Assembly: GCF_018977255.1 (NCBI RefSeq)
Contig: NW_024704742.1
Location: 72,294,001-72,358,000 of the forward strand
Length of the DNA stretch: 64,000 bases
From: Callorhinchus milii
Taxonomy: Eukaryota
Direction: 5' to 3'
Below, piece after piece: positions 1 to 64,000 of this stretch (positions are counted from its first letter, which is position 1; the number at the start of each line of letters is the position of its first letter). The position numbers and the translations under genes are program-made. The notes beneath the pieces are model-generated. The model made no database searches and was not told the origin of the DNA. It saw only the letters and a list, made by a program, of their open reading frames with translations.

Positions 1-16
1 ACTCAACCCACTCCAC

Positions 17-845
17 CAACAACAAGATTCCATTTATAGAGCGCCTTTCACGTCGGGAGGACGTCCCAAGGCACTCTACAGTTGGGTCAGGAACCGAGCA
101 GGGGGGAAATGGTCAGGGTGAGGGGAGGGAAGGGAGGGGGCGAGGAGGGGGGAAATGGTCAGGGTGAGGGGAGGGAAGGGAGGGGGCGAGGAGGGGGGAA
201 ATGGTCAGGGTGAGGGGAGGGAAGGGAGGGAGCGAGGAGGGGGAAGAGAGTCGAGAGGGGAGCTGAAGGCTCGGTCTAAGAGAAAGGTCTTGAGACCGGC
301 CTTGAAGGAGGAAAGGGAGGAGGCGGCGAAGGCACTGGGGGATGGAGTTCCAGAGCCTGGGGGCTGAGAGGCTGAAGGCCCGGTCACCGATGGTAGGGCG
401 GTTGGGGCGGGGGATGTGGAGCAGACCGGAGCCAGAGGAACGGAGGGTACGGGCAGGTAGGTAGGGGGATAGTAGGTCGGAGAGGTAGGAGGGAGCGAGG
501 CTGTGAATGGCCTTGTAGGTGAGGATGAGGATCTTGAATTCGATCCTCTGGGGATGGGGAGCCAGTGGAGGCGAGCGAGGGTGGGAGTGATGTGGTCGCG
601 GAGTCTGGTGCGGGACAGTACACGAGCTGCAGAGTTCTGAATGACCTGCAGTGTGGAGGGAGGTGCCGGGAAGGCCGGCGAGGAGAGAGTTCCCATAGTC
701 CAGCCTTGAGGTGATAAAGGCGTGGACCAGGGTTTCAGCCGCGTGAGGGGTGAGGTAGTGCCGTAGTCTGGCGATATTCCGGCGGTGATGGAAGGCGGTG
801 CCAGTTGTGGCGCGGATATGAGGGAGAAAGGATAGCTCAGGGTCC
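17..845 (-). mobile_element. L2 LINE 3' fragment (young subfamily; ORF2 C-terminus, 3'UTR, (TTG)n tail)
   Basis: Minus-strand peptide LQVIQNSAARVLSRTRLRDHITPTLARLHWLPI is typical of the L2 ORF2 C-terminus. Ends in ...GGCGCTCTATAAATGGAATC(TTG)n. A ~45-bp 3'UTR unit is triplicated at ~101-240. Confidence 0.92.
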
Positions 846-1860
846 CCCCCTCACTGTGACTGACTGTCACTCACCCCACTCCCTCTCACTGCGACTAACT
901 GTTACACACCCCCACTCCGTCACTGTGACAAACTGTAACTCCCTCCCACTCCCTCACTGTGACTGACTGTCACTCCCTCCCACTCCGTCACTATGACTGA
1001 CTGTCACTCCTTCCCAATCACTGTGACTGACTGTCACACCTCCCCTGCTCCATCACTGTAACTGACTGTCACTCCCTCCCATTCCCTCATTGCGACTGTC
1101 TCTCCCCCACCCCCCGACTGACTATCACTCCCCCTCACTCCCTCACTGTGACTGACTGTCACTCTCCCACTCCCTCACTGTGACTCACTGTCACTCCTCC
1201 CCCTCCACTGTAAGTGACTGTCACTCCCTCCCACTCCCTCACTGTGACTGACTGTCACACCCCCCTCACTGTGACTGACTGTAACTCCCCACTCCCTCAC
1301 TGTGACTGACTGTCACACCCCCCCCACTCCGTTCACTGTAACTGACTGCCACTCCCTCCCACTCCCTCACTGTGACTGATTGTCTCTCCCCCCCACTCCG
1401 ACTGACTGTCACACCCCTCTCACTGTGACTGACTGTCACACCCCCCTCACTGTGACTGACTGTCACACCCCCCTCACTGTGACTGACTGTCACTCCCCCC
1501 CCTCACTGTGACTGACTGTCACACCCCCCTCACTGTGACTGACTGTCACACCCCCCTCACTGTGACTGACTGTCACTCCCCCCCCCACTCCGTCACTGTG
1601 ACTGACTGTCACTCCCCCCCCCACTCCGTCACTGTGACTAACTGCCTCCCCCCCACTCCATCACTATGACTGACTGTCACTCCACTCCTCACTGTGACTG
1701 ACTGTCACTCTCTCCCAACTCTCTCACTCTGCTTGAGTGTCATTCCCCCCCACTCACTGTGACTGACTGTCACACCCTCCCACTCCCTCACTGTGACTGA
1801 CTGTCACTTCCTCCCACTCCTTCACGATGACTGATTGTCTCTCCCCCCACTCCGACTGTC
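845..1860. repeat. Minisatellite, ~27-33-bp unit (CCCCCCTCACTGTGACTGACTGTCACA)
   Basis: Directly visible degenerate tandem array of about 1 kb. The unit contains the inverted repeat TGTGAC-N5-GTCACA. Confidence 0.95.
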
Positions 1861-2704
1861 TGCCACAATCTAACTCTGACTCAGGGGTGAGAGTGTTACC
1901 ACCTGAGCCAGTCTGACACCAGATACAATTCACCCCTTGCCTGTGGGTAGGACATTCGTGTGTAAACAGACCAGCATGTTTGCCTGCACTTGACAATAAT
2001 TACCTGTAAAAGCAGTCTGAGATTTATCACTGTATCAAATGCAAAGATTATTATATTATTCTGAATCCTTCCCCCGCCCCCGTCAGTGCAATAAGTTGGG
2101 GGTACCAACCCTGAAGCTATCTCACTGAAGCTACTGTTTACTGTTCCGAAAGTGCAATCACACAGTAATGCAGAGAAGATTAACAGGGCAGTTATATGAT
2201 CAGAAAGGGTGTGAGATTTCCAGAGAGCTTGGATTTCAGCCCTGCAGTCCCAGACTGAAGGTCACCAGGCTGCATTAGCTGCCCCTGAGCTAATTATTTT
2301 ACTAATGGTTCACACACTCTGTAAAGCAGGCCAGAAATAACTGGAGGCAGATGGACTACTTTAATGCAGGATGTAAACATATCTGACCCGTGATTCTGAT
2401 ATCACTCAGACAGAATGCCGCTCATCCCTCTGCATTCTATTTACTCTGCGATTTCCAATTAATGAGCGCTCCGGGCCTCATCAGGAACATGCTCTGACAA
2501 ACTACGTCACACCCCTAAATACTCCAGCAATCTCAGCCCTGAAAGGAGATGCCTCTCAAGGGACCTCGTGGAGGTGTGTAAGATGCTAAAAGTGATTGAG
2601 AATAATAATGATACTTGCATTTGATATAGCGCCTTATCACTGTGTTGAGACATCTCAAAGTGCTTCAAAGAATCTAATGTAAAATGAATTGACTGTATAT
2701 TTTG

Positions 2705-3125
2705 ACATTACATACATACAACAACAACCAAAGTACATTTGTATCGCGCCTTTCACATCAGGAGGACATCCCAAAGCACTGGACAGTTAGTGTTTCGGAC
2801 CCGAGCTGGGGGTCGGGATTGGGGAGGGTGGAGGGCAAGGGGGGAATGAAGGTGATCAAAGGCATGGTTGAAGAGGAGGATCTTGGGATGGGTCTTGAAG
2901 GAGGCAAGTGAGGGGGCGAGGTGGAGGGACTGCATGGATGAAGTTCCAGGGGTGGGGGCAGAGTGGCTGATGGCCCGTCCACCAATGGTGGAGCAGGCGA
3001 GCTGGGGGACATGAAGCAGGCCGGAGACGGTTGAAGAGGAGGGAGCGGGCAGGTTGGTAAGGGGTTAGGAGGACACAGAGGTAGGGGAGAGCAAGGCCAT
3101 GGAGGGCTTTGAAGGTGAGGATGGT
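2705..3125 (-). mobile_element. L2 LINE 3' fragment (older)
   Basis: ILTFKALHGLALPYL and SLHLAPSLASFKTHPKILLF on the minus strand; (CAA)n on plus at ~2717. Confidence 0.85.
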
Positions 3126-4583
3126 ACCCCCAACTGGGCAGCCCCAACTAGTCTGTCCAACTAGCCCCAACTCCCATGTTTATACCCCATGGGAGTTTTC
3201 TCCCCTATCCCTATAATCCCTGCTCCTTCAGGGTTACCTCAGGAAAACCCTCTCCTGTGGGTGATCTCAGAAGAGATAACCTTTGGTCTATTCATTCGTA
3301 AACCCAGAACGATACTTTCAGACAGGTCAGGACAGGAGGGCTCAGGGGGAAGGGCAATTTCTGGAGAGACTCAGGGAAATATTTCTTTGGACCGAGAGGG
3401 AATTGGCAGGGATCGAGGTCAGGGTGCTGGGATTCAGGAAGGAAGGAAACAGCTGGAAGCTGTAATGGAAGGATGGAGGAGGTGTCCGTTCAGGTCAGAG
3501 GATGATATCAAACGGCCTGAAGGGCTTCCTTCATCCGAGCCTAGTGATCTGGTGAAATGAAAGAGGAAAGGACTAGGCTTTGGCTCAATGTGAAAGTAAA
3601 GAGGAAACGATCAGGTTGTGGAAATCATTGTCAGACCGTGGCTGGAGTATGGGGCTGGGGTTAAGAGGGTGATTTAGGAGCAGTATAAACACTGGGTCTG
3701 CATGGAATAATAATAATCCTTGTATTTGATGTAGCACTTTATCACATCATTGAGATGTCACAAAGCACTTCACAAAATATATTTAAAGTGGATTGATTGT
3801 ATATTTTGTAGGCAAAACACTTATCCTCATCATAATGATCTCACATCTGATACTGTGCCTTTCACCTGGGAGGTCGTCACAAAGTGCTTCATGGGATTCA
3901 CTAATAAAGTGACTGTTTTCTGTCTGTGTTTTTTGTGCCAGCCACAATCTCTTTTCCAACAGTGCCACGGGGCGAGTACTGAGCCGAGAAATTCTATATC
4001 AGTTACCCTAATATGTGGAGAATATTTTAGGAGACGATTTGATACTGAGGAGCAGAGTTGCTGCAGGCAGCCATCTAGAAGCAGTAGGTGACCTCTCCTG
4101 AATCTGCTGGCATCTTTGAGGAGATCATTACACCAGGGGATGCGAGGCTTGAAATTCCAACTTGTCTTAATCTGTGATATCATTTGTCTCAATAGTTCAG
4201 GTGGTGCAGAATTTTGGGTGACTCCTCAGTTCACCCTGAATCTGGAAGATGGTTTCATTTTAAAAACGGAGAAAAGTGGCTTCCAAATTAAGAATTTTAT
4301 CCCCCACAGATTTAAGGCTAAGATGAGCTGGAATTTGGGGGACAGAAGCCTGTAATGGGAAATGGCTATTGATCACACGCCCACTGCCTCACCAGCTACA
4401 GGAACCCAAACCTATCAGGGCCTCAGCTCCCATGCAGATGGGGTGAGAATGTGGAATTTCCTGCCGGAAACTATGATTGTAGCAGAAAGTATCAACATAT
4501 TAAAAAGAAAACTTGATGCAGGCACAAGAGATAAGGGAATCAAGGGGTATGAGGAGGCAGGGGAGGTGGAATTAGGTTCTGGT

Positions 4584-4935
4584 GGAATCCTGTTGCATAT
4601 TGGTTAGCGCACTCACCTTGCAAGCAAGAGGACCCAGATTCGATTCCTGACAGTGCGATACAAGGCATGTTTCCTTACTCCACGTATCTCTGTTTACTTA
4701 GAAATAAGTAGGAACTGGGTTGTTAGTCGATTGATGGATCGCTTTTCCGGGCGTAACATTCCCTTAAATTTTTTTCTTTTAAAAATAATAATTTGGTCAT
4801 TCAATCGACGACTGTTTGTGGGATAAATCCGTGCGCAATTGGCTGCCGTATTTCACTCACAAAATAGAGTCAATTCACTTTACAGTATATTCTGTGAAGC
4901 GCTTTGAAAGTATCAAATAATAATAATAATTATTA
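4584..4935 (+). mobile_element. tRNA-derived Deu-domain SINE (long, older form)
   Basis: tRNA-like head (TGGTTAGCGCACTCACCTTGCAAG...TTCGATTCC), core GTGCGCAATTGGCTGCCG, then CTGTGAAGCGCTTTG and a TAA/TTA-rich end. Confidence 0.8.
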
Positions 4936-5514
4936 TCAACACTAACCAAGCAAACTGCTTAAGCCTGTTTCAGTGCTGTACAGTCTTACAGTCTTTAATC
5001 CTATGATATCACACCATTTGTTGATGGTACTGGGCTACGTGGACAGGTGATGAGAATGAGGGAGATGGATAGCGTTCCTGGGGATCCAGACCAATTAAAT
5101 AGATCAGCTGGGAATGGCAGATGGATGAACGTGAGGTAATGACCGAAATAGGAGACAGGAAAGAAGTGTGCTCAATAACGGGACGTCCGCGATCGGAAGG
5201 GGAGCCAATTATTGAGAAACTGCTGTCATCTGGACAATCACACACAAGGTTACTCGTGAGGCTGTGGGACAAGCAGCTGACAGAGCGTGTGATGCTGTAG
5301 AGATTTCTATTGTGGTGACTGCACACACACTGACCTCCGACGGGAAATCCCGAGCATGTAGCAAGTGGATGAGGCACTATCCTCATAAACTTATAATAGG
5401 AGAATGGACTGAAGCTTGAACAGGGGTAATATAAAAGGTTGTGTTTGTGTGAGACCTGAATAGAGACTCATTCGGAGACACCACCTCTGACCCACACTCA
5501 AATACATTCATCCT

Positions 5515-5672
5515 GATACTCTGTCTCTAACTGGTGCCGTCACTGACCTAGGAGTGCGGACGGACAGTATAGAGGGAGCTTTACTCTGTGTCTAACCTGT
5601 GCTGTCCTGGGAGATTGGATGGATAGTGTAGAGGGAGCTTTACTCTGTGTCTAACCCGTGCTGTCCTGGGAG
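5515..5672. repeat. Short tandem array, ~58-60-bp unit (TAGAGGGAGCTTTACTCTGTGTCTAACCCGTGCTGTCCTGGGAG)
   Basis: Two to three copies are visible. The unit resembles a tandem repeat common in cartilaginous fish genomes (from recall, not searched). Confidence 0.75.
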
Positions 5673-7394
5673 TGCCAGGTGTGAGTCTAATACTGATATT
5701 ACTAATTCTGATGAGCAAAAATTAACTTAAAGGAAGAACAATGAACAAAATTTGTGAGAGGAAGAAAACGTTCCTGTGATAGGAACGAGCTTGGATGGGG
5801 TCTGCAGGATTAGTGATAGGGGGAACAGGCTTGGTGTTGAGGGACTTTGGCTGAGGGCTGTGGCTCAGAATGTAGCTGGGGGCGGTTGCTGGGGTTGTGG
5901 CTCGGGGCACTGACTGGAGCTGTGGTTATGGCTCAGGGCCTGGGCTGACCCAGGTGCTAATCCCTCAGTAAGTGTTTTCAGGCATCGGTGGCTGCTTGCA
6001 CTTTGGGAATGAATTAACTGATGAGATTGGTAATCTCAGCTGCCCAAATACAGCCAGGGCCTGACCCTGAGCTATAAATACCAGCAGAGACTGACAAGAG
6101 CAGCTGCTCCATTCCTCATTTCAGACACCCATAACCCTACAGCTGACACAGCTCAAAGCGCTCACAGTGACCTGCCCAGTGACTGGGGGAGGGGAGCTGT
6201 CCTGGGGGAGAAGGTCTCACTCAGGAGTCAAGGAATGGAGAGTTGGAATGGGAGATGGGGTCAGGACTCATATTTGAGTCTTCCTGATCCAGGGCCCCCA
6301 CCCTAAATGCTCCCACAGGAAGTCTCCAGGATGAGATCCTTGGAAAGTTTGGATCCAGAAGATCCTTCACCTCATCCAATCTCATCCCTGCCGGAACCTC
6401 CTCCCTTCACAGTGTCCAGCGGCTTTGTCAACAACTCCCAGCGTCCCAGCCTCACCCACCTTATGCTGAGTGACTGATCTCAGCTGTGGGGAAGGAGAAT
6501 GCAGTGGAAGCAGAGCTGGGGTGGGGATTAATGAGAAGACCCCACACCAGCAGCATTGTACTGAATGGCTCTGAGTGGTTTGGGTGGGGGTGAGTGAGCG
6601 GTGGCAAATGGCTCGGGAATTAGTTGGCTGATGACAGGGACTTTAATCTGGTGGAAATGAATCTGTCCCGAGGGGCTCAGGCTAAGATTATCATTCTTTC
6701 AGTTCCTCTCATCACCACTTAGGTAGAAAGATACAGTGAGTGTACTGCGCATGTACACAGGAGATTCAGTGCAAACGCAGCAGGCACACTGCCTGTGTCT
6801 CCAAGCTCCGAGAGGGGGGAGAGGGTAGGGGGAGCAGTGAGGGCACATTGTCTGGAGCACCTTGCCTTGTGAGGGTGAGGCTATTTATATACAGCATTTT
6901 GGTGTGAGGATGACTGAAGCAACAGTCAGTAGTAACCCAAGGCCAGCACCCTGTGTGACGGATGGCTTTCTCGCACTATGTGAGGTAGCTGATGATGGGC
7001 CTAACACTTTGTTTCACTTTCAGGACTGCATTGGTTTGACAGCGGATCCTGTGGCATTGAGAACCCCACGCCCCAGCCCCCGCTCATTTCTACAGCTCCT
7101 ATTACATCCTCACGTCTCTGAGCTTCACTGTAATCAATGGCACGTGTAGTGACTATGTATTTGTAGGTGGCCAATTGGTACACAACAACATCCCACAAAC
7201 AGCCATATAGTGAATGACCAATTTTGTTGGGGGATCGTTGGCCAGGACAGCCGGAGAGAAATTCCCTTCTCTTTTCCAATAGGGGGATCTTTAAGGTAGG
7301 ACCTCAATTTAACATTTCACAAGATTATTTTATGTGAAGGACAGTAACTCTGACAACACAGTGCCCGCCCAGCACTATGCTGCAGCTTCAGCCG

Positions 7395-9195
7395 AGACTT
7401 TGTGGGCTATTTTCAAAACTACAGAAAACCAACCTCCAAACTTCTGACCCCATCCCTCCCTCCAATCCCACCCCTTGTTGTATTTTCACTATCCTTTTTG
7501 ACCTTCCCCTCTCTGATCCTGAATAATCTATCTTCAGCAAAGGCCTCAGCTTCATCTCCTTACATCCCCAGCTCAATGAATTTTGAGCTTGACATAATGC
7601 TGAGCTCCTCTTCTGCCGCTTTCCCTTCCGTAGCCACTTTTTTTGACCCTTTCTTCTGTCTTCAGAAGTCCTGTTCCACCTGGACCCCTCCCTCTGGCCT
7701 CCTTCTCTCCTTGATATATTCATTGAGAATTGCTGGCGTGTCACTGACCAAGTCGTTTCTCCACTCCCTTCACTCACTCAATATTTCTCCCTCTGAACTT
7801 GCTGCATTCCGTTCCCTCACATTCAACCCGGATCTAATTTTCAAACCCGCTGACAAGGGAGGGCTGTTGTATGGGCGAAAGGACCTCTACCTTGTGGAAG
7901 CTGAACAGCAAGTCTCTGACAACTCCTCCTATCTCCCTCTGGACCATGACCCCACAACTGAACACCAAGTCATCATCTCCCAGACTGTCACTAACCTCAT
8001 CTCCTCTGGAGATCTTCTACCCATGGACTCCAACTCATAGTTCCCCCAACCCCGCACAGCTCACTTCTACCTCCTCCCCAAGATTCACAAACAGGACTGT
8101 CCCGGTAGACATATTGTTTCAGCCTATTCCTGCCCCACGGAACTTATTTCCTCTTATCTAGATTCTATTATCCCCCCTCGTCCAGTCCCTACCCGACTAC
8201 ATCTGCAACTCTTCTGACACCCTCCACCACTTTAACCAATTCCAGTTTCTTGACCCTAACCATCTCCTTTTCACAATGGATGTTCAGTCCCTCTACACCT
8301 CCAGCCCCCACCAGGATGGACTGCAGCCCCTTCACTTCTTCCTGGAACAGTGGCCCATTCCAAATGAACCACTCCCTCCGTGGCTCCCTGGTTTTTGCCT
8401 CCATCACCATTAACCCCTGCTCTCCCTCCCTTGGCACTTTCCCATGCCAGCGCAGGAGATGAAATACTTGCCGTTCACCTTCTCCGATACCACTGTCCAA
8501 GGTCCCAAACACTGCGTCCGGGTGAGACAGCAATTTACATGTACTTTCACAAACATAGTATAGTGTATTCACTGCTCACAATGTGGTCTCCTCTACATCG
8601 CGGAGATCAAACACAGATTGGGTGATCGCTTTGCTGAACACCTCCATTGCGTCCCCAACTGCAACCCAAAGCTTGAGATCGCTTGCCACTTTAATTCTCC
8701 TTCCCACTCTGACCTCTCTGTTCATGGCCTCCTATGCTGTTCCAATGAAGCACAATGCAAGCTCAAGAAACTGTACTTCATCTATCTCCTGGATCCTCCT
8801 ACAGCCCTCTGGTCTCAACATTGATTTTAACCACTTCAGATCTTAAACACAGCTGCCATCTTTTCTCAGCCTTGCCTCCCCCTCTCCCTCTTCTATAACC
8901 AATCACAATTCCTCTGGGTCTCCGATACATCTTTTCTTTCAACAATCTCTCACGATTGCCATCTTTTGTCTTGCACCATCAACACCTCTGAATCTCATCA
9001 ACTACTGTCCTCCACCTAAGTTTTTAATTTGTCTTTCTTTCCTGCTCTGTTTCTCTGTTTGTTCTTATAAACTGTTCTCTTCAAACATCTCCCAGTTTTG
9101 ATGAAAGGTCATCGACCTGAAACGTTAACCCATTTTCCTCTCACCATAGATGCTGCCTGACCTGCTGAGTGTTCCCAGTGACTTCTGTTTTTATT
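7395..9195 (+). mobile_element. Penelope-like element (RT + GIY-YIG endonuclease), decayed and internally deleted
   Basis: RT motifs [22 protein letters not shown] and FTMDVQSLYT. GIY-YIG region CSQCGLLYI..RLGDRFAEHL. The terminal repeat carries a hammerhead-like motif at 9093-9130. Confidence 0.9.
9093..9130 (+). ncRNA. Minimal hammerhead ribozyme-like motif in a Penelope terminal repeat
   Basis: TTGATGA (core CUGAUGA with C>T), stem II AGGTC-ATC-GACCT, GAAA, palindromic AACGTT stem III, and GTT/AAC stem I. Confidence 0.6.
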
Positions 9196-9342
9196 CCAAG
9201 CTAAGTGTCAATTTAAGAATTTTCTAGAAATCTGCACAATCTTAAATTTAAGATAACATTCTCACAGGCTGAGACTGAGAGGAATTTCAGGACTGTGGAG
9301 CTGAGCTTGAAATGCAGACTTACACCCCCTGCACTTCCCAGG

Positions 9343-9460
9343 CTGTCAGTGTCTCAGGGTCAGGGTGTGGAGGGGCTGTCAGTGTCAGTATCTCCGGTTC
9401 AGGGTGTGAGGGGCTGTCAGTGTCTCAGGGGCAGTGTCTCAGGGTCAGGGTGTGAGGGGC
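9343..9460. repeat. Short minisatellite (~32 bp, TGTCAGTGTCTCAGGGTCAGGGTGTGAGGGGC x3)
   Basis: Directly visible. Confidence 0.8.
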
Positions 9461-12379
9461 ACCGAGCTGCAGACACCAGGAAGTCTATATTGAGGGGAAT
9501 GTACAGCTGGAAGGGGAAGCCGGGCAGAGGCCAGGATGCCTTTATTCTATGTTTCTACCGATAGTTTATCCTTTGTCTCCCCTCCTCCTATGTTGAGTGA
9601 TCAGTGTTCATGCCTGAATCTCAACAGTGAGTGTGTGGAGTGGTTCACAATGGAGCCCAGTGGCTAAATGGCTTAAAATGTTGTCATAATAATCTCAGCA
9701 AGGCATCACATTTCGCCCACAACACATACAGTCAATTCACTTTACAGTATATTCTGTGAAGCTCTTTAAGACACCTAGAAGGTGTGATAAGGTGCTATAT
9801 CAAATGCAAGTATTATTGTTATTATTATCACAAAACACATAGTCAATCTACTTTACAGTATATTGTGTGAAGCACTTTGAGACATCTCAAAGACCTAATC
9901 ATAGAATTATGGAATACTGCAGCACCGAAGGAGGCCAGTCGGCCCATCATGCCTGTGCCGGCTCTTTGGAAGAGCTACCCAATCAATCCCACTCTCCTGC
10001 TCTTTTCCCATAGTCTTGCAATTTTTTCCTTTTCAAGTACCTATCCAATTCCCTTTTGAAAGTTGTTATTGAATCTATTTCCACCAGCCTTTCAGGCTCT
10101 CATAGGCACTATATCAAATGCAAGGATTATTATTATTATTATTATCATCATCACACTGCCTGTCTCTTTGTCTGAGTGTCTCTCTAATTCTCTGTGTGAG
10201 TCTCTCTGTGCATGTCTCTCTCTCTCTTGTGTGTGAGCCTCTGTGTGCGTGCCTATGCGTGCATGCCTCTGTGTACGTGCCTTTGGGAGTCTCCGTGTGT
10301 TGGGAGCCTGGAGGTATCTGAGCTGAGCTCACATCTGGGAGTGTCATTGTACAGTGTCTCCTCAGTGAGGCCGAATTGCAGTGCTGTTCATGTGTGGAGA
10401 GATGCCCACAGCTCAGGACAAGCCCTGGCTTCTCTAGCAGACACACACACAGTGTTCAGTACCTACTCTCAGCCTGAACAGCACATGCGCTGGACTGTTA
10501 GCCTGGATTGTGAGCTCAAAGTCCCTGTATTGAAGCTTGAACCCACAACCTCCTGACCTGAGGCGAGAGGATTGAGCCAGGCTGATCCCCCACTATGAAA
10601 CACTGTGATCGCCAAGGTCCAGATCCCTGGCACCTGTGGGCATGGCCAGCTCTGTGAGCTCACTGCCATCACCAGAGAGAGGCCGAGGACACGGCTGGAA
10701 TGGCCTTGGAGGGTCAGAGTGGAAGGAATGCTCCTAGAGACACGACTGTTTGTCACGTTCCTGACGTTCCTTCACCTCTGACTCTGTTCCACTAGGAGTG
10801 ACAGGACCAGCTGGCAGGGCTCTCCTTCGCTGGCTCAGTCTGTCCCACTGACAGCAACAATAGTAAAGAGACGAGGTAGTAAGCTGATCATCGGCCCGGC
10901 CCCAATGTGGAAAACACACAGTGTGGATAACTGGTTGTGGGTTGGGGGGTAAGCAGGTCGGAGAGATGGGGAGGTGCCAGAACATGAAGAGATTTGAAAA
11001 TGAGTGTGAGAATCTTGAAATGAACACTGTTCAGTAATGGAGAGCCAGTGGAGCTTGGCTAGAACTAGTTTGATGGGGTACGGAGTTTAGTACGGGCGAG
11101 TATTCGGGCGGCGGAGTTTTGGATTAACTGGATACTATGCACAGTGGAGCTGGGGAGACCGACAAAGAGGGCATTTAAGAAATCGAGTCGGGAGTAATAC
11201 TGAACATGGACATTGGTTAGGCTGCAGTTGGACTACTGGGTCCAAACCCATTCTCACTCATTCCCAATGTACATACTCCCACTGTACACACTCCCACTGT
11301 ATACACATTCCCAGAAGGCAAACAGCATAATGATACTTTGTGCTGGTAATCTCTCTGAGTGTCAGATTTACTTTATAAACACCTGTGTGAATGCAGTCAC
11401 TGCGCTAATTTAAACCTTGCTGTGATAGTCTTTACACACAGGCGCGGGCCCAGGGCTTGCTCCTTATCGTGTGTATAAATAGCGGAAAGTCACACCGCGC
11501 TTCAGTCACTGGGCATTGTACGAAGATCACAGCAATTCACTGCTGGTTAGATGGAGATTACACAGGCCCTATCTATTGTCACCTTCCCAGCTCCAGCCAT
11601 GCTCACAGATAAAGGGTAAGAATAGACTCAGGAATCTGAGAGTTACTCTGAACATCTCAACACCAGCAGCATCCGAGTATGGAGCTGGATGCAGAACAAA
11701 CTCGGCTGTCCTCACCACCACTTTCACCTGTGGCTCAGTGTGAATAAACTTACCTTTCACTAAGTAGTGCAGGATAGCTGCCTGGCACGCTCACACATAC
11801 ACACCCCTCAACTCAAACACTAACAGCAAACACACCCACGGCAAGTGAGCTGGGAAGTTATACTACACAACAAATAGAAAGATATTCCCTCCTTAACTCT
11901 TAAACTGACAGTGAATCTGCAGAATCTCCAGCCTCCCAGCACCAACTAGTTCAGTGGATTTTCATCTCGTGCACACACACGCACATACACCTCGGCCAAT
12001 GTGACACTAGTAAGAGCTTTTTCCTGTGTTAATATCAATCATCCTCACATCTGATACTTGATTACAATGTCCAGAATTCTCAAACCACTTCACAATGTTT
12101 CTGTAAAGTGAAGTGTCTGTGTATTTGTATGCAAACATGACGATCAAGTTGCACAGAGCATTGTGCAGAGACATAGCCATGACATGAATGACTGGCTTTT
12201 TTTACGAGAGGGATTGTCGGTCAATTCACCGGGAAGCACATCCTTCTTATTTCCAACAGCATCGTGGGATCATTAGCATCTACCTGGCCCACAGCACATC
12301 AAACACAGGAACAGAGTTAACCCACTCAGTGATGAGATGAGAGTTGATGAAACTGAACTTTGGGGGTGCGTTTACACAC

Positions 12380-12690
12380 ACTGTACAGCGCAGAAATAGG
12401 CCACTCGGCCCAATGTCTGTGCTGGTGTTTATACTGCAGACGAGTCTTAACCCACTCCTCCATCCCACACCCTCTACTCCCCTCTCCCTCAGTGAAGGTC
12501 TAGCTTCCTCTTGAATGTATCTACAATAACTGATTCAACCCCCGCTTCAGCCAGCGAGTTCCACAATCTCACTATCCTCTGCATAAAGTAATTCTTCCTA
12601 AATTGTCTTTTAGATCCTCTAGTAGCTGTCTTATACTTGTGTCCCCTGGTGAGGCAGTCCCCTGGTTGCCGACTTCCCAACCAGTGGGGA
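12380..12690 (-). mobile_element. CR1 LINE 3' fragment
   Basis: TRGHKYK...RKNYFMQRIVRLWNSL...FKRKLD, typical of the CR1 ORF2 C-terminus. Confidence 0.8.
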
Positions 12691-14274
12691 CAGCCTGAGG
12701 CGAGGAATATAAACCAGAAACCACGGAGGGAGACTTCCTCTTGTTTCCTCTTTAAATAAGAGGGACACTCTTGTTTAAAGCTGTTGAAGCTGCTGCAAGA
12801 AATGGTGAGGGAGGTGTTGAAAGTTTAGAGTTGCCATGTAGCTTACCTCCGCATGGCCTCTGGGAGCAGCGCTGGTCTGGCCAGTCCTCCGTCCTTCCTG
12901 AAGCCGTTTCCCTCTCGGCAGAACTTCTTACGAGCAGCCTTCGGATTGACTTGCTTCATAATCCCATTTAGCCAGGCAGCCGGGAATCTTCATAGGTGCT
13001 GAGTCCCTCACCTCCAATAACAATGTCCCGGTCAGGATGCAGCTTGTGATGCAATGCTCCCCTCTCTCTCCCTCCCTCCCTCCCTCCCCCGTTCTCTTAC
13101 ACGCACTCTTACCCTTCCTGACGGGTGCTCGACCTTGCCTCTCTCACATGCTCTCACTCACCCTCTCATACACTCTGTCCCTTTCACTCTGTCTCTTTCA
13201 TTAACTCTCTCCCTCACCCCCCACCCCCTCCCTCTCACTGGCTAACTCTCTCTTTCACTAACCCTCTCTATCTCGCTAACCTACTCTCTCTCTCACTCAC
13301 TATCTCTCTCACGCTCTCTGTCTCGCTTGTCGAGGTGGGTTGGAATCCACAGTGATCCAGGCTGCAGTGAGTGTGAGGAGCTGTGAAGCTGAGATGAGAG
13401 CGTTCCCGGGTACTGACACCGTGTCAGCCAGTGAGGGGCTGGGGGAGGGGAGGGAGCGTGCTGTCTGCCGGTAGCTGGAGACTCGAGCGATGAGGTTTCA
13501 GCAGCTGTCCTGGCAGCTCCGTCAGGGACAGTGAAACTGCAGAGCACAAAACCAGCTCTCACTGAGACTTTACACTGTGGGTGCAGGAAGTAAGAATAGG
13601 AGGCACATGTAATAATAATAATAATAATCTTTGCATTTGATATAGGCCTTATCACATCTTTGAGACGTCCCAAAGCACTGCACAGGATATACTGTAAAGT
13701 GAATTGACTGTATAGTTTGTAGGTAAAATGCGCAGCCAATTGCGCACGGGAGTGTCCCATAAACAGTCGTGGATTGAAGTGACTGAATTTTTTTTGAAAG
13801 AATTATTACCCCCCGGAAAAGTGATCTGGTAATCAACTGACAATTGAGTTCCTACTGTACTCCATTGAGGAGATAGAACTTGCCATGGAGAAGGAACTAC
13901 AAATGGTAGTTGACTTGTCACTCACCACGTCACATTGCTTGAGGCAGCAATTAACAAGACTGGTTTGGTTGAAGAAAGCCCTTCGGCCCATCTAGTCTTA
14001 TCCCTCCAGAACGCCCACCCGACTGTCGCCCCATCATTGCATCAAGTTGCTTTTTAAAAAAGTCCAATGTCCTTGCCTCAACCACCCTTCCTGGTAACTC
14101 TGTTCCAGTCATTAATTCCCCTCTGGGTAAAGACAAACTTCCTGGTGTCTGTGCTGACATTTCCCTTTACAACTCTAAACATGTGTCCTCTTGTTCTATG
14201 GTCTTAAACAAGGCAAACATAATGCTGGGTTATATTGTCAATCAACTGCGTTCAGATCCCCAGATGTCACACTA

Positions 14275-15090
14275 TACAACAACAACAACAAAATTACATT
14301 TGTTTAGCGCCTTTTACATCGGGAGGACATCCCAAGCGCTGGACAGACAGTGTTTCAGATCTGAGCTGCGGGTCAGGGTCAGGGAGGGTGGAGGGCAAAG
14401 GGGGAAGTAGGGAGATCGAAAGCATGGTCGAAGAGGAGGGCCTTGAGATGGGTCTTGAAGGTGGCAAGGAAGGGGCAAGGCGGAGGGACTGAGGGATGGA
14501 GTTCCAGAGGGTGGGGGCAGAATGGCAGAAGGCCCGCCCGTCAATAGTGGGGCACTGAGGCGGGGGACGTGAACAACAACAACAACAACAACAAGATTCC
14601 ATTTATAGAGCGCCTTTCACGTCAGGAGGACGTCCCAAGGCGCTGCACAGTTGGGTCATGACCCGAACAGGGGGGAAATGGTCAGGGTGAGGGGAGGGAA
14701 GGGAGGGAGCGAGGAGGAGGAAGAGAGTCGAGAGGGGAGCTGAAGGCACGGTCAAAGAGAAAGGTTTTGAGACCGGCCTTGAAGGAGGAAAGGGAGGAAG
14801 CAAGGCGAAGGCACTGGGGGATGGAGTTCCAGAGCCTGGGGGCTGAGAGGCTGAAGGCCCGACCACCAATGGTAGGGCGGTTGGGGCGGGGGACGTGGAG
14901 CAGACCGGAGCCAGAGGAACGGAGGGTACGGGCAGGTAGGTAGGGGGATAGTAGGTTGGAGAGGTAGGAGGGAGCAAGGCCGTGAATGGCCTTGTAGGTG
15001 AGGATGAGGATCTTGAAATCAAGCAGGCCGGAGCCCACTGAGCAGAGGGAGCGAGCAGGATGGTGGGGAGGTCACAGAGGTAGTGGGTAG
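14275..15090 (-). mobile_element. Older L2 3' fragment with a young L2 3' fragment (14571-15020) nested inside
   Basis: Two (CAA)n tails at ~14277 and ~14572. The inner copy encodes FKILILTYKAIHGLAPSYLSNLL...RLWNSIPQCLRLASSLSSFKAGLKTFLF. The outer copy resumes at ~15021. Confidence 0.88.
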
Positions 15091-15149
15091 GTTCTGGTCA
15101 GGCTGCACCTTGAACACTGCAGGCACTTCTGGTCAATGCGATTTAAGGG

Positions 15150-15516
15150 ATAATAATAATCCTTGAACTTGATATAGCACTTTTCATGTCTTCAGAATGT
15201 CTCAAAGCCCTTCACAGAATATGCTGTAAAGTGAATTGACTGTATGTTTTATGGGCAAATCGCAGCAGCCAATTGCACACAGCAATGTCCCACAAGCAAT
15301 CGTGGATTGACTGACCAATGTATTATTGTTATTTTTAAAGGATTATTATCCCCAGAAAAGCAATCCGTCAATGAACTAACAACCAGGTTCCTACTTACTG
15401 CTAGATAAACAGATAAACAGAAGTGTGGAGTAAGGAAATTTGCCCAACATTTCGCCCTGCCTGGGAATCCAACCCAGGTCTCTTGCCGAGGCGAGTGCAC
15501 TGAGCTACTGGACTCC
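15150..15516 (-). mobile_element. tRNA/Deu-domain SINE, full length, long form
   Basis: Minus-strand head GGAGTCCAGTAGCTCAGTG, core GTGCAATTGGCTGC, (TTA)n tail. Confidence 0.88.
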
Positions 15517-15577
15517 ACTGTGTTACTTGTTAGCACAGGGTGGTCCAACGTTTTCCCTGCCGAGGGACTTCCCGACA

Positions 15578-16050
15578 TAGAATCTTGCAGCACAGAAGGA
15601 GGCCATTCGGCCCATCGTGCCTATGCTGGGTCTTTGAAAGAGCTACCAATTAGTCCCACTCCCCATAGCCCTGCAATTTTTTTCCTTTTCAAGTACCTAT
15701 CAAATTCCCTTTTCAAAGCTATTATCGAATCTGCTTCCACCACCCTTTCAGGCAGTGTATTCCAGATTGTAACAATTCTCTGGGTAAAACAAATTCTCCT
15801 TATCTCCCCTCTAGTTACCGATCAACCAGCCAGAAGAAACCGTTTCTCCCTATCTACTCTATCAAAACCCCTCATAATTTTGAATACCTTATTAAATCTT
15901 CGTAAAGTGTGATGCCAGAATTGGACCCAATACTCCAGCTGAGGCCTCTCCAGCGATTTGTAAAGGCTTAACATAACTTCCTTGCTTTTATAATCTATGC
16001 CTATATTTATAAATCCAAGGATTCCATACGCTTTTAACAGCTTTGGATCA
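15578..16050 (-). mobile_element. CR1 LINE 3' fragment (internally deleted)
   Basis: LGFINIGIDYKSKEVMLSLYKSLERPQLEYWVQFW and FKIMRGFDRVDREK. Confidence 0.85.
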
Positions 16051-16090
16051 TCCAACTTGAGAGTCTCTAAATATATAATAAAGTTAAAGA

Positions 16091-16450
16091 TAATAATATT
16101 CCTTGCATTTGTTATAGTGTCTTATCAGGTTGTTGAGACATCTCAAAGTGCTTTACAGAATATATTGTAAAGTGGAGTACTGTATATTTTGTGGGCGAAA
16201 TGCGGCAGCCAATTGCGCACAGCAGTGTCCCACAAACAGATGTGGATTGAGTGACCAAATTTCTAATTTTTTTTGAAGGGATTATTTCCCCCAGAAAGTG
16301 ATCCACCAATAAGCAGGTTCCTACTTTCTGCTAGGTAAACAGAGGCATGTGGAGTAAAGAAACTTGCCTAAGTTTTTGTCCCGCCCAGGAATCGAACCCG
16401 GGTTCTTTTGTTTGTGAGGCGAGTGCTCTAACCACTATGTGACAGGATTG
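16091..16450 (-). mobile_element. tRNA/Deu-domain SINE, full length, long form
   Basis: Minus-strand TGGTTAGAGCACTCGCC...GGTTCGATTCC head, GCGCAATTGGCTGCCGC core, TTA tail. Confidence 0.88.
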
Positions 16451-17324
16451 CTCTAAATGTAAATTTGTGCTGCAATTTGTATTGATCAGGGAGCTGGACT
16501 CACGGTTGATGGGATCAAGAATGGGACTCGCCATCCTGCGGTTAAATCCTTCCTCACCGGATTGTAAGTGCTCCTGATACTGTACAACCCTGTCACACTA
16601 ATGTGACACACCAGACCCACACTGAACTTAACTGCTGTTATTTACCTGCTGTGAGTGAGACATCATAGACAGACGGATGGACGGACAAACAAACAGGTCC
16701 GACAAAGAGCCACTTGTCCTGTCAGAGCGGCTTTGTGATTCAACATTCCTGAAAAGGGAATTTTTCCTGGTGTACTCCCACCTATTATCCAGGTACACAC
16801 AATATTCACCTCATAGCTGTTAGTGGGACTTGTTGCAAATTGGCTGTTGCCTTTGTCCATAAAATCAGTCACTAAGCTTGACAGTTATTCAGTAATTTGA
16901 AGTATTCCGTACAACCAAAGAAATTTACGGCACAGGAGAAGTCTATTCAGCCCATTGTGTCTGGGACGGCTCTGTTAAGAGCAATCCTTTCAGTCCCAGA
17001 TACCTGCCCTTTCCCCACTTCCCTGCAGCTGACTCTTTTTAAGGTATTTGTCCTGTTCCCTCTTGAAGGTTAATATGGCCTCAACCACTGCTCCTGTTCA
17101 GGGCATTCTATATCCTAACTACTCTGGCATGAAAACATTTCTCCTAACATCCGTATTTGCTCATTTACTAACTTAAATTAATGCTCTTCTAGATACTGAC
17201 TCACGAAACAATGGAAATAATGTTTTGTCCACAAAATATACAGTCATTCCACTTTACGGCACTTTACAGTATACCCTGTGAAGAGCTTTAAGACGTCTGA
17301 ACTATGTGATAAGGTGCAATTGTG

Positions 17325-18585
17325 CATGCGTTTGTCACCTCCCGTTTGGATTACTCCAACACCCTCATTGCCGGTTTCCCCAGCTCCACTATTCAAAAGT
17401 TCCAGCTCATTCAAAACTCTGCCACCCGCATACTGACCCAGACCAAACGCTGTACCCACGTCTCACCAGTTCAGGCTCTACTGGCTCCCCATCAACGAAA
17501 GTATTGACTTCAAGATTCTCACATTTATGTTCAAATCCCTTCACTCTGGCACCTCCCTACCTCTCCGACCTCCTCACTCCCCAATCCACCACCCGGTGCC
17601 TCCGCTCGACTGGCACTGGCCTCCTGCTTGTCCCTCGCACTCTCCACCCCACCATCGGAGGTTGCGCTTTCAAACAGTACGCCCAAAACTCTCGAACACT
17701 CTCCCTCAATCCCTCCACCTTGCCTCTTTCCCCTCTTTCAAGTCCTGCCTGAAAACCTTCCACTTCGACCATGCTTACGGTCACCTGCCCCTCTCCCCGG
17801 CTCAGAGTCAGGCTCTGCCACTCTGAGACGCAACCCTGCATGGAGGGCGCTATAATAAGTTCAAGTTGTTGTTGTTGTTACATCCAAGCCATGACCGGCT
17901 CTCCCTTCCCTCACCTCCGTAACATTGCCCGACTCCGCCACTACCTCACCCCTCAGGCCGCTGAAACTCTTGTTCATACATTCATCACCTCCAGGCTCGT
18001 CTATGCAAATGTTCTGCTTGTCGGCCTTCCCAACTCCTCCCTCCACAGGCTGTAGATAATCCAGAACTCTGCAGCCCGTGTCCTCTCCTGCACCAAACTC
18101 CGTGACCCCATCTCCCCCTTTCTCACCCGACTCCATTGGCTCCCTATCTTTCAGAGGATCCAGTTTAAGATCCTGGTCCTCACCTACAAAGCCCTCCATG
18201 GCCTCGCTCCACCCTACCATACGACCTCCTAACCTCCTAAACCCCGACCAACCCGCCCGCTCCCTCTGCTCAGCTGGCTCTGGCCTGCTCCACGTCCCCC
18301 GACCCACCCGCCCCACCATTGACGGGAAAGCCTTCAGCCACTCTGCCCCCAACCTCTGGAATTTCATCCCCCAATCACTCCGCCTCACCCCCTCCTTAGC
18401 CTCCTTCAAGTCCCGCCTCAAAACCCTCCTCTTCAACCATGCCATTGGTCACCCCCCCTTCCCCTCCCCTCCCTTCTCCTTCCCTGACCCCAGCTCGGGT
18501 CTGAAATCCTGTACACTGTCCAGCTCCTTGGGACGTCCTCCCGAAGTGAAGGCGCTATGCAAATGTAATCTTGTTGTTGTTGCTA
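17325..18585 (+). mobile_element. Two tandem L2 3' fragments (17325-17880 and 17881-18585)
   Basis: [12 protein letters not shown]...IQNSATRIL and HLRNIARLRHYLTPQAAETLVHTFITSRL; each ends in (TTG)n. Confidence 0.88.
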
Positions 18586-20434
18586 CATATCAAATGCAAG
18601 GATTATTATTATAATAATGTCTCTCTATTGACTCTATCAAAACCCCTCCCAATTTTTAAAGACCTCGATCAGGTCATCCCTCAATCTTCTTTGTTCCAGC
18701 AAAAAAGTCCCAGCTCCTCTAGTGCCGAAACGTCTAGATGAAGAATGCTATATGAATATAAGTTGTTATTGTTCTCTATGAAGCACTTTGAGATGTTCTA
18801 ATGTTATAGGCACTGGATCAAATTATTCAACATGTGTCCCCGAGAGCCTGAGTGTCTCATCCATGCTCACATGAATACATCAATGCACAACAGCACCATC
18901 CGTGTAATTTTGGACAACAGCGCCCTCTCTGTGTAACTAGACAACAGCGCCCTGCCTATGTGCTTCGGTGTGTAACCAGAAGGTTGCAGAGTTAGGGGGG
19001 ACCAATACTATGGAGCGCTTTGAAGATGAACAACGCCCAGTGTGCAACTATTTCGGGGGGAGAAGGGAGGTAATCAGGAAGCAGGGCTGATCAGCAAACT
19101 GGAAATTAAGGCTCCTCCAGGGCAAAGTGATCATAATATGATGGAATTTAGCATTAAATTAGAGAGAGAAATAGTTAAGTCCAAAGCAAAGGTTTTAAAT
19201 TTAAGTAGAGCCAATTTTGCTGGTATGAGAGAGGATTTAGCCAAAATAAACTGAGAAATTAGACTTAAGGGTTTGACAGTAGACCAGCAATGGCAGACGT
19301 TTAAGGAGATAGTGCAAAATTCCCAGCGAGCACGTATTCCTTTGAGGAATGCCACGGGAAAGGTGGCCCAACCGTGGCTAACTAGAGCAGTTAGGGAAAG
19401 TATAACGTTAAAGGAAGAAGCCTATAAAACAGCTAAGATGAGTAGTAAACCCGAGGATTGGGAGAACTTTAGGGATCAACAAAGGAGAACCAAAAAAGTG
19501 ATTAAGAGGGAGAAAATGGAATATGAGGGCAAACTAGTGAAGAACATAAAGACAGACTGCAAGAGTTTTTATAAATATATAAAGAGGAAGAGGTAGTCAA
19601 GGGTATATGTGGGTCAGCTACAGGCAGAGACGGGGGGAATTATAGTAGGGGTCAAAGACTTTGCTACTGTCTTCACCTTAGAAGACACTGAAAACCTACC
19701 AAGAATAGAGGGGAACCAAGAAGACAATGTTAGCGAGCAACTTGGAGGAATTAATATTAGTAAAGAAATGGTTTTAGGTAAATTATCAGGTCTTAAAACT
19801 GATAAATCTCCTGGACCTGATGGCCTACATCCTAGGGTTTTAAAAGAGGTGGCTACTGAGATAGTGGATGGCTTGTCTTTGATCTTCCAAAATTCTCTGG
19901 ATTCTGGAACGGTTCCCATTGATTGGAAGATTGCAAACGTGACACCACTATTTAAGAAGGGTGGGAGAGAAAAGATGGGGAACTATAGACCAGTTAGTCT
20001 GACATCAGTGGTAGGGAAAATTCTTGAGTCCTTAATTAAAGATGTCGTTATGGGATTCCTGGAAGACCATAACAAGATTAGGCAGAGTCAACATGGCTTT
20101 ACAAAAGGGAAGTCATGCTTAACTAATCTTTTAGAGTTTTTTGAAGATGTATCCAGCAGGTTAGATAGGGGGAACCAGTAGATGTAGTATATTTAGATTT
20201 TAAAAAGGCATTTGACAAAGTGCCACACAAAAGGCTATTGCACAAGGTTAAGGCCCACGGGATTAATGGGAACATATTAGCATGGATTGAAGAGTGGCTA
20301 ACGGGTAGAAAACAGAGAGTAGGGATAAACGGGTCATTCTCGAATTGGCAGGATGTGACTAGTGGAGTGCCACAAGGATCAGTGCTTGGGCCTCAGCTAT
20401 TTACAATCTACATCAATGATCTAGACGAGGACAT

Positions 20435-20761
20435 TAATAATAATAATAATAATAATCCTTGCATTTGATATAGCGCTTTTCACGTCGGGAGGACGTCCCA
20501 AAGCGCTTCACAGAGCACACTGTAAAGTGAATTGACTGTATATTTGTGGGCAAACGCGGCAGCCAATTGCGCACAGCAATGTCCCACAAACAGTTGTAGA
20601 TTGAAAATGACTAATTTTTTTATTATTGTTTTGGGTTTTGGAGGGATTATTATTAGGCGTGTGGAGTAAGGAAACTTGCCCAAGGTTTCGCACTGCCTGG
20701 AATTGAACTCAGGTCTCTCGCTTGCAAAGCGAGTGCTCTAACCACTGAGCTACAGGACTCC
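20435..20761 (-). mobile_element. tRNA/Deu-domain SINE, young short form, inside CR1
   Basis: Full head GGAGTCCTGTAGCTCAGTGGTTAGAGC through to the (TTA)n tail; splits the CR1 RT between INDLDEDI and the FADD motif. Confidence 0.93.
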
Positions 20762-21292
20762 ACAAATTGAATGTAACGTATCTAAATTCGCGGATGACAC
20801 TAAACTAGGTGGGAGAGTAAGCTCTGAGGATGATGCAAAAAGATTGCAATGGGATATAGATAGGCAAGGGGAGTGGGCGAGTAGGTGGCAGATGGAATTT
20901 AATGTGGGGAAGTGTGAAGTTATTCACCTAGGTAGAAAAAATAGAAAAACAGGTTATTTTCTAGAGGGGGAGAGCTTAGATAGTGTTAGTGTTCAGAGGG
21001 ATTTGGGTGTCCTTGTACACCACTCTCAAAAAGTTAGTTTGCAGGTGCAGCAAGCAACTAAGAAGGCGAACGGCATGTTAGCGTTCATTGCAAAAGGTTT
21101 AGAGTTCAAGAGTAGGGAAGTCTTGCTGCAACTGTATAGAGCCTTGGTGAGACCGCACCTAGAGTATTGTGTGCAGTTTTGGTCTCCGTATTTAAAAAGG
21201 ACATACTTGCCCTAGAGGGGGTGCAGCGTAGATTCACTCGGTTAGTTCCTGGGATGAGGGGACTGACCTATGAGGATAGGCTGAATAAACTA

Positions 21293-21616
21293 TAATAATA
21301 ATAATAATAATAATCCTTGCATTTGATATAGCGCTTTTCACGTCAGGAGGACGTCCCAAAGCGCTTCACAGAACACACTGTAAAGTGAATTGACTGTATA
21401 TTTGTGGGCGAACGCGGCAGCCAATTGCGCACAGCAATGTCCCACAAACAGTCGTAGATTGAAAATGACCAATTTAATTATTGTTTTTGTTTTTGGAGGG
21501 ATTATTATTAGGCGTGTGGAGTAAGGAAACTTGCCCAAGGTTTCGCCCTGCCGGGAATTGAACTCAGGTCTCTCACTTGCAAAGCGAGTGCTCTAACCAC
21601 TGAGCTACAGGACTCC
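21293..21616 (-). mobile_element. tRNA/Deu-domain SINE, young short form, with TSD
   Basis: Flanked by direct repeat AAACTA (21287-21292 and 21617-21622). A third, 5'-truncated copy follows at ~21630-21704. Confidence 0.93.
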
Positions 21617-21628
21617 AAACTAGGGCTG

Positions 21629-21664
<36 letters not shown>

Positions 21665-22119
21665 CCTTGCATTTGATATAGCGCTTTTCACGTCGGGAGG
21701 ACGTCTCTAGAGGACAGAAGAATTAGGGGAGATCTTATTGGAACATATAAGATTCTTAAAGGGTTGAATAAAGTAGACACTGAGGGTCTGTTTCCCCTGG
21801 ATGGAGAATCTATAACCAGGGGTCACAGTTTTAAAATTAAGGGTCAGCCTTTTAGAACAGAGTTGAGGAAACATTTCTTCACTCAGAGGATAGTGAATTT
21901 ATGGAATTCACTACCCCAGAAGGCTGTAGATGCTCAGTCCTTGAACATCCTCAAGGCTGAAACTGATAGATTTTTAAATAACAGAGGGATTAGGGGATAT
22001 GTGGATAGTGCCGGTAATTAGAGTTAGGTCTGAAGATCAGTCATGATCTTATCGAATGGCGGGGCAGGCTTGAGGGGCCGAATGGCCTACTCCTGCTCCT
22101 AATTCTTATGTTCTTATGT

Positions 22120-22630
22120 AAGCGGGGTCTCCTTGGAGCTGAACCGGCTCCAAGGTGACACGCTTGGTAAAGGAATTTCGTAATCGAGCCAGCCCTCTAT
22201 AGCTGTCTTGGTAGTCCGGTTCCTGAGCCTGGCTCATCGGGGGATTTGGAAGGGCAGATCAGTCACTGGGGGCAGGGAATCATCCCACTCAGCTCCTGTT
22301 AACCCTGCAAGCCAAAGCCCTAATGGGTAGGGTGGTCCTAGCTGGACAAGCAGAGGGAAGGCTTGCCGGACAGCAACATTAATGGCAAGCTATGCAGTTT
22401 TAGTTGGTTAGACTCCAGAAATACTCCAATGCACCCTGTGAGGTTAAGAGGCCCAAGGCTTGACTCTTGACAACCTGTGCCTAATACTTTCCGGAATTAG
22501 GTAAGCAGGATGCTTCCCTCCAGGGAGAGTGCACATTCCATTCCAACTATCTATTTCTGGGATTTCCATGTGTAGATGGGATACCTGGAATTCTCAGCTT
22601 GGTTTGGATATTCTTAATCAAGCAATTTGG
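22120..22630 (+). repeat. Unclassified ~500-bp interspersed repeat (other copies ~25650-26030 -, 29860-30380 +, 33625-33855 -, 60790-61300 -)
   Basis: Shared blocks such as CCCACTCAGCTCCTGTTAACCCT, TAGCTGGACAAGCAG, GGTTAGACTCCAG and CAACCTGTGCCTAATACTTT. Confidence 0.75.
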
Positions 22631-23480
22631 TTGACCAAAAAAAACCTGTGTAACAGGGGTGTGTAATTGTGAGCAGTTGGGGTAACTATTGGAGAGAGTG
22701 TTTATGCCATATCCAAACAGGGGAATTTCCATGTGTATGTGGTATATATGGATATCAGGACAGACACCAGAAACCTTTTCTTTGGGTGGTTGAGGTCAGG
22801 ACACTGGACTCATTTAAAGAGCAGCTTGATGATGTGATGGGCAGATGGTAGGGTGGATGTTCTGAAGGTATGAATTGGATGGACCAAAGGGCCTTCTTAA
22901 TTCAAGCCCACCTTGTGATCTTTGGAACAAGGTAGATTCCAAACCCTGGATATATGATCTGACAAAAGGTTATTGATCTGAAACGTTAACTAATTTTCCT
23001 ATCTCCGTCGATGCTGCCTGCCTGCTGCATGTGTTTATACCCGATTTCCAGCATGTGCAGTATTTTGTCTTTTGTTTCCTGGATATATGACTGTGTGTTC
23101 AAAAACCTGGACTTCAGGTAACGCCTTCCAGCAACTATTGCCCCAACTCTCAGATTCTGCGATTCGATGGACAGATAATATATTCCCTTTGGCCTTTCTC
23201 AGCATGGTCCAGCAGGGCAGAAAGGTCAAGAACAAGGAGGCAGTAATGGACAAACTTTGGTGACTTTGACCAGAGCATTCCCGTCAGGGAGCAATCCCGA
23301 TTGGAGGGGCATGACCCCACAACCGATTGAATCAGAGGCTACGGACTGAGCCAAGCTGGCAATGTTAGGGAGGAGAGGGATGTGGGGATAGACAAAAGTG
23401 AACGGTGTGGAAGAGTGAGAGGAGATCCGAGTGGGCAGGGATGACGAGGTGGAGACACTTGTGTGAATCTACTCAATTTT

Positions 23481-23838
23481 AATAATAATAATCCTTACAT
23501 TTGATTTAGTGCCATATCATGTCTTTGAGACGTTTCAAAGTGCTTCACAGAATAAACTGTAAAGTGAATTAACTGTATATTTTGTGGATGAAACGCGGCA
23601 GCTAATTGCAGACAGCAGCATCTCACAAATAGTCGTGGATTGAGTGACCAATTTATTGAGTTTTAATTAAAACTTTTTTTTGGAGGGATTATCAAAAAGC
23701 AATTTGCCAAATGACTAACAACCGGGTTCCTACTTACTGCTAGGTAAACAGACGCATGTGGAGTAAATAAATTCGCCTAAGGTTTTCCCTTCCCTGGGAA
23801 TCAAACCCGAATCAAATCGCTTGCGAGGCCTCTAACCA
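23481..23838 (-). mobile_element. tRNA/Deu-domain SINE, long form
   Basis: Same head, core and tail as the other copies. Confidence 0.85.
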
Positions 23839-24169
23839 TTAAACCCCACAAACTTCATTTTGGACCTGAGAAGCCCATTGCCTCCTCACATTTGGAGTTG
23901 GAGGTAAGGATGGGTGAAGGAGGTGATTGGTGGTGGAGAAGAGCAGTCTAGCATTGTCTTTGGCCTCTAGGATGCTCCTGGTATAGAAACAATTTGGCTG
24001 AGGCAAAAGCGGAGAGGTAGGTTTTGATGTCTCCAGCCAGGTCTGATGATGGAGCCAGATTTGAGTCCCGTGTGTGCAGCAGCACAGGCCTGGCATCAGG
24101 GAGTGGAGGAGGCAGTACCTGCGATTCTTGGGCAACAATTCCAAATTCACTGAACATGTGAACAGGAAG

Positions 24170-24535
24170 CCCAAAACACGAATAATAAATAAAACAGAAG
24201 TCACTGGGAAGGCGGGTCAGGCAGCATCTATGGAGATAGGTTAACGTTTCAAGTCAATGATCTTTTGTCAGAACCGGGGGACGTTGGAAGGGAGCAGTTT
24301 ACAATAACAAACAGAGAAGGGGGCGGGGAAAGAAAGACAAAGAAATAACTAGGTGGAGGACAGTAGATAATGAGATCACAGATGGTACAAGACAGAATGT
24401 GTGAACGGTTGTAGAAGAGGGGGAGGCAAGAAAAGATGGGAGCTGTGTTTAAGGTCTGAAGTGGTTAAAATCAACGTTGAGCCAGAGGGCTGTAAGGTGC
24501 CTAGGAAGTAGATGAGGTGCTGTTCCTCGAGCTGA
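24170..24535 (-). mobile_element. Penelope 3' fragment
   Basis: QLEEQHLIYFLGTLQPSG plus a terminal repeat with decayed hammerhead motif (24240-24275). Confidence 0.8.
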
Positions 24536-26633
24536 CTTGGGGGGTCACTGGGTGGTTTTCCCCTTGCTGTGTGCAGAAAGCCGCCAGCCTCATGATACAC
24601 AACCTAATCTACTGGTGAGAATTGGGTTAGTTGTGCATTCACTGCTGCGCGTGCACCATCCGGAACCGATAAGGAATCCACATTCTAATTGCGTTCCACT
24701 CCACAATCTTCCCTGTCACTCCTCCAATCCACTTTGAAATGTTCTGTTCTCAGGCTCAGTTGCCACATATCAAGTGTGCTACCACATGTGACAAGCATCA
24801 CATGCTCCAATAACTGTGTGAGTGTTTAACTCTTTCAGTAACAATCCTTGGGCTGACCTTATTCTCGATTCACTGACCAATGGGAAAGATTTCACTCTCA
24901 ATCCTCTGGAGACCTGTGAGTATTTTGAAGCTCTTTGGTCTCATCCCCTCAGGACCTGCTCTGACCCACTGGAAGTTTCCCAGAGGCTGGGTGGCAGGCC
25001 ACACCGCCACTCTGCTCCTGTGGGAACAAGTAGCCCACCAATCATGTGTTTGGATAAACCAATGGTGGCCAACATTTTTGTTCGGCCAAATAAATACATT
25101 TTTCTTTATTTCATGTTCAGTGGATTGATGTTGGGGGCTGGTGTTGGAGGGTTGGTGTTTTTTTTGGGGGGCAGCCGGTGTTTGGTGGGGGCTAGTGTAG
25201 GAGGGGCTGGTGTTAGTGTTGCTGGTGTTCAAGGCTGTTGTGGGGAGGGCTTGTGTTGGGGGGCTGGTGTTGGGGCTGGTGTTGGGGGCTGTTGGGTGAC
25301 GGGCTGGTATTGGGGGTGCTGTGTTGTGGGGCTGGTGTTTGGGGGGTGGGGGCTGATATTCAGGGCTAGCATTGAGTGTTCACTATGGGCCACTTTTTGG
25401 GAGTCAAGAAGTGGCCCGTTTAACTCCAGCTGCAGTCTAGGCCAGTCTGCCTCAAATCAATGCCTTATTTTCAGTAGCTACTGAGCAGTGAAATACCCAT
25501 GATGCGGCCATAAATTATGAAAAATTCAATAAAGAAAAATGCATTTGGTTGCCTGACCAAATAGGTTATCCACCCCTGGTGTAAAGTGTCCACTGATGGC
25601 AATCTCAAGCCTGTGTAATGTTATTGGGTTGAAGACCAATCCAATCCTGTGTACACACAGACACACTGGGGTAACTGTTGGGAGTCTAACCAAATAATAC
25701 CACATAGTTTGCCATTGAGAGAACTGTCTGGCAAGCTTTCCCACTGCTTGTCCAGCTAGGACCACCCTGCCCTTTAGGACTTTGGTTTGCAGGGTTAATA
25801 GGAGCTGAGTGGGAGGATTCCCTGAGTAACTGATCTGCCTCTCCAAATTCTGCCAATGAGCCAGACTCGGCTGTGCTGTCATCAGCAGGGCCCTGGAATA
25901 CTGTGAACCCGCCTGGCTCAGGAACTAGACTGGAGACTGTCACAGACTGTGGGCTCGTCCTTAGATTCTGCGGCCAGAAACCTCACCTTCGAGCCAGTTC
26001 ATCTGCGAGGGGAATCCGCTTGCCTCCCACCAGGAGGATATTTTAGTACACATTGTAAAACTAATATTAATAATATGTTCATTTGTTATAGCATTTCATC
26101 ACACCGCTGAGACGTCTCAGAGCATTTTCAGGATATTCTATTAAGTGCAGTGACCGTGTATTTTATAGATGAACATTGCAATGTCCCAAAACAGGCACAG
26201 AGTAACTGATCCATTTTATATGGGGGGTTGTTGGTCAGGACACCAAGACAAATTCCTTTCTCTTTTCTCTTTCGCTGCTGGATCTTTAAAGTCCACCTGG
26301 ACAGAAACTGATAGGACCTTAGTTTAACGTCTCACATTGACCCCATTTCATTAAACGTTAGTTGCCACTGAACATAGCACAACACGGCTTGTATTTATCC
26401 TCCAGTCCTCTGTGATCTTAATGTTGATTTGACTGATTTCTCATTGAGGTGCCTTAGCTGCAATTGACTTATTGCTGGCCTTGAATAGAGCCAGTGACCT
26501 GCATCGGCAGTCAGAATGCCATGTTCCCCCTTGTCACTGGAGCGGGGCTGAGCAGATCCCAGCTGAGTCTTGGCTGCTCGGTTACAAATCTGTCTCACGT
26601 CTCCCTGACTGCACACAGGAGCCGCTCACCAGC

Positions 26634-26679
26634 ATGTGCGGGTCTCTGAGCTTCCTCTCCGTGTGCTGCTGTAGAGCAG
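26634..26679 (+). CDS. APOL: ApoL predicted coding exon 1 (MCGSLSFLSVCCCRA)
   Basis: ATG with A at -3 (ACCAGCATG), consensus donor CAG|GTGAGT, phase 1 matching the downstream exons. Confidence 0.65.
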
Positions 26680-29600
26680 GTGAGTGCAACAACGACGACG
26701 ACTGCTGTTTATATAGCGTCTTTCACGTGGGGCAGCGTCTCGGAGCACTTAACAAGTGACACTGAGCCGTGAGCAGGCGACCATAAGCACGGTCGAAGAG
26801 GAAGGTCTACTGTGATCTGAAAAAGGTGCGGAGGGGGCGCGGGGGAGAGACAGAGGGATTGGGGTAGAGTGTTCCAAAGCTTTCTGAGTGTAGTGGCTGA
26901 ATGGTGGAAGCAGAGTGGACGAAGGACAAACAGGATGCCAGAGCTGGTGAGCGGAGACGACTGAATCGGGAGTAAGCAGGTCGAGGAGGTAGCCTTACTC
27001 TCTACCTCCTCCTCGCTCCCTCCCTTCCCTCCCCTCATCCTGACCAGTTCCCCCCTGCTCGGGTCCCGACCCAACTGTCCAGCGCCTTGGGATGTCTTCC
27101 CGATGTGAAAGGCGCTCTATAAATGCAATCTTGTTGTTGTTGTTGGGAGGTGCTAGGGCATTCGGGGATTTGTGGACTGTGAGAATCTTGATTATTGTTA
27201 TTATTATCTTGAAGTTAGGGGAGGGACCAGGACATGGGGTGGGGGTGGTAGGAAGTGGTTTGTTGGATCACCTGCCCTGATTTGATGTGTGCTGTCAGTG
27301 TGTTTCGGGACATGGTGTGACTGTGAGTGACTTTATTCTCTTGTATCTGACAGTCCAGATGGCGCAGCACCAGCCTGGAGGTCAGCCAGGTGCCCACCAC
27401 CCTCACCAGCTCCCCTACCCTCACGCTCCAGGTAATTATCAACTACATGCTTTACACATTCCCGTGTTATAGCCACATGCTCAGCATGTTCCTGTGTAAT
27501 CCCAATTCCTTATCATGTCACACACAGACACAGATGTACACCTCTATTCATTCAGAAACACGCAACAACAACAACATGCATTTATGAAGTGCCCATCAGA
27601 GCTCAATTAACAATTGTGGGGGGGGCAGTGGCGGCAATGGACCATTATTGACGCCACTTTCCAGTCGCTGCTATCCATGCAGCCTCTCTTCCCCACACGT
27701 TGTCTCTCGTGAGAGACAACATGGGGAGTGAGGGGAAGAGAGGCTGAATGAGGATATGAGGCATGAGGGAGATGATAATTGCTCTCAGAGAATGAGAGAA
27801 AATGGACCATCACACCTTCAGTGAACAAGGAGGCTGTGAACCAGTCATCCACCTCCCCAATGAAGGGGCACTGATGGGGGCAATGGCCCACCCCAGGCCA
27901 TGGCCAGTGTTCAGCATTGAGGGGGTGATGCAATGAAGCCATGTTTTCAGATAGTGGGGCTGACTTTCTAGTCCTCCCCACCGCCCTGGCGACCAGTCTG
28001 TTAAAGCTTTCCCGTGGGGATTGGCAGTGGCCCTCAGGCCAAGGCTTACTTGGCTCATTGGTTAACCTGGCCCTGACACTCAGCACACGGGCAACATCTT
28101 GATGCGCTTATCAGATCCTGGGCTGAGCTGGGGTGAGGTGACTGGAGGCACGGTCGAAGACATACCAGCACATTAATGTGCAACCTGACACCTCTCTCAC
28201 ACTCACTATGAGGAGTGATATGGTGACTGTTGATTGTGGACAGTGTGGTGGTTGTAAATACAGTGTGGTGTTTGTGTATATGGTGTGGTGTTTGTTTTTG
28301 TGGTGTGGTGTTTGTGGTGTGGTGTTTGTGGTGTGGTGTTTGTGGTGTGGTGTTTGTGGTGTGGTGTTTGTGGTGTGGTGATTGTATATAGTGTGTTGAT
28401 TGTGTATATAGTGTGGTGATTACATATGTGGTGTGGTGATTGTGTATACCGTGTGGTGATTGTGTATACCGTGTGGTGATTGTGTATATACGGTGTGGTG
28501 ATTGTGTATACGGTGTGGTGATTGTGTATACGGTGTGGTGATTGTGTATACCGTGTGGTGATTGTGTATACCGTGTGGTGATTGTGTATACGGTGTGGTG
28601 ATTGTGTATACCGTGTGGTGATTGTGTATACGGTGCGGTGATTGTGTGTATACGGTGTGGTGATTGTGTATATACGGTGTGGTGATTGTGTGTATACCGT
28701 GTGGTGATTGTGTGTATACCGTGTGGTGAATTGTGTATAGGGTGTGGTGAATGTGCATTCAGTGTAGTGATTGTGTACATGGTGCGGTGGTTGTGTATAC
28801 AGTACGGTGATTGTGTATAGTGTGGTGATTGTGTATATAATATGGTGGTTATCTACATGGTGTAGTGATTGTGTATACAGTGTGGTGGTTGTGTGTACAG
28901 TTTGGTGGTTGTGTACATGGTGTGGTGGTTGTGTGTATAGTGTGGTGGTTGTGTGTACAGTGTGGTGGTTGTGTACATGGTGTGATGGTTGTGTGTACAA
29001 TGTGGGACAAGAGACAACTTTCTTCAGCTCAACGTGCGTAAAACTGAGGCCCTCCTGATTGGCTCACGTCAGCGCTTCCGCACCTCAGGCGCTGACAGCA
29101 TCAGCATCCAAGGCTGCACTCTCCACCTCTCAAAGCCATCAGGAACCTCGGGGTTCTGTTCGACCCTGAGCTGTCCTTTCTCCCTCATATCCGCGCCACA
29201 ACTGGCACCGCCTTCCATCACCTCCGGAACATCGCCAGACTACGGCACTACCTCACCCCTCACGCGGCTGAAACTCTGGTCCACGCCTTTATCACCTCCG
29301 TTCCTCTGGCTCTGGTCTGCTCCACATCCACCGCCCCAACCGCCCTACCATCGGTGGCCGGGCCTTCAGCCTCTCAGCCTCTAGGCTCTGGAACTCTATC
29401 CACAGTGCCTTCGCCGCCTCCTCCCTTTCCTCCTTCAAGGCCGGTCTCAAGACCTTTCTCTTTGACTGTGCCTTCAGCTCCCCTCTCGCTCCCTCCTCGC
29501 TCCCTCCCTTCCCTCCCCTCACCCTGACCATTTCCCCCCTCCTCGGGTCCTGACCCAATTGTACAGCACCTTGGGATGTCCTCCCGATGTGAAAGGCGCT

Positions 29601-32600
29601 CTATAAATGGAATCTTGTTGTTGTTGTATAAGGGATGTGTGCTGATAGAGTGTTTTGGGACATGGTGTGACAATGAATGACTTTATTCTCTTGTATTTGA
29701 CAGTACTGGTGGTGCAGCATCAGCCTGGAGGCCAGGCAGGCTCCCACCACCCTCACCAGCTCCCCCACCCCTACACAACAGGTAAATGTCAGCCACATGC
29801 TCCACATTTGTCAGATAATAAATGACCAACTAGTGACGATTCTCCTCGGAGAGGAGGTAAGAGGGATCTCTTTGGATCTGGAACTTAGAATTGACGGTCT
29901 CCAGTCCAGTTCCTGAGCCAGGTGGGTCCGCAGTATTCCAGGGCACTGCTGATGACAGCACAGCCCAGCCTGGCTCATTGGCAGGACCTGCAAGGGCAGA
30001 CCAGTCACTGGGGGCAGGGAGTTATCCCACTCAGCTCCTGTTAACCCTACAAGCCAAAGCCCCAATGGCTATGGTGGTCTTAGCTGGACAAGCAGCAGAA
30101 AAACTCATCAGACAGCACTCTCAATGCCAAATTATGCGGTTTTAGCTGGTTAGACTCCAGCAGTTACCCCAACACACACTCTGGGGTCCCCAAACCTCAG
30201 CTCTTGCCAACCTGTGCCTAATACTTTGTGGAATTAGGTAAGCAGGAGGTATCCCTTCAGGTAAAGAGTTCACATTCAATTCCACTAAATATCTCAGAAA
30301 TTTCCATGTGTAGGTGGGATGCATGGAACTTTGTTTGGTTTGGATACTTTGAAGCATGGTGATGGGTTTCTGCACGTGACTGCCTCCATCCCACCATCGG
30401 TGACTGAGCCGCTGTTTTGAGCTCTCTTTCTATACCTCTCTTTCTCATCCTCTTCTCTATCTGCATTTAAATACTGCCTAAAACAATATTTTTTCATCCC
30501 TTCACCTTGCCCCCACTGTTGCCTCCTTCAAGGCCCATCTCAAGACCTTCATTTTTGACCTCACCTTCTGTCACCCTGCTACCCCCACACTCCCCACCCT
30601 CCACCCCACCTGATCCCAACCCCAAGCTCAGGTGCAAATCCTTGATTATCCAGCGAGTTGGGACGTCCTCCTGACGTGAATAGTGCTGCATAAATGTAAT
30701 TTGTTGCTGTTCTTTGACCATGCTCATGGTCATCCGTCAGTCCCTTTCTTTCCTTGCTCAGTGCTGTGAGGTCTGAGTGACCTTGTCTCCCTTGGTCTCA
30801 GGGTAGTGTGGAAGTGACCTAGGATGCTCAGAGATTATAGAAGATTGTGTCTCATTACTTATTTGTCTCATTCCTTTACCAGATGAAGAGCTCAGTGCAG
30901 ATGATCTGTGGTACGTACCTGCAGATGTGCATCAGTTGCTCAATGAATGCCATTCAGCCCATCGTGCCTCTGCTGGCGCACTGATACAGCTATCTATCCT
31001 GTATTCCTATTGTCATTGTCTGATATTGAATGGGTTTGTCTGATTTTGAATGAATTCTCCTCTCTTTTGAATTCTCTATGTGTCTGATTTGAATGAACTC
31101 TTCTCTCTGACCAGCTGACCTCTCCACATGGCAAATGAAACATTTAGTGCCCCAAGAGTCTCAGCGCACCAACAACCCACGGTCACCATCTCAGTGCACG
31201 GCTCTGAGGTGGTTCTGCAGTGTGCTCAGTGACTGAGATAAAGGGACACAAGCCCAAGACTTCCTTAGGGTAGAGTGATGGGGGATTGGTGGGTATGAGC
31301 TGGGTCAGGGTAGGGTGGGTTCAGGTCAGGGTGGGTTGGTGTCAGGTTGGGTTGAAGGTGGGTTGGGGGCCAGGAGGCCATGCAAATATGTACACACCTC
31401 TGTCTGGTTAGATATTCTGAAGCATGGTGATGGATTTTCACAATTGGCACCTGACTGACAAGCATCCACCCCCACAAAAAAGATGCATTTCTTGTGGGTA
31501 AGTAGGTCTCCAGGGGATGGGGTGTAGTGTCTGTGAGAGATATGTTTGGATACCCATTTTGATGGAGGTCCAGCCTGTCTCATCACCCATGAGGCTTGGT
31601 GATGTAGTCATGTCCTCAACCCTGCTGTAGCTACAATGCCCTGAGGGTCAGCTGTTCAGTTACTGTTTGGTGGGTACTTGTACGTTTGATACGTTCAGAA
31701 AGCTAAAAGCTCCCTGCATATAATGACAGGGAACCATTGAAATCTGAGCTGGAAAAGAGAGCTGGAGATGGCCAGTGTTTTCTCCAGATGTTTCCTGAGC
31801 GAAGAAAATGGATGAGCAACTCCATCCAGGAACTGCGGGAAATTGCTGATGATATCGATCAGTATCACAGAGATGCCACCATAGCAAGTGTGGCCGGATC
31901 ATCCGCCAGTGCTGTGGGAGGCATCCTAACTGCTGCAGGAATAATCGCTGCCCCCTTCACATCGGGCACCTCATTAGTGCTGTCAGGGGTGGGGGCTGGA
32001 GTGGGCATTGCTGGCAGTGCCACCAATCTTACAGCTGGGGTCACTGAGACTGTGGCACGATCTAACAAACAGCAGCGAGTCGATGAGATTCTAGAAGAAT
32101 ACAACAAGGGCTGTAAAGAAATGTCAGCATGTTTAAAAGAGGTCTGTGGGGTCATCAAGCTGTGCTGTGAGGGCCTCGGAGCAGAAGTTGCATGGCAGCA
32201 GAGCGGTGAAGGAAAGCCTGAGTGTGTGAGTGCAGTCTGCAGGCAGGTTACAGGGAGGGAGACAGGAGGTTTAGATTACAAGCAAGAACAGAGCTTTGCA
32301 CTGACCCACTCCATCAAGCAGCTGGCAGCCCTGAGCCGGGAGATCCCTAATGCCAGCCATATAAAGGAGTCTGTGAGAATCAACGGCCTGATCTCGGGAT
32401 CTCTCCCACTGCTCTCCCGGGTTGTGTCGGGTGTCCTCTCGGCACTTTCCGTGGTGCTGGATGTCTTCTCCATAATGAAAGACTCCATTGACCTCAGCAA
32501 AGGAAGCAAGACTCGAGCTGCTCAAACCGTACGGGCCACCGCGCAGAGCATGGAACACGAGTTAAATGCGTATGAAGGCATTTATATATTTCTGAACAAA

Positions 32601-32618
32601 GTTGTGAAGCTGGATTGA
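26634..32618 (+). CDS. APOL: Apolipoprotein L family protein, 5 coding exons (26634-26679, 27354-27431, 29704-29781, 30883-30910, 31730-32618), 372 aa predicted
   Basis: The last exon encodes the ApoL signature FLQMFP...IQELREIADDIDQYHRDATIASVAGSSASAVGGILTAAGIIAAPFTSGTSLVLSGVGAGVGIAG and C-terminal VVLDVFSIMKDSIDLSKGSKTRAAQTVR. All introns are GT-AG. Phases 1/1/1/2 join into one open frame of 46+78+78+28+889=1119 nt. Family call is about 0.93; exact upstream exon use is less certain. Confidence 0.85.
27354..27431 (+). CDS. APOL: ApoL predicted exon 2, 78 nt, symmetric phase 1 (VQMAQHQPGGQPGAHHPHQLPYPHAP)
   Basis: Acceptor CTTTATTCTCTTGTATCTGACAG, donor CAG|GTAATT, open in the required frame; paralog of exon 3. 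Confidence 0.7.
28230..29000. repeat. Intronic minisatellite (~12-bp GTGTGGTGTTTG and ~20-22-bp GTGTGGTGATTGTGTATACG units)
   Basis: Directly visible; it is the source of the His/Thr-rich spurious ORFs. Confidence 0.95.
29010..29625 (+). mobile_element. Young L2 3' fragment with an internal deletion at ~29297
   Basis: [20 protein letters not shown]. The sequence jumps from TTTATCACCTC to CGTTCCTCTGG. (TTG)n tail. Confidence 0.9.
29704..29781 (+). CDS. APOL: ApoL predicted exon 3, 78 nt, symmetric phase 1 (VLVVQHQPGGQAGSHHPHQLPHPYTT)
   Basis: Acceptor CTTTATTCTCTTGTATTTGACAG, donor CAG|GTAAAT; 63/78 nt identical to exon 2 with no indels. Confidence 0.7.
30883..30910 (+). CDS. APOL: ApoL predicted exon 4, 28-nt microexon (DEELSADDLW)
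   Basis: Strong acceptor TTTGTCTCATTCCTTTACCAG, donor TG|GTACGT. Converts phase 1 to phase 2, exactly as the last exon needs. Confidence 0.72.
31730..32618 (+). CDS. APOL: ApoL last coding exon (ApoL domain)
   Basis: Uninterrupted ORF (track 31737-32618). Acceptor GACAG at 31725-31729, with an in-frame stop just upstream at 31704-31706. A large terminal exon is typical of APOL genes. Confidence 0.93.
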
Positions 32619-33108
32619 GTAATGTGTTGCAATTTACATGGCAATTGGTGTTGGAATCAAATCATAGGATTTCCCATTGAATGTCACAAAATGTTGTAGT
32701 GAACTGTGATTGAAACTCCAGGAGTGTCTCTGCTCACCCAAATACCCTCTGCTGTTCCTGACAGTGGGGAAAAACTTGCAAGACTCGTGAAATAATTTGT
32801 AATTCGTGAAATCCGCAGCTAATGCATGTCACACTGTGCTGGGGATTGGGCGGCTCGTTTAATCACAGTCTGGCTTCACTGAAGTCAATACTGAGGTTGG
32901 TTTCCAAGTGGCAAACCAGACACACATCCAGGCACAGGAATTGCTGCTTAACAAATCCTTTGTGAATCTCACAACTTACACTTCCCTGTTGATTGTTCCA
33001 TTCTCCTTCCGCGACCACCTCCATGGCACAGTATTTCCATTCTTACCTTCCCAACCTCCTCCCTGGGAGCAGGGAATCTGACCACTGTTGTGGGCTCACA
33101 AGTGAATT

Positions 33109-33114
33109 ATTAAA
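33109..33114 (+). terminator. Candidate polyadenylation signal ATTAAA for ApoL
   Basis: First AATAAA/ATTAAA-type hexamer I found downstream of the stop; motif only. Confidence 0.3.
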
Positions 33115-35174
33115 ATATGATCAGAAGTAATTATTACAAAAAAATTCAGTAAGGTATATGTTTATGCTCATTAGCGAGTGTCGAGGTGACCTGCAGAATT
33201 ACAACCTTGATTATAAAATGACATGTTAATTAAATTGGGCTGAGTTTCAGAGCTTCTGTCTAAGCCTAACAGGTGTCACCAGATAGCTGCTATAACACTA
33301 GATAGTATGGTGTGGGAAGATATCAATATGTCAAATATGTCAAAGTGTGGAACATGGCCTGGTGTAGGCCACAGTTGAATGTGCCGCAGGCTCCAATTCA
33401 GCTCTGTTTACACTGTTCAAATACAATTTAGTTAACTACTCTACATTCTAGTTTTAAATGATACAAACACAATCCAAAGTCAAAGACAAAATCAATTCTG
33501 TTTGCAAATTGCCTGAGAGCGAGAAAACTCACTATATACTGTCCTTGGGAGTTTCCATGATCAGGCTTTATAAACAAAAGCTTTGCTTTAATCATCTGCT
33601 TACTCTATGCCACTCTGACTCACAGACTCAAGGCTTGGACAGAATATGCATTGGGGGAACTGCTGGAGTTTAACCAGCTAAAACCACAGTTTACCATTGA
33701 CAGCACTGTCTGCCAACAGTGATGAGCCAGGCTAGCTGGGCTGTTATTAGCAGTGCCCCAGAGTACTGCACACCCGCTTGGCTCAGCCACAGAGGATCGA
33801 CTTGATTCTGACATTCTGTTGCCAGCTATTGGAGTTCAGCTCCAAGGAGACCTGACGTGTGTGAGGGATCAAATACCAGCGTTATAATAACCGGGTTACC
33901 AGGATACATTGGGAGCATCATAATAATAATAATAATAATCCTTGCATTTGATATAGCGCTTTTCACATCTTCTAGACATCTCAAAGCGCTTCACAGAATA
34001 GACTGTAAAGTGAATTGGCTGTATAATTGTGGAGCTAGATGGTTACATGAGTGAATGGTTCAGGATGTACAGGAGAGACCCTATCCAATCTGATAATATG
34101 CAACAGTCTGGGGATAGAGAGTAGGTTATGTGATAAAAGCACCTGGCAGATACTGAGCACAATATGATTGAGATTAATTTCCGAGAGGGAGCAACACAGA
34201 CTCCAGGACTCCATCTGGAGCAATAAAACCGTAAAAATCCCTCATTCATTTCCTGGCTATTTGGGGGACAATACTGTATGCAAATTTGCTGCTACTTTTG
34301 CATATAAAATACACAGTCAGTACACAAAGCCCTGTGAGTTTCTTCAAGATGTCCTCCGAATGTGAAAGATAGTCTAACAAATGCAAGAATTGTTATTATG
34401 TTATTATCTCACCAGCCAACCAACTATCCAAATCATCCCTTTCCTACCTCCAGTAATCTGTCAAGTTCCTTTTTGAAACTTTCTGTAGTTCCTTCTGTAA
34501 CTGCCTGTGCTGATAGTTTGTTCATGGCATTCAAGAGAGAATTTAAAATGTAAGGTTGTGTGGAGCTGCAGAAAACAAAATGAAATATAATCTTGATTTG
34601 GAAACCGGGTTGTGCTTTACTCGAGTCTGTCTGATTCTTTTTTTAATAAGAATTGATGAAATCTGTTTGGTTGGTCAGAAGACGTGTGGCGAGGCTCTCG
34701 TATGAAAGGCTGCGTGCCAATCAGGAATAGAATCGAACCACAGCAAACACTGATAGGTTACAGCAACTGAAAGAGTTCAAGGAACCTGTTCAGTCACAGT
34801 CTCACCAGTCAACAGGGCTCAGGCTACAGGCACATTATTTAATGGTTCAACTCTCGACTTTAACAGTTGTGTCTCAGCGCCCGGATCAGGTTAATTATCT
34901 CAAGTGAAATTCTAAATGATGTTGAGGATCAGTGAGATTGTGGATGCAGGTACACAGAATTCTAGCAGTGTGAGTGTAGGTGGTAAAAAGACCATCGAAA
35001 GGCAGATTTTCAGAATTCTGAAAGGTTTTGGGAGTCGAAATTGTTAAAAATTATTGCTGCTGGATGGTGAATGGATAAAAAGAGGGAATGAGCTCAGTGT
35101 TGTCTCTCGAAGAGTTAATGGGAGGTTAGAAAAAAATCCTCAGAGGATCATTATAGCTTGGAATTATCAAAGAA

Positions 35175-35640
35175 TCATAGGATTATAAAGCACAGAAGGA
35201 GGCCATTCGGCCCATTGTGTCTGTGCCGGTTCTTTTAAAAGAGCTATCCAAATCAATCCCACTCCCCCGCTCTCTTCCCATAGCCCTGCAAACTTGTCCT
35301 ACCCAAATAATTATCTACTTCTCTCTTAAAACTTGTTATCGAATTGTCATCCATGATTCTTTCGGGCAATGCATTCCAGATCCGAACAACTCGCTGTGTG
35401 AAAACATTTCTTCTCACCTCCCCTCTTTCTTTTAAGAACTATTTTAATCAGTGTCCTCAGGTTACCCATCCACCCGCCAGTGGAAATAGTTTCTCTTTGT
35501 TCACCCTATCGAATCCCCTCATAATTTTTAAAACTTCTGTTAAGTCTCGTCTTAACCTTCTCTGCTCCAAGGAGAATAATCCCAGCTTCTCTCGCTTCTC
35601 CTCATAACTGAAGTCCCTCATTCCTGGTACCATCCTGGTA
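35175..35640 (-). mobile_element. CR1 LINE 3' fragment
   Basis: FTRMVPGMRDFSYEE..EKLGLFSLEQRRLRRDLTEVLKIMRGFDRV. Confidence 0.88.
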
Positions 35641-35921
35641 AACAAAAACAGAAGTCGCTGGGAACACTCAGGCAGCATGTATGGAGAAAGGAAAGTGTCA
35701 AAGTTTCGGGTCCATGAGCCTTCGTCAGACCTGGGGCATGTTGGGAGGGAGAGGCTTTCAAGGGCTAACAGAGAGGGGGGAGGCAGGACAAGGAAGACAA
35801 AGGAGAAAATGGGGTAACGGACAGGGGATGATGGGTTAAAGATGTGTTAATGACGCAGAACGATGCAACAAAGCAGGGAAATAGTTAATACTTAATAGTT
35901 AATACTTAATAGTTAATACTG

Positions 35922-38582
35922 CAACAACAACAACAAGATTCTATTTATAGAGCGCCTTTCACATCGGGAGGACGTCCCAAGGCGCTGTACAGTTGGGTCA
36001 GGATCCGAGCAGGGGGAAATGGTCAGGGTGAGGGGAGGGAAGGGAGGGGGCGATGAGGGGGTAGAGAGTCGAGAGGGGAGCTGAAGGCTCGGTCAAAGAG
36101 AAAGGTCTTGAGATCGGCCTTGAAGGAGGAAAGGGAGGAAGCGGCGAAGGCACTGGGGGATAGAGTTCCAGAGCCTCGGGGCTGAGAGGCTGAAGGCCCG
36201 GCCACCGATGGTAGGGCGGTTGGGGCGGGGGATGTGGAGCAGACCGGAGCCAGAGGAACGGAGGGTACGGGCAGGTAAGTAGGGGGATAGTAGGTTGGAG
36301 AGGTAGGAGGGAGCGAGGCCGTGAATGGCCTTGTAGGTGAGGATGAGGATCTTGAATTCGATCCTCTGGGGGATGGGGAGCCAGTGGAGGCGAGCGAGGG
36401 TGGGAGTGATGTGGTCGCGAAGCCTGGTGCGGGACAGTACACGAGCTGCAGAGTTCTGAATGACCTGCAGTGTGGAGGGAGGTGCCGGGAAGGCCGGCGA
36501 GGAGAGAGTTCCCATAGTCCAGCCTTGAGGTGATAAAGGCGTGGACCAGAGTTTCAGCAGCGTGAGGGGTGAGGTAGTGCCGTAGTCTGGCGATGTTCCG
36601 GAGGTGATGGAAGGCGGTGCCAGTTGTGGCGCGGATATGAGGGAGAAAGGACAGCTCAGGGTCGAACAGAACCCGAGGTTCCTGATGGCTTTGAGAGGTG
36701 GAGAGTGCAGCCTTGGATGCTGATGCTGTCAGCGCCTGAGGTGCGGAGGCGCTGACGTGAGCCAATCAGGAGGGCCTCAGTTTTACGCACGTTGAGCTGA
36801 AGAAAGTTGTCTCGTCCAGGACTCGATGTCGGACAGGCAGCTGTCAGGACATCGGTGGTCGTGGAGTTGAGGGTAGAGGAGGAAAGGTAGAGTTGGGTGT
36901 CATCCGCATACATGTGGAAGTTAACCCCATGTCTGCGGATGATGTCACCAAGGGGGAGCATATAGAGGGTGAAGAGGAGGGGACCGAGGACAGAGCCCTG
37001 AGGGACACCGCACGAGACAGTGCGGGGGCTGGAGGAAAAGCCGTTTGTGGAAACAAAATGAAGACGGTGGGAGAGGTACGACCTAAACCACTCAAGGACA
37101 GGGCCTTGAAGGTTGAGGTGGGAGGACAAGCGGTGGAGGAGGATAGCGTGGTCGACCGTATCGAATGCTGCCGATAGGTCGAGGAGGACGAGGAGGCAGA
37201 GGGAGCCCTGGTCACAGATGGTCAAGATGTCATTGGTGACCTTGACCAGGGCAGTTTCTGTGCTATGGGCAGCACGGAAACCCGACTGAAGGGGTTCGAA
37301 TAAAGAATGGGTGGAGAGGAAAGAGCGCAGCTGGGAGGCGACAACTCTTTCAAGGACCTTGGACAGGAAGGGGAGGTTGGAGATGGGCCGGTAGCTTGAT
37401 AGCTGCGACGCATCAAGGGAGGGTTTTTTCAAAGTGGGAGTGATGGTGGCAGTTTTTAAGGGAATGGGAACAGAGCCAGAGGAGAGGGACAGGTTGATGA
37501 TGTCTGTGATATGTGGGGCAAGGAGGTGGAGCTGAGAGATAAGGAGTGGAGTGGGGATGGGGTCAAGGGAGCAGGTGGTGGGTTTCAGGGATAGGATGAG
37601 TTTGGTGACAGAGGGTGGGGAAACGGGTACGAAGGTGTGTAGGGGAGGATGGGTAGGAGTCGGAGTGTGGGAGGGAGGGGTGGGTGGATGTTGGAGGGGA
37701 AGTGACTGCGTAGCGGATTCCCTTGATTTTGGATTCAAGGAAATCCAGCATCTCCTCGCAGTGAAGGTTGGAGGAGATGACCTGCGCGGGGTGGTGGGGG
37801 ACGGAGGAGTCGGGATGTGGTAGAAAACAGAAGCCTGGGGTTGTTCTTCGCCTCCAGGATTATCCTGGAGTAGAAGGACGACTTGGCCGAGGCTAGAGTG
37901 GAGCGGTAGATTTTGAGGAGGTCCAGCCAGATTTGTCGGTGGACCGTTAGGCCAGATTTGAGGCAGGTGCGTTCAGCGGCCCGCACCTGGCTCTTCAGTG
38001 AGCGGAGGTGGGTGGTGAACCAGGGGGAGGAGCGAGAGTAGGAGACAGTACAGGAGGTGATGAGGGCAAGAGTGTCGAGTGTGGAGGAGAGGGTGTTGTG
38101 GAGAAGGGTGTGAAGAGAAGAGGGGTCAGTGAGGGTTGAAGGCCAGAGGGAGAGGAGTTCAGAGGACTCCAAGGCAGCGGTTAGGGATTGTGGGGGTAAC
38201 TTCTTCCAGGGGCGGTAGAAGATGGTGGTGGGTCTGGTGGAGGTGGGGAGGGGGTGGAGGTGGTGAAGGAGATGAAGTGGTGATCGGAGACGGCCTTGTC
38301 GGTAATGGTGACATCCGAGACACTGAGGTGATCACCAAGTCGAGTCGCCAAGGTGGCCGTGACTGTGAATGGGGGAGTTGATGTGTAAGGAGAGGTTGAG
38401 TGAGGAGAGCAGGGAAGAGAAGTCCGAGGAGATGGAGCAGGAGGGGGTGAAGTGCAGGTTGAAGTCGCCCAGGATGATGAGGCGATCAGAGCAGAGGCAG
38501 AGAGATGTAAGAAGTGTCGAAATATCAGAGATGAAGGTGGGAGAGGTTTTAGGAGGCCGGTAGAGGAGGAGGATTTGCAGAA
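35922..38582 (-). mobile_element. L2 LINE, longest copy (partial APE endonuclease, RT, 3' end), with several frameshifts
   Basis: LYRPPK...LIILGDFNLH (APE). [64 protein letters not shown] and YADDTQLY (RT). (TTG)n tail. Confidence 0.96.
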
Positions 38583-38589
38583 CAAAAGT

Positions 38590-39640
38590 GGGAGAAAAAA
38601 GGTGTGTCTGGGACCAAGGTGATGTGGGAATGGTCACAGAAGAGGGGGAGGGGGAAGGTGAGCTGTTATGTTCTGAAATTGTCAATATCAAGGCCAGAGG
38701 GCTGTAAGGTTCCCAGCAGATAAATGAGGTACTGTTCCTCGAGCTTGCGCTGTGGCTCATTGGAACAGCGTAGGAGACCGTGAATGGAGAGGTCAGAGTG
38801 TGAGTGGGCGGGAGAGTTAAAATGGCAAGAAACCGGAAGCTCAGGGTTGTGCTTGTGGACAGAATGGAGGTGTTCGGCAAATCGCTCGCCAAATCTGCCT
38901 TTCATCTCCCCAACGTAGGGGAAACCACATAAATCGGTCTCACTTGAAATCTGTGTTTGGGGCCCTGGACAGTGGTATGGGAGGAGATGAAAAGGCAGGA
39001 GATGCATCTTCTGCGCTGGCTTGGGAAACCGGGGGAATCAGAAGAACTGTTGGTGGTGATGGAGGAATGAACCAGGGAGTCACGGAGGGAAAGGTCCCTT
39101 CGGAATGCTGAGTGGGGAGGGGAGGGAAAGATATTTTAGTGGTTTCGTTTCCACCTTCCACCCCTCCATAACATTCACATGGTCCATCTCCAACCCTTCC
39201 CTTTCTCGACTTCACCATTTCCATCTTGGGGATTATCAACAGATATTTTTTACAAGCCCACCAACTCCCATAGCTACCTGTACTACACATCCTCCCACCC
39301 CACCTCCTGTAAAGATTCCATTCCCTATTCCCATTCCCTCCGCCTCTGCCCATCTGCTCTGATGATGCCACCTTTCATGCCAGAGCAGCTGAAATGTCTC
39401 CTTTTTTCTCAACCGAGTGTTCTCATCCACTGTGGTGGACAGGGCCCTTGACCGTGTCCACCCTATTTCCTGCAACTCTACCCTCAACTCTTCCCCCTCT
39501 TCCCAGAACCGTGATAGGGTACGCCCTGATCCTCACTTTCCACCCCACTAGCCTCAACATCCAAAAAATAATTCTCCACCATTTCTGACACCTCCTGCAT
39601 GACCCAACCACTAAAAATATCTTTCCCCCCCCTCCACTTC
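38590..39640. mobile_element. Penelope element with 5' inversion (38590-39140 minus, 39140-39640 plus)
   Basis: Minus: YVGEMKGRFGERFAEHL...RKLEEQYLIYLLGTLQPSGL. Plus: FHPSITFTW, STDIFYKPTNSHSYLYYTSSHP. Confidence 0.88.
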
Positions 39641-40674
39641 AGAACGATGAAGGGTCCGATGAAGGGTTGTGGATGAAGAACGATGAAGGTTCTGACGAAG
39701 GGTTGTAGTCCTATGCTATGTTATGACATCAGCCTCTCCTCGAGCTCAGAAGCCCTGAGCTCAAGCTCGAGAAGCCGGAGGCATTTTCTATACATGTTTG
39801 TCAATGCACACAAGCATCCTGGAGTTCTCACATGGCACACATTGTCCATGCAACAGGTCTCAGCTGCCTGCGATATTCCCAGACACGTATTATATTATTT
39901 TAATACAATTATATGTTTTATAATTATGCACCACTTTCCCCCTCTTCAACAAATTCCCACTCTCACCAAATTCCTGCACAGAATTTCCACCCTGTTCCAT
40001 CCTCACTCAGGTTTGTCCTTGCTCTGCTGGGCTCTCTGGTTGAGAGCAGAGAAATTTATATATATTTTTTAAATTCACGAGGTTTTAACCTTTGCTTTTT
40101 ATTTGTTTTCAGTTTATTTTCCCCTTAATCTATTTTGCCTGTAACAATTTCAGAGTAAATAGGTAAACAAGTAACTTATCACCATTTGTCCCTTGCTCAC
40201 TCTCCTTAATACTTAACACATACTTCCTCAGGAATGTATATGAGGAAACAAAGTTCTCACCTGCACCTCCTTCTCCCGCTCATGTAATTCCCTATCAGAA
40301 TTTACACTGTGTTCCACCTGACTCAGGTATATTGTGACACAGCCGTGCTCTCTGCTCAAGTGAGGCTCACAGCATCAGCAGCAGTGGTGAGGAGGAGAAG
40401 GAGGAGGAGCAGCAGCAAGGAGGAGGAGGCTCCACTGGCTCCCCATCACCCGAACAGATCAACTCCAAGATCCTCACATTTGCGTTCAAATCCATTCACT
40501 CCCTGGCACCTCCCTACTTGTCCGACCTCCTCACTCTCCAATCCACCACCCGGCACCTCCGCTCGCCTGGCACTGGCCTCCTGCTCCACAACTGTTAAGC
40601 GCTCTGAGACGCTACCCTGCATGGAGGGCGCTATATAAGTGCAAGTTGTTGTTGTTGTTGACATGAGCTGCTGG

Positions 40675-41142
40675 AATGATTGAGGTCTGCCAAATTTATT
40701 TTGACTCTGGATTTAACCCAAGGTGATTGTCAAATGCTTTTAGCAGAGAATGAAAGACTACATGTACCCCCCATTTGGGCTACATCATTTCACAACAATG
40801 CTTTTTGGACTCTGTGGGGCAGCGACCACCTTACAGTGCCTTTAGCGGGCAAAGTGAAGGCTCTATTACAGTATCCCATGACCTCTACAAAAACCCAGGT
40901 CTGGTCTTTCTTGGGCTACCCAGCTACCATTGGAGGTTCATACCCCATTTTTCTATGCTGGCTGTCCCGCTAACCAATTTTACAAAAAAAGCAGCCCCAA
41001 ATAAGTTAAAGTAGTCTGAAGGGTGTCAGGAGGCTTTTGACGCCCTCATGCTCTCAGGTATCAGGAAGCCTTTGATGCTCTCCCAAACATTTAATGGGGT
41101 GGAGCATCTGTTACTGTACCTCAGTAGAAAACTATGCCCTAG
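40675..41142 (+). mobile_element. Ty3/Gypsy pol remnant (RT and start of RNase H), heavily deleted
   Basis: AKFILTLDLTQG, PFGLHHFTTMLFGL, TKTQVWSFLG/YHWRFIPHFSMLAVPLTN and LSQTFNGVEHLLLYLSRKL across frames. Confidence 0.85.
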
Positions 41143-43900
41143 TGTAAGGAAACTACTTTAGCAATGAATGAATCACAAATTAATGTGCACACAATTTAGA
41201 TTTTAAACAATAGTTTCCTTTATTAAAGTTCAGAATTTCTAACGATTACGCAAAGAGTATTAAACCACTATCTCAAAGCCCAATAATAGAGGCAACCAGG
41301 TTTTTCAGCATAAAAGCATGATCAGCATATTTATCCGGGAGCTACAGCAGGCATCTCGGAATCTTCAAATCTGCAACTAATCGATACTGACTAGAACCCC
41401 TTCTTTTATAACCCAAAAGGTCAAACTTCTACATGTAGGATGGCACATACCAGAGAACTCATCCATCATGTTCTCATTCCCAAAGAATGCCAATTCTCGT
41501 TTTAAGACACCCTGAAAGTCATAAAATAATTCCATGTGGGATTGTATCCTGGTTACACGATTTACGAACAATGATCTTTCCTTTGTGACCTTCTTGGGTC
41601 AACATGCAAGATAGTCAGTAATGCTGTCAGCGATTGCAAATATTCATCTCAGGAATTCCAATGATCTTTTAACCTTTCCTTCACATTCCAGAGAAAGTTC
41701 ACAAACAGCAACTGAAACCTTTAGTGATCAACTGTTTCCTTACAGTTCCCCACTTTGACACTTGATGAAAAAAGAGTAGAGTGTCACACGATCTGTTAGT
41801 GTCTCAGACAGAACCAATGGCTGCCCGGCCTTGTTCTTGGACCTTCCACAAATTCCACAAAATCTTTGGTAGGCTCTTCCACACTGGGGTATAACATGGA
41901 ACTCTGCTGACTATCTCCTTTGTAATCAAGAGTCTCCAATTGTTTCAAATCTCACTCTCCAACTTATCATGCCTGACTAATGCTGTATGCCAATCATTTC
42001 CAATACTTTTACTAATCTAGGTTGCCTGCTGCATGTACAGATTAAGGGTTACTGATCATACCTTTTGCATCATTCATCAAAATTATACAAAACAATATCA
42101 AAACTACACTATATTAATAACAACACATGCAAAACTAAATCAAAACGCATTACAACTCACATTCAGGAAATAAACTGAAGGTCTTTCTACATTGTTATGG
42201 AAATAATTTTTGTTGATGAAAGGAAAACATCTACAGTCTCCAAGTTGTACGCTTCAATTTACTGTGTAAACAAGTAATAATTAGTAATATAAAGATCAGG
42301 TCTGTAAGATAACGAAAGATTTAAATCCAAATTCCAACCATGTCCCTTCTAACAATAATATCTGATCCCCTTTAAGTAAGCGATCATTTAATTGTCCAGC
42401 TTTATGCATGTTATTGCTTATAAGAATTAAATGAGTATATTTTTGGTCCAGTAGATTGTGGATATCAAGTGACATGGGTTTTATTGGCACATCAAGGTTG
42501 GGTACGTAGTCCCCTGGGTTGATGGGCTCCCAACCTACAATATGGTGTCATTATATACAGGTATGGAAGTAGTCCTCTATAATTACCTAATAGTGTGGGG
42601 TAAAACAAAAATTTGGCACAAGGATGGGACATCCTAATAGAGCCATATACATAAGTTGTGGCATTGGTGACTGCACAATACTGTCCATTCATGTTATAAG
42701 TAACTTTAGCAGTATCCAATAATCCTTGCATTTGATATAGCACTTTTCACGTCTTCGATGTCTCAAAGCGCTTCACAGAATAGACTGTAAAGTGAATTGA
42801 CTGTATATTTGTGGGCGAAAAGCTATGTCAATTGCAAGGATTATTATTAGCAATCTCCTGTCTCCATTTAGTCAACCTGACTGGATACTTTGTTACTGAG
42901 TTGGTGGTATTATATGTTCGACTGATATTTTGATCAAATAATCCACAGATAGGTAAAGCCACATCACGTTGCTTTGACATGCATACCAATATCCAATTAA
43001 CTGAGCAAAGGTCGGTGTGAGGGTTAGTTCATCGCCGTTGTTGGTCATTATACACCAGTAACTGTGATATCTTAGTTCTGTGTGTATACACGTCTTTCTC
43101 CCATATTCCAACCAAATGAACTTTAAGTAGTCGGGTAAAAACAGATGTGGTCATATTAAGCACCGGTAAAGACATTGTAAAAGAAATATACAGGGGACTT
43201 ACTTGAGCAATTCTCGGACCCTCTACATTTGTTCCTGTTCGCTGTACTGTGACAAACTCCAAGCTATGAATTGTGGGCAAAGGAGGGTATCTCACAATCA
43301 CTAGCCTTTCTTTTACAATACCGTCGCTTCAAACCCTCATCTCTCAATAAATCAGGTATCATCCTAGTCTAGTAAGAGTCTGAAGCACATAGGATCCATA
43401 TGTAGTGAAATTTGTTGCCACAGCTATTTCCTTGCCCTATTCGTTCTCAGCAAGGATTAACTCACTTAATAAAAATAAATAATCCTTGCATTTGATATAG
43501 CACTTTTCACGTCTTCTAGACGTCTCAAAGTGCTTCACAGAATATACTGTAAAGTGAATTGCCCCGTCTCTGCACTTTACTTAGTGAACCTATCTGCCTG
43601 ATGGTTACCCACAGCATGCTCCCTGGTTTTCAAATGGGGCTTAACCTTAGTAATGTTAAGGGAACCGGTATAAGGCTCCATTAGGTGGAGGATATGACGC
43701 AAGAGGGAACCATAGGTAATCCTTTACATCATATCTGTCAAATCCACTCATATTTACAATTTTACCTGAGGAGTATTGTGACTGTTCGCGTTGCTCTTCT
43801 CAGAGAATACTTAGGGTGGCACCTGGGTCGACCAATAGTAGACCAATAGTATTTCCTTTGACTGTTCCCCATATGTGTGAACTGACAGCATCACCATCCA
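41143..43900 (-). mobile_element. Decayed endogenous retrovirus-like element: protease (~43740-43880), RNase H (~43560-43700), env-like (~42231-43300), putative 3' LTR (41143-42191)
   Basis: Manual minus-strand translation gives LLLVDPGATLSIL, KVKPHLKTREHAVGNHQADRFTK*SAETG, GQYCAVTNATTYVYG / CPILVPNFCFTP and a TM plus tail LIFILLIITCLHSKLKR. The TG...CA segment has a minus-strand AATAAA near its 3' end. Two SINE fragments are inserted (~42718-42850 and ~43470-43562). Confidence 0.72.
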
Positions 43901-43919
43901 TGGTTGCACATTCCACCTT

Positions 43920-44960
43920 ACAAAGCCAGTTCAGAAACTTGGCACCTTGTTTGACCCTCAACTATCATTTCTACCCCACATCAGTGCCATGCTCTGCCTT
44001 CCTCCACCTCTGCAACATCGCCCGACTCCGCCATTATCTCACACCGCAGGCCGCTGAAACCCTCATGCATGCTTTCATTACATCGAGGCTCGACTATGCA
44101 AACTCCTTGCTTGTCAGCCTCCCCAACTCCTCCCTCCATAGGCTGCAGATCATCCAGAACTCTGCAGCCTGTGTCCTCTCACTCATGAGGCTCTGTGACC
44201 CTATCATCCCCATCCTCGCCCGACTCCACTGGTTTCCCATCACACAGAGGATCCAATTCAAGATCCTGGTCTTCACCTTCAAAGCCCTCCATGGCCTTGC
44301 TCTCCCCTACCTCTGCGACCTCCCAACCCCCTACCATCCTGCCCACTCCCTCCACTCAGCGGGCTCTGGCCTGCTTCACATCCCCCGCCTCACTCGCCCC
44401 ACTATTCCGCCACTCTGCCTCCACCCTCTAGAACTCCATCCTGCAGTGCCTCCACCTCGTCCCCTCCCTTGTCTCCTTCGACGCCCATCTCAAGACCCTC
44501 CTCTTCGACCGTGCTTTTGATCTCCCTGCTTCCCCCCTGATCACCACCCTCCCCGATCCCAACCCCCAGCTCGGGTCCGAAACTCTGTCTGTCCATTGCC
44601 TTGGGATGTCCTCCCGACATGAAAGGTGCTATACAAATGTAATTTTGTTGTTGTTGTTTCCATGCTGCCCACAGAGACAGGTCAAATTGACAAATGATAT
44701 GTTGTCCATCTGTGACCAAGGCTTCTTCTGTTCCCATCCTCCTTGACCTCTCTTCTGCCTTTGACATCGTTGACCATTCTATCCTCTTCTACCGCCTCTC
44801 TTCTCACCTCAACCTTCATTATCTTGTCCTTGACTGGTTCAGATCCTACCTTTCACTTTGCTTCCGCAAACAGCTTCTCCTTCAGCCCTGCACCTTCATG
44901 TGATGTTCCTCAGGGCTTTGTCATTGGTCTCTTCTCTTCAACACTTATATGTTCCCTCTT
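43920..44960 (+). mobile_element. L2 fragments (3' end 43920-44660; RT piece 44680-44960)
   Basis: LHLCNIARLRHYLTPQAAETLMHAFITSRLDYAN and ILLDLSSAFDIVDH. Confidence 0.88.
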
Positions 44961-45405
44961 GGTATGTAAAATATTATACTCTCCACATTAAATGGTCATT
45001 GGCCATAGATAGGCTTGCAAAGCATGATGGCCTGGTTCGTTATCCAGACAATGAGGAGATTATCCAGAGAGAGGGTTTGTTATCTTGACAATGAAAAAGA
45101 TAACCAGAAGAAGGGTTTTATAACAACAACTTCCATTTATATAGTGCCCCCCAGGTAGGGCAGCATTCCAGAGAATCTGGGATAATATAATCGGAAGACC
45201 AACAGAGTGCTAATGATTGCTGCTAAGAAGTGAAAACAACTCTTTGTGATTGCAAGGCCAGTTGAAAACAATTTCTTATATGGAAGAACTCAAGAAGACT
45301 CACGCGATGAACTGGAGATAATTAAGTGGGAACAAGGCAATACCATAGAATTTCTCTGTCTTTATCACTTAAACAATGGTATGTGTTAAACTTGGTTGAG
45401 ACTGA

Positions 45406-45993
45406 ATGAAGGCTTTTGTACAACCAATTGGAGCCTCCTCCAGAATACCTTACAATTTGGCGAGCCAGCCACGAGAGATCACATTCATGAGGATGCTATC
45501 TAACCCAATGTTTTCCTTCAATGTGAAAATCCACCATGGAGACAAAAGTGGGTCCAACTTGAACATTACCTTTCTCCAAGGTGGGCCACTGAACTTGACC
45601 TGTTCAGCAACTGTAAATAACTCAAAACCATTTTTTATAATAATAAATGGAACCAGTTGGCAATGTTACTGGTTCTCTGACGGGAGTATGTCAGGATACG
45701 AGAACATAACCTGTGTACGAAATGATCAAGGCATGGGATGGAATTGGGGAGTTCTCTACTGTGCCAAACTGGGACCTGATGACTCCCTGAGGATAACTTG
45801 GCAACTCCTGTTCAATTACATCCAAACAACACATTCAGGATTCCAAATTGATCCATATTCAGCCAATGTTACTGTGAATATTAAGGAAAAAGAAGAAGTC
45901 AACAAAACAACTGAATCTGAATGCTTGGAGTCAACACCAGGGCTTGAGAATGGATTAATGCTGTGTTGGATACTCTTTGTTGGATGCCCTTGA
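45406..45993 (+). CDS. Intronless ORF encoding a putative Ig-like glycoprotein (195 aa), possibly viral or retroelement derived
   Basis: GGPLNLTCS (B strand), GVLYCAKLGPDDS (E-F), terminal beta strand NVTVNI, 7 N-x-S/T sequons and a short hydrophobic C-terminus. No clear signal peptide. Confidence 0.45.
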   Translation: MKAFVQPIGASSRIPYNLASQPREITFMRMLSNPMFSFNVKIHHGDKSGSNLNITFLQGGPLNLTCSATVNNSKPFFIIINGTSWQCYWFSDGSMSGYENITCVRNDQGMGWNWGVLYCAKLGPDDSLRITWQLLFNYIQTTHSGFQIDPYSANVTVNIKEKEEVNKTTESECLESTPGLENGLMLCWILFVGCP

Positions 45994-46839
45994 AGAAAAT
46001 AAGGAACAATTAACGAGGATGAATGAAAGGAGATCAGGAGCTAGAAAAGCAGGAAGCAGGGAGAACTGACTAAAGGGTTTTTTTTGGTGGGACTTTTGAT
46101 TTTGTAACTTGTGAGCTGATATAAAAGATTTTTGAGGTGAGGGAAAAAAAATACAGAGAGAAAGGGGTCTGATATCAGGCTAGGCCTGAGAGGAGACTAG
46201 AAAAAGGATGGGCAAAAGACTGGGTTTTTCCCTGTTCAATTATTTTTGTGACTGGTCGGGGGGGAAAAATAGGAGTGCGCAGGGGAAGGAGAGGAGACAT
46301 AAGATAAGGTGTAGCGTGGAAGAAGGAAAAATAGTAGAGAATAAGGTGTATGAAAGCACCAGTGGATATAGAACAAGAAGTAGGAGTCGAAATAGCACAG
46401 AAGCTGAAAGGAGAGTGGTGGGGGACAAGTAATGGTAGCAGTGAGAGGGGAATGGTGGTGGAGAAAAGAGAAGTGAAAGCAGAGGGAGGGAGGAGAAAGA
46501 CAAAGGAGAGAAAAGGACTGAGAAAATGGTGAGGAAAAGAGAGGAGAAAAATGAGAAAGCTGATGTAAAGCAAAGTGGGGAAATAGGAGAGGAAGATAGA
46601 GTGGGGAGTGGAAATAAGATGGCGGGAGCTGCGATGGAAATGGAAGTGGAGACAAAAGTGGATGGTGGTGAAGATGCAGCGGGAAGTCGTGAGGCAGTGA
46701 AGGTAAGCCCCAAAGCTGCAGCGGGAAGCCTTGAGGCCGCGGGGGGAAGCCGTGAGGACCCGGAGGTAGACCCTAAAGGCATGGCGGAAAGCCAGGAGAT
46801 AAGCCTCGAAGCCACGAGGAAAAGAACCCCTACCAGAGA

Positions 46840-47510
46840 GGAGATATTTTCTGCGATCGAATGGGGCGCACCTCGGGGCAGAGCCACGGGACAGGTGATG
46901 GAGGTGATCACCTCTTCCTGCATACGCCAAGGAGGTGTGGAAAAGGACACAGTGGCTACTCTCGCATTTTGTCCTGGGAGTTCTGCTGTCACTCCACCCT
47001 ATGCTGTACGGCCTCTTCCCAGGGATGCACGGAGAGACCGACATCGAATGTGCTTGAAGGGTCATCAACTCTGTGAAGGAAACCCTTCGGAACTGCTGAA
47101 ACCATATGGTGTTCAGACATGGAGACGGGTCGGTAAAGGTCTGCTACAGACTCATGCAGGCGAGCGTCATGGAGTAGGTCATGAGGGATGGGCTGAAGCT
47201 AGGCGTGGCCGAGGCTAAGGACAGATGGAGTCTGACCCCGGCTGGAGCAGCTCCACGATGAGTGTGTGCACGTCAGTGCCACCTCTCTGCACGGTAGGAT
47301 ACCTAAGTTCAGGGAAGCTTTGTAGAGAGGGACGCTTGACCTGTAACCAAAGAGTGTCCCAAGCTGTAATGTGTGTGGGTGGATTGATAAAAGTCTCTCC
47401 CCATAAAGTGGGGAGCAGTGGAGTGGGAATTTTGACTTGTCATCCAGTAAGGGAAGGAAGGCAGAGCTGGGACTAGCCCAAAGTGTAACTGCTCCCTGTA
47501 AATAAAGGCA
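46840..47510 (+). mobile_element. Tx1-type L1 remnant (ORF2 C-terminus, 3'UTR); low-complexity ORF1-like region upstream to ~46200
   Basis: YAKEVWKRTQWLLSHF...MLYGLFPGMHGETDIECA*RVINSVKETL...VMRDGLKLGVAEAK, recognised from recall as the C-terminus of Tx1-like elements. TGTAAATAAA at ~47497. Confidence 0.7.
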
Positions 47511-47639
47511 ACAGAATAGAGGAGCGAGGAGGCCCTGGTCTCTCCACGTGAGGAGAGTGGGAGACAGTAGTGGCCGACACAAGATAACTGGTACTTTTTT
47601 GACAATATTGAATTTAAAGTCGATGGGTGTTTTTTTTCC

Positions 47640-48870
47640 TGTTACGGGTGTTAATTATTAATTATGAATGTTTATGTGAGTTATGTATAACCATGAGCAC
47701 ATGTGTATGATTAACATTGATGTACGCTAATTTACCTAATAAGGGAAGAAGTGCCTTTGCTTAAAGAAAGCGGATGATTGAATGACCTAAGAAATCTTAA
47801 AGTCAGCAGAAAGAGGGTTCAACTCAGGCAACAAGCTGGTAAAAACCAGTCCAGGGAGGCAGTTATCAGGACCAACAGACAAGTTACATTAAACAGAACA
47901 ATTGATCACTTCAGGAGAGAAAAACAGTTTCAAGGCTGAGACAGGGAGACTGGTATGAGGAGATTAGCAAGGCAGGAGGATAGTCACGAGAGCTGAAAGG
48001 AATGCGTACAACCCCATCACTAAGGGGTACCAGCACAATAAGTAACATGTGCAGAATGAGATAAATAGATACGAGGAGAAGGGGCCAGTCAGAGGTTAAC
48101 ATAACCGTTAGAGTCAACGCAGTTTTCAGAAGTAACTAAGTTAAGAACAAACAAAGGTCAGGAAGGAAGATACAGGTGAGCTAAGAGCATTCCTGCACAA
48201 GTTAATTGAATTACGAGAGCAAGGGTCAAGAGATAGGAGATGCAGGACAATGACCAGGAAATGTCTGGTTATTGTCCAGAAGCTACTAGAAGGTATAAAG
48301 ATAAGAACAGAACCGGAGGGAAAGTGTTCCTCATCGAGGAGAAGACAGCGGAAGAGCTCTGTAGTCATCCTAGTGAAGGGCTGACGTCCTTGTGGGCTGA
48401 GCCACAGAGACGCAGGATGGAGAGCAGCTTTGCCCAAATTCTGAGACGGTCTTTCGATCGTCTGAGAGTTGGTATTTTTCGATACCAAGGTGAGGAAGAG
48501 ACAGAGGCAGAACAGAAAGGAAAAGAAGAGGGACAACAGGCAAAGCAGATCATCCGGCAAATCATTCTATTGACTGTATAGCGAGAGGTATCGGTCGATA
48601 GCAGGTGGGGAGACACTAGTGGGAGAGTCGTGTGAGCCGATAGCTGCCCAGACAAGAAGTCGCTGCCCAGAGAGAGCAGCGGGAAGAGAGAAAAAAGCTC
48701 TGTCAGCCCGTCACCTCTGATCGGGTAGTATAGTTCTATTAGAGACCCTTGGTTCATTTGGGTCCAACTTAGCGTATCGTCTATTGCAATATCGTGTTTA
48801 AATTACCATCGAATTGCCATGTGAATCATGATAACTGTTAATCAAACCACATCCGATCACTATAAATCAA
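47640..48870 (+). mobile_element. Possible LTR-like sequence
   Basis: Begins TGTTACGGG and is purine-rich and non-coding. The 3' end is cut by a SINE. No TSD or second copy seen. Confidence 0.25.
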
Positions 48871-48871
48871 G

Positions 48872-49172
48872 TAATGATAATCCTTGCATTTGATACAGCG
48901 CTTTTCATGTCTTCTAGACGTATCAAAGCGCTTCACAGAATACGCTGCAAAGTGAATTGACTGTATATTTGTGGGCGAAATGCGGCAGCCAATTGCACAC
49001 AGCAGTGTCCCACAATCAGTCATAGATTGAAGTGACCAATTTATTGCTTTTTTTCTTGAGGGATTATTATCAGGCGTGTGGAGTAAGGAAACTTGCCCAA
49101 TGTTTCACCCTGCTGGGAATCAAACCCGGGTCTCTCAAAGTGAGTGCTCTAACAACTGAGCTACAGGACTCC
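48872..49172 (-). mobile_element. tRNA/Deu-domain SINE, short form with the old-type 3' loop
   Basis: Lacks the ~60-bp internal segment of the long copies but keeps the GATACGTCTAGAAGACATG loop region. Confidence 0.88.
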
Positions 49173-49174
49173 AC

Positions 49175-50283
49175 TCATGGCTAACTAGAGCAGTTAGGAA
49201 AAATATAAAATTAAAAGAAGAGACCTATAATACTGCCAAAAGAACAGTAAATCCAAGGATTGGGAGGGCTTCAGAGACCAACAAAGAAAAACTAAGAAAC
49301 TGATTAGGAGGGAGAAAATGGATTAGGAAGGCAAACTAGCTAGGAACATAAAGACAGACTGCAAGAGTTTTTACAAATAATAAAGAGGAATAGACTAGCA
49401 AAAGTGAATGTGCGTCCATTGCAAGCAGAGACAGGAGAAATTATAATGGGGGATAAAGATGTAGCAGAGTCATTAAACAAATACTTTGCTTCTGTCCTCA
49501 CGTTAGAAGACACTGAAAATTAACCAAAAATAGAGGGGAACCAAGAAGCTAATGTTAGTGAGCAACTTAGGGAAATTAACATCAGTAAAGAATTAGTACT
49601 AGGAAAACTGTTGGGATTTAAAAATGACAAGTACCCTGGACCTGATGACTTGCATCCTAGGGCTTTAAAAGAGGCGGCTGCTGAGATAGTGGATGCCTTG
49701 TTTCTGATCTTCCAAAATGTTCTGGATTCTGGAACGGTTCCCATTGATTGGAAGATCGCAAAAGGAACACCACTATTTAAGACTTAGAAGACCATAACAG
49801 GATTAGGCAGAGTCAACATGGCTTTACAAAAGTGAAATCATGCTTAACAAATCTTTTAGAGTTGTTTGAGGATGTAACTAGCAGGTTAGATAGGGGGAAA
49901 ACAATAGATGTTGTGCATTTAGATTTTCAGAAGGCATTCAACAAGGTGCCACATAAAATGCGCCACACAAAGATTAGGGCCCATGGAATTCAAGGCAATA
50001 TATTAGCACGGATCGAAGAGTGGTTAATGGGAAGAAAACAGAGAATAGGGATAAATGGGACCTTCTCAGATTGGCAAGATATGACCAGTGGAGTGCCACA
50101 AGGATCAGTGCTTGGGCCTCAACTATTTACGATCTACATCAATGATCTAGACGAGGACATAGAACTTAAAATATCTAAATTTGCGGATGATACTAAGCTA
50201 TACTCTAGGTGCGGTCTCACCAAGGCCTTATACAACGGTAGCAAGAGTTCCCTACTCTTGTACTCTAACCCTTTTGCAATGTG
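49175..50283 (+). mobile_element. CR1 ORF2 fragment (same family as 19075-22118), deleted at ~49780, with an inverted piece at ~50199-50283
   Basis: High similarity to 19375-20800; [27 protein letters not shown]. Confidence 0.9.
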
Positions 50284-50809
50284 GTAATACCAACAGGTCA
50301 GAGTCTCAGGATGTTTTAATCAAAACAAACCTTTAATTATGCATACATGTATAAAAAAAAGTCACGTCTATCTTAATAAAACAGAGCAATACTACCGAGC
50401 GTTGCAGGTTCAGCACTTTGTCTTTACAGCAAGCAAACTTTAGTTCTTCAAGTGATCAAGCCTTGTGTTTCTCCTAGCTCTCAGTCTTCTGTCTTCTTTG
50501 TCCAAGCATCTTCGTTGTTCTCTGCAACCACTCAGCGATGCTCTGGAGTTAACTAACTTACTTAAGTTGGACTGCGGTTTCTATAAATGTTTCTACTAGA
50601 TAGAGACAGGCTCCAGCCTTGAAAGGGAGAAGCAAGATGTCCTGTGTTGAAGAATAATGAGCAAGCTGCTTTGTCTCAAAAGGGTCTGCTTATCTAGAAG
50701 ATATGGGTACAAGGATGTGCAAGTGTCGAGTATGTTGGGTACGCACTAAGATGCTTGATTGGAGAAGAAGCTTCATAAACATTTCTTTTATGCCATTTTA
50801 ACCAATTTA

Positions 50810-52750
50810 CAACACAACATCCATGACCTTTTGGGGGAGAGAATTCCAGATTTCTACCACCCTTTGAATGAAAAAATGCTTCCTAATGCTTCACTCCTAA
50901 ATGGCCTGGTTCTAATTTTAAGACTATGCCCCTTGTTTTGCATTCCCCCAACATAGGAAATAGCTTTTCTGCATCTACCCTATGAAATCCCTTTATCATC
51001 CTAAAAACCTCTATCAAATCACTCCTCAATCTTCTAAACTCGAGGGAATACAATCCATGTTTATGCAGCCTTTCCTCGTAACTTAACCCTTTTTGGCCTG
51101 GTATCATTCTGGTGAACTGCGCTGCACCTCTTCCAAGGCCAATATACCTTTCCTGTGGTGCCCAAAACTGAATGCAGTACTCCAGGTGGGGTCTGACTAA
51201 CACTCTACACAGCTGAAGCACCATTTCTTCCCCTTTGCATTCCAGGCCTCTCGAGATAAAGGCCAACATACCATTTGCCTTTTTGATTATGTTTTGCACC
51301 TTGGAACTAGTTTTTAGTGACTTGTGAATATAGACACCCAAATCTTTTGCTCTTCCACAGCTCTTAATTTCTCCCCGTTAAGAAAGTAGTCTGCCTTCTC
51401 TTTTTTCAGTCCATAGTGGATGACCTTGCACTTCCTTACATTGAACTCCATTTGCCACAGCTTTGCCCACTCACTTAATCTGTCTAAGTCCCTCTGTAAC
51501 TTCCTACTCCCATCTTCACTACTTGCTGAGCCTCCTACCTTAGTGTCATCTGCAAACTTGGATATAAAACTTTCTATTTCTTCATCCAAGTCATTTATGT
51601 ATATGGCAGAAAGCTGAGGACCCAGTATAGACCCCTGGGGGACATCACATCCCCCCAATCAGAGAACGTTCCCTTAATCCCTACCCTCTGCTTTCTGCCT
51701 CCCAACCAATTGCAAGGCCACATCACAAAGTTACCTCCGATTCTGTGCACTTCTCTTTTTGCTAATAATCCTTTGTGTGGAACTTTATCAAATGCCTTCT
51801 GAAAGTCCATGTAAATGACGTTCATAGACACTCTCTTATTCACCAGTGGCCGATAAATTGAAAATTCTGCCTCCCACACCACTCTTTCAGCCACCCATTT
51901 TGCTCCTTAATCCACTTGTCCCTGTACCAATTTGCGTGTAGTTCAGGTAGTAATCCCAAGATTATTACCTTTGAGGTTCTGCTTTTTAATTTCACCCTTA
52001 GCTCACCAAATTCCCTCATTAGAGCATCACTACTAGTCACTGCTTTGTTCCTATGTGGATCACAACAATTGGATCCTCCGCTTCCTGCTTCAAATTCTTC
52101 TCCAACCCTGAAGAGACGCCCTTAACCCTGGGCCCAGGAAGGCAACAGAGCCTACGTGACTCCTGGTTATGGCCGCAGAGAAGAGTATTCGTCCTCCCAA
52201 GCGTCTCGTCCCCCATCACAACCACATTTGTTTTTGATCCGCCCACATGTCTGGCCTCCTGAACAGAGGTGCTGGGGCCAGTTTTCCTACCCTGCTTACA
52301 GGCTTCCATGCCTACATAGGTTGCAAGTATCTCATACCTATTGGACAAGGTTAAAGCCCAAGGCTCCATCACCATTCTCTCAGGGGTCCAGTTACCTGCA
52401 GGACTGACAGTCATACTATCCTGTCCCTGACAATTAGTAAGATCAATGCATTTACTGAGCCTCAGGGGAGTGACCGCTTCCTCCATCATACTATCCAGGA
52501 AGTTCTCGTTCTCCCTGATGCAGCGCAGTGTCTGCACCTCGGATTCCAGGTCAGCTACTCTAAGCTGGATCTTCCTCAGTTGCAGACACTTACTGCAAAT
52601 GAAGTCGCCTGGGCTCAGGCTGTCCTCCAACTCCCACATATTGCAGTCCTCGCATAGTGGTTGCTCTATGCTCTTTTTTGCTCTGTCGGACGGAGCAAAA
52701 AAGGAACAGGTAGTACAGAAATCCCCTAAGAGTGTGGCACTCACAAACCA
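50810..52750 (-). mobile_element. CR1 element: ORF1 (zinc finger/coiled coil + SGNH esterase) joined by deletion to the ORF2 RT C-terminal half
   Basis: [67 protein letters not shown] and [13 protein letters not shown]. Confidence 0.9.
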
Positions 52751-52877
52751 GTTCTCAGTACTGCATACTGGTGATACGCCTCTGGTGAGAAGAGTTAAAA
52801 GGTGATAGATGATCAGGGGGACAAGGGCAAAATGCCAATGCTGTTGTTATCGGGGATACGACAGTTAAAGGGATAGA

Positions 52878-54360
52878 CAACAACAACTTGGATTTATATA
52901 GCGTCCTCCACGCCGGACGGCGTCTCAGAGAGCTTCACAATAACGGATCCCGGGGCCGAGCCAGGGGGAGGGGGAAGGTGACCAAAGGCGCAGTCGAAAA
53001 GAAAGGTCTTTAGCTGAGACCTGAAAGTAGGAAGAGATGGGGCGAGGCGAAGGGAGTGAGGAAGGGAGTTCCTAAGCCTCAGGGCATAGTGGCTGAAGGC
53101 ACGGCTGCCGATGGTGGAGCGGAGGATTTGGGGGACGAGGAGGAGACCAGACCCGGTGGAGCGAAGGCAATGGGCACTGTTGTGAGGAGAGAGGAGGTCA
53201 GAGAGGTAGGAGGGTGCGAAGGAGTGGAACCAAGAGTGAGGATCTTGAAATCGATCCTCTCTGGGACAGGCAGCCATTGCAGTCCTGGCAAGGACTGGGG
53301 TAATCAGGGAGCGGAGTTTGGTGCGGGTAAGAATACGGGCAACGGATTTCTGGATGACCTGGATTTTATGAATGGTAGTGGAGGGGAGACCGGCGAGGAG
53401 AGCATTTGAATAGTCCAGCCGAGAGGTGACAAAGGCATGGACCAGGGTTTCGGCAGCTTTTGGGGTGAGATATTGGCAGAGACGGGCGATGTGTCGGAGG
53501 TGGAAGAAAGCGGTGCTGGTGAGGGTCTGGATGTGGGGGAGGAAGGATAATTGGGGGCTGAACCTGATGCATAGGTTGTGGACGGGTTCGGAGAGTTTTA
53601 GGGGGAAGTTGGGTAGGTGGAGGAGGTGAGAACCGTGCTATTGAAGATGTTGATGAGAGCCAAAGAGTATGGCTTCCATCTTGTCAACATTTAGCTGAAG
53701 GAAATTTGCGCTCATCCAGCTCTTGATGTCTGACAGGCAGGCTGACAGAACATCAGGGGACTGGGGGTCCGCAAAGTGAGGTGGAAAAATCGAGTTGGGT
53801 GTCGTCTGCATACATGTGGAAGTGTACCCCATGTCTGCGGATGGCATCCCCAAGAGGGAGCATGTAAATCAGAAAGGAGGGGGCCAAGGATGGATCCTTG
53901 GGGTACCCCGCAGGTAACCGAGAGCCGGAGGAAAAGCTGTTTGTGCAGATGTACTGCTGGCACTCGAACCAGGTGAGTGCGGTCCCACTGAGTTGGATGA
54001 AGGAGGAAAGACGGTGAAGGAGGATGGCGTGATCGACTGTGTCGAAAGATGTGGAGAGATCCAGAAGGACAAGGAGGCAGAGTGAGCCCTGGTCACAGAT
54101 AGAGAGGATGTCGTTTGAGACTTTCACAAGTGAAGTCTCTGGTCAGAGAGGAAACCGGACTGGAGGGGCTTGAAGTGGGAGGAGAGGTGGGCGCGAAGTT
54201 GATTGGCAACAACGCATTCTAGGACTTTTGCGAGGAAGGGCAGGTTTGAAATGGGGCAGTAGTGGCTGGGGTTTGAGGGATCTTGGGAAGGTTTTTTGAG
54301 GAGGGGCGGTGATGACAGCAGTTTTGAGGGGGCAGGGACTGATCTGGAGGAGAGGGACTG
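52878..54360 (-). mobile_element. L2 LINE fragment (RT to 3' end), older subfamily
   Basis: LLDLSTSFDTVDH, GVPQGSILGPLL, YADDTQL and (TTG)n tail. Confidence 0.9.
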
Positions 54361-54361
54361 G

Positions 54362-56230
54362 TTGTACTGCTTATTTTAGTCCTCATACTCTCCCTCCCAA
54401 GACCCCCACCTTTGTGAATCTTCCTTCCAAAAACCCATTTGTATTTTATTTAAAATTTTTTAAAAACAAATTTCAATAATTTTCTCACTTTCACATTTTG
54501 AATCCTTTTTAAGCACTCCCATTTTAATTACAAACAAGGTTTCTGCCCTCATTTTCACTATTTATACCACTCTGCCTGCTGCCTCAATTTCCCCTTGTTT
54601 TAAATTCAATTAATTTCCCCAGTTCTCCCAAATTTTGATACACAATAAACCCCCAGTTTACCACACTATGGGTAGCGGGTATTCACACCTGGCTGGACTT
54701 GGCCCCAAGCCCAAGTGTGTATTAACAAGGTTTACAGACCCGCACTTGTCCACTCACTCCCCCAGCACACAGATCCCCTCACAGTGCTCACTGCCTGCAG
54801 TGGCCAGAGATAGCCACTTGGACTCAGGTTGAATCCCACGACCAGAGGATAGATTATTCACTCTTCTGTTCACGGGATTCACACAATAACAATGACATTT
54901 GTTATAAAGCCATAATGGCAATGGCACTGGCATTTATCAGCAATGACACTGAGAAAGCCAGCAAATGCTGGTACTGGCCTACAATCCCCTTCACCCCCAT
55001 TAGTCTGGCTCGCTTGACTAGTTTTATTGTACCTCAAAATGTTACACTGCCTGTTTCCAGCTTGCATTTTATGTACCCCCTCCCTCCTCATTACAACAAT
55101 ATCACCATAATATGACCCATTCTCTCTTCCTTCTGTACTCACTTGAGTATCCACTTTTATATTCCCTCATTTCCAGTGTCTTGTCTTGCTATATTCTCTC
55201 TCCACCCATCCCCTCACCTTTCTTATTTGCCTCTCTGGACTTTTGTCATTTATCCGCATTTTCTTCCAATAATGAGTATATCCATGGGAAATATAGTATG
55301 CCTTTCCTTCCATTGGGCATCACCTAAAAGCATGTTCCCAATCCACATTTCTCACATTCTTCAGTTTGTGTTGTCTTCTTAGCCTATACATTTAGCTCCA
55401 CATTGCTGAGTCATTCCAGCTCCATTGAGCCAACTCATTTACTTATCTTTTTCACCAGGTGTTCAACATTTCTTCAAATTAATTAAATGCTTTCTCCAAA
55501 CTCAATTCTTCCCATTTCAACAGCTTATCTCACACGTTGTTGCAAATTACTATTTGGTCTTATTTGCATTTCTCAGTGCAGTATTGTTGACAATTTCTTA
55601 CTGATTTGAACACCAGAAAATACTGTGTAAAATGTTCCATCCGGTCTTGCTTTCTGGTTCCAAATTTATAATCTATCAACAGTCACAATATCATAGCCAC
55701 AGCATCTCAGGCATATTATATTCATCATATCTTCTAATAGCACTTCTGTGTCTCTCTCTAGTGTTTCAAAATATTTCCATGCCTCTTCTCCTGCCACATT
55801 TAAGAACACTGCATTTCACTGTCTTTGCAGTTGCAGTGGTAAGTTAGCAACTCTATCACAGATATCCAGAAATCCCATTCCAGCTGGTGCCAATTATGTC
55901 ACAAATTTCCTGTTAGTTTCAATAGTTTTGGTATTTCACATAACTTGGTAGGAATCTTCTTCCATTATTCCCAAACTCAAAAATCTTGTTTATCTTCAAT
56001 GTCCTTGTCCACTTCATCTGTTCCAATCCTGATTCAATGTCCTCCTGACACCATATGATAGATACCCATTAAACACTGTTATGTTACTGAGTCTATCTAA
56101 GTCTTGCTTGCACAACAAACATACTCCATAAGCACACACTGCTCCCCCTGACCTTGCCCAGTGTCCTTTTATACCGTTCTGACCAGTCCCAAATGTTCGT
56201 TAATTTCTTTAGTTGAGTATGGTTATCTCT
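54362..56230 (-). mobile_element. Ty3/Gypsy element with decayed gag and no recognisable pol; PBS and PPT retained, both LTRs truncated
   Basis: LKLTGNL*HNW, AVFLNVAGEEAWKYFETL, KLLKWEELSLEKA and knuckle CEKCG..H...CPMEGK. PBS TGGTGTCAGGAGG (56041-56053, tRNA-Leu-like). PPT GGGAGGGAGAGTA (54386-54398) followed by TG. Confidence 0.75.
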
Positions 56231-56457
56231 TGAAGGGATCTCTCCAGATTGGGGGGAAGGAGGGTGTGGTCATTGCTGGAGGTGCTATTGTTCTGATGAG
56301 ACATTAAACCGAGGTCACATTTGCCTGTACAGGTGGATGTTAAAGATCTCATGGCACTATTCAAAAAGAGGAGGGAGTTTCTACTGATGCCCTGGACAAC
56401 AAGCCCTCATCTAAATTGGTCATTCATTTCATGGCTGCTGCATTCGCCCACAAACGA

Positions 56458-57689
56458 TGCATCTGGTTGTCCAATCCACTAAAGTTTTTGCTCAATTTAT
56501 AAACAAACAAATCTCCTCCAGCAATAGCATGCATGTACAGTGCAAAACACTATTCAATGAAGTATTTTACAAATATTTTACATAGAAATATTTCACTAAA
56601 CTTTACAGAAAATCCCACAAAGCGCCTCTCAATGTGAAATACGCTCTGCCAAATCGAAGTACAGTAGCCTATTTATTATTATATTAGACACCCATTGTAA
56701 AGTTAACAAACTTTCAACCAATAGAGGGTGCTGTTGGATCCTCTATGGAAACATTAACAAAGTATTTTGACAAGAAAACTGCTTTAGACTTCAAATAGAT
56801 TGCAGAAGAATAGCCTTACCATTTGCACTGAAGACTACCCCTCCCCTTCCCCCCCGCCCCAGAGAAGGCATATATGCAGCAGAGTGGGCACAAATGCAGA
56901 TGTAGACAGATACAATACTAACTGACATTCTAATGTAGTGCTGGGGATGTGCTGTCCCAGGTTCCATCTGCCTGTTCAGGTGCTTGTCTAAGCTATTTGA
57001 AAAGTGAAGGGCACTATACAAATGTAATTTGTTGTTGTTGTTGTAATTGATTAGAGTATATCCTGCGAAGTATTTTGAGATATCCTCTTGACATGAAGTC
57101 CTGTAGCTCAGTGGTTAGAGCACTCGCTTTGCAAGTGAGAGACCTGAGTTCAATCCCAGGCAGAGGGCGAAACCTTGGGCAAGTTTCCTTACTCCACACA
57201 CTTAATAATAATCCCTCCAAAACCCAAAACAATAATAAATTGGTCATTTTCAATCTACGACTGCTTGTGGGACATTGCTGTGCGCAATTGGCTGCCGCGT
57301 TCGCCCACAAATATACAGTCAATTCACTTTACAGTGTGTTCTGTGAAGCGCTTTGGGACATCCTCCCGACGTGAAAAGCGCTATATCAAATGCAAGGATT
57401 ATTATTATTATTATTATTATTATTATGAAAGGCATTGTACCAAATGCAAGCATTATTATTTTATTAACAAATAAACATTAACGAAATACTATCTGAGCCT
57501 GTAAGTGAGTAACTTTATTTGTGTAACTAAACAAACTGTATTGCTGAGCAGAATTTTAGAAAATTATGTGAAATATTTGTAAAATACTTCACTGAATTGT
57601 GTTTTTGCACTGTACATACATGTTATTACTGGAGACCTGTTATAAACTGAGCAAAAACTTTAGTGGATTGGATAACCCCTCCAGATGCA
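56458..57689. mobile_element. MITE-like non-autonomous DNA element with ~130-bp imperfect terminal inverted repeats
   Basis: 56458-56585 (TGCATCTGG..CCAATCCACTAAAGTTTTTGCTCA..TGTACAGTGCAAAA..TGAAGTATTTTACAAATATTT) is approximately the reverse complement of 57562-57689. Confidence 0.7.
57098..57424 (+). mobile_element. tRNA(Ala)-like/Deu-domain SINE, young short form, TSD ATGAA
   Basis: A box TAGCTCAGTGG, loop TTTGCAA, B box GTTCAATCC, Deu-type core, L2-like stem-loop and (TTA)n. ATGAA at 57093-57097 and 57425-57429, inside an older SINE tail. Confidence 0.93.
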
Positions 57690-58024
57690 GATTTAGGTGA
57701 TAAATTTTGGGAGGGAGGAGAAGAAATATGCATTATATGGTGAACCTTTAAAAGGGATGGAAATGAAAGTGAGTTAATGTACACAGAACGTTCAAGGTGG
57801 GAGGGAAATTTGAAAAATGAAATTCCATTTTTTTAAAAAATAAGGGTTTAGAATATAAAGACATAGGGATAATGCTCAGCCTGGATAACAACTAAAATGG
57901 TTTATGTTCATATAAATGTCGAAGTCGAGAGAACATCTCAAAACGCTTCATATAGTTGGGAGTCGTAGCTTGGGGGGAAAGGCTGAGGATAGTGTGTATG
58001 TGTATGTGTATGTGTGTGTGATGA

Positions 58025-58670
58025 CCATGCCATCGGCCACCCCCCCCCATTCTCCTCCCCTCTCTTACCCCCACTGACCCCAGCTCAGGTCTGAAATGCT
58101 GTACTCTATCCAGCACCTTGGGACATCCTCCCGACATGAAAGGCACTATACAACAACAACAACAACAACAAGATTCCATTTATAAAGCGCCTTTCACGTC
58201 AGGAGGACGTCCCAAGGCGCTGCACAGTTGGGTCATGACCCGAGCAGGGGGGAAATGGTCAGGGTGAGGGGAGGGAGGGAGCGAGGAGGGGGGAAATGGT
58301 CAGGGTGAGGGGAGAGAAGGGAGGGAGCAAGGAGGGGGAAATGGTCAGGGTGAGGGGAGGGAAGGGAGGGAGCGAGGAGGGGGAAGAGAGTCGAGAGGGG
58401 AGCTGAAGGCACGGTCAAAGAGAAAGGTTTTGAGACCGGCCTTGAAGGAGGAAAGGGAGGAAGCGGCGAAGGCACTGGGGGATGGAGTTCCAGAGCCTGG
58501 GGGCTGAGAGGCTGAAGGCCTGACCACCGATGGTAGGGCAGTTAGGGCGGGGGATGTGGAGCAGACCGGAGCCAGAGGAACGGAGGGTACGGGCAGGTAG
58601 GTAGGGGGATAGTAGGTTGGAGAGGTAGGAGGGAGCGAGGCCGTGAATGGCCTTGTAGGTGAGGATGAGG
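58025..58670. mobile_element. Tail-to-tail L2 3' fragments (58025-58150 +, 58151-58670 -)
   Basis: The young minus copy, with tandemly expanded 3'UTR unit, abuts the tail of an older plus copy. Confidence 0.85.
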
Positions 58671-58761
58671 AAATGTAATACAAATGTAATCTTGTTGTTG
58701 TTTTGTGGTGGTGGAAGTTGGGTGGTGGTTGACAGTGTGGGTGAACAGGTGTGTAGGTTTT

Positions 58762-59055
58762 AATAATAATCTTTGGATTTTATATAGCGCCCTATCGCAT
58801 CTTCGAGACGTCTCAAAGCACTTCACAGAATATATTGTAAAATATGGTGACCGTTTATTTTGTGGGCGAAACGCGGCAGCCATTTGTGCACAGCAGTCAT
58901 GGATTGTGTGACCGAATGATTATTATTTTTCTACTTCTTGAAGGGATTGTTACCGCCAGTAAAGTGAACCACAAATCGACTAACAAACGGGTTCCTACTT
59001 ACTGCGAGGCAGAAGGAGGAATGTGGAGTAAGGAAACTTGCCCAACATTTCGTCC
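58762..59055 (-). mobile_element. tRNA/Deu-domain SINE, long form, head truncated
   Basis: Same core and tail as the other copies. Confidence 0.8.
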
Positions 59056-59309
59056 TTTAGAGCAGAGATGGCCAAGTTGTAATCCAGGGGGCCATCAATA
59101 AGCTCCTCCACGCTGAACATTCACACAAGGTAAGCCTAGGTAAGTCCTTGTTTGATTGGTGGTGTGTTTTCATTTATTTCTTGGTAGAATATGTCGTGAT
59201 TTATGGCATAAATCAAGAATTATAACAACAACAAAATTACATTTGTATAGCACCTTTCACGTTGGGAGGACATCCCAAGGTGCTGGACAGTTAGTGTTCG
59301 ACTAACACT

Positions 59310-60068
59310 TCTGTTCGACCCTGAGCTGTCCTTTCTTCCCCACATCCGCGCCACAACTGGCACCGCCTTCCACCACCTCCGGAACATCGCCAGACTATGG
59401 CACTACCTCACCCCTCACGCTGCTGAAACTCTGGTCCACGCCTTTATCACCTCAAAGCTGGACTATGGGAACTCTCTCCTCGTCGGCCTTCCCGGCACCT
59501 CCCTCCACAAGCTGCAGGTCATTCAGAACTCTGCAGCTCGTGTACTGTCCCGCACCAGGCTTCGGGACCACATCACTCCCACCCTCGCTCGCCTCCACTG
59601 GCTCCCCATCCCCCAGAGGATCGAATTCAAGATCCTCATCCTCACCTACAAGGCCATTCACGGCCTCGCTCCCTCCTACCTCTCCGACCTTCTATCCCCC
59701 CACGTACCTGCCCGTACCCTCCATTCCTCTGGCTCCGTTCTGCTCCACATCCCCCGCCCTAACCGCCCTACCATCGGTGGCCGGGTCTTCAGCCTCTCAG
59801 CCCCTAGGCTCTGGAACTCCATTCCCCAGTGCCTTCGCCGCCTCCTCCCTTTCCTCCTTCAAGGCCGGTCTCAAGACCTTTCTCTTTAACCGTGCCTTCA
59901 CCTCCCCTCTCAACTCTCTACGCCCTCCTCCCTCCCTCCTTTCCCTCCCCTCACCCTGACCATTTCCTCCCTGCTCGGGTCCCGACCCAACTGTCCAGCG
60001 CCTTGGGACGTCCTCCCGACGTGAAAGGCGCTCTATAAATGCAATCTTGTTGTTGTTGTTATTGTTGT
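59310..60068 (+). mobile_element. Young L2 3' fragment
   Basis: Near-identical to 17-845 and 35922-36670; (TTG)n tail. Confidence 0.93.
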
Positions 60069-63000
60069 GGACCTAACAGAAGGCTGCTGTGTTTCGCCCA
60101 TAAAATCAACAGTCACTGCACTTTACAATGTATTCTGTGAACTTAGTTCAGAATCAACTAAGAAAATTTATTTTGTTGACATAAAGGTGTGCCACCACTA
60201 TTTCAAAGGCAAGAAGGGGGAGACACTTTTCCGGGGGATATAGATCACTATCTAAAAAGGAGAAATCTTAAAGGATATATAGAAAAGGCAGGGCCAAAAC
60301 AAATAGCTCTTTCAGAGAGCCAGCACAGGCACAGGAGGCTGAGTGGCCTCTTTTTGTCCTGCAATATTTTATCCTGTCAAACACAAAGTTCTAATATAAA
60401 TAATCCAGTTAAATCACACAATTAGAAAGGTCACTCTGATACGTGTTCGCTGACCCAAGCAATGCACCTGACCCAATGTACAGATGCCTGGATACTTGCA
60501 TTTGAGGAAAGTACCACTGGAGGACACTGTGTTCTGAAGTTGAATGATGTGCTTCTTCCATTTTACCACTGCCCCACCTAACAACTCTGAGACTGGCAGA
60601 TCCTTTGAGCTGTATTGGTTCTTACTCACTATACCTAGCTAGCACAAGATTAAACAAGATCACACAGAGATTTGAATGAAGAATGTTCTTGTCCTGAAAT
60701 TGCACTCACTTTGCAGCTCTGATCCTGTGTTCTCTTGTTCTCCAAGTAACCAGCCATCTATGGTCTCACCTAGCTCTGTCCAGCAATCATTTGGCTCATG
60801 CATGCTTTTGTTATCAGCTGAGTATTTGACACATGCAAAAACCCATCACCATGCTTCAGAATATGCAAACCATAAATGTATGCCACCTACACATAGAAAT
60901 TTTTCTTGTCTTGAATCGTGTACATATTCACACTTGAGGTACACACCCTACTTATTTACTTCTGGACAGTATTAATTCAGGTTGGCAAGAGCCAAGGTAT
61001 GGGGGCCCCAGAGTGTGCGCTAGGATAACTGCTGGAATTTAACTAGCTAAATCTGCATAACTTATCCTTGAAGGAACTGTCTAGCGAGCTTCCCACTTGT
61101 CCTACCTGTTAGGTATTTGGTTTAGGACTATTCTACTAGTGACTTGTCTGCCCTTCCAAGTCCTTCTAAAGAGCCAGGCTGGCTTTTGGACAAGCTTGAC
61201 TCAGGAACCACACTATCGAGACTGTCACAGAGGATTGAATAGATTCCAATATTTGATTGCCATCCATGTCACCTTGGAACCAGTTCAGCTCCAAAGGGAC
61301 CCTACTTTTATCTCCCCCACCACCCCCACCATACACACACTTCCTGGAGGATAGTCATTAATCGGTCATTAGATATTTGAAAAATGCAGGTTGGAGCGAG
61401 CCCTCACTAGGTGGATGGCAGGTGCCAGACAGGTATCTGGTACTAGGTACCAGGTACAGTAATGTCCCAAAAATAGCCATGAAATGAATGGCCAATTTTA
61501 TCTGGAGATTCTTGGCTAGGACACCGTGAGAAATAACCTTCTCTTAGTGGTCTAAATAGTGTCATGAGATCTTTAGCACGCACCTGAAGAGACAGACAGG
61601 ACCTTGGTTTAACGTCTCCCTGAAGGATGGTATCTCAAACAGTGCAGCACATGCCCCAGCACTGCAATGGAGTGTCTGTCTGGATAGTGTGACCTGAAAC
61701 GGAAATTAGCAAAGCTCATTAGACTGACCATTCCTAGATTCATGAGTCTCATGTGAAGATTTAGCTAAGGTCAAAACACAACAGGAAATGCAATCTTCCA
61801 CATCAGATGTTATGTTGGTGTAAAAAGTGGAATTTCCTTGTATGCTGAATACTACCAGTACATTAGGTTCCCCTTTCCATGATGAAATTGGCAGTGTCAT
61901 TACATGCCATTGATGTGTACAACCAGTAAACAAACACCACTCTCTTGTGAATGTTGGCCAGAGCATTGCCTCTTCATGTTACACGAGTGCTATAAACATG
62001 TAAAGCATCCTGGGTTTGGAGTACAGCTAAAAATATAAACTGCTGACTACCTACCTGAGAGTAAAGGAAGGTCATGCTATATTCTCACATGATTTCTGAA
62101 TGGCTGACTTTTTTGGTGCTCAGTGCTGACCAAGGAAATGTCAATATGATGCAAGTGCTCCTAGATGTCACTGTGTCTTGCAAACTCTTGAGCTCAAAGA
62201 TTAGGCAGCTAGTTAGATAAATTAAGTGCGATTGATAAGATTGATAAGATTTTGTTACATATTGTAAAGTATGACTGCAGATCTCAAAGAATCACGTACC
62301 CATAAAAAGTAAGAAAAATCCTTTACTGACTGGATTATTTCTAATTGTCTGATTTAACAATAAATAGATTGAATGTTTCCTTCCACTCATACTTACTGGA
62401 AGATTTCCACCCCATACTTTATCCCTTTTATTTTCAATATTTACCTGGATTGGTGAGTGTGGATCATTTTGGAATGCTGAAGATCACTTGAGTACAGCAA
62501 AAGGGAAGAGAGACACGTAGGAAAGGGATTAGGAGAAGTGGAGCCTTATGTGGAGTATATAAATGGCCGCAACTGGGTGAAATGGCTTGCTGCATTCCCC
62601 TCCCCTCCCTGCCCACCATCAGTGGCTGGGCTTACAAAGACTAACACACGAACACACAGTCATTCCACTTCACAGTAAATCCTGTGAAACATTTTGGGAT
62701 GTCCTCCCAACATCAAAGGCGCTATATCAAATGCAAGGATTATTATTATTGTTATGTCTTGTCGACGAGAAACTGGTGAAGGAGAAGCCGCTGGTAGATA
62801 CAAAGTGAGAACTTTGGTATAGGTAAGAGTGAAATCAGGAAAGGAAAGAACCTTGAAGATGGAACTGAGAGGAAACGTGATGGAGTAGGTTAGAATGGTC
62901 GACAGTGTTGAAGGTGGCAGAGTGATGAAGAAGCAGTTTGTCTTTAGAAATGACACAACTGGGTGAAAGAAACATCTACCTGAATCTTTACATTGTGTTT

Positions 63001-64000
63001 TTTTGAAACTTTACGATAACATCAAAAATGCTTGCAGCCTTAATTGACCCATAAATTAATGGGTAATGGTGGCTGGATAAAGTTGAGGGAAGGAAAGCCA
63101 TGCCTAAACCAGCAGATCTGTGTGAGCGTGTAACAATGTTAAAGTCAAATGGGAGCTGAGAACCCCATGTTAAGCATAGGGTTTTTTCTACATGTGTCAG
63201 AAAATCAGCTGACCTGCTAAGAGGATCCAAACCAGACAGAGGGTTCCATGGGGGATTACTGCAAAGATGCCTACAACATCCAACAAGCATTGTTTGAGTT
63301 CCAGGACATCATAATAATGAGGCTGAGATGCTGAATAACTGAAAAAATCATGAAGTCAATCTAATATTTGCTTTTACTTGAAATTACTCTTGAGATTACT
63401 CTTACTTGATACGTTGCAAACATATTCTCTGCACAAATTTATAGCATATCTAAATCATTGAGCTGGTCTCTGGCATTAGCAAGACTCGGGAGCCTGCGGT
63501 CATTCCCTATGTTAGGATGGCAGAAGTGGTGATTGATTGTGGATATGTATTGTAAGTACATTTAAAGTATCATGGGCCACGTGGCTAGCAATTAATAAAG
63601 TACTTTAGGTTATTATGTTTGTCTATGTTCAGTCGTCCATGCTTCTTTGGACAAGGCAATAAGCACACATGTGCTTCGATCAAATATCAGCCAAGATTTT
63701 CAGAGAAGCTCGAGAGCTATTTTTGTTGTTCCCTGTTGCTCTGTAATGATTGGAGAGGTACACATGTGGAAAGCATCCTCTAAACTATTTTAGATCAACT
63801 CCTCTTACGACTCTGGAATCCTGGCACTAACTGCCACTTGCTGCAAATGAAAACAAGGTTAGCTGATTTAAAATAAAAATGTGGGCACTTGAGCAACTGA
63901 GATTCAATCTGTTTTATTCCTGTAATTACAATCCAATCTTTCCCCCCTAAAATGGGTAGTGCTAAATTCTCTCATATTTTATAGCCTCAAGGCGTATGTG

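Follow-up and report, generated by a model that had tools for sequence, protein, structure and literature searches.

A Callorhinchus milii ApoL-family gene with a duplicated, in-frame His-rich exon of putative pH- or metal-related function

ApoL proteins kill parasites and bacteria by membrane insertion, which in the best-studied member is triggered by acid pH. In a 64,000-nt stretch of the Callorhinchus milii (elephant shark) genome (contig NW_024704742.1, positions 72,294,001 to 72,358,000; the window) an ApoL domain is preceded by two similar His/Pro/Gln-rich segments. This raises the question whether these segments are exons, how they arose, and whether they could render an ApoL protein sensitive to pH or metal. 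The locus stands alone at 72.3 Mb, and the main ApoL cluster lies far off at 8.4-8.7 Mb of the same contig.

The locus holds a transcribed ApoL-family gene. Its five exons (26634-26679, 27354-27431, 29704-29781, 30883-30910 and 31730-32618; Table 1) are preceded by AG and followed by GT, barring the ATG start and the stop, and when joined comprise 1119 nt, i.e. 372 codons plus a stop codon. The original prediction had proposed this five-exon product, and it is borne out: residues 16-372 equal those of RefSeq XP_042200096.1 (P0017), and its splice sites and 372-aa frame are sound. The joined sequence also confirms the claim that proteins with two, one or no repeat exon are all in frame, the latter two comprising 346 and 320 aa with a single terminal stop. 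The last exon alone matches Pfam PF05461 (E 4.2e-42, 145.1 bits versus a cut-off of 25.9). P0017 matches the same family at 146.6 bits, and ApoL is the only domain that Pfam finds in it, with no cystatin domains. Junctions 29781/30883 and 30910/31730 are based on RefSeq models, homology and arithmetic on the size of a contig from sequencing run X1. Given this size (2343 nt) and a dispersed repeat that begins at ~33625-33640, the 3' UTR would run downstream to ~33688; neither AATAAA nor ATTAAA was found in 33401-33900.

Table 1. Positions of exons, alternative starts and repeats at the ApoL locus, numbered within the window
Feature	Position	Strand	Description
Exon 1	26480..26679	+	5' UTR (at least from 26480) and CDS 26634-26679; ends in phase 1; donor CAG/gtgagt
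Alternative first coding exon of XP_042200096.1, MVEAEWTKDKQDARA	26901..26946	+	Inside intron 1 of the contig-supported model
Copy 1 of duplicated unit	27284..27456	+	Exon 2 with 70 nt of intron before it and 25 nt after it
Exon 2	27354..27431	+	First 78-nt phase 1-1 exon; 26-residue His/Pro/Gln-rich unit; AG/GT-bounded; present in XP_042200096.1 (P0017)
Minisatellite	28215..29013	.	~20-nt units, in the intron between the repeat exons
5'-truncated retroelement fragment	28990..29627	+	Ends 6 nt before copy 2
Copy 2 of duplicated unit	29634..29806	+	Surrounds exon 3; only other copy in the genome
Exon 3	29704..29781	+	Paralogue of exon 2, likewise a 78-nt phase 1-1 exon; present in XP_042200096.1 (P0017)
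Alternative start exon of older RefSeq model XP_007906783.1 (310 aa, no repeats)	30720..30735	+	Located on the sequence
Exon 4	30883..30910	+	28 nt; acidic linker DEELSADDLW (read across both junctions); AG/GT-bounded; in RefSeq models P0001 and P0017
Exon 5, coding part	31730..32618	+	ApoL domain to stop; 100% identical to P0001 and P0017

Transcript support comes from one contig of one run, X1, which is presumed to be RNA. In this intron-less contig positions 26480-26676 and 27351-27431 are adjacent with 0 mismatches; past 27431 come the six letters with which exon 3 opens (TACTGG), and the contig then matches again from 27360 onward. This supports the junction 26679/27354 of the original prediction, which was read from adjacent contig coordinates and is absent among the 15 of 65 joints listed. 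The contig also keeps the repeats, instead of the direct and exclusive joining of the first exon to 30883 that the prediction had named as the contrary outcome; assembled contigs drop rare splice variants. The genome holds no intron-less copy of the gene: neither exon 1 nor the unit nor the ApoL exon was found at any other locus. The contig comparison covered 26000-28200 (exons 1 and 2) in runs X1-X4. Run X2, also presumed RNA, has no cover on exons 1 and 2, and runs X3 and X4 give colinear, DNA-like contigs over 26000-28200; these three runs say nothing on expression.

Exons 2 and 3 lie within a direct repeat, in which 27284-27456 and 29634-29806 align over 173 nt with 83% identity (by BLAST 168 nt, 84%, E 6e-43). 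The original prediction had recognised the intronic repeat itself and put it at ~190-220 bp, slightly wider than measured; its statement that the two 78-nt segments agree at 63/78 positions free of indels was exact. Both units are symmetric phase 1-1 exons between introns of equal phase, so that the gain or skipping of a copy leaves the frame intact. The two units are the result of a tandem duplication, in which a genomic stretch of 173 bp or more was copied together with the one exon that it held and the splice sites of this exon. Since then the copies have diverged by ~17-19%, and the retroelement and the minisatellite have enlarged the intron between them. Positions 27008-27143, which precede copy 1, share 93% identity with the retroelement tail (29492-29627), and in all four sequencing runs they show an extreme word depth. 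The sequence ahead of copy 2 had no homology to 27144-27283. ORFs of this retroelement family were found as well.

Because the locus is full of retroelement fragments, the two segments might be taken for chance AG/GT-bounded open stretches in a repeated piece of intron or a transposon, and not for exons. The predicted openness in phase 1 is correct and is weak evidence alone, because neither 78-nt segment has a stop in any of the three frames, so that openness proves little by itself. Such an artefact is scarcely credible and already contradicted by the spliced X1 contig (run presumed RNA), which contains both segments, by RefSeq XP_042200096.1, which includes both, and by the copy number of the unit. 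In the 991-Mb genome the unit gives two matches at the DNA level and two at the protein level, all at this locus, counts that are lower bounds. With only two matches it is therefore not an interspersed repeat; a high copy number genome-wide, the other contrary outcome that had been named in advance, was not found. A high-copy interspersed repeat or a transposon-derived exon was rejected on the same two copies, both at the locus.

We then consider the ApoL part of the protein and its relatives. The comparison includes 11 apolipoprotein L3-like or L6-like proteins of elasmobranchs (P0004-P0014; Carcharodon, Heterodontus, Scyliorhinus, Chiloscyllium, Mustelus, Heptranchias, Pristiophorus and skates), which are 37-47% identical over 89-100% of the ApoL exon. 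The alignment with these 11 chondrichthyan proteins has 48 invariant columns, mostly in residues 111-201 and 297-365, and the Gly/Ala-rich hydrophobic hairpin, the SKGSK motif and, across the exon 4/5 junction, EEL..W..LK.ELEKR are common to them and the C. milii protein. Helices are predicted with low confidence at 88-134, 174-235, 302-321 and 337-368. Thus the traits of the ApoL family, a Gly/Ala-rich hydrophobic helix-loop-helix and a C-terminal amphipathic helix, are recognisable from the 11-relative alignment and the low-confidence model. In contrast, the His-rich units and the Cys-rich leader are missing in 11/11 of these relatives, whose N-termini are polar or acidic and of variable length.

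A broader search for relatives of the module gave the same picture. No credible relative was found among 1.84 billion representative proteins (exhaustive phmmer) or among the 11 elasmobranch proteins, in line with the remark in the original prediction that this architecture was not known from other ApoLs. The phmmer matches P0018, a repetitive protein of 5404 aa, and P0019, a protein of 745 aa with 52-residue repeats, were rejected as repeat-summed artefacts, since pairwise BLASTP gave E values of 0.02 and 0.36 as for summed low-complexity matches. A word-index search with residues 14-70 among proteins of 204-651 aa yielded three candidates, none of which scored, and in the ESM Atlas no feature match was usable and all structural rows had TM <0.4. 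We regard the gene, whose model is confirmed, as a member of a known family with an N-terminal variation specific to its lineage.

To what extent the module has been under constraint can be read from its two copies. The exons differ by 5 synonymous and 9 non-synonymous changes, and the resulting dN/dS of ~0.5 is not significantly below 1 (Fisher p 0.30). Identity between the copies is 62/70 (89%) in the upstream flank, 81% in the exon and 19/25 in the downstream flank. The differences concentrate at the edges of the exon (10/27 positions versus 5/51 in the core, p 0.006, for a core defined post hoc). As originally predicted, the 17-residue core is kept with several synonymous changes, i.e. 3/5 of its nucleotide changes.

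These data bear on the view that the 78-nt exon is a neutral passenger, a lineage-specific exonised piece of intron that was later duplicated and adds nothing specific to ApoL function. Its phase 1-1 structure and the disordered, low-complexity sequence that it encodes would, under this view, explain why the mRNA tolerates it. A dN/dS indistinguishable from 1 and an exon no better conserved than its upstream intron flank are consistent with this, as are the open frames, for which nothing special is needed, the failure of genome and protein searches to find a homolog of the module, and the elasmobranch relatives, which work without it and vary widely at their N-termini. The sparing of the core, with most of its few changes synonymous, argues against a passenger, as do the perfect splice sites that both copies retain despite their ~17-19% divergence and the presence of both units in the assembled X1 contig (run presumed RNA). 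On balance we consider a neutral passenger doubtful, if a serious possibility.

The composition of the module would fit a different role. Its 52 residues include 10 His, 10 Pro, 9 Gln and 6 Gly, and 5 acidic residues come after it. Assuming a His pKa of 6.3, the estimated charge of the N-terminal segment changes from -4.3 at pH 7.4 to +3.8 at pH 5.5. In the predicted structure of P0017 residues 19-72 have no secondary structure and a pLDDT <50. This low confidence is weak evidence for disorder, because the model is poor overall (12-row alignment, mean pLDDT 48.3, pTM 0.44); we infer from it that the 52-residue module is probably an intrinsically disordered, lineage-specific spacer. Its most probable function would be to render the association of the ApoL domain with membranes, or its insertion, more acid-dependent, and perhaps dependent on Zn2+ or Cu2+ as well. 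A tunable pH or metal sensor, or a docking region, had been suggested as putative roles in the original prediction.

The proposed switch would resemble the His-rich region of histidine-rich glycoprotein (HRG), which gains membrane and ligand binding on protonation. Its GHHPH repeats are described to bind Zn2+/Cu2+ and, at low pH, to become positively charged and active against fungal membranes, and human HRG is described to carry 11-12 GHHPH-like pentapeptides in tandem (PMC5372734, PMC2537934). Both proteins have the HHPH motif in a Pro-rich, His-rich and probably unstructured stretch. The C. milii module, however, has only two such motifs, 26 residues apart, one per unit and each unit in its own exon, and shows no array of many pentapeptides, no cystatin domains and no detectable homology to HRG. 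The likeness would thus be one of functional analogy and not of family membership.

Taken as a whole, the reading that we favour, tentatively and with slightly less than even confidence, is a transcribed ApoL gene with a duplicated unit that encodes a disordered His-rich spacer likely to tune pH- or metal-dependent membrane insertion. The conservation of the exon (81%), no better than that of the upstream flank (89%), and the p of 0.30 for dN/dS speak against it.

The start of the protein differs between our model and the annotation. RefSeq XP_042200096.1 ('apolipoprotein L6-like', 372 aa) already has both repeat exons in public annotation, and the two-repeat protein is therefore not a new sequence; in the literature no description of this gene or architecture was found. 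This automatic model is identical to the predicted product over residues 16-372 (357/357), a stretch that spans the two 26-residue units and the acidic linker as well as the ApoL domain; its first 15 residues differ and come from another exon (26901-26946). The X1 contig (run presumed RNA) joins across 26901-26946 and omits this exon, which favours the upstream exon 1 (26634-26679).

Translation could nevertheless begin in the RefSeq exon, with exon 1 as a minor or non-coding alternative. This exon is used by XP_042200096.1 and has a good donor (CTG/gtgagc) in the same phase, and exon 1 is burdened with two upstream ATGs in its 5' UTR (26516 and 26521), one of which opens an ORF overlapping the start. 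They may lower the use of ATG 26634, and an in-frame ATG at 27359 could yield a leaderless protein. However, the sole transcript contig seen joins 26676/26679 directly to 27351/27354, and a genome search finds exon 1 once, but at least 15 matches, spread over several contigs, to the dispersed repeat that contains 26901-26946. We therefore regard a start in the RefSeq exon as distinctly improbable; the current RefSeq start codon is probably wrong or merely alternative.

Exon 1 encodes a 15-residue hydrophobic, Cys-rich leader (MCGSLSFLSVCCCRA). The mean Kyte-Doolittle hydropathy of its residues 2-13 is 1.8, versus -1.3 for the RefSeq alternative start, and by hydropathy and sequence inspection only, C at -3 and A at -1 precede the exon boundary. 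The leader may be a short signal peptide, or it may anchor the protein to membranes through palmitoylation. A phase-1 leader exon followed by 1-1 exons is typical of signal-peptide exons and extracellular modules, and this gene has that order of phases. Human APOL1 and the C. milii protein both have an ApoL domain (PF05461) with an N-terminal hydrophobic leader before it; the C. milii leader, unlike the APOL1 signal peptide, has only 15 residues and a putative targeting role. We know of no His/Pro/Gln-rich repeat in APOL1.

The protein might thus be a secreted ApoL, its leader cleaved after ...CRA, on a secretory route like that of primate APOL1 and with the His-rich module as an extracellular metal- or glycosaminoglycan-dependent docking region. 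The hydropathy, the small residues at -3 and -1 and the exon phases would fit, as would the signal peptide of APOL1, in which acid-pH membrane insertion and a pH-gated cation channel are also described (PMC8446801). According to that source, two regions within the ApoL part of APOL1 account for the pH dependence, a membrane-insertion domain and the C-terminal zipper (PMC8446801). The C. milii leader is, however, at the short limit for a signal peptide, has no basic n-region and carries three serines in its hydrophobic core. Its CCC cluster is equally compatible with S-palmitoylation, and the elasmobranch relatives have polar N-termini. We consider secretion unlikely.

A bolder proposal, to which we assign a very low probability, is that a secreted or lumenal ApoL, equipped with a His switch tunable by copy number, arose independently in a chimaera, in parallel to APOL1 of primates. 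The leader would direct the protein to the secretory or endocytic route, where 10 His beside an acidic patch would reverse charge between pH 7.4 and 5.5 and gate pore insertion in acidified compartments, and exon duplication or skipping would set the pH threshold.

At present the architecture stands as a lineage-specific decoration of a known family, in which the role of the His-rich module is putative. The contig-supported start gives the protein a hydrophobic, Cys-rich leader, which alters its predicted location. An ApoL of an early-branching vertebrate with a twice-repeated, in-frame His-rich exon is a natural construct for asking whether an external pH or metal sensor can tune an ApoL pore, and the comparison of proteins with 0, 1 and 2 units would be a clean one.

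The N-terminus of this transcribed ApoL gene is assembled from small exons. Spliced together, the five exons that the original prediction had derived from sequence alone comprise 1119 nt, i.e. 372 codons and a single terminal stop, and the AG/GT boundaries are confirmed; putative versions with one (346 aa) or none (320 aa) of the repeat exons would keep the frame. As all three frames are open in each of the two 78-nt segments, an open frame alone provides little proof. The last exon encodes an ApoL domain (Pfam PF05461, 145 bits with a cut-off of 25.9, E 4.2e-42). An identical protein in the collection is XP_007906783.1 (310 aa, Callorhinchus milii), whose 90% cluster also contains XP_042200096.1 ('apolipoprotein L6-like', 372 aa). 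In the latter, the two 26-residue units and the acidic linker precede the ApoL domain, and residues 16-372 are identical to the predicted product, the difference being confined to the first 15 residues. Thus, the two-repeat architecture is already present in public automatic annotation; a literature search found no description of it.

Further support for the gene model comes from sequencing-run contigs, which were compared with positions 26000-28200, a range covering repeat exon 2 and the two candidates for the first exon, at a likeness threshold of 80 chosen so that exon 3 (81% like exon 2) would appear. The first record of run X1, presumed to be RNA (a guess), is a 2343-nt contig with a depth of 10.3. 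Its letters 2147-2343 correspond to 26480-26676 and 2066-2146 to 27351-27431, in each case without mismatches. As these pieces adjoin, the contig joins exon 1 to exon 2, and owing to a CAG on both sides a cut at 26679/27354 is equally good. Past 27431 the X1 record of the same depth reads TACTGG and then returns to 27360 onward. TACTGG represents the first letters of exon 3 (29704-29709), the remainder of which is 81% like exon 2, so that exon 3 directly follows exon 2 in the contig. Since no intron-less copy of the gene was found in the genome, mRNA is the best explanation of the joined form; contigs of runs X3 and X4 are colinear over the introns and DNA-like. The remaining 1987 nt of the X1 contig correspond in length to exon 4 (28 nt) and a further 1959 nt counted from 31730. 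The end would then fall at ~33688, some 50 nt into a dispersed repeat beginning at ~33625-33640, where an assembly graph could plausibly break. These lengths agree with exons 4 and 5 but are no proof of them.

The X1 contig also bears on the start codon, as it spans intron 1 and joins the predicted first exon to exon 2 across the RefSeq start exon (26901-26946). The latter lies within a dispersed repeat that has 15 or more matches, spread over several contigs; exon 1 is single-copy in the genome. The evidence favours the predicted start over the RefSeq start, and the annotated codon is probably wrong or merely alternative. Exon 1 encodes a 15-residue leader, MCGSLSFLSVCCCRA, whose residues 2-13 have a mean hydropathy of 1.8, compared to -1.3 for the RefSeq alternative. 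Judged from its sequence, the leader may represent a short signal peptide, as the phase-1 exon boundary falls exactly where small residues occupy positions -3 and -1; phase-1 boundaries are associated with signal peptides. An equally good reading is a palmitoylated Cys cluster. The RNA-supported 5' UTR in the 5' part of the X1 contig contains upstream ATGs at 26516 and 26521; one upstream ORF has 11 codons, and that from the second ATG has 42 and extends across the main start (26634). A leaderless protein could arise from an in-frame ATG in exon 2.

Exons 2 and 3 are the products of tandem duplication of a single phase 1-1 exon. They are identical at 63/78 nt with no indel and lie within a direct repeat (27284-27456 and 29634-29806, 173 nt, 83%; by BLAST 168 nt, 84%, E 6e-43) whose likeness is far above chance. 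Homology beyond 173 bp was looked for and none further was found; the duplicated segment may at first have been larger, as the 5'-side homology ends at the site of a retroelement in copy 2. The original prediction would have failed if the unit were a high-copy interspersed repeat. Searches of the 991-Mb genome with 27270-27490 at the DNA level and with 25 full codons at the protein level (E up to 10) yielded the two local copies only, each count being a lower bound, which rules out a transposon or a genome-wide interspersed repeat.

Coordinates of the gene, of elements between its repeat exons and of related places in the ApoL cluster
Feature	Coordinates	Strand	Remarks
Exon 1, coding part	26634-26679	+	begins at ATG start; GT after
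Exon 2 (repeat)	27354-27431	+	AG before, GT after; 78 nt
Exon 3 (repeat)	29704-29781	+	AG before, GT after; 78 nt
Exon 4	30883-30910	+	28 nt; AG before, GT after; acidic linker
Exon 5, coding part	31730-32618	+	AG before; runs to stop; ApoL domain
Minisatellite	28215-29013		~0.8 kb, ~20-nt units, GGTGTGGTGATTGTGTATAC-like; intron between repeat exons
Retroelement fragment, 5'-truncated	28990-29627		directly after minisatellite; ends 6 nt before copy 2
Cluster counterparts of 33450-33853 (G000:C1, same genome and contig)	G000:C1:8416985-8417389; G000:C1:8588487-8588891		81% over 404 nt

The introns around the repeat exons are full of retroelement pieces, and a retroelement tail at 27008-27143, over which word depth is extreme in all runs compared, is 93% identical to 29492-29627. 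Elsewhere in the window LINE-like reverse-transcriptase ORFs were found at 36656-37972 (minus strand, Pfam RVT_1, E 1.5e-32) and 19597-21215 (plus strand, RVT_1, E 1.7e-6); tails of the same family are scattered over the window, including both introns beside the repeat exons. A 195-aa open frame at 45406-45993 (plus strand) has several N-x-S/T sites and a Cys/Trp spacing reminiscent of an Ig-like exon, with no Pfam match at E 0.01 or better.

Of the 31 ApoL matches in the genome, all but the gene studied, which is solitary at 72.3 Mb, are grouped within 8.36-8.73 Mb on the same contig. The segment 33450-33853, downstream of the coding region and probably 3' UTR, resembles two places in the cluster. 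This likeness suggests that the solitary gene and the cluster members have a segmental origin in common, reaching beyond the coding exon. The UniProt/Ensembl-type models A0A4W3JIR6 and A0A4W3IRU0 (31730-33226) have internal parts of the ApoL exon removed, the former with a different C-terminus encoded at 33191-33226, which points either to splicing inside the last exon and the 3' UTR or to artefacts of the models.

The view of the original prediction that this architecture is not known from other ApoLs fits the searches made. None of the 11 elasmobranch ApoL relatives, which share 37-47% identity in the ApoL exon, has the module formed by both units (residues 16-67), and their N-termini are polar and variable. 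Nothing scored in a word-index search with residues 14-70, and an Atlas search with the module gave no usable match. Exhaustive phmmer against 1.84 billion representative proteins returned two highly repetitive proteins, which with pairwise BLASTP E values of 0.02 and 0.36 were taken as summed weak matches and rejected as homologs. Across these searches the module is thus without a credible relative. The gene belongs to a known family, of which it represents a lineage-specific N-terminal variant already in automatic annotation.

The main rival to a functional role, and still a plausible one, is that the module is a functionless, tolerated insertion. The two copies differ by 5 synonymous and 9 non-synonymous changes (dN/dS ~0.5, not significantly below 1, p 0.30), and the exon identity of 81% is no better than that of the upstream intron flank (62/70), which, however, holds the branch site and polypyrimidine tract. 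Changes affect 5/51 positions in a 17-residue core and 10/27 at the edges (p 0.006); as the core was defined after seeing the data, this is a hint, not proof, of constraint.

We favour a role as a charge-switch spacer. The 52 residues of the module include 10 His, 10 Pro, 9 Gln and 6 Gly, with one HHPH motif per unit. In a structure model residues 19-72 are without secondary structure (pLDDT <50), which weakly supports disorder given the low quality of the model overall (mean pLDDT 48). The computed charge of residues 16-77 changes from ~-4.3 at pH 7.4 to +3.8 at pH 5.5, assuming a His pKa of 6.3. According to PMC8446801, APOL1 needs acid pH for membrane insertion and then forms pH-gated cation channels. 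GHHPH repeats of histidine-rich glycoprotein are described in PMC5372734 and PMC2537934 as binding Zn2+ and Cu2+ and, when protonated, as gaining positive charge, membrane binding and antifungal activity. Membership of this type was rejected for the module, which lacks cystatin domains as well as homology and carries just two motifs. Based on the charge shift, the acid insertion of APOL1 and the behaviour of the GHHPH repeats, the module would act as a disordered spacer through which membrane engagement becomes more strongly dependent on pH and perhaps also on metal.
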